24,000 bases of DNA from an uncultured Methylophaga sp. (GCA_965229455.1 OZ245877.1:60685-84684); one strand, 5' to 3'; positions 1 to 24,000 are shown, numbered from the stretch's first letter. Notes: a model not told the origin generated them from the sequence alone. Numbers and translations are program-made.

Positions 1-241
1 CCTGGATATTGACGCCGCTGACCCGGTTAGCGATTTCACTGATGTGATCAGGGCGAACCAGTTCAATCTCCTGTTCGGAAACCCTGCCGGTATTACCTGC
101 TTGCTCCAGTATAGGTGTCTCAGAACGCGTACCGGTAACGACCATTTCGTCCAGGCTGACATTATCATCCGCAACAGCAACGCCTGCAGTTGAGGTCAGA
201 GCGGCAGCCAGCATAAGGGATATTTTTTTTCTGGTAGACAT
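1..241 (-). CDS. TonB-dependent outer-membrane receptor, N-terminal fragment (gene continues beyond window start)
   Basis: ATG at 241..239 on the minus strand. My hand translation is MSTRKKISLMLAAALTSTAGVAVADDNVSLDEMVVTGTRSETPILEQAGNTGRVSEQEIELVRPDHISEIANRVSGVNIQ. That gives a signal peptide, a TonB-box-like DEMVVTGTR and plug-domain motifs. The frame stays open to position 1. It is absent from the ORF track because it is truncated. Confidence 0.7.
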   Translation of the reverse strand, partial: MSTRKKISLMLAAALTSTAGVAVADDNVSLDEMVVTGTRSETPILEQAGNTGRVSEQEIELVRPDHISEIANRVSGVNIQ

Positions 242-393
242 ATTTCTCTCATGAATATCGTGGTTATTGTGTGGATGCATTTTCTCATGCCTGAATCCCT
301 CGAAACCTCAGGAAAATCCTTAAATACATTGAAAAGATATTCCTAAAACCCCACTTAGTGATTTGAATCAATTTCAGGTGTATAAGTCCGTTT

Positions 394-1299
394 ATGGAAT
401 ACAAAGACTATTACAAGATACTGGGTGTCAATCGCGATGCGTCGCAGGATGACATCAAAAAGGCCTATCGCCGTCTCGCCAGGAAATATCATCCCGATGT
501 GAGCAAAGAGGCCGATGCTGAAGACAAGTTCAAGGAAGTCGGCGAAGCTTATGAAGTGCTGCGTGATGCACAGAAGCGTGCGCAATACGATCAATTCGGC
601 AGTAACTACCGTCATGGCCAATCCTTCACGCCCCCACCGGGTTGGGAAGAAAATATGGGCGGTTTCGCCGGTGGTGGTAACTTCAGCAGCTTCTTCGAGA
701 ACCTGTTCGGGGGCATGGGCGGCATGGGCGGTGCCGGCATGGGCGATAATTTCTTTGCCAAAGGTGAAGATGTTAACGCCAAGATCACGATTTCACTGGA
801 AGATGCGTTTAATGGTGCCACCAAAACTATCCGACGTCCCGCCGGTGCCAGTCAGGGTGGCACCATCAACGTAAAAATCCCGGCCGGCATTGCCTCGGGT
901 AAAAAAATCCGCCTTGGTGGTCAGGGCAAAGCCGGGATGGGCAGCAAGCCGGGTGATCTCTATCTGGAAGTGCAGATTGCGCCACACAAACACTACCGGT
1001 TGGAAGGTAAGGATGTGTATCTGGATCTGCCTCTGGCACCCTGGGAAGCTGCGCTGGGGGCCAAAGTGACTGTGCCGACCCTGGCCGGCAAGATCAGTCT
1101 CACCATTCCCGCTGGTGCCCGCAGTGGTCAGAAAATGCGGCTTAAAGGGCGTGGTTTGCCTGGCAAAGAACCCGGTGACGAGTTCGTTGTATTGCAGATC
1201 ATGACGCCCCCCGCAGACAGCGACAAAGCCAAGAAACTCTACATGCAGATGGCGGAGGAAATGGCCTTCAACCCGCGAGATGCACTGGAACAAGTCTGA
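394..1299 (+). CDS. cbpA: Curved-DNA-binding protein CbpA (DnaJ-like co-chaperone without the zinc-finger domain)
   Basis: N-terminal J-domain (KDYYKILGV...[13 protein letters not shown] with HPD), a G/F/M-rich linker, no CxxCxGxG repeats, and DnaJ C-terminal domains ([33 protein letters not shown]). The length of 301 aa fits CbpA rather than DnaJ. Confidence 0.9.
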
Positions 1300-1312
1300 T
1301 AAGGAGGTTTAG

Positions 1313-2689
1313 ATGACCAAGAATCTCAAATCCCTCTTAGTCTGGCTGGCTGGCCTGACTTTAATTGCTCAAGTTGCCAGTGCCGCACTGCCGCTGGACT
1401 GGTTTGCCAGCGAGGGCAAAATGCCAACACTGGCCCCAATGCTGGATCGCTCCAAACCTGCCGTGGTGAATATAGCGACCCGCAGTCAGGTGCGGGTGCA
1501 GGATAACCCACTGTTAAACGATCCTTTCTTCCGTCATTTCTTTAATTTGCCGGATCAACCCCGTGTCAGACCTCGGCAGAGCCTGGGGTCGGGCGTCATC
1601 ATTGATGCCCGAGAGGGGCTGGTGATTACCAACAACCACGTGATTCGCGGTGCGGATGAAATTACAGTTTCGCTGAATGATGGTCGAAACTTCCAGGCTG
1701 AACTCGTCGGCACCGATCCGGCCACCGATGTAGCGCTTATCAAAATTCCATCGGAAAACTTGTCGGCCTTGCCTCTGGCGGACTCAGAATCCCTGCGGGT
1801 CGGTGACTTTGTGGTCGCCATCGGCAACCCGTTTGGCCTGGGTCAGACCGTGACATCCGGTATTGTCAGTGCCCTCGGTCGTAGCGGTCTGGGCATTGAA
1901 GGCTACGAAAACTTTATCCAGACTGATGCCTCAATAAACCCCGGTAACTCCGGCGGTGCGCTGGTCAATCTGCGTGGTGAACTGGTGGGGATTAACACCG
2001 CCATCTTCTCCCCGGGGCAGAATCCGGGCAATGTCGGTATCGGCTTTGCCATTCCCAGCAACCTGGTGAAACAGATCAGCGATCAACTGCTGGAGTTTGG
2101 TGAGGTACACCGCGCTTATCTGGGTGTGCAGATGCAGGACATCACACCGGAACTGGCCTATGCGTTCAATATCGATCAACAGGAAGGTGCCGTGGTAACG
2201 CATGTCGTTCCCAACTCGGCCGCTGATGAGGCGGGTCTGCGGGTCGGCGACATAATCACCGCGGTGGATGGTGCCCGTCTGGCGAATGCAGACAGTTTAC
2301 GTAACACCATTGGCCTGATGGTCGTCGGTCAGGAAGTTGAATTATCGATCATTCGTGATGGCGACAAGAAAAAGCTGACTGCCGAGGTCAAGCAAACCCG
2401 GCAAACTGAAGCTAATGGCACAGTGCACCCAAAATTGTCCGGCGCCACCTTCGGAGATATTGAAGAGGGCTCGCCATACTATGGCCGGGTTGAGGGGGTT
2501 GTCATTTATTCGGTCAAGCGTGGCAGTCCGGCCTGGAATGCCGGTCTGCGAGCTGAAGACCTGATTACTTCAGTCAATCGTCAGCCAGTGAAGAGCCTGG
2601 CTGCTTTCAAACCGATGGTGCAGAATGCCGACCAGTTACTGCTGAATATTGTCCGTGGTCGTCAGGCCATGTTCTTGTTGCTGAAGTAA
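1313..2689 (+). CDS. Periplasmic serine endoprotease, Do/HtrA family (DegP/DegQ/MucD-like), with two PDZ domains
   Basis: Signal peptide (..AQVASA/AL). Trypsin-fold triad motifs TNNHVI (His), DVALIKI (Asp) and GNSGGALVN (Ser). Two PDZ-like C-terminal segments. Strong RBS taaggaggtttagATG, 13 nt after the cbpA stop. Confidence 0.9.
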   Translation: MTKNLKSLLVWLAGLTLIAQVASAALPLDWFASEGKMPTLAPMLDRSKPAVVNIATRSQVRVQDNPLLNDPFFRHFFNLPDQPRVRPRQSLGSGVIIDAREGLVITNNHVIRGADEITVSLNDGRNFQAELVGTDPATDVALIKIPSENLSALPLADSESLRVGDFVVAIGNPFGLGQTVTSGIVSALGRSGLGIEGYENFIQTDASINPGNSGGALVNLRGELVGINTAIFSPGQNPGNVGIGFAIPSNLVKQISDQLLEFGEVHRAYLGVQMQDITPELAYAFNIDQQEGAVVTHVVPNSAADEAGLRVGDIITAVDGARLANADSLRNTIGLMVVGQEVELSIIRDGDKKKLTAEVKQTRQTEANGTVHPKLSGATFGDIEEGSPYYGRVEGVVIYSVKRGSPAWNAGLRAEDLITSVNRQPVKSLAAFKPMVQNADQLLLNIVRGRQAMFLLLK

Positions 2690-2696
2690 ATGTTAT

Positions 2697-2728
2697 CGAG
2701 AGCCGGCTGAAGTCAGCCGGCTTTCTCG
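2697..2728. terminator. Bidirectional hairpin between convergent genes
   Basis: AGCCGGCT (2701..2708), loop gaagtc, AGCCGGCT (2715..2722). Outer cgag/ctcg pairing extends the stem, and a short T-run follows. It overlaps the TGA stop (2713..2715) of the minus-strand gene. Confidence 0.55.
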
Positions 2729-3567
2729 ACCGTTTGCTGATTTGATGCAACCAGTTTCTTTAATTCAACAAAGGCCGTTGAAAGCGCTGAAATTATAAAC
2801 AGCGTGAACAGATAAAAACTCACACTATAGACGACACTGGCTAAGGTACTGGCACTCGTCAGCAATATCTTAGTAATAAATAGATACAGAAAAAATGACG
2901 TCAGTAGCGGATAAATCACAACAATCATGATGAGTTGAAAGACATTGCCATTCGACAGTGTCCACACCGACTTGATATCGGGTCGTTCCCCAACCGCTGT
3001 TCCCGGAAATACCAGGCTTAAACGTGCCAGAAGGTAAAATCCGGGCAAGATAACCAATGTGAAAACTAGGAATATACCTGAGATCAGTCCGACGTTTCTT
3101 ACTACTGACGACAGCGCCTGCCACAGCACTCCTCCCGCCAAGTGCGCTGATGCAGCCAGAAAATAAATTGCGAGGGTCCAGCCCAGGAAACGGGTTTCCC
3201 TAGCTGTCCATACAAATTCGACAGCTTGATCTGGCTGATCTTTCATGATCACCAACCGATGACAACAGCTGGCATAGGGCACAAAAATCAGCAAACTCAA
3301 GAGGAAAAAACCAAAAGCCAGTAGATTATTATCTTCAAAGAAGATGGCAGGAAAAGAATCCAAAGCCGCCAGTAATAAAATTGGTAAGCCTAGTGTTTTT
3401 AAAAGTTTTTTGTGTCTCTGCAAAACAATGTTTGCAGACTGTCTGATAATACCGACCACCGCCAGTTGAGCGGAATCTTTCTTTCGTTCTCGATCCATGA
3501 GTCTGATCCAATTTGTAGAAAAAGTCCTTATCTTGTGGAATTTATCCTCTTTTAACTCACAAGTCAC
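2713..3567 (-). CDS. Hypothetical multi-pass inner-membrane protein, low GC
   Basis: 284-codon ORF with about 6 hydrophobic helices and no motif I recognise. The start is uncertain: GTG at 3567 overlaps the upstream gene by 11 nt, and ATG at 3498 is the alternative. Three 60-nt lines I counted (from 2881, 3301 and 3361) are 33-35% GC, against 58% for a line in gdhA. Confidence 0.6.
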   Translation of the reverse strand: MTCELKEDKFHKIRTFSTNWIRLMDRERKKDSAQLAVVGIIRQSANIVLQRHKKLLKTLGLPILLLAALDSFPAIFFEDNNLLAFGFFLLSLLIFVPYASCCHRLVIMKDQPDQAVEFVWTARETRFLGWTLAIYFLAASAHLAGGVLWQALSSVVRNVGLISGIFLVFTLVILPGFYLLARLSLVFPGTAVGERPDIKSVWTLSNGNVFQLIMIVVIYPLLTSFFLYLFITKILLTSASTLASVVYSVSFYLFTLFIISALSTAFVELKKLVASNQQTVEKAG

Positions 3568-4147
3568 GTTCCAAATTCAGTCGCTGGCTGGCTACAAACA
3601 CGCCGTTTGAGAACAAATGCCAGTCAACGGTAATTTGATCATCGTTTTCAATCTCTATTTCAGAAAAGACCTCGACGTAGCGGGTACCTGTCTGTTTCCC
3701 CTGCAAGCTTCGCCTTTCCCGTTCACTGGCACTGATGAAACCGTCACTGATTCTCAGTGAGTACAAACTGCCCTTATTCATCAGGTAGACAGACTCACTC
3801 TCTATAAAGCTATTCCGGTAGGTTTTGCTCATTGAGATCAGAAACAGGGCGGTGTTGGATTGCTTAACGTCAGCTTCGACTTCCGCTTCCCGGTACAAGG
3901 GTTCAGGTGCCTCTTTATCACCCTCACAGAGAATCTCGGAAAGGGTCCCTTCCCATTCGCCCTGTAGGTTTCTGACAATATCAAGTGCCGGCTCATCACC
4001 CTGGACCGCTATCCGCTTTGCCGTGTCAGTGAAATAAGGCTCGCCCATCTGCAGATAAGTCGGCGAAGACTCAAAGCACTGATATGCCTGTACAGCCGGG
4101 GATAAAAACAGGATTGCCAGCAAGCCGGCACAGCGAATCGGGAACAT
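3557..4147 (-). CDS. Hypothetical secreted/periplasmic protein
   Basis: The ORF track extends to 4255. The internal ATG at 4147 has an AGGAGA RBS and starts a clean signal peptide, MFPIRCAGLLAILFLSPAVQA/YQ. There is no recognisable domain. It is probably co-transcribed with 2713..3567. Confidence 0.6.
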   Translation of the reverse strand: MFPIRCAGLLAILFLSPAVQAYQCFESSPTYLQMGEPYFTDTAKRIAVQGDEPALDIVRNLQGEWEGTLSEILCEGDKEAPEPLYREAEVEADVKQSNTALFLISMSKTYRNSFIESESVYLMNKGSLYSLRISDGFISASERERRSLQGKQTGTRYVEVFSEIEIENDDQITVDWHLFSNGVFVASQRLNLERDL

Positions 4148-4252
4148 GAGGCTCTCCTGTGAACCAATATTCCTGTGACAACTAAAAAACCGATTTATCC
4201 GCAGGGCTGTTGCGGGTGACCGGTGGAGCTTATAAGCTGGGGTGGAAGCTGA

Positions 4253-5659
<1,407 letters not shown>

Positions 5660-5727
5660 GTTTGCCTGGGCTGGCCTATGAGTCAAAGCGACTCCCACCT
5701 ATTTCGGAACCAGCTTGACTGAAAAGA

Positions 5728-5751
5728 AAAGGCCCCGGAAACGGGGCCTTT
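5728..5751. terminator. Bidirectional rho-independent terminator (gdhA / TonB receptor)
   Basis: Perfect 10-bp stem AAAGGCCCCG / CGGGGCCTTT with a GAAA tetraloop, flanked by an A-run and a T-run. It sits between convergent stop codons. Confidence 0.85.
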
Positions 5752-5757
5752 GAAAGT

Positions 5758-7875
5758 TTAGAAGTGGTAATAGGCATTGGCAGTGACATTACGTCTCTCA
5801 CCGTAGCCACAGTCTAAGCCATCGCCCCGACACCAGGATACATATTCCTCATCGGTCAGGTTTTTGGCATCAACAGTAAAATCCCAGTTTTTGTAACTGT
5901 AACCAATCATCGCGTCGTATAAGGTTTCTGAAGGGAGAGTCAGTGCGCTATCACCACTCACATTGTCACCAACGTACCTGACGCCAGCACCGATACGCCA
6001 GTTACTGTTCAGGTAGTACTTATTCCACCAGGAGGCGACTTTCTCGGAAACATAACTTAAACGCTCACCGGTTTCGCCGTTATCGGCATTCAGATCGGTA
6101 TAGCTGAACTGCGTTTCAAACTGGTTCCAGCGTTTATTGACCTGCAATTCCCAGCCATCAATGGTGGCGCCGGTCTGCTCAACACCATCAGGATCACCAC
6201 CAGAGCTAGGAACAACACGCTCATTTTCTATGATATCGAAATAAGCTGCAGTGATTGCCAAAGTCTTATCATTGGATAAGTATTTCAAACCATACTCACG
6301 TTGAGTCCCAGTCGTTGGTTTCAATGTACTTCCCTGGGTTGTACCAAGGTTCATTGTAAAAGCTTCTGAGTAACTGGCATAGGGAGATACACCATTATCA
6401 AAGCGGTACATCACCCCAATACGGCCGGTTGTCTCATTCTCATCACTGGTGACATTGTCGCCCACCTCAGCCAATAGAGTATTTTTAGCCCAGTCACGAC
6501 GCAGCGCCGCAGAGATCACCACTGGACCGATTTCCATGTGATCTGCAATATAAAAACCAACCTGTCTAATCTGATTATCGTCAGGATCAGTCGGATTGAG
6601 AGCACTCGGATCAAAGTTGCCGTAGACCGGATTATAAAGGTTGATTGGGGTTCCCAGTGCTGAAGCTTGGTTCTCCGTTTCCCAGACTGCATCCTGACGA
6701 TCCAGACCAATCGCTATCCTGTGGTTGGTCACACCCAACTCAAATTCACCCTGCAGACGCGCATCCAGATTGAAAATTCGTGTATGCCGATCAGCCGTGG
6801 TGATATAGCGGCCAATGTTACCATTAGCATCTGGCACACCACCGGCTGGCGCAGTCGTGTAATGCTCTCTGGTGAAGGTACTGGATTCCGTGTAGCGGGC
6901 CGTGGTCGAGAAAGACCAGTTATCAGTGAAGCTGTGATCAAACATCAACGTGACTTCGGTTTTCTCACGGTCGTATTTATCCCAGCCCGGCTCACCGACA
7001 AAGGTTTCTGATCCGACATAGCCCAGCGGGCCACGGTCGAGCGTACCGGACTGCGGCAGGAACTGTGCAGACACCTGGCCTTTATTCATCTGACGGTTAA
7101 ACAACACGGTAAAGCTGGTATCGTCAGTCGGTTTCCAGGTCAAAGACGGTGCGATAAAAAAGCCGTCATCATCGACATAATCGACCTGGGTCTGGCTGTC
7201 TCGCTCAAGACCGACAACACGGTAGAGCAATTTACCATCTTCCGTCGCTGGGCCGGTCACATCAAACGCCAGTTGCTTGCGATGGAAAGAACCATACTGT
7301 GCCCAGATTTCTCCCTGCTGCTGTTCCTTAGGCAACTTGGACACCGAGTTCACAATACCGCCCAGTTCACCCTGACCATACAGCACTGAGGAGGGCCCTT
7401 TCAGTACTTCAATGCTTTCCAGTGCATAAACGTTGGGACGGACGGTGTTGTAAAAGCCATACAGTTGACGCAGACCATCGACGTACTGGGAAGGATCAAT
7501 ACCGCGGATTTTGGCAGAGTCGCCCCGGGTATCGAGTCCGAATGCACCAGCATAAACCCCAGAACTGTAAAGCAATGCATCCTGAATCGTCTTGGCCCCG
7601 GTATCTTTAATAAAGTTCTGATCAATAATTTCAATGGAGTACGGGGTGTCTTGAACTGGGACATTCAACTTGCCGACTTGCGGTTGTGCTTCCAGTTCAA
7701 TGTAGCCGTTTTTATCGATTTCACCCGTGGTGACTTCCACTCTGGGTAGTTGAACCGATTTCTCTTCCGAGTCTGTATCGGCCTGTACATTGAGACTGGC
7801 AAACATTACCAGTGGCAATACAGCCAGTCGAAAAGCCGGTGCCAATTGACCAGCTGGCTGGGAGGATGGTGTCAT
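5758..7875 (-). CDS. TonB-dependent siderophore receptor
   Basis: 705 aa. Signal peptide ending ..SLNVQA/DT. Plug-domain motifs (IEIIDQNFIKDTGAKTIQDALLYSSGV, IRGIDPSQY, ESIEVLKGPSSVLYGQG). A 22-strand-type barrel region ending in the OMP signature ..ANAYYHF. Confidence 0.9.
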   Translation of the reverse strand: MTPSSQPAGQLAPAFRLAVLPLVMFASLNVQADTDSEEKSVQLPRVEVTTGEIDKNGYIELEAQPQVGKLNVPVQDTPYSIEIIDQNFIKDTGAKTIQDALLYSSGVYAGAFGLDTRGDSAKIRGIDPSQYVDGLRQLYGFYNTVRPNVYALESIEVLKGPSSVLYGQGELGGIVNSVSKLPKEQQQGEIWAQYGSFHRKQLAFDVTGPATEDGKLLYRVVGLERDSQTQVDYVDDDGFFIAPSLTWKPTDDTSFTVLFNRQMNKGQVSAQFLPQSGTLDRGPLGYVGSETFVGEPGWDKYDREKTEVTLMFDHSFTDNWSFSTTARYTESSTFTREHYTTAPAGGVPDANGNIGRYITTADRHTRIFNLDARLQGEFELGVTNHRIAIGLDRQDAVWETENQASALGTPINLYNPVYGNFDPSALNPTDPDDNQIRQVGFYIADHMEIGPVVISAALRRDWAKNTLLAEVGDNVTSDENETTGRIGVMYRFDNGVSPYASYSEAFTMNLGTTQGSTLKPTTGTQREYGLKYLSNDKTLAITAAYFDIIENERVVPSSGGDPDGVEQTGATIDGWELQVNKRWNQFETQFSYTDLNADNGETGERLSYVSEKVASWWNKYYLNSNWRIGAGVRYVGDNVSGDSALTLPSETLYDAMIGYSYKNWDFTVDAKNLTDEEYVSWCRGDGLDCGYGERRNVTANAYYHF

Positions 7876-7896
7876 TGCTATACCCTTACTATTTAA

Positions 7897-7915
7897 CTAA
7901 ATGAGAATAATTTGT
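7897..7915. promoter_or_regulatory. Candidate Fur box upstream of the TonB-dependent receptor
   Basis: CTAAATGAGAATAATTTGT matches 11 of 19 positions of GATAATGATAATCATTATC by my alignment. It lies 22-40 nt upstream of the receptor start codon. This is a weak match, supported only by the iron-uptake context. Confidence 0.3.
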
Positions 7916-8284
7916 GTTCGCGATATTAGGTAAGAGTGTAACAATTGTCAATTTTGTCTTGATTATTTCATGGACTGATTACGTCAATTATGGCCTCTGT
8001 TAGGCTTGAAACCAGGCATAGCTTCTATCTGCATAGCCATGACATCAGGTCATTTCCTGATATGATTTTTGCCCTGACCACGCATGACACAATCATTCCT
8101 TATATCTCATAAGCAAGGCACTGTAGATTGGTTTATTTTGTAGCAGCTCTATTAACCCCTTGATATGTGATGTTTTTTGACGTAATTTTGAATCAGGGGT
8201 TTTTCAATGGCTGATGAAAGCTGGTGATTAATAACGCAGTTATATGCGTCACCAACTCTCTCCCAAAGCCGGGAGGATAATATA

Positions 8285-9646
8285 ATGATTAACCCGGAAG
8301 CACGATCACTCATTTACCTGGGTAACAGCGAACTCCCGGAGGCTATTTTCGATGCCTTGAAATCAAATGGGTGGCAGGTCTGCGCGGTCAGTGATTTTGA
8401 TCAGGCAAGAAAGGTCATCAGCAACAGCAACCTGCACGTTGGACTAGTCGAACTCTCCTGCAAACAGTCCGAGGCTTATCTCCGACAGATAGAAACTTTA
8501 CTCCGACAATATGTGAAAATTGAATGGATTGCGTTGGTTCATACCGAATATGAATCGCTTCCCAGCAGGCTCCGGCAGATCATTGTTGATTGTTTTCTTG
8601 ATTTCCACACTATGCCATTGGCTACTCAATATCTCCTGGCTAATATTGGGCATGCCTATGGTATGTCCAGAATGAAATGGGACAACCTTTCTTGTCCAGA
8701 TGATATTGAAGAAACTGAAAAAGAAATGGTCGGCAGCAGCCCGGAAATACTGAATCTCTTCAGTAAAATCCGTAAAGTGGCTAATGTTTCAGCCCCTGTT
8801 TTGATCACCGGTGAAAGCGGCACCGGCAAGGAACTGACCGCGCATGCCATTCACGAGCGCTCCAAGTTCAAGGATGGCCCTTTCATTACCGTCAATTGCG
8901 GTGCTATTCCGCTATCACTGATCCAGTCAGAGCTATTCGGCTACGAAAAAGGCGCTTTTACCGGCGCTCACCAGCGCAAGATCGGGCACTTTGAGGCAGC
9001 AGATGGCGGTACTATCTTTCTTGATGAGGTCGGCGACCTGCCGCTGGATCAACAAATTAACCTACTGCGCTTCCTTCAGGAAGGGACTATTCAGCGTGTC
9101 GGCAGCAACCAGCCAGTCCCCATCAATACCCGTGTCATCGCAGCTACGCATGTCGATCTGAATCATGCGGTTAAATCCGGCAAGCTGCGCGAAGATTTAT
9201 TTTACCGGCTGAATGTGCTGCAACTGAGAACCCCGCCACTTCGCGAGAGACAGGGCGATATCGAGCTACTGGCCAATTATTTCTTCAAAAAGTTCTCTCA
9301 TGAAAAAAGCAGTAATGTCAGAGGCTTCTCTCAATCCTGCCTGGCTGTGATGCGTGACTACGCCTGGGAAGGTAACGTGCGTGAACTGGTTAATCGTATC
9401 CGGCACGCCATGGTGATGTGCGAGAACCGCCTGATTTCTGCTGAAGACCTGGGCATAGACCAGAAATCTCATTACTTCCACTTCCTGAGCCTGAAAGAGG
9501 TCAGGGACAGAGCTGAAAAAGAAGCCATCAACAATGCGCTGCACCGTCTGCAGAAAAATGTCACGCTGGTAGCAAGAACACTTGGCGTCTCCCGGGTAAC
9601 GCTTTACCGCTTGATTGAAAAACACGGTATCAACCTGGCTGACTAG
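8285..9646 (+). CDS. Sigma-54-dependent transcriptional activator (bacterial enhancer-binding protein) with a degenerate receiver-like N-terminal domain
   Basis: AAA+ core: Walker A GESGTGKE (8810..8830), GAFTGA loop in SELFGYEKGAFTGA (8951..8968), Walker B IFLDEVGD, and R-finger region WEGNVRELVN. C-terminal Fis-type HTH (VARTLGVSRVTLYRLIEKHGI). Good RBS gggaggataatataATG. The N-terminal ~130 aa is receiver-like but lacks the acidic pocket (see findings). Confidence 0.9.
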   Translation: MINPEARSLIYLGNSELPEAIFDALKSNGWQVCAVSDFDQARKVISNSNLHVGLVELSCKQSEAYLRQIETLLRQYVKIEWIALVHTEYESLPSRLRQIIVDCFLDFHTMPLATQYLLANIGHAYGMSRMKWDNLSCPDDIEETEKEMVGSSPEILNLFSKIRKVANVSAPVLITGESGTGKELTAHAIHERSKFKDGPFITVNCGAIPLSLIQSELFGYEKGAFTGAHQRKIGHFEAADGGTIFLDEVGDLPLDQQINLLRFLQEGTIQRVGSNQPVPINTRVIAATHVDLNHAVKSGKLREDLFYRLNVLQLRTPPLRERQGDIELLANYFFKKFSHEKSSNVRGFSQSCLAVMRDYAWEGNVRELVNRIRHAMVMCENRLISAEDLGIDQKSHYFHFLSLKEVRDRAEKEAINNALHRLQKNVTLVARTLGVSRVTLYRLIEKHGINLAD

Positions 9647-9709
9647 GGCACACCAGTCCATAAAACGCTTCTCTTCACAACTTTTATGCTACCCAGGCAG
9701 GTTGCGCTT

Positions 9710-9737
9710 TCATGATTAAATTTTTTCAAAATCATGA
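9710..9737. promoter_or_regulatory. Inverted repeat TCATGATT-N12-AATCATGA, candidate upstream activator or operator site
   Basis: Perfect 8-bp arms at 9710..9717 and 9730..9737. A third CATGA copy sits at 9741..9745. The repeat lies about 180-205 bp upstream of the -24-like element. Confidence 0.3.
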
Positions 9738-9749
9738 CTCCATGATGAC

Positions 9750-9767
9750 TGTAAAGAGATCTTTACA
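9750..9767. promoter_or_regulatory. 18-bp near-perfect palindrome TGTAAAGA-GA-TCTTTACA, candidate EBP upstream activating sequence
   Basis: 8-bp arms pair perfectly and only the central 2 nt do not. TGT-N12-ACA geometry, about 150-165 bp upstream of the -24-like element. That is the usual distance for enhancer-binding-protein sites. Confidence 0.35.
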
Positions 9768-9914
9768 CGTTAAAAAAATCCGAAATCCTATTACTTAACA
9801 GTCAGTTAATTAATCACCCCCCGCATTATAGCTGTTTCATAAAGTTTACAATCCCCGCTTCTGTCCTCCGCCCAAAAATTTAAATTATTCATATTTTTCA
9901 ATCACTTAAAAACC

Positions 9915-9930
9915 AGGCACGATCTATGTA
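9915..9930 (+). promoter_or_regulatory. Candidate sigma-54 (-24/-12) promoter for the fap-like operon
   Basis: aGGCACGatctaTGta against TGGCACG-N4-TTGCW. The -24 GGCACG is perfect and the spacing is right. The -12 element is TGT rather than TGC. It lies about 43 nt upstream of the first ATG of the operon and directly downstream of a sigma-54 activator gene. Confidence 0.35.
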
Positions 9931-9972
9931 ACAGCCTTTGCACATGGTGTGAATTTCACTGGCATGGCTTAT

Positions 9973-10266
9973 ATGAAACAAACAGGCTTACCACTCAGTT
10001 TTGCCCTCCTGCTGATCATCAGCAGCAGTGGCCTGCAGGCTGAAGAAGGTCGCTACGCCAGTGCTAACGGTCACCCATTCGAAGATTTTGTCGTCGATAC
10101 CGCCGGAGGTCTGACTGACTCAGAGATGGCAAATATGCGGGCACAGGGCTTCCAGATGCCCCCCGTCGAAATCGGCGTCATTCTCTGGGATGAGGTAGAC
10201 AGTATCACCAGACCGAAAGCACAACTGACAAATACAGATGGCACGATTACCGTCACGGTTGAATGA
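9973..10266 (+). CDS. Small secreted protein, first gene of the fap-like operon (no canonical Fap counterpart recognised)
   Basis: Signal peptide MKQTGLPLSFALLLIISSSGLQA/EE, with a mature part of about 73 aa. The stop TGA (10264..10266) is 1 nt from the fapA-like ATG (10268), which suggests translational coupling. There is no obvious SD sequence. Alternative starts are at 9964 (ATG) and 9949 (GTG). Confidence 0.5.
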   Translation: MKQTGLPLSFALLLIISSSGLQAEEGRYASANGHPFEDFVVDTAGGLTDSEMANMRAQGFQMPPVEIGVILWDEVDSITRPKAQLTNTDGTITVTVE

Positions 10267-10267
10267 C

Positions 10268-10762
10268 ATGAAGAAAATAAACAACGTTTATGCAGTCATT
10301 GATGCCGCGGTCATTATTGCCCTCCTGGCAATAGCCTCATCAGTACAGGCTGAGCCCGGCGATATCATCATCATTCGCGATGTCCCTGCCCAGCGCTGGG
10401 ATGTCAATCGTCATACCGGCCAGCCAACTGTGATCAACCCCTCCCCGGTCAGAGAAACCGGCAGCCTGAACAGCACCCTCAACAACATGGGCTTGCAGGA
10501 ACTGACTGATCAGCAATTTTCCGGTATCACATCGAATGTCAATGATTCGATATCCCCGATTAACACCCAGTTCACCAGCACCCTGACCAAAGAATTAGGG
10601 GGTCACGGCAGCGGCGGCAGCAGTGTCGGCGGACATATGGGCGCGATTAACGGCATGACTTCCGGCATCGGAGGCAGTATTTCCGGCAGTGTCGGCGGTG
10701 CCACCCGCAGCCTCGGCAATGATATTCGTGGTGCCTTATCGGACACCTTACCAGGTAGATAA
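10268..10762 (+). CDS. fapA: FapA-like periplasmic, probably disordered, amyloid accessory protein
   Basis: The ORF track starts at 10238. The ATG at 10268 gives the signal peptide MKKINNVYAVIDAAVIIALLAIASSVQA/EP. The mature protein is S/T/N/G-rich with a low-complexity G/S tail (GGHGSGGSSVGGHMGAINGMTSGIGGSISGSVGG). Position immediately upstream of the FapB-like gene and the size (164 aa) fit FapA. This call is positional and compositional only. Confidence 0.55.
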   Translation: MKKINNVYAVIDAAVIIALLAIASSVQAEPGDIIIIRDVPAQRWDVNRHTGQPTVINPSPVRETGSLNSTLNNMGLQELTDQQFSGITSNVNDSISPINTQFTSTLTKELGGHGSGGSSVGGHMGAINGMTSGIGGSISGSVGGATRSLGNDIRGALSDTLPGR

Positions 10763-10764
10763 CC

Positions 10765-11382
10765 ATGAAGCTTTTACCTATCAGTCTCCTGTTTGCTTCA
10801 TTGCTGCCAAGCTTACCGGTCGCCATCGCTGATGATGCATCGATGGGCCTGCCTTATGCCATCAACAACAGCATGATCGACGGTAACGCGCTCAGTGGAG
10901 CCCGGGGCCGCAATGTTGTGAATATGGCTGCCGGTGAGGCCAACGCCCAGCAAAACGCTGCGGCGATTGCACTCAATCCCAATGGCGTTGCCAATGTTGG
11001 CCTCTTTTCACAGCAGAACCTACATCAGAATTCCAGCACGGTCCCCGGTTTATCGGTCTCCGGTATTGGCGGTAATGCCTTTACCAATACGGTCGGTGCC
11101 TTATCGATTAACCAGACCAGTGGTTCGGGCAATGCCCAGGTCAATGGGATGGCTATCGGTATCGGGCTGGATGTCAACGTCATGTCGGAAAGCATGCTTT
11201 CCAACATGTCGACCGGGGCTGGACTGGCAGCCCACGAACCAGACGGGGGGACCCGAAGCGCCACTATCGCAGATAGTGCCTTCACCGGTTCTCGCGGGCT
11301 GGTGCAAGTTAACCAGTCAGCCGGGTCGGGCAATAGCACGGCCAACCACTTTGTTCTCGAATTCGATTTGGGAACGAAATAA
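10765..11382 (+). CDS. fapB: FapB-like minor/nucleator amyloid subunit (three imperfect repeats)
   Basis: Signal peptide ..LPVAIA/DD. Three repeats share the pattern x-[LF]-x-G-x-x-G-x-x-x-[VI]-N-x-x-[AS]-G-x-x-N-x-Q-x-N. The same repeat family appears in the next gene. It starts 2 nt after the fapA-like stop. Confidence 0.8.
   Translation: MKLLPISLLFASLLPSLPVAIADDASMGLPYAINNSMIDGNALSGARGRNVVNMAAGEANAQQNAAAIALNPNGVANVGLFSQQNLHQNSSTVPGLSVSGIGGNAFTNTVGALSINQTSGSGNAQVNGMAIGIGLDVNVMSESMLSNMSTGAGLAAHEPDGGTRSATIADSAFTGSRGLVQVNQSAGSGNSTANHFVLEFDLGTK
10885..10974 (+). repeat. FapB-like repeat 1 (NALSGARGRNVVNMAAGEANAQQNAAAIAL)
   Basis: Protein-level imperfect repeat read directly from the translation, aa 41-70. 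Confidence 0.75.
11074..11157 (+). repeat. FapB-like repeat 2 (NAFTNTVGALSINQTSGSGNAQVNGMAI)
   Basis: Protein-level imperfect repeat, aa 104-131. Confidence 0.75.
11272..11358 (+). repeat. FapB-like repeat 3 (DSAFTGSRGLVQVNQSAGSGNSTANHFVL)
   Basis: Protein-level imperfect repeat, aa 170-198. Confidence 0.75.
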
Positions 11383-11405
11383 ATAGTGATTAAAAGGAGA
11401 AAGTC

Positions 11406-12584
11406 ATGAAATTTGCAACTAAATACACCCCCATTGCCGTCGCGTTGGCGGCGCTGGCTGCGGGGCCCGCAATGGCCGATGGTACAGCCGATCTCACTCT
11501 GCTGGTTGATGCCAAGGTCAACGCCCGGGCTGATCTGGGACTGAGCGTGTCGGAATACAAAAACGATACCGAAGTCACCGTCGAAAAAACCTCTGACACT
11601 GATCGTTATATTGATGTCAAAGGCGATATCGACGTTGAAGGTACGATTCCCGTTGGCAGCAGCTCTGCTTCGCTGACCAGTCAGAATCAGAACAACTATG
11701 AAAACACCAACATTGATGACGGTCATGGTGATTTCCTGGTGGATAACAAAGCTGAGTCTGTTGAAAATGGTCTGCAAGGTGCGAGTGGTAATATCGGTCT
11801 GAACATCTCTGCCGGTACCAACAATGCACAGGACAACAGCGCAGCGTTATCCAAAGTGGATGCTGAGTTTGTGTTTGCTGCTGCTGACTCTATTTCCAAC
11901 CAGAATGCAGAACGTAACACCTATGCCTACAAAGGCAATCAGTTTGATGCCACCCTGGGTGGAAACACACTGCGTGATGCCAGCGGTAATATTGCCGTCA
12001 ACATCGCCGCCGGTAACAGTAATCTGCAAGCCAACTCACTCGCTGCCTCTGTTAACACCAGCGGCACCATGGCAGAAGCCACTGTTTCCAGTCAGCAAAC
12101 CCTGGATCACAACGTCACCCATCAACAAGGTTACCTGGACAAAAAATATGACACTGTCAATGTGACCATGGTCGGTGGACTCATTGGTGGTTACAAAGGC
12201 ACTTCAGACCAGATTGGTGATGTCTATCCAGACATCTGGACTGGTGACACCCACCCAGACGGTATTCAAGTAGGCCATTTTGATCTTGATACCAATACGC
12301 AAGGTGGCTCTGACCTCAATGATGATGGGGGTGCGCTGGCATTCAACGAAGAAGGCAAAATCCTACTCGGTGGTGTGTTCACCGGTCAGGTTGTGACTGC
12401 CAACTGGATTGTTCGTCCGCATGAAAACAATGCCACCCTGAGTGGTAATGCGCTACGCGGCGCCAGCGGTAACATCGGGGTCAATATCACCGCAGGTACC
12501 AACAACCTGCAAGGCAACCATTTGTCTATCGCTGCAGCGACTGGCGGACCGGGTGCTGGTGGCGGCGGTGGTGGCGAACAATAA
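11406..12584 (+). CDS. fapC: FapC-like major functional-amyloid subunit (three conserved repeats, long linker 2, poly-Gly tail)
   Basis: Strongest RBS in the operon (aaaaggagaaagtcATG). Signal peptide MKFATKYTPIAVALAALAAGPAMA/DG. Three highly similar repeat cores, [LQ/LR][GD]ASGNI[GA][LV]NI[SAT]AG[TN][NS]N[AL]Q[DAG]N. The R1-L1-R2-L2-R3 architecture is characteristic of FapC. The protein is N/Q/G/A/T-rich and has no Cys. Confidence 0.85.
   Translation: MKFATKYTPIAVALAALAAGPAMADGTADLTLLVDAKVNARADLGLSVSEYKNDTEVTVEKTSDTDRYIDVKGDIDVEGTIPVGSSSASLTSQNQNNYENTNIDDGHGDFLVDNKAESVENGLQGASGNIGLNISAGTNNAQDNSAALSKVDAEFVFAAADSISNQNAERNTYAYKGNQFDATLGGNTLRDASGNIAVNIAAGNSNLQANSLAASVNTSGTMAEATVSSQQTLDHNVTHQQGYLDKKYDTVNVTMVGGLIGGYKGTSDQIGDVYPDIWTGDTHPDGIQVGHFDLDTNTQGGSDLNDDGGALAFNEEGKILLGGVFTGQVVTANWIVRPHENNATLSGNALRGASGNIGVNITAGTNNLQGNHLSIAAATGGPGAGGGGGGEQ
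11772..11849 (+). repeat. FapC-like repeat core R1 (LQGASGNIGLNISAGTNNAQDNSAAL)
   Basis: aa 123-148. Codon positions were verified against the nucleotide sequence. Confidence 0.85.
11970..12047 (+). repeat. FapC-like repeat core R2 (LRDASGNIAVNIAAGNSNLQANSLAA)
   Basis: aa 189-214. Codon positions were verified. Confidence 0.85.
12453..12536 (+). repeat. FapC-like repeat core R3 (LRGASGNIGVNITAGTNNLQGNHLSIAA)
   Basis: aa 350-377. Codon positions were verified. Confidence 0.85.
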
Positions 12585-12624
12585 GGAAATCGAACCCCTA
12601 TTGGGTTTGATGCCACCCATGAAT

Positions 12625-12652
12625 CTCCGGCTCCGTTTGGAGCCGGAGTTTT
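12625..12652 (+). terminator. Intra-operon rho-independent terminator/attenuator between the fapC-like and fapD-like genes
   Basis: Perfect 10-bp GC-rich stem CTCCGGCTCC / GGAGCCGGAG with loop GTTT, followed by TTTT. It lies 40 nt after the fapC-like stop and immediately before the GGAGA RBS of the next gene. Confidence 0.75.
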
Positions 12653-12668
12653 CCTGGAGACCGTCGCA

Positions 12669-13370
12669 ATGCAAGTGATTAAAAGCACCTTATTGCTGTT
12701 GGGCGCATCCGGCCTGTGGCTGACGATGTCCTTCAGTAGTGCCGCGAATATTCAGTTCAGCGGTGTCGTCCCCGGCACCATGATCAATAAAAACATTATC
12801 AGTATGCGTGAGCAGCATTTCGTCAATATGGTGCCGCAGCAGACTGACTTCAGTTGTGGTGCCGCCGCACTGGCAACCATCCTGAACTATGCCTATAACT
12901 TCGAATTAACCGAAGCCGATGTCATTGAAGGCATGCTCAAGGTCAGCGACCCGCAACTGGTGCAAAGTAAGGGGTTTTCTTTACTGGATATTAAGAATTA
13001 CGTAGAGACCCTGGGGCTGCGCGGACGCGGATACTCGGTCAATCCAGACATCCTGGATCGCATCAAAATCCCCACTATCGCTTTGCTGGATATAAGAGGT
13101 TACAAGCACTTTGTGGTGCTTAAAACCGCGACTCAAGACAAGGTATATATCGCTGATCCGGCCCTGGGCAACAGGGTCATGGACAGGCAGGACTTTATTG
13201 ATGGTTGGAACAAAGTCACTTTCGCCGTCATTGGCGATGGTTTTGACCGTGACACCATTCTGTTACGTCCCAGGGAACCACTGACCGCAAGAAGTACGGT
13301 TGATACATGGCGACCGCTGACTGATGCGGAGTTGCTCGAGTTCGGGTTTTATCGATCCGAGTTGTTCTGA
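12669..13370 (+). CDS. fapD: FapD-like periplasmic C39-family cysteine peptidase
   Basis: Sec signal peptide (MQVIKSTLLLLGASGLWLTMSFSSA/AN). C39 catalytic motifs: QTDFSCGAAALATIL (Cys63, codon 12855..12857), GYKHFVVL (His) and YIADPALG (Asp). 233 aa, with no fused ABC-transporter domains. Confidence 0.85.
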   Translation: MQVIKSTLLLLGASGLWLTMSFSSAANIQFSGVVPGTMINKNIISMREQHFVNMVPQQTDFSCGAAALATILNYAYNFELTEADVIEGMLKVSDPQLVQSKGFSLLDIKNYVETLGLRGRGYSVNPDILDRIKIPTIALLDIRGYKHFVVLKTATQDKVYIADPALGNRVMDRQDFIDGWNKVTFAVIGDGFDRDTILLRPREPLTARSTVDTWRPLTDAELLEFGFYRSELF

Positions 13371-13419
13371 TGCCTGCCTGAACATGCATTGTCGCTGACG
13401 GAAAGGCTCGGCAATCAGT

Positions 13420-14304
13420 ATGGAGAAAGGACAAATGAGAATCATGATAAGTACGGACGGCAAGGAGAGCTCTCCGCCAACCAGCCAGGAAGGCCTTCCC
13501 GCGACCCGGCGCTTTAAACCGAAAGCCGTCGCGTTATCCGCCGCCCTGATTTTCTGCATTACAGCGCCCCATCATGCCTATGCCGAACTCCCTGAAATGG
13601 GGGTTTTTGCTAACGCCCACGAGCTTTCAGATGATGTGCTGGGAGAAACGCGCGGTAAATTCGTATCAGGCGGCCAGATCATGACTTTTGGGGTGCAGAT
13701 GATGACTGAATGGATTACCTCATCGGGTGAGGTGATCAATGCCAGCGGCAGGCTCGCAATCAGTATGGGACAGGGTCAGCCCAGAGTCAGTTTTGAACCC
13801 GTGATTAACGTTCACCAGGTACAGGTAAACCAGGTTGCAGTCTCTCAAGGCACCAATGTTGTCAGCGGCAGCAAAGGGCTCGATAGTGTGACGGGGGTGG
13901 TTCAGAGTATTCAGGTCGCGGGCAATGCGAATGGTATCGGTAATTCCATCGGTGTTTCTGTCAGGCGATACAACGGTGGTCATGGCGTTAACACATCGAA
14001 TTCACCTGGAAACCTGAACGTAATTACACCTTCAGGTAATGCAGCCAGCGTCTCATTGGCTAACAATGGATTATCTGTTGCCGTCGACGTCGTTGACCAG
14101 GGTCAGGCACAGCAGGCGATTCGGAGCATCTCCCAGGGCAATGGACAGGTCATGCAGTCAGTCCGTCTGGGCGGCAGCCTGAATCAAATTCGCAACATGA
14201 TTAACCTGGATATTCAGACCCGGATTGATCGAACAGGCCCGAATCTGAATCAGCAGCAGGTGCTATCGTCCCTGCGCCAGTTATCTCCCACACTGAATTT
14301 CTAG
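13420..14304 (+). CDS. fapE: FapE-like secreted Q/N/G/V-rich protein (minor fibril component)
   Basis: Position between the C39 peptidase and the OM barrel gene. Signal peptide ..ALIFCITAPHHAYA/EL. Q/N/V/G/S-rich beta-prone sequence (VHQVQVNQVAVSQGTNVVSG, QSIQVAGNANGIGNSIGVSV). The start is ambiguous among ATGs at 13420, 13435 and 13444. Confidence 0.6.
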   Translation: MEKGQMRIMISTDGKESSPPTSQEGLPATRRFKPKAVALSAALIFCITAPHHAYAELPEMGVFANAHELSDDVLGETRGKFVSGGQIMTFGVQMMTEWITSSGEVINASGRLAISMGQGQPRVSFEPVINVHQVQVNQVAVSQGTNVVSGSKGLDSVTGVVQSIQVAGNANGIGNSIGVSVRRYNGGHGVNTSNSPGNLNVITPSGNAASVSLANNGLSVAVDVVDQGQAQQAIRSISQGNGQVMQSVRLGGSLNQIRNMINLDIQTRIDRTGPNLNQQQVLSSLRQLSPTLNF

Positions 14305-14408
14305 CATGGCTTAACTGATCATGAATAAGCACTCAAACCCGTCGATCAATAAACCCATACAAGCTGTTTGACAGCTATCGCAATGGGATAACCAGCCAGG
14401 AGCCTGTC

Positions 14409-15686
14409 ATGACTGAGACATCATTTCCTCACCGCGCCCTTAGCCTCTGTATCGGTCTGGCCCTGGCCTCACCGATACAGGCGGCTACCGATGAAGAAGT
14501 TGCGGCGTTGCAGCAGCAAGTTAAGGAAATACAGCATCGTTATGAACAACAAAATGCGGTGCTCAGAGCCATGGCGGTTAAGATACAACTGTTGGAGCAA
14601 GAGTCTAAGCCACGTTCGGTGAAGGTCGGCGGCAATACGCCACCTCAGCCTGGCACTTCCGCCGAACAGGGTGAGCCGCAAGCGACCACTCAGCAGGCGC
14701 AGACTGAAGGAGAGGTGGTCAAAGAAGCCCCGGCCTCACGCAGTGCCGAAGCGGTCTACCGCGAACAGCACACCCTGTTTGACCGCAAATTCACCATCGA
14801 ACCCGGTTTGAGCTATTCACACTCAGACAGAAGAGACTTGTTCCTTAACGGTTTTCTCGCTCTGGATGCCATATTCCTCGGCGATTTGAGCCTGGACAGA
14901 ATTAAGGCCGATACCTGGACCTTCGATCTTACCGGCCGTTACAGCTACAGTGATCGTCTGCAATTTGATGTCAATGTCCCCTACCTCTATCGTGATTCAT
15001 CATTCTCAACCGTAGGGGCCGGCTTCGCTACCAACTCGGTTGCCGAAGACGATGTCTCAAACGGCGATCTCGGCGATATCAGCTTCGGTGCTTTCTATCG
15101 TCTGTTCCAGGAGCAGGGCTCACGACCTGATACTGTCGTCAGCTTACGGGTTAAAGCACCGACAGGTAAGGATCCCTACGGTATTAAATTCATCACCGTC
15201 TCCGACAGTGGTGATAATCTGACCATACCGACGGAGTTGCCGACCGGTAATGGTGTCTGGTCTATCACGCCGGGCATCAGCTTTATCAAAACGACTGATC
15301 CGGCAATTTTGTTCGCCAATCTGTCCTATACCTATCACTTTGAGCGTTCATTCAGTGATATCAGTACAGACCCGGAGACGCGTACCAGCGCAGATGTTGA
15401 TCTGGGTGACAGTTTTGCAATCGGCGCCGGTTTTGCTTTTGCACTCAATGAAAACCTCAGCGCAAGCATGTCTTATTCGCACCGTATTACCCGCGAAACC
15501 AGTATTAAACAACGGGGCCAGTCTGAAGTGAGCGTCAACGGCAGCGATGCCAGCGCCGGCCTGCTGAACTTCGGTCTCAGTTATGGCCTGGCCGATAACC
15601 TGACGATGTCGGCCAGTGTCGGTATTGGCATCACTCCGGATGCACCGGATGTCACTGTAAGCGTGCGCTTCCCTTATAACTTCTGA
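14409..15686 (+). CDS. fapF: FapF-like outer-membrane amyloid secretion channel (coiled coil + disordered linker + beta-barrel)
   Basis: RBS aggagcctgtcATG. Signal peptide ..LASPIQA/AT. Heptad-patterned helix ATDEEVAALQQQVKEIQHRYEQQNAVLRAMAVKIQLLEQE (14487..14606). P/Q/E/T-rich linker (14607..14753). About 300 aa of alternating-polarity beta-strands ending in the OMP C-terminal signature VRFPYNF. Confidence 0.8.
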   Translation: MTETSFPHRALSLCIGLALASPIQAATDEEVAALQQQVKEIQHRYEQQNAVLRAMAVKIQLLEQESKPRSVKVGGNTPPQPGTSAEQGEPQATTQQAQTEGEVVKEAPASRSAEAVYREQHTLFDRKFTIEPGLSYSHSDRRDLFLNGFLALDAIFLGDLSLDRIKADTWTFDLTGRYSYSDRLQFDVNVPYLYRDSSFSTVGAGFATNSVAEDDVSNGDLGDISFGAFYRLFQEQGSRPDTVVSLRVKAPTGKDPYGIKFITVSDSGDNLTIPTELPTGNGVWSITPGISFIKTTDPAILFANLSYTYHFERSFSDISTDPETRTSADVDLGDSFAIGAGFAFALNENLSASMSYSHRITRETSIKQRGQSEVSVNGSDASAGLLNFGLSYGLADNLTMSASVGIGITPDAPDVTVSVRFPYNF

Positions 15687-15697
15687 TGATCGTCTCA

Positions 15698-15740
15698 GAC
15701 AAAGCCGCACTCTCTGATCAACGCGGCTTTGTCTTATTAT
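15698..15740 (+). terminator. Putative operon-end terminator
   Basis: 11-bp stem GACAAAGCCGC / GCGGCTTTGTC (15698..15708 and 15723..15733) with a 14-nt loop, followed by TTATTAT. It lies 12 nt after the fapF-like stop. Confidence 0.55.
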
Positions 15741-15841
15741 CAGTGAACATAGGCCTCCACCCTTCTGTCTTATAGTTACAGGCTCCCGCATGTTACGGTG
15801 AAGTAACTGTTGAGCTCAAAAAAACGAACAGGAGGCGCACT

Positions 15842-16618
15842 ATGGAGACTTACCTGCATCGTTCACATCATGCCCATCTTGATTCACGCCGGGTGGGATT
15901 TTTCCGCCCTTTCCTCTGGCTGGCCAAAGGGGCCGGGGATCTGGGCAAATACCCAAAAATCAGCTTTGCTCATGGCTTGATAGTGGCGGCAGTGTTTTGG
16001 CTTGCCCTACTGGTCACCAGCATGCACATTTATGCACTGGCCGCAGTGGTGTCCGGATTTATGCTGATCGGCCCTATCATGGCGGCAGGACTCTGTGAGA
16101 TTTCCCGTCGCCTGGAGAACAAACAACCAGTCAGTTTTGATCAGTCTCTGAGCGGTCTCAGCCGCAACCAACCGGCATTGTTCCGCTTTGCCGGCTTTCT
16201 GCTGGGTTTCAGTCTGCTCTGGTTTGTCATCTCGGCGCTGGTATTAATGGCAACGCTCGGTGAAGTGGCACCACCGCTGGACAGAACGATGTGGGGCGAT
16301 TTCTTTGCCTTTGCATCGCCAATGCAATCAGCACTCTATCTGATTGTTGGCGGTCTGCTGGCAGCCATCGTTTTTACCCTGTCGGTTGTTGCCATTCCGG
16401 CCATTATCGACAGCAATATTAAAGCACTGGATGCCGCTTTTATCAGTGTTCGAGTTGTGTCTGACAACCTGCTGACCATGATGCTTTGGGCCGGTCTGCT
16501 GGCACTGTTTACCGGTGTCGGGATAGCCACTTTTATGATCGGCATGATTGTGATTTTCCCGTTGCTGGGTCATGCCAGCTGGCATGCCTACCGGGATCTG
16601 GTGAATAACACAGAATAA
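15842..16618 (+). CDS. Integral membrane protein, DUF2189-like
   Basis: 258 aa with about 5-6 TM helices. The N-terminal region FFRPFLWLAKGAGDLGKYPKISFAHGL resembles my recollection of the DUF2189/COG5473 family. RBS caggaggcgcactATG. The family call comes from memory only. Confidence 0.6.
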   Translation: METYLHRSHHAHLDSRRVGFFRPFLWLAKGAGDLGKYPKISFAHGLIVAAVFWLALLVTSMHIYALAAVVSGFMLIGPIMAAGLCEISRRLENKQPVSFDQSLSGLSRNQPALFRFAGFLLGFSLLWFVISALVLMATLGEVAPPLDRTMWGDFFAFASPMQSALYLIVGGLLAAIVFTLSVVAIPAIIDSNIKALDAAFISVRVVSDNLLTMMLWAGLLALFTGVGIATFMIGMIVIFPLLGHASWHAYRDLVNNTE

Positions 16619-16625
16619 TGGTGAC

Positions 16626-16662
16626 AAAGCCCCGCTGCCCTGTTTCAGCGCATCGGGGCTTT
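16626..16662. terminator. Bidirectional hairpin between convergent genes
   Basis: AAAGCCCCG (16626..16634) pairs with CGGGGCTTT (16654..16662). Inner GCTG/CAGC pairing extends the structure. A-runs and T-runs lie on both sides. Confidence 0.6.
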
Positions 16663-16669
16663 AATCTCA

Positions 16670-17074
16670 TCAGCTAAGATCCACAAAAGGGTTAAAGGCC
16701 ACCTCCCAGTAATAGCCTTCCGGATCCTGAAAATAGCCGGAATAACCGCCCCAGAATACCTGCTGACCGGGTTTTATTAACCTGGCACCGGCGTTGACTG
16801 CCTGATCCAGCACGGCATCGACTGCCTCCGGGCTGCTGACATTGTGTGCCAGTGTGAAACTACCCTGACCTGTCATGGCTTCAGCGGGAATGCCAATATC
16901 TTCAGCCAGCGCTGTTTTGGGATATAAGCTCAGCCAGGTGCCTGCGAGTTCAAAAAAGCTCACGTCGGCACTGTCGAAATCAAATTGCGGTAGCTCAAGA
17001 CCATCACGATAAAAAGCGGTTGCCGCCGTTAAATCTTCCACCCCAAGCGTAATTATGCTGATTTTCGCTTTCAT
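16670..17074 (-). CDS. VOC-family (glyoxalase / bleomycin-resistance / dioxygenase fold) protein
   Basis: 134 aa. ISIITLGVEDLTAATAFYRDGLEL ... FQDPEGYYWEVAFNP is the typical paired beta-alpha-beta-beta-beta VOC signature. Confidence 0.8.
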   Translation of the reverse strand: MKAKISIITLGVEDLTAATAFYRDGLELPQFDFDSADVSFFELAGTWLSLYPKTALAEDIGIPAEAMTGQGSFTLAHNVSSPEAVDAVLDQAVNAGARLIKPGQQVFWGGYSGYFQDPEGYYWEVAFNPFVDLS

Positions 17075-17082
17075 ATGAATAG

Positions 17083-17655
17083 TTACCCCTGCCGTGCATT
17101 GTAGAGTCTGCCACCCTGATTCATATAAGTCCGAAGCACAGCCGAAGCCTTATCCCGGTGCACGCCACTCAACACTTTTATCCCTCTGTCTTCCAGTGCC
17201 TGCCTCCAGTCATCCGGTTTTGGACCTTCATCAAAACCGATGGCACGGACGTCGGCATCAGTCGCACCCGATATCACCTGCCTCACCCCGGACCAGGGTA
17301 TGGCACCGAAACACATGGCGCAGGGCTCACAGCTGGTTACCAGGCACAAATCCGGCTTTCCGGCCCCCAGGTCATAGCTGCCACGGCTTTGCTGAGCCAT
17401 GGATAACGCGACCATTTCCGCATGGAGGATAGACAGATTCTTGGATGGCACCAGGTTGACACCGAGGGCCACCAGCTTGCCGCTATCAATCTCAAACACC
17501 CCAGCAGCAAATGGACCGCCGCTGTCATATTGGATATTCAGACGGGACAGATCGATAACAAAATCCATCTGAGTCTCAATATCCGTGGTGGTCTGATACG
17601 TCTGCTGATATCGCAGCACCCAATTGGGCAGTTCAAACTGGATCGACGTTTCCAT
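17083..17655 (-). CDS. Nucleoside/nucleotide deaminase, CDA fold (guanine-deaminase-like)
   Basis: Zinc-binding motifs HAEMVAL and PCAMCFGAI, plus GGPFAAGVF near the N-terminus. The ORF track extends to 17736, but the ATG at 17655 has a GGAGA RBS and gives a normal-length (190 aa) protein. Confidence 0.75.
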   Translation of the reverse strand: METSIQFELPNWVLRYQQTYQTTTDIETQMDFVIDLSRLNIQYDSGGPFAAGVFEIDSGKLVALGVNLVPSKNLSILHAEMVALSMAQQSRGSYDLGAGKPDLCLVTSCEPCAMCFGAIPWSGVRQVISGATDADVRAIGFDEGPKPDDWRQALEDRGIKVLSGVHRDKASAVLRTYMNQGGRLYNARQG

Positions 17656-17760
17656 CTTATCTCCACACAGGTTCAACATAGATGCGCTCACTCTAGCATG
17701 TTCGGCGCCATCAGGAAGGCCCCTGCTCCCGTGCATTAAGCGACACTTTTTTCATGTTTT

Positions 17761-17816
17761 ACAAACTTTTACATTGCTTAACACAAACTTTCCCGGCACA
17801 GGATTAGTGTATTAAT
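17761..17816 (+). promoter_or_regulatory. Candidate promoter/operator of the His-rich protein gene
   Basis: Exact 9-bp direct repeat ACAAACTTT at 17761..17769 and 17783..17791, 22 bp centre to centre. An extended -10-like TGTATTAAT follows at 17808..17816, about 33 nt upstream of the ATG. Confidence 0.3.
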
Positions 17817-17848
17817 CGTGACCATTTGTGTAGAGCGAGGTAAACGCG

Positions 17849-18229
17849 ATGCGACATCTCAACAAATCAAAAATCCTGGCCATCAGCCTGATGTCAGGTT
17901 TAATGCTGGCCCTTGCCGCCAATCCCGCCAAAGCCGGTGATCTCAGCATCGGTATTGGTCTCAATTTAGGCTACCCGGGTTATTACAACAGCTACTATCC
18001 CGACCGCTATGTAATTCATTACCGTGATTATGACCGGCATCACCATCATCACTATTATCATGACAGGAAAAATCACAAGCACTGGAAGCAGCATAAGAAA
18101 CACTGGAAACATCACGACAAGCATTATCGCGGTCATACCAAACATCACTACCGTCATCATGACCGTCACTCATACCGGCATCATGACCGCTATAACAGAG
18201 ACTACCGACATCATCGTTATTACCGGTAG
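17849..18229 (+). CDS. Secreted, extremely His/Tyr/Arg-rich low-complexity protein (putative periplasmic metal-binding protein)
   Basis: Signal peptide MRHLNKSKILAISLMSGLMLALAANPAKA/GD. By my count the C-terminal 70 aa (18017..18226) contain about 24 His, plus many Y/R/K/D, in loose HHDR/HYR/KHW repeats, including an HHHHH run. RBS gaggtaaacgcgATG. Confidence 0.7.
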   Translation: MRHLNKSKILAISLMSGLMLALAANPAKAGDLSIGIGLNLGYPGYYNSYYPDRYVIHYRDYDRHHHHHYYHDRKNHKHWKQHKKHWKHHDKHYRGHTKHHYRHHDRHSYRHHDRYNRDYRHHRYYR

Positions 18230-18255
18230 ACAGACAGGGTGACACGGATGTCATC

Positions 18256-18891
18256 CTAAGTTTGCTGCTCCAGCAACCATTTCGCTATTGAAAGCTGTTC
18301 CAGCCAGTCGTCTCTGATTTCCCTGTAACCGGACTGTCCGGAAAAGGCACTGGAACAAACCACGTCGGGAGACACTGTCTCCAGTAAACCCAGACTCTGT
18401 ATCAACTGCGCCCGGTCACTGAAAGGCAGTAAACCCGGCCTCAGTCCGGTATCACTCCAGTACAAAGTATCACCGGTGAAAAGCACTGTGCGGCCTTCAT
18501 CTGCCTTGGCAAGAAAACAGCAACTGCCCGGCGTGTGGCCCGGGGTCGGGATCACCTCCAAATCGTCCAACAGCCATTGCCGCTGTGTAAAAACGATATC
18601 CGGCTGACAAACCTCGGCAAATTCATCGTATTCTGCCTCATGACCACCAAGCTGGGCAGCGTACAACGCCCGGATTTGACCTATTGATGGCCCAACCTCA
18701 TCGCGGTGACTGAGCAGTTGATAGCGCACACCGCCCTGACTTGCCATCTGCTCAATATCACTTTGCTGGCCGGTGTTATAAAACAACACATTGCCCGCTT
18801 CCCGCGTCCATAGATAGGCATGCGTGGTCAGGCCGGGAAACGGGTGCTCAACAGCGGTTTCCCAGAGATCGGACAGAATCTGTTTCATCAT
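18256..18891 (-). CDS. MBL-fold metallo-hydrolase superfamily protein (degenerate metal motif)
   Basis: 211 aa. TPGHTPGS and FTGDTLY motifs are present. The canonical HxHxDH appears as LSHRDE, retaining only one His and the Asp. Confidence 0.7.
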   Translation of the reverse strand: MMKQILSDLWETAVEHPFPGLTTHAYLWTREAGNVLFYNTGQQSDIEQMASQGGVRYQLLSHRDEVGPSIGQIRALYAAQLGGHEAEYDEFAEVCQPDIVFTQRQWLLDDLEVIPTPGHTPGSCCFLAKADEGRTVLFTGDTLYWSDTGLRPGLLPFSDRAQLIQSLGLLETVSPDVVCSSAFSGQSGYREIRDDWLEQLSIAKWLLEQQT

Positions 18892-18942
18892 GCCCCTCCT
18901 TTGTCTGGAGCATGTGCTCAGTTTAGCGGATTTTAATCACTG

Positions 18943-19938
18943 CTAAGCAACTTCCGGCAGACGACGCTGCCAGCCGTCTGGAAGCGCCTGTACCAGCACA
19001 CGACGGGCCCTGTGCCAAAAGCCGGACAGCAATAGCAGAGACATACCAATGACCACCCCGACATAAGCAAAGCTGTCACCGGCCAGGCCATAGGTATCAA
19101 GTAACTGGGTCAATGCCGCCAGCACATATATCAGGGAAGAAACCATAAAAGCGCGCCGGTCGATAACCAGCGAAATCACGGTCAATACCAGGTAAAGCAG
19201 TAACACGATGCCCAGATCCAGGGGACTCTGATTACCTTCAAATATGCCGAGGTTGCTGAAAATCGGGTGCACTATCAGTGGGGCTGCCGTGAGGTGCAGC
19301 CAGAAAGCGACATCGGAACGACCACTGATACGTTTCGGATCTTTCGCATCCCACACCATGGCCAGCAGAAAGATAGCAATGCCGCCAACAAACATCAGAC
19401 TATTCAGATGATCCCGCAGGGCAGGTAACATATAAATCAGGCCTGCCAGCACAAAAGCCACCGCCGCCGCGGCACCGGCAGCCACTGTGATGGGCACATG
19501 GAAACGGGTCCAGTGCAACCACGCAGCGATAGTCGCGCCCAGACCAGCCAGCATAAAGGCCTTTTCATCGGGAAAACCAAACGACAGCACAATCGCAGTA
19601 AACACATTGGCAACAAACGTGACCAGCAAGACAATGGCCGGCAGAGCCATTTTACGTTTGCGTACAAAAAACTCGGCCAGCCCCCAGGATAAAGCCGCGA
19701 CCACAGCGGCTGACAGAGCCGCACTGGTCCCCTGAATCACCCACCCCGCAGAGAGCAATAGCAACAGGCAGGCAATCACCACGAATATATCGTTAAAGCT
19801 GGTGATCAGCCGGAAGTCTTCCTCATCTGCAGCATGCGTATTATCACGCTCAGCAATAAAGTCACGGAACTGCACCACGGAAGGGCGACTGAAAATCCCT
19901 TTCTCGATCGCCTGCTCCAAATCATCATCGGTATACAT
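18943..19938 (-). CDS. Hypothetical multi-pass membrane protein
   Basis: 331 aa. Soluble N-terminal ~45 aa followed by about 8 hydrophobic helices. It lies 51 nt upstream of the MBL-fold gene on the same strand, so the two are probably co-transcribed. No motif recognised. Confidence 0.6.
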   Translation of the reverse strand: MYTDDDLEQAIEKGIFSRPSVVQFRDFIAERDNTHAADEEDFRLITSFNDIFVVIACLLLLLSAGWVIQGTSAALSAAVVAALSWGLAEFFVRKRKMALPAIVLLVTFVANVFTAIVLSFGFPDEKAFMLAGLGATIAAWLHWTRFHVPITVAAGAAAAVAFVLAGLIYMLPALRDHLNSLMFVGGIAIFLLAMVWDAKDPKRISGRSDVAFWLHLTAAPLIVHPIFSNLGIFEGNQSPLDLGIVLLLYLVLTVISLVIDRRAFMVSSLIYVLAALTQLLDTYGLAGDSFAYVGVVIGMSLLLLSGFWHRARRVLVQALPDGWQRRLPEVA

Positions 19939-20313
19939 ACCCAGCCTCGCTTTTGATTCGCTTCATCATCGGGTTTTGCTGCCGTTAGGTCGGCCCGATG
20001 GATTGAGACAGCATACAGCTATGGATTCGCTTATCCCAGCCACCTTTTCTGTAGAACGGCTTTACTCATACAACTGACTCCGGCTCTACTCCTGGTATTT
20101 TTATTTGTTAAGCTGATACTGCACAGTAGTTGCAGCAGCCTAATATTGACCTTATCCCACTGGGTGACACTATATGTGCGGTGTTCCCGACCGCACACTT
20201 CACGTCAGACTATGCTTCTTTATTCGCCAGTTTTCTAATGTTATCGAAATCAGTGAATTTGATGGCAAGGTCGCGACTTTCCCCGGCCCGATTTATACCC
20301 CCACCAATAAAAG

Positions 20314-20910
20314 CTAGTGAACCGAGCGCGCGGTTTTGAGGCTGGCTGCCAGTCTCAGTCCGAACGCCACCAGCAGCAGTAACACCAGGGGCAGATAATG
20401 TCCGTTTTGCAGTGTGCCCTTACCATAGGTTTCCAGAAAGATAAGCCAGACCAGGTACATGCCGGTGGTATGCAGACGATGCCAGTTTTTCGGACCGAGC
20501 CCGCGCCGTGGCGGATCAAAAGACGTGATCGTCATCGCCAGGATAAACACATAGGTCAGGCTGGCCAGTACAATCTCAAGCTGATTCAACTTCGCCAGTG
20601 AGTCCTGCGGGTAATGTATCATCAGCAGGATCAGAAACAGCAGATGCACAAAATGCGACAGGGCAAACGACAGCCCGATATAACGGCGGTTATCCAACAG
20701 GTATCTTGCCCAGCCGGATTTAAACAACCGGTACAGACTGGATGCGGTGAAGGCCAGCACGAAAAGGCAAACCGAAGTCCGTGCCGTTCCCCGCACCATG
20801 GCGCGAATGCCTTCTTCACTGAAGCCCAGCCAGACAAAGCTGCTGACTGACATCACGCTGAGAACTATCAGCACGAGGCCGGTGATGCGCCATTGGGAGA
20901 GTGAAATCAT
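20314..20910 (-). CDS. Ferric-reductase-like transmembrane domain protein (MsrQ/YedZ-like heme-b membrane component)
   Basis: 198 aa, about 6 TM helices. His-containing helices RRYIGLSFALSHFVHLL and KNWHRLHTTGMYLVWLIF resemble the YedZ/MsrQ pattern (R..G..F....H and W..LH..Y). The family call comes from memory. Confidence 0.5.
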   Translation of the reverse strand: MISLSQWRITGLVLIVLSVMSVSSFVWLGFSEEGIRAMVRGTARTSVCLFVLAFTASSLYRLFKSGWARYLLDNRRYIGLSFALSHFVHLLFLILLMIHYPQDSLAKLNQLEIVLASLTYVFILAMTITSFDPPRRGLGPKNWHRLHTTGMYLVWLIFLETYGKGTLQNGHYLPLVLLLLVAFGLRLAASLKTARSVH

Positions 20911-21007
20911 GCTCGCTTCCTGCAGTAAGAGAGTTATGCCTGTTCTCTAGACTAGGCAGCGCGTGAAGGACTGTAAATACCCAACAAGTAGGAAGGACTC
21001 TGAAACT

Positions 21008-21874
21008 TTAAATACTGCTGTTGAGGTGATTAATAAAATTCTGCTGGGACCGGTTAGGCTGATTACTCTCTCGCATTACTATCATCAAGGATTTGCTGAG
21101 AGCACCTTGAGCTACCGGCACAGCACAGAGTGAGCCTTGAGTGACCTCATCAATCACTGAAGATGCCGGGACTAGTGAAACGCCCATACCTGCTTTTACT
21201 GCCTGCTTAACGGCTTCGGTACTGCCAAGCTGCATTGATGTTCTGGGGACTTTCAAATGGCCGGTAAACTTTTCACTGAGGATTCGCCCTGTTCCAGTTC
21301 CTATCTCGCCGCCTATCAAACTGAAATGCTGGAGCTGCTCTAGGCTTATTTCCTTAAGTTTTCCCAGAGAGTTTTGAGGAGAGGTGATAAATACCAATGG
21401 CTCAACCTTCCATAACTTTGTAATAAACCCCGCCTCAGGTTGCCACCACTCCACAACAGCAATATCGAGCTCAAAGTTGACCATTTTCCTGACGATGTTT
21501 GGGTTATTATCAATCATCAACTCAATATGAGACGCTCCCTGCTTATCTAGGTAAGAGCTTATTGGCGGCTGCAGCATATATATGCCAATATTCGAGCTCG
21601 CCCCTACCCGGATAGAGTCTTTTGCGATAGCCTCAATCGCCTGTTGATTCAAGTTCAGAATGGAGTCAATAAAAGGCATTAAACGCTTTGCGGCCTCAGT
21701 GGGATGACAAGCGGTTTTATTTCTGGTTATAAGCGCTACCCCCAGTTGCTGCTCCAACTTGGAAATATGAAGCGAGACGGTAGGCTGTGAAATTGAGAGT
21801 GTTTCTGCCGCCGCTTGAAAGCCCTTTTCAGCGATGACGGCTCTCAGCGTCCTTAACCATTGTGGATTCAACAT
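21008..21874 (-). CDS. ptxE: LysR-family transcriptional regulator (PtxE-like by synteny)
   Basis: N-terminal w[36 protein letters not shown] plus a LysR substrate-binding domain. Its ATG (21874..21872) overlaps the ptxD stop (21870..21868) in ATGTTGA. The position after ptxD matches the P. stutzeri ptxABCDE order. Confidence 0.8.
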
Positions 21875-22875
21875 AGTTCGGTCTGTGGTTCGACAACATT
21901 AATCGCATCTTGAGGGTGTTCACCACTCAATGCCTGGAGAATGTTCTCCGCCGCTCGCAGTTCTATTTGCAGTCGCACACGCTTCACTGCAGAACCAATA
22001 TGCGCAGTGAATAGCGTATTGGGTTGAGCCAATAGCGCGGGAGCAATATGTTTAGGACGATCACCAATCGCCCAGTCTTCCATTTCAAATACATCAGCTG
22101 CATACCCACCGAGCTGACCTGACTCCAGCATTTCCAGTACGGCCTGCTCGGAGAGCACTGAGCCTCTACAGGGGTTTATGATATAAGCCCCCTGCTTCAT
22201 GGTTCGCAACTTTACGCTGTCTATCAGGTGGTAAGTCTCTTCATTCAGTGCCAATGCCAGAATGATCACGTCTGATTGTTTCAACAAATCATCGAATTCA
22301 ACAAATGAGATCGCGAGCGATTTTTCTTGATCTTCGGGCAGTCTGGATCGGTCAGTGTAAATGAGCTCAGCTCCCCAACCAGAGAGTCTGGTTGCAATGG
22401 CTTTACCAATCGCCCCCATACCAATCACACCGATGGTGGCCCCCGCCACCCCCATGCCGTAGAAAATAGGTTGCCATCCTGAGAACTGGCCACTTCGAAC
22501 ATGGATATCGGCCGCCCGAACATTACGCATAAGCCCTGTCATCAATGCGATAGTGAGTTCCGCAGTCGGCACTGTTAACAAGTCCGGCACCACCGTGAAC
22601 CAGACGCCATGCTCCTGGCAGGCCTGCACATCAAAATTGTCGTAACCTTTCAAAGCAGCACCTATCACCTTGAGATTGGGGCAAGCTTGAAGAAACGTCT
22701 CATCCACACTATCCGGCATAAACGCCATCATCGCATCAGCCTCCGAAACACGTTTCATCAACTCGGTATTGCTCAGAGAAACTTCTGACTGGTTACTGAT
22801 CACATCACAATGATCAGACAGATAATCCAGCGTTTCCTGATGCACTTTATGCGTTATCACAAGCTTTGGTTTCAT
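21868..22875 (-). CDS. ptxD: Phosphite dehydrogenase (NAD:phosphite oxidoreductase), D-2-hydroxyacid dehydrogenase family
   Basis: Near-collinear match to my recollection of P. stutzeri PtxD. Shared segments: [34 protein letters not shown]...[16 protein letters not shown], the GMGAIG NAD fold, NPCRGSV (catalytic Arg), [13 protein letters not shown] (Glu) and NTLFT.HIGSAV (His). 335 aa. It is flanked by phosphonate-type ABC transporter genes. Confidence 0.9.
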
Positions 22876-22886
22876 TATCTATCCTT

Positions 22887-23708
22887 TTACTTAAAAGACT
22901 TGCGTAGATATCCGCTGAGGGCATCAACCAGAGTGACCATTACCAGAATAACGATCATGATGGCCATGACTTCCTGATATTGCATGATTCTAAGCGAGCC
23001 CATTAGCTCAAAGCCGATCCCGCCGGCTCCGACCATGCCCATCACTGTAGAAGCCCTGAAGTTGTATTCCCATCGATAGATGGAAATATCCACCATCTGT
23101 GACAGCACCTGTGGTAACACGGCGTGATAAAGCACTTGCATACGACTTGCCCCACTCGCGACTGCAGCCTCTATGGGGGCTTCATCCACATGCTCTATGG
23201 CCTCAGCAAAAAACTTACCGACCATACCCACCGAGTGTAGCCCCAGCGCAAGTACGCCCGGCAAAGTGCCAAAACCAACCGCTGCCACAAAAATAATGCC
23301 CATAATCAACTCGGGGACTGAGCGCAGTGTATTCAGCGTAACTCGTGCCAATTGGTAAATCACTGCATGGGGTGTTGTGTTCCTGGCAGCAAGAAACGCG
23401 ATGAATAATGAGAGAACCACGGCAATTGCAGTACCTGCAACACTCATCGCCAGCGTATCCAGCAAGGGCTTTAACCAACTGGAAAAGTTTGTGAAATCGG
23501 GGGGGAATGACTCCCCCGCCAAAGTCACAATCGCCGGAACGCCATTGGCGAGCGTGTCCACATCAAGCAGGTTAACGTACCAGCAGGCAAGCAGAATCAA
23601 CGCAAACAGGATTAGGCCATGCTTTACTTTTTGCAGCCAGGACTGCTGATATTGAGTCAGCATATGCGAGTAGCTTTGCTGGCCGTTCAATGCAGAGTGA
23701 TCACTCAT
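22887..23708 (-). CDS. ptxC: Phosphite/phosphonate ABC transporter permease (PhnE/PtxC type)
   Basis: 273 aa and 6 TM helices. The N-terminal region (GESFPPDF...LLDTLAMSVAGTAIAVVLSL) and the permease loop (NTLRSVPELIMGIIFVAAVG) are PhnE-like. It lies immediately upstream of ptxD. Confidence 0.85.
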   Translation of the reverse strand: MSDHSALNGQQSYSHMLTQYQQSWLQKVKHGLILFALILLACWYVNLLDVDTLANGVPAIVTLAGESFPPDFTNFSSWLKPLLDTLAMSVAGTAIAVVLSLFIAFLAARNTTPHAVIYQLARVTLNTLRSVPELIMGIIFVAAVGFGTLPGVLALGLHSVGMVGKFFAEAIEHVDEAPIEAAVASGASRMQVLYHAVLPQVLSQMVDISIYRWEYNFRASTVMGMVGAGGIGFELMGSLRIMQYQEVMAIMIVILVMVTLVDALSGYLRKSFK

Positions 23709-23714
23709 TGTTTA

Positions 23715-24000
<286 letters not shown>

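Follow-up and report, generated by a model that had tools for sequence, protein, structure and literature searches.

A probable complete Fap functional-amyloid locus of a Methylophaga-like gammaproteobacterium, with a BrfA-type regulator and a conserved additional gene

The region described here is very probably a complete locus for the biogenesis of Fap functional amyloid in a Methylophaga-like gammaproteobacterium, with homologs of all six Fap proteins, a regulator orthologous to BrfA, and a further gene, X, as a putative accessory component. The Fap operon and the type of its regulator are already known. The new part of the locus is the X family, which is absent from Pfam and NCBIfam. A literature search did not find a Fap paper on the methylotroph host lineage.

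Organization of the locus

The window, i.e. the whole stretch of DNA that was analysed, is 24,000 nucleotides long. The original prediction of seven co-directional, tightly spaced genes after a sigma-54 activator was confirmed, with all ORFs found on the plus strand between positions 8285 and 15686. The activator ORF (8285-9646, 453 aa) is followed by X (9973-10266, 97 aa, with an alternative start at 9964 or 9949), fapA (10268-10762, 164 aa; the longest ORF begins at 10238), fapB (10765-11382, 205 aa), fapC (11406-12584, 392 aa), fapD (12669-13370, 233 aa), fapE (13435-14304, 289 aa, or 294 aa with a start at 13420) and fapF (14409-15686, 425 aa). The intergenic gaps from X to fapF are 1, 2, 23, 84, about 64 and 104 nt. 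The N-termini of X and FapA-F were inspected by eye, and all seven resemble the expected Sec signals, with a hydrophobic core between a basic n-region and a site of AXA type. The strong ribosome-binding site of the 392-aa gene is present as a Shine-Dalgarno sequence, AAGGAG.

Two hairpins were located on the plus strand. A GC-rich hairpin with a T-tract between fapC and fapD (12625-12654) was detected by a terminator scan. It folds with an energy of -27.4 kcal/mol (z -5.5), and in the Methylophaga loci L001 and L008 the stem is kept and the loop is variable. It is likely a partial terminator or attenuator, and such a conserved hairpin after fapC would probably result in more transcript over the subunit genes than over the machinery genes. 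The hairpin after fapF (15697-15734; 12-bp stem, -21.5 kcal/mol, z -4.2) likely marks the operon end.

Identity of the six Fap proteins

Profile comparison with FapA-F, proposed along with the original prediction, gave six matches out of six. Each protein matched its own NCBIfam model, i.e. chaperone_FapA (E 4.5e-10), FapB (E 1.5e-29), FapC (E 7.8e-52), C39_FapD (E 1e-86), FapE (E 6e-34) and FapF (E 2.3e-146, model positions 6-420 of 420), and no competing family was matched in the NCBIfam search. The predicted correspondence in order and domains to fapABCDEF is thereby borne out. All NCBIfam scores are below the equivalog cut-offs (for FapF, 488 bits vs a cut-off of 700); judged by these scores, FapA-F of the window are divergent homologs rather than close orthologs of their counterparts in Pseudomonas. 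Among named homologs the nearest is 'Fap amyloid fiber secretin [Methylophaga thiooxydans]', with 85% identity.

The minimal Fap-repeat expression, X15-G-X4-N-X3-G-X6-N-X7 (PMC3792158), matches three times in FapB (residues 33, 96 and 163) and three times in FapC (residues 113, 179 and 340). The repeats seen originally in the 205-aa and 392-aa proteins, three in each, are genuine and fit the published expression. FapC also matches the cryo-EM FapC entries PDB 9NQD and 9U4U (E 5e-13). FapB and FapC are shown by homology to be the repeat-bearing fibre subunits, FapB being the minor or nucleator subunit and FapC the major one. FapD is a free-standing match to Pfam Peptidase_C39 (E 4e-23) with a signal peptide; its catalytic Cys (in TDFSCG) and His (in GYKHF) are invariant in the alignment, and homology shows it to be a periplasmic C39 cysteine peptidase. 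FapE aligns with its Pseudomonas counterpart and is, by homology, an accessory subunit. FapF consists of a coiled coil, a P/Q linker and a beta-barrel that ends in Phe as predicted (...PYNF). Its residues 109-425 match the crystallised FapF barrel PDB 5O65 (E 8.7e-99), and homology shows it to be the trimeric outer-membrane secretion channel.

FapA aligns with Pseudomonas FapA, with common motifs GD(G)-I-V-x-R-x-V and EL-x-D, and is shown by homology to be a disordered periplasmic chaperone. It is the protein described originally as disordered and G/S-rich and listed together with an added gene, so that the sole addition to the canonical six genes is the first one, X. Taken together, the homologies support the predicted identity of the operon as a Fap system.

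Regulator and promoter

The regulator comprises a VpsR-like N-domain, an AAA+ domain with GAFTGA and a Fis-type HTH (Pfam VpsR, E 9e-20; Sigma54_activat, E 1e-69; HTH_8, E 5e-6). Aligned end to end with fap-adjacent regulators of Pseudomonas, it is 43-45% identical to them, and neither GAFTGA nor Walker A/B varies. The fap-adjacent copy of P. fluorescens has 441 aa, which is the length of the 1,326-bp brfA (PMC9207406). BrfA is an RpoN-dependent, c-di-GMP-sensing activator of fapA in P. fluorescens PF07 (PMC9207406, PMC13101488), and homology shows the upstream gene of the window to be its ortholog. A homolog with the same N-domain adjoins fap, within a few kb on either side, in about 70 of 80 genomic loci. 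A sigma-54 activator does stand beside fap, as had been noted, but its dedicated look is no peculiarity of this copy: nearly all loci examined have a BrfA-type regulator next to fap, and one is to be expected.

No canonical sigma-54 site was found in the intergenic region between the regulator and X. Two 18-bp palindromes, candidate enhancers (UAS), lie at 9750-9767 (TGTAAAGAGATCTTTACA, distal) and 9833-9850 (TGTTTCATAAAGTTTACA, proximal). Of 61 loci, 46 have the same palindrome, TGTWWC-N6-GWWACA, about 82, 165 or 240 bp before the -24 element, compared to a background of 0.07 per kb and to 0.016 expected per search interval. In many fap loci it lies between -161 and -166, and loci of Pseudomonas, Halopseudomonas and Methylophilaceae have it at -81 or -82. 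Both palindromes of the window are conserved in Methylophaga loci, the distal one in L001 and L008. Their positions of exactly -82 and -165 place the promoter at 9915-9930 on the plus strand (AGGCACGATCTATGTA), where the -24 GGCA is kept and the -12 element reads TGTA, with GT in place of GC, vs TGCA/T. Canonical -24/-12 elements precede X or fapA in relatives, perfect TGGCAT-N5-TTGCW promoters are present at the homologous position in L014, L017, L019, L020 and L023, and the -24 GGCA does not vary among three Methylophaga lineages. We consider that 9915-9930 is probably a sigma-54 promoter despite its degenerate -12 element.

The regulator could instead act in the manner of Vibrio VpsR, using sigma-70 rather than sigma-54, with the degenerate -12 element meaning that there is no sigma-54 promoter. 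The missing GC of that element and the VpsR-type N-domain (regulator residues 9-385 match the VpsR structure 7V2B) agree with such a mode of action. The two proteins share the receiver-like N-domain family PF20161 and the AAA+ core, and VpsR too regulates biofilm matrix. Vibrio cholerae VpsR, however, reportedly lacks GAFTGA and works with sigma-70, whereas the regulator of the window retains GAFTGA and intact Walker motifs. With the -24 GGCA conserved, the palindromes spaced as in loci with perfect sigma-54 promoters, and no sigma-70-like site found in 9647-9972, a VpsR-like mechanism appears quite improbable. Under sigma-54 control, the regulator would bind the two palindromes, at -82 and -165, and would activate a single X-fapABCDEF transcript, probably in answer to c-di-GMP, by analogy with BrfA.

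Gene X, a recurrent member of fap operons outside the pseudomonads

The X gene encodes a small secreted protein, predicted to be a Sec-exported, intrinsically disordered polypeptide of about 74 residues. It contains the motif L-T-D-x-E-M-x-x-M-R-x-x-G and an invariant ILWDE, and matches no Pfam or NCBIfam family. Profile search assembled a family of 193 clusters, in which the LWD core is invariant throughout and ILWDE is conserved in closer members. Every member with readable neighbours lies inside a fap operon. The carriers are fap operons of several non-pseudomonad lineages of Gamma- and Betaproteobacteria; none was found in about 60 Pseudomonas-type fap loci, and X is absent from Polaromonas fap loci. 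X always stands just in front of fapA and is retained where the operon has been rearranged; in L091 it holds the FapA position, directly before fapB. By their spacing, with 1 nt between the X stop and the fapA start, the two genes are translationally coupled. Judged by gene neighbourhoods, the X family is a regular, unannotated component of non-pseudomonad fap operons. The claim of an added gene is correct as to its presence, but the gene is no peculiarity of this copy.

AF2 models of X (pLDDT 59-65) are disordered, with a short helix on the motif and a C-terminal beta-hairpin predicted at low confidence. Neither a Fap repeat nor a Q/N-rich segment is present in X. Membership of X in the FapA family was considered and rejected (hhalign probability 1.6%, no match to NCBIfam FapA).

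X and the FapE N-terminus share a common motif (hhalign E 1.7e-5, probability 79%, over 19 columns only), which in all FapE is conserved as E-L-S-D-x-x-L-x-x-x-R-G-K. C39 peptidase domains cleave double-glycine leaders, which have the consensus LSxxELxxIxGG. In X (LTDSEMANMRAQ-G) and FapE (LSDDVLGETRGK-F) the hydrophobic and acidic positions are spaced similarly to those of the leaders, usually with Gly at -2, and AF2 places a short helix at the motif. In contrast to the leaders, the motif of X and FapE is internal, behind the Sec signal, its residue -1 is K, R or Q instead of the G of the canonical GG, and no ABC transporter is present. The shared motif may point to the C39 peptidase FapD as the protein that recognises it. 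Given the resemblance to double-glycine leaders, FapD, FapF or both may recognise X, which might then act as an extra processed accessory factor or a secretion regulator. With homology to FapE limited to 19 columns, the GG missing and AF2 confidence low, the proposed role is speculative.

Possible roles of X

In its full form, the proposal is that X is a seventh component of Fap systems, so far without a name, which was either ancestral in their non-pseudomonad branch or gained by it, that L-[ST]-D-x-[DE]-[LM]-x-x-[IM]-x-G-x-G is the FapD recognition sequence, and that X is a processed co-factor or decoy gating FapF secretion. Stated so completely, it is rather doubtful; if true, the long-sought sequence by which the periplasmic peptidase FapD knows its targets would be the motif of X and FapE. 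X could, instead of being cut by FapD, be a periplasmic anti-aggregation chaperone or inhibitor that works with FapA, in the manner of CsgC, CsgH or CsgE of curli. The coupling of X to fapA just downstream, its place before fapB in L091, its disorder, which FapA shares, and a related EL-x-D-x-x-F motif in FapA are consistent with this role, against which stands the undetectable homology between X and FapA; we regard it as a tentative possibility. The chaperone role and recognition by FapD are compatible and may both hold.

X could also be exported via FapF as a minor extracellular component of the fibre, such as an anchor, tip or nucleator. FapE, with which X has the N-terminal motif in common, co-purifies with fibres (PMC5557850), and the hairpin predicted at the C-terminus of X is in keeping with this role, but X is very short and is devoid of Fap repeats and Q/N-rich segments, which makes the role unlikely. 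That X is a lineage-specific hitch-hiker ORF without a Fap role is already disfavoured and very improbable: Pseudomonas does make Fap fibres without X, and Polaromonas loci likewise do without it, but the LWD core has been kept across Gamma- and Betaproteobacteria at a constant operon position that survives rearrangement. The preferred reading of X is that of a putative Fap accessory factor which FapD, FapF or both may recognise.

Comparison with known systems

Small Sec-exported accessory proteins of an amyloid operon are also known from curli (CsgC, CsgE, CsgF and CsgH). No sequence similarity of X to these was found, and X differs from them in its predicted disorder. The regulator resembles BrfA of P. 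fluorescens PF07 in domain architecture, in its intact GAFTGA and in adjoining fap. A -24/-12-type promoter, a probable one in the window, stands before the first operon gene, with the same 18-bp palindromes at equal distances. They differ in the position and orientation of the regulator gene, at the identity level given above, and in the -12 GC, which is degenerate in Methylophaga.

With Pseudomonas fapABCDEF (Dueholm 2010, 2013; FapF, 5O65; FapC, 9NQD and 9U4U) the locus shares six proteins in identical order, three imperfect repeats in each of FapB and FapC, a periplasmic FapD of the C39 peptidase type that has the Cys and His, and a FapF built of coiled coil, linker and barrel. In contrast, the proteins of the window are only about 25-50% identical to their Pseudomonas counterparts, its FapC is longer (392 aa), and the regulator gene is located upstream on the same strand, compared to downstream on the opposite strand in Pseudomonas. 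The locus is further set apart by its host, of a methylotroph lineage, and by the extra gene X before fapA.

A Fap-type operon with an added gene

Eight co-directional ORFs were found on the plus strand of the window between positions 8285 and 15686, in agreement with the coordinates originally read. The first encodes a regulator (8285–9646); the remaining seven form a block in which consecutive genes are spaced, in order, by 1, 2, 23, 84, ~64 and 104 nt. The original prediction described this block as a run of secreted-protein genes belonging to a Fap-type operon. By inspection, a Sec signal-peptide pattern (n-region, hydrophobic core, AXA) is present at all seven N-termini. The published minimal Fap-repeat expression (PMC3792158) matches three times in the 205-aa protein and three times in the 392-aa protein, the same number of repeats as originally read. 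The 392-aa gene, for which a strong ribosome binding site had been claimed, is preceded by a perfect AAGGAG Shine-Dalgarno sequence.

Profile-HMM comparison confirmed the identity of the operon. Six proteins matched NCBIfam models, each the corresponding one: FapA (4.5e-10), FapB (1.5e-29), FapC (7.8e-52), FapD (1e-86), FapE (6e-34) and FapF (2.3e-146). All six scores are below the NCBI equivalog cut-offs and, therefore, the window proteins are divergent homologs of the Pseudomonas proteins rather than close orthologs. The crystallised FapF barrel 5O65 aligned to residues 109–425 of the predicted barrel protein (E 8.7e-99), which is FapF as proposed, and cryo-EM FapC entries 9NQD and 9U4U align with the window FapC. 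Pseudomonas FapA aligns with the G/S-rich protein encoded at 10268–10762, with common motifs GD(G)-hydrophobic-R-x-V and EL-x-D. Among named FapF proteins, the best match is annotated as 'Fap amyloid fiber secretin [Methylophaga thiooxydans]' (85% identity), and the nearest genome locus is from an uncultured Methylophaga (83%); accordingly, the host is a Methylophaga-like gammaproteobacterium. Bacterial functional amyloids have two model systems, of which Fap is one; a search of the literature found no paper on Fap in Methylophaga or Methylophilaceae. Otherwise, operon and regulator are ordinary representatives of known families, and the interesting part of the locus is the added gene ahead of fapA, hereafter referred to as X.

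Away from the operon, positions 2713–4255 are a variable island beside conserved flanks. Its minus strand carries two ORFs of 284 and 232 aa with no Pfam family, in a stretch of lower GC content (0.46). The pair replaces a single 196-aa ORF present at the syntenic position of another Methylophaga locus, L001, where a DUF808 gene, absent from the window, lies between gdh and a TonB-dependent receptor gene.

The regulator and the probable control elements of the operon

The 453-aa regulator consists of a VpsR-type N-domain, a sigma-54 AAA+ domain, a lid and a Fis-type HTH; the VpsR structure 7V2B matches its residues 9–385. The survey covered 80 fap loci, all from species-representative genomes; in nearly all, fap is adjoined by a homolog that has this N-domain. 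The gene is located upstream and on the same strand as fap in Methylophaga, Methylophilaceae, Sulfuriflexus and an uncultured gammaproteobacterium. Pseudomonas and Halopseudomonas instead have it downstream and on the opposite strand, exactly where brfA has been described (PMC9207406). The fap-adjacent regulator of P. fluorescens is 441 aa long, in agreement with the published 1,326-bp brfA ORF. End-to-end alignment of fap-adjacent regulators showed no variation in GAFTGA, Walker A/B or several N-domain residues, and the receiver aspartate is absent from every sequence. BrfA activates fapA, depends on RpoN and senses c-di-GMP (PMC9207406, PMC13101488). Given the shared N-domain, the adjacency to fap, the alignment and the published role of BrfA, the window regulator is of the known fap regulator type. 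The predicted sigma-54 activator beside fap is indeed there, and the 'dedicated-looking' protein is the known one. Two Polaromonas loci (L010, L011) contain fapABCDEF, with X and a BrfA-type regulator both missing over a distance of 10 kb; a sigma-54-like promoter was likewise not found ahead of fapA in either.

In the window, TGGCAC-N5-TTGCW with up to two mismatches occurs 18 times, versus 17.9 expected by chance; the probable fap promoter was located through locus comparison only, not by direct consensus search. Five loci (L014, L017, L019, L020, L023) have a perfect TGGCAT-N5-TTGC(A/T) upstream of the first operon gene, and sites of the CGGCAC-N5-CTGCT type are located upstream of fapA in Pseudomonas. 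The homologous site in the window is AGGCACGATCTATGTA at 9915–9930, with counterparts at 9997–10012 in L001 and 5430–5445 in L008, also a Methylophaga locus. In these three Methylophaga lineages the −24 GGCA is kept and the −12 element is TGTA or TGAA, with GT or GA replacing the near-universal GC, which is kept in Methylophilaceae, Sulfuriflexus and Pseudomonas loci. An overlapping candidate, TGTAACAGCCTTTGCA at 9927, was rejected, as it has no GG and neither L001 nor L008 conserves it.

Two upstream blocks conserved in Methylophaga are 18-bp palindromes, TGTWWC-N6-GWWACA, which are enhancer candidates. Among 61 loci with a canonical promoter, 46 have such a palindrome at −81/−82, −161 to −166 or ~−240 from the −24 element, against a background of 0.07 per kb, or 0.016 expected per search interval. 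In the window the palindromes start at 9833 and 9750, i.e., at −82 and −165, and this spacing independently supports the promoter position. The shared arrangement indicates an operator architecture common to Pseudomonas through Methylophaga, and the layout of palindromes and promoter yields a prediction of the BrfA operator for Beta- and Gammaproteobacteria.

Between fapC and fapD, at 12625–12654, there is a GC-rich hairpin followed by a T-tract (−27.4 kcal/mol, z −5.5), with a 10-bp stem containing eight GC pairs. The stem is conserved and the loop variable in L001 and L008, which suggests an intra-operon attenuator after the major subunit gene that would set how much subunit transcript is made relative to machinery transcript. 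A 12-bp hairpin is located 3′ of fapF (15697–15734). An Rfam scan of the window gave no matches.

X is a conserved gene of non-pseudomonad fap operons

X (9973–10266) encodes a 97-aa protein that matched no family in Pfam or NCBIfam. A single-sequence search revealed four clusters only, all in syntenic Methylophaga-like loci that keep the layout regulator-X-fapABCDEF. When the gap between regulator and fapA was read in other lineages, an X-like ORF was found in Methylophilaceae, Sulfuriflexus and the uncultured gammaproteobacterium. The proteins share a design comprising a signal peptide, a D-x-[DE]-L-x-x-[IM]-x-G-x-G motif, an invariant ILWDE and a short C-terminal strand. Searching 1.84 billion representatives with a profile yielded 193 clusters at E ≤ 1e-3. 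All three distant members with sufficient flanking DNA are located in fap operons of the order fapC-X-(fapA)-fapB-fapD-fapE-fapF. No Pfam or NCBIfam model matched any of 33 family members, and no Pfam model matched 10 further distant ones.

The X profile was then run against six-frame translations of all fetched fap loci. It matched 11 of the 14 non-Pseudomonas-type genomic loci in which the 5′ region of the operon is covered, the exceptions being the two Polaromonas loci and L015, where the region after the regulator differs in content. There were no matches in ~60 Pseudomonas-type loci. The added gene noticed at the outset is therefore, as judged from its sequence family and gene neighborhood, a seventh component of non-pseudomonad Fap systems, conserved and unannotated. 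The most comprehensive fap screens used only six Fap HMMs, to which extra genes are invisible, and called the operon 'fixed' (PMC12822426, PMC3792158). A literature search for a seventh fap gene or 'FapG' found no mention.

Gene order varies among the surveyed loci. In Methylotenera (L012, L013, L014, L016, L017, L038) fapF is located upstream of the regulator gene. It directly adjoins that gene in L014 and L017, giving fapF-regulator-X-fapA-fapB-fapC-fapD; the order continues with fapE in L017, and the L014 contig ends before that point. In the other four, fapF and the regulator are ~7 kb apart, with other genes between them. In more distant operons fapC is ahead of X, as in fapC-X-fapA-fapB-fapD-fapE-fapF (L088 4828–5244, L090 2683–3135).

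X shares a short motif with FapE

AF2 models of X built from alignments of 33 or 150 sequences were of low confidence and mostly disordered (pLDDT 59 and 65, pTM 0.20), with a short helix over the motif and a hairpin at the C-terminus. The possibility that X is a FapA paralog was rejected, since profile-profile comparison detected no homology between the two. Neither is X a full homolog of the FapE N-domain, as only 19 columns align in profile-profile comparison. The similarity to FapE is limited to the motif (X GLTDSEMANMRAQ, FapE ELSDDVLGETRGK; E 1.7e-5, probability 79%), which almost all FapE proteins carry at the N-terminus. A strict motif expression matched once each in X, FapA and FapE and nowhere among the other 4,799 residues that the window encodes. 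The short motif of X, FapA, FapE and the FapD tail may be a system-wide recognition box.

The [EL]-L-[ST]-D-x-x-[LFM] motif is located at residue 47 of X, residue 79 of FapA and residue 64 of FapE, and a near-match, PLTDAELLEFGF, lies in the conserved C-terminal tail of FapD (window ~13300–13367). In two X-family proteins, P0156 and P0159, the leader-like motif is present twice.

C39 peptidases recognise a double-glycine leader, LSxxELxxIxGG, which the pattern of the X/FapE motif resembles. FapD is a periplasmic C39 peptidase essential for secretion whose target was reported as 'unclear', and the N-terminus of FapE is apparently removed in vivo (PMC5557850). From the motif shared with FapE, its likeness to the leader, the role of FapD and the apparent removal of the FapE N-terminus, we infer that X would be recognised by FapD, FapF or both, acting as an additional processed accessory factor. 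A serious rival is that X works as a chaperone alongside FapA. X is a second natural sequence with a FapE-type N-terminal motif, making the cleavage target of FapD directly testable.

The literature presents Fap as an operon of six genes that is 'fixed' in evolution (PMC12822426); this view would change with a conserved seventh gene shared by many fap operons outside Pseudomonas.
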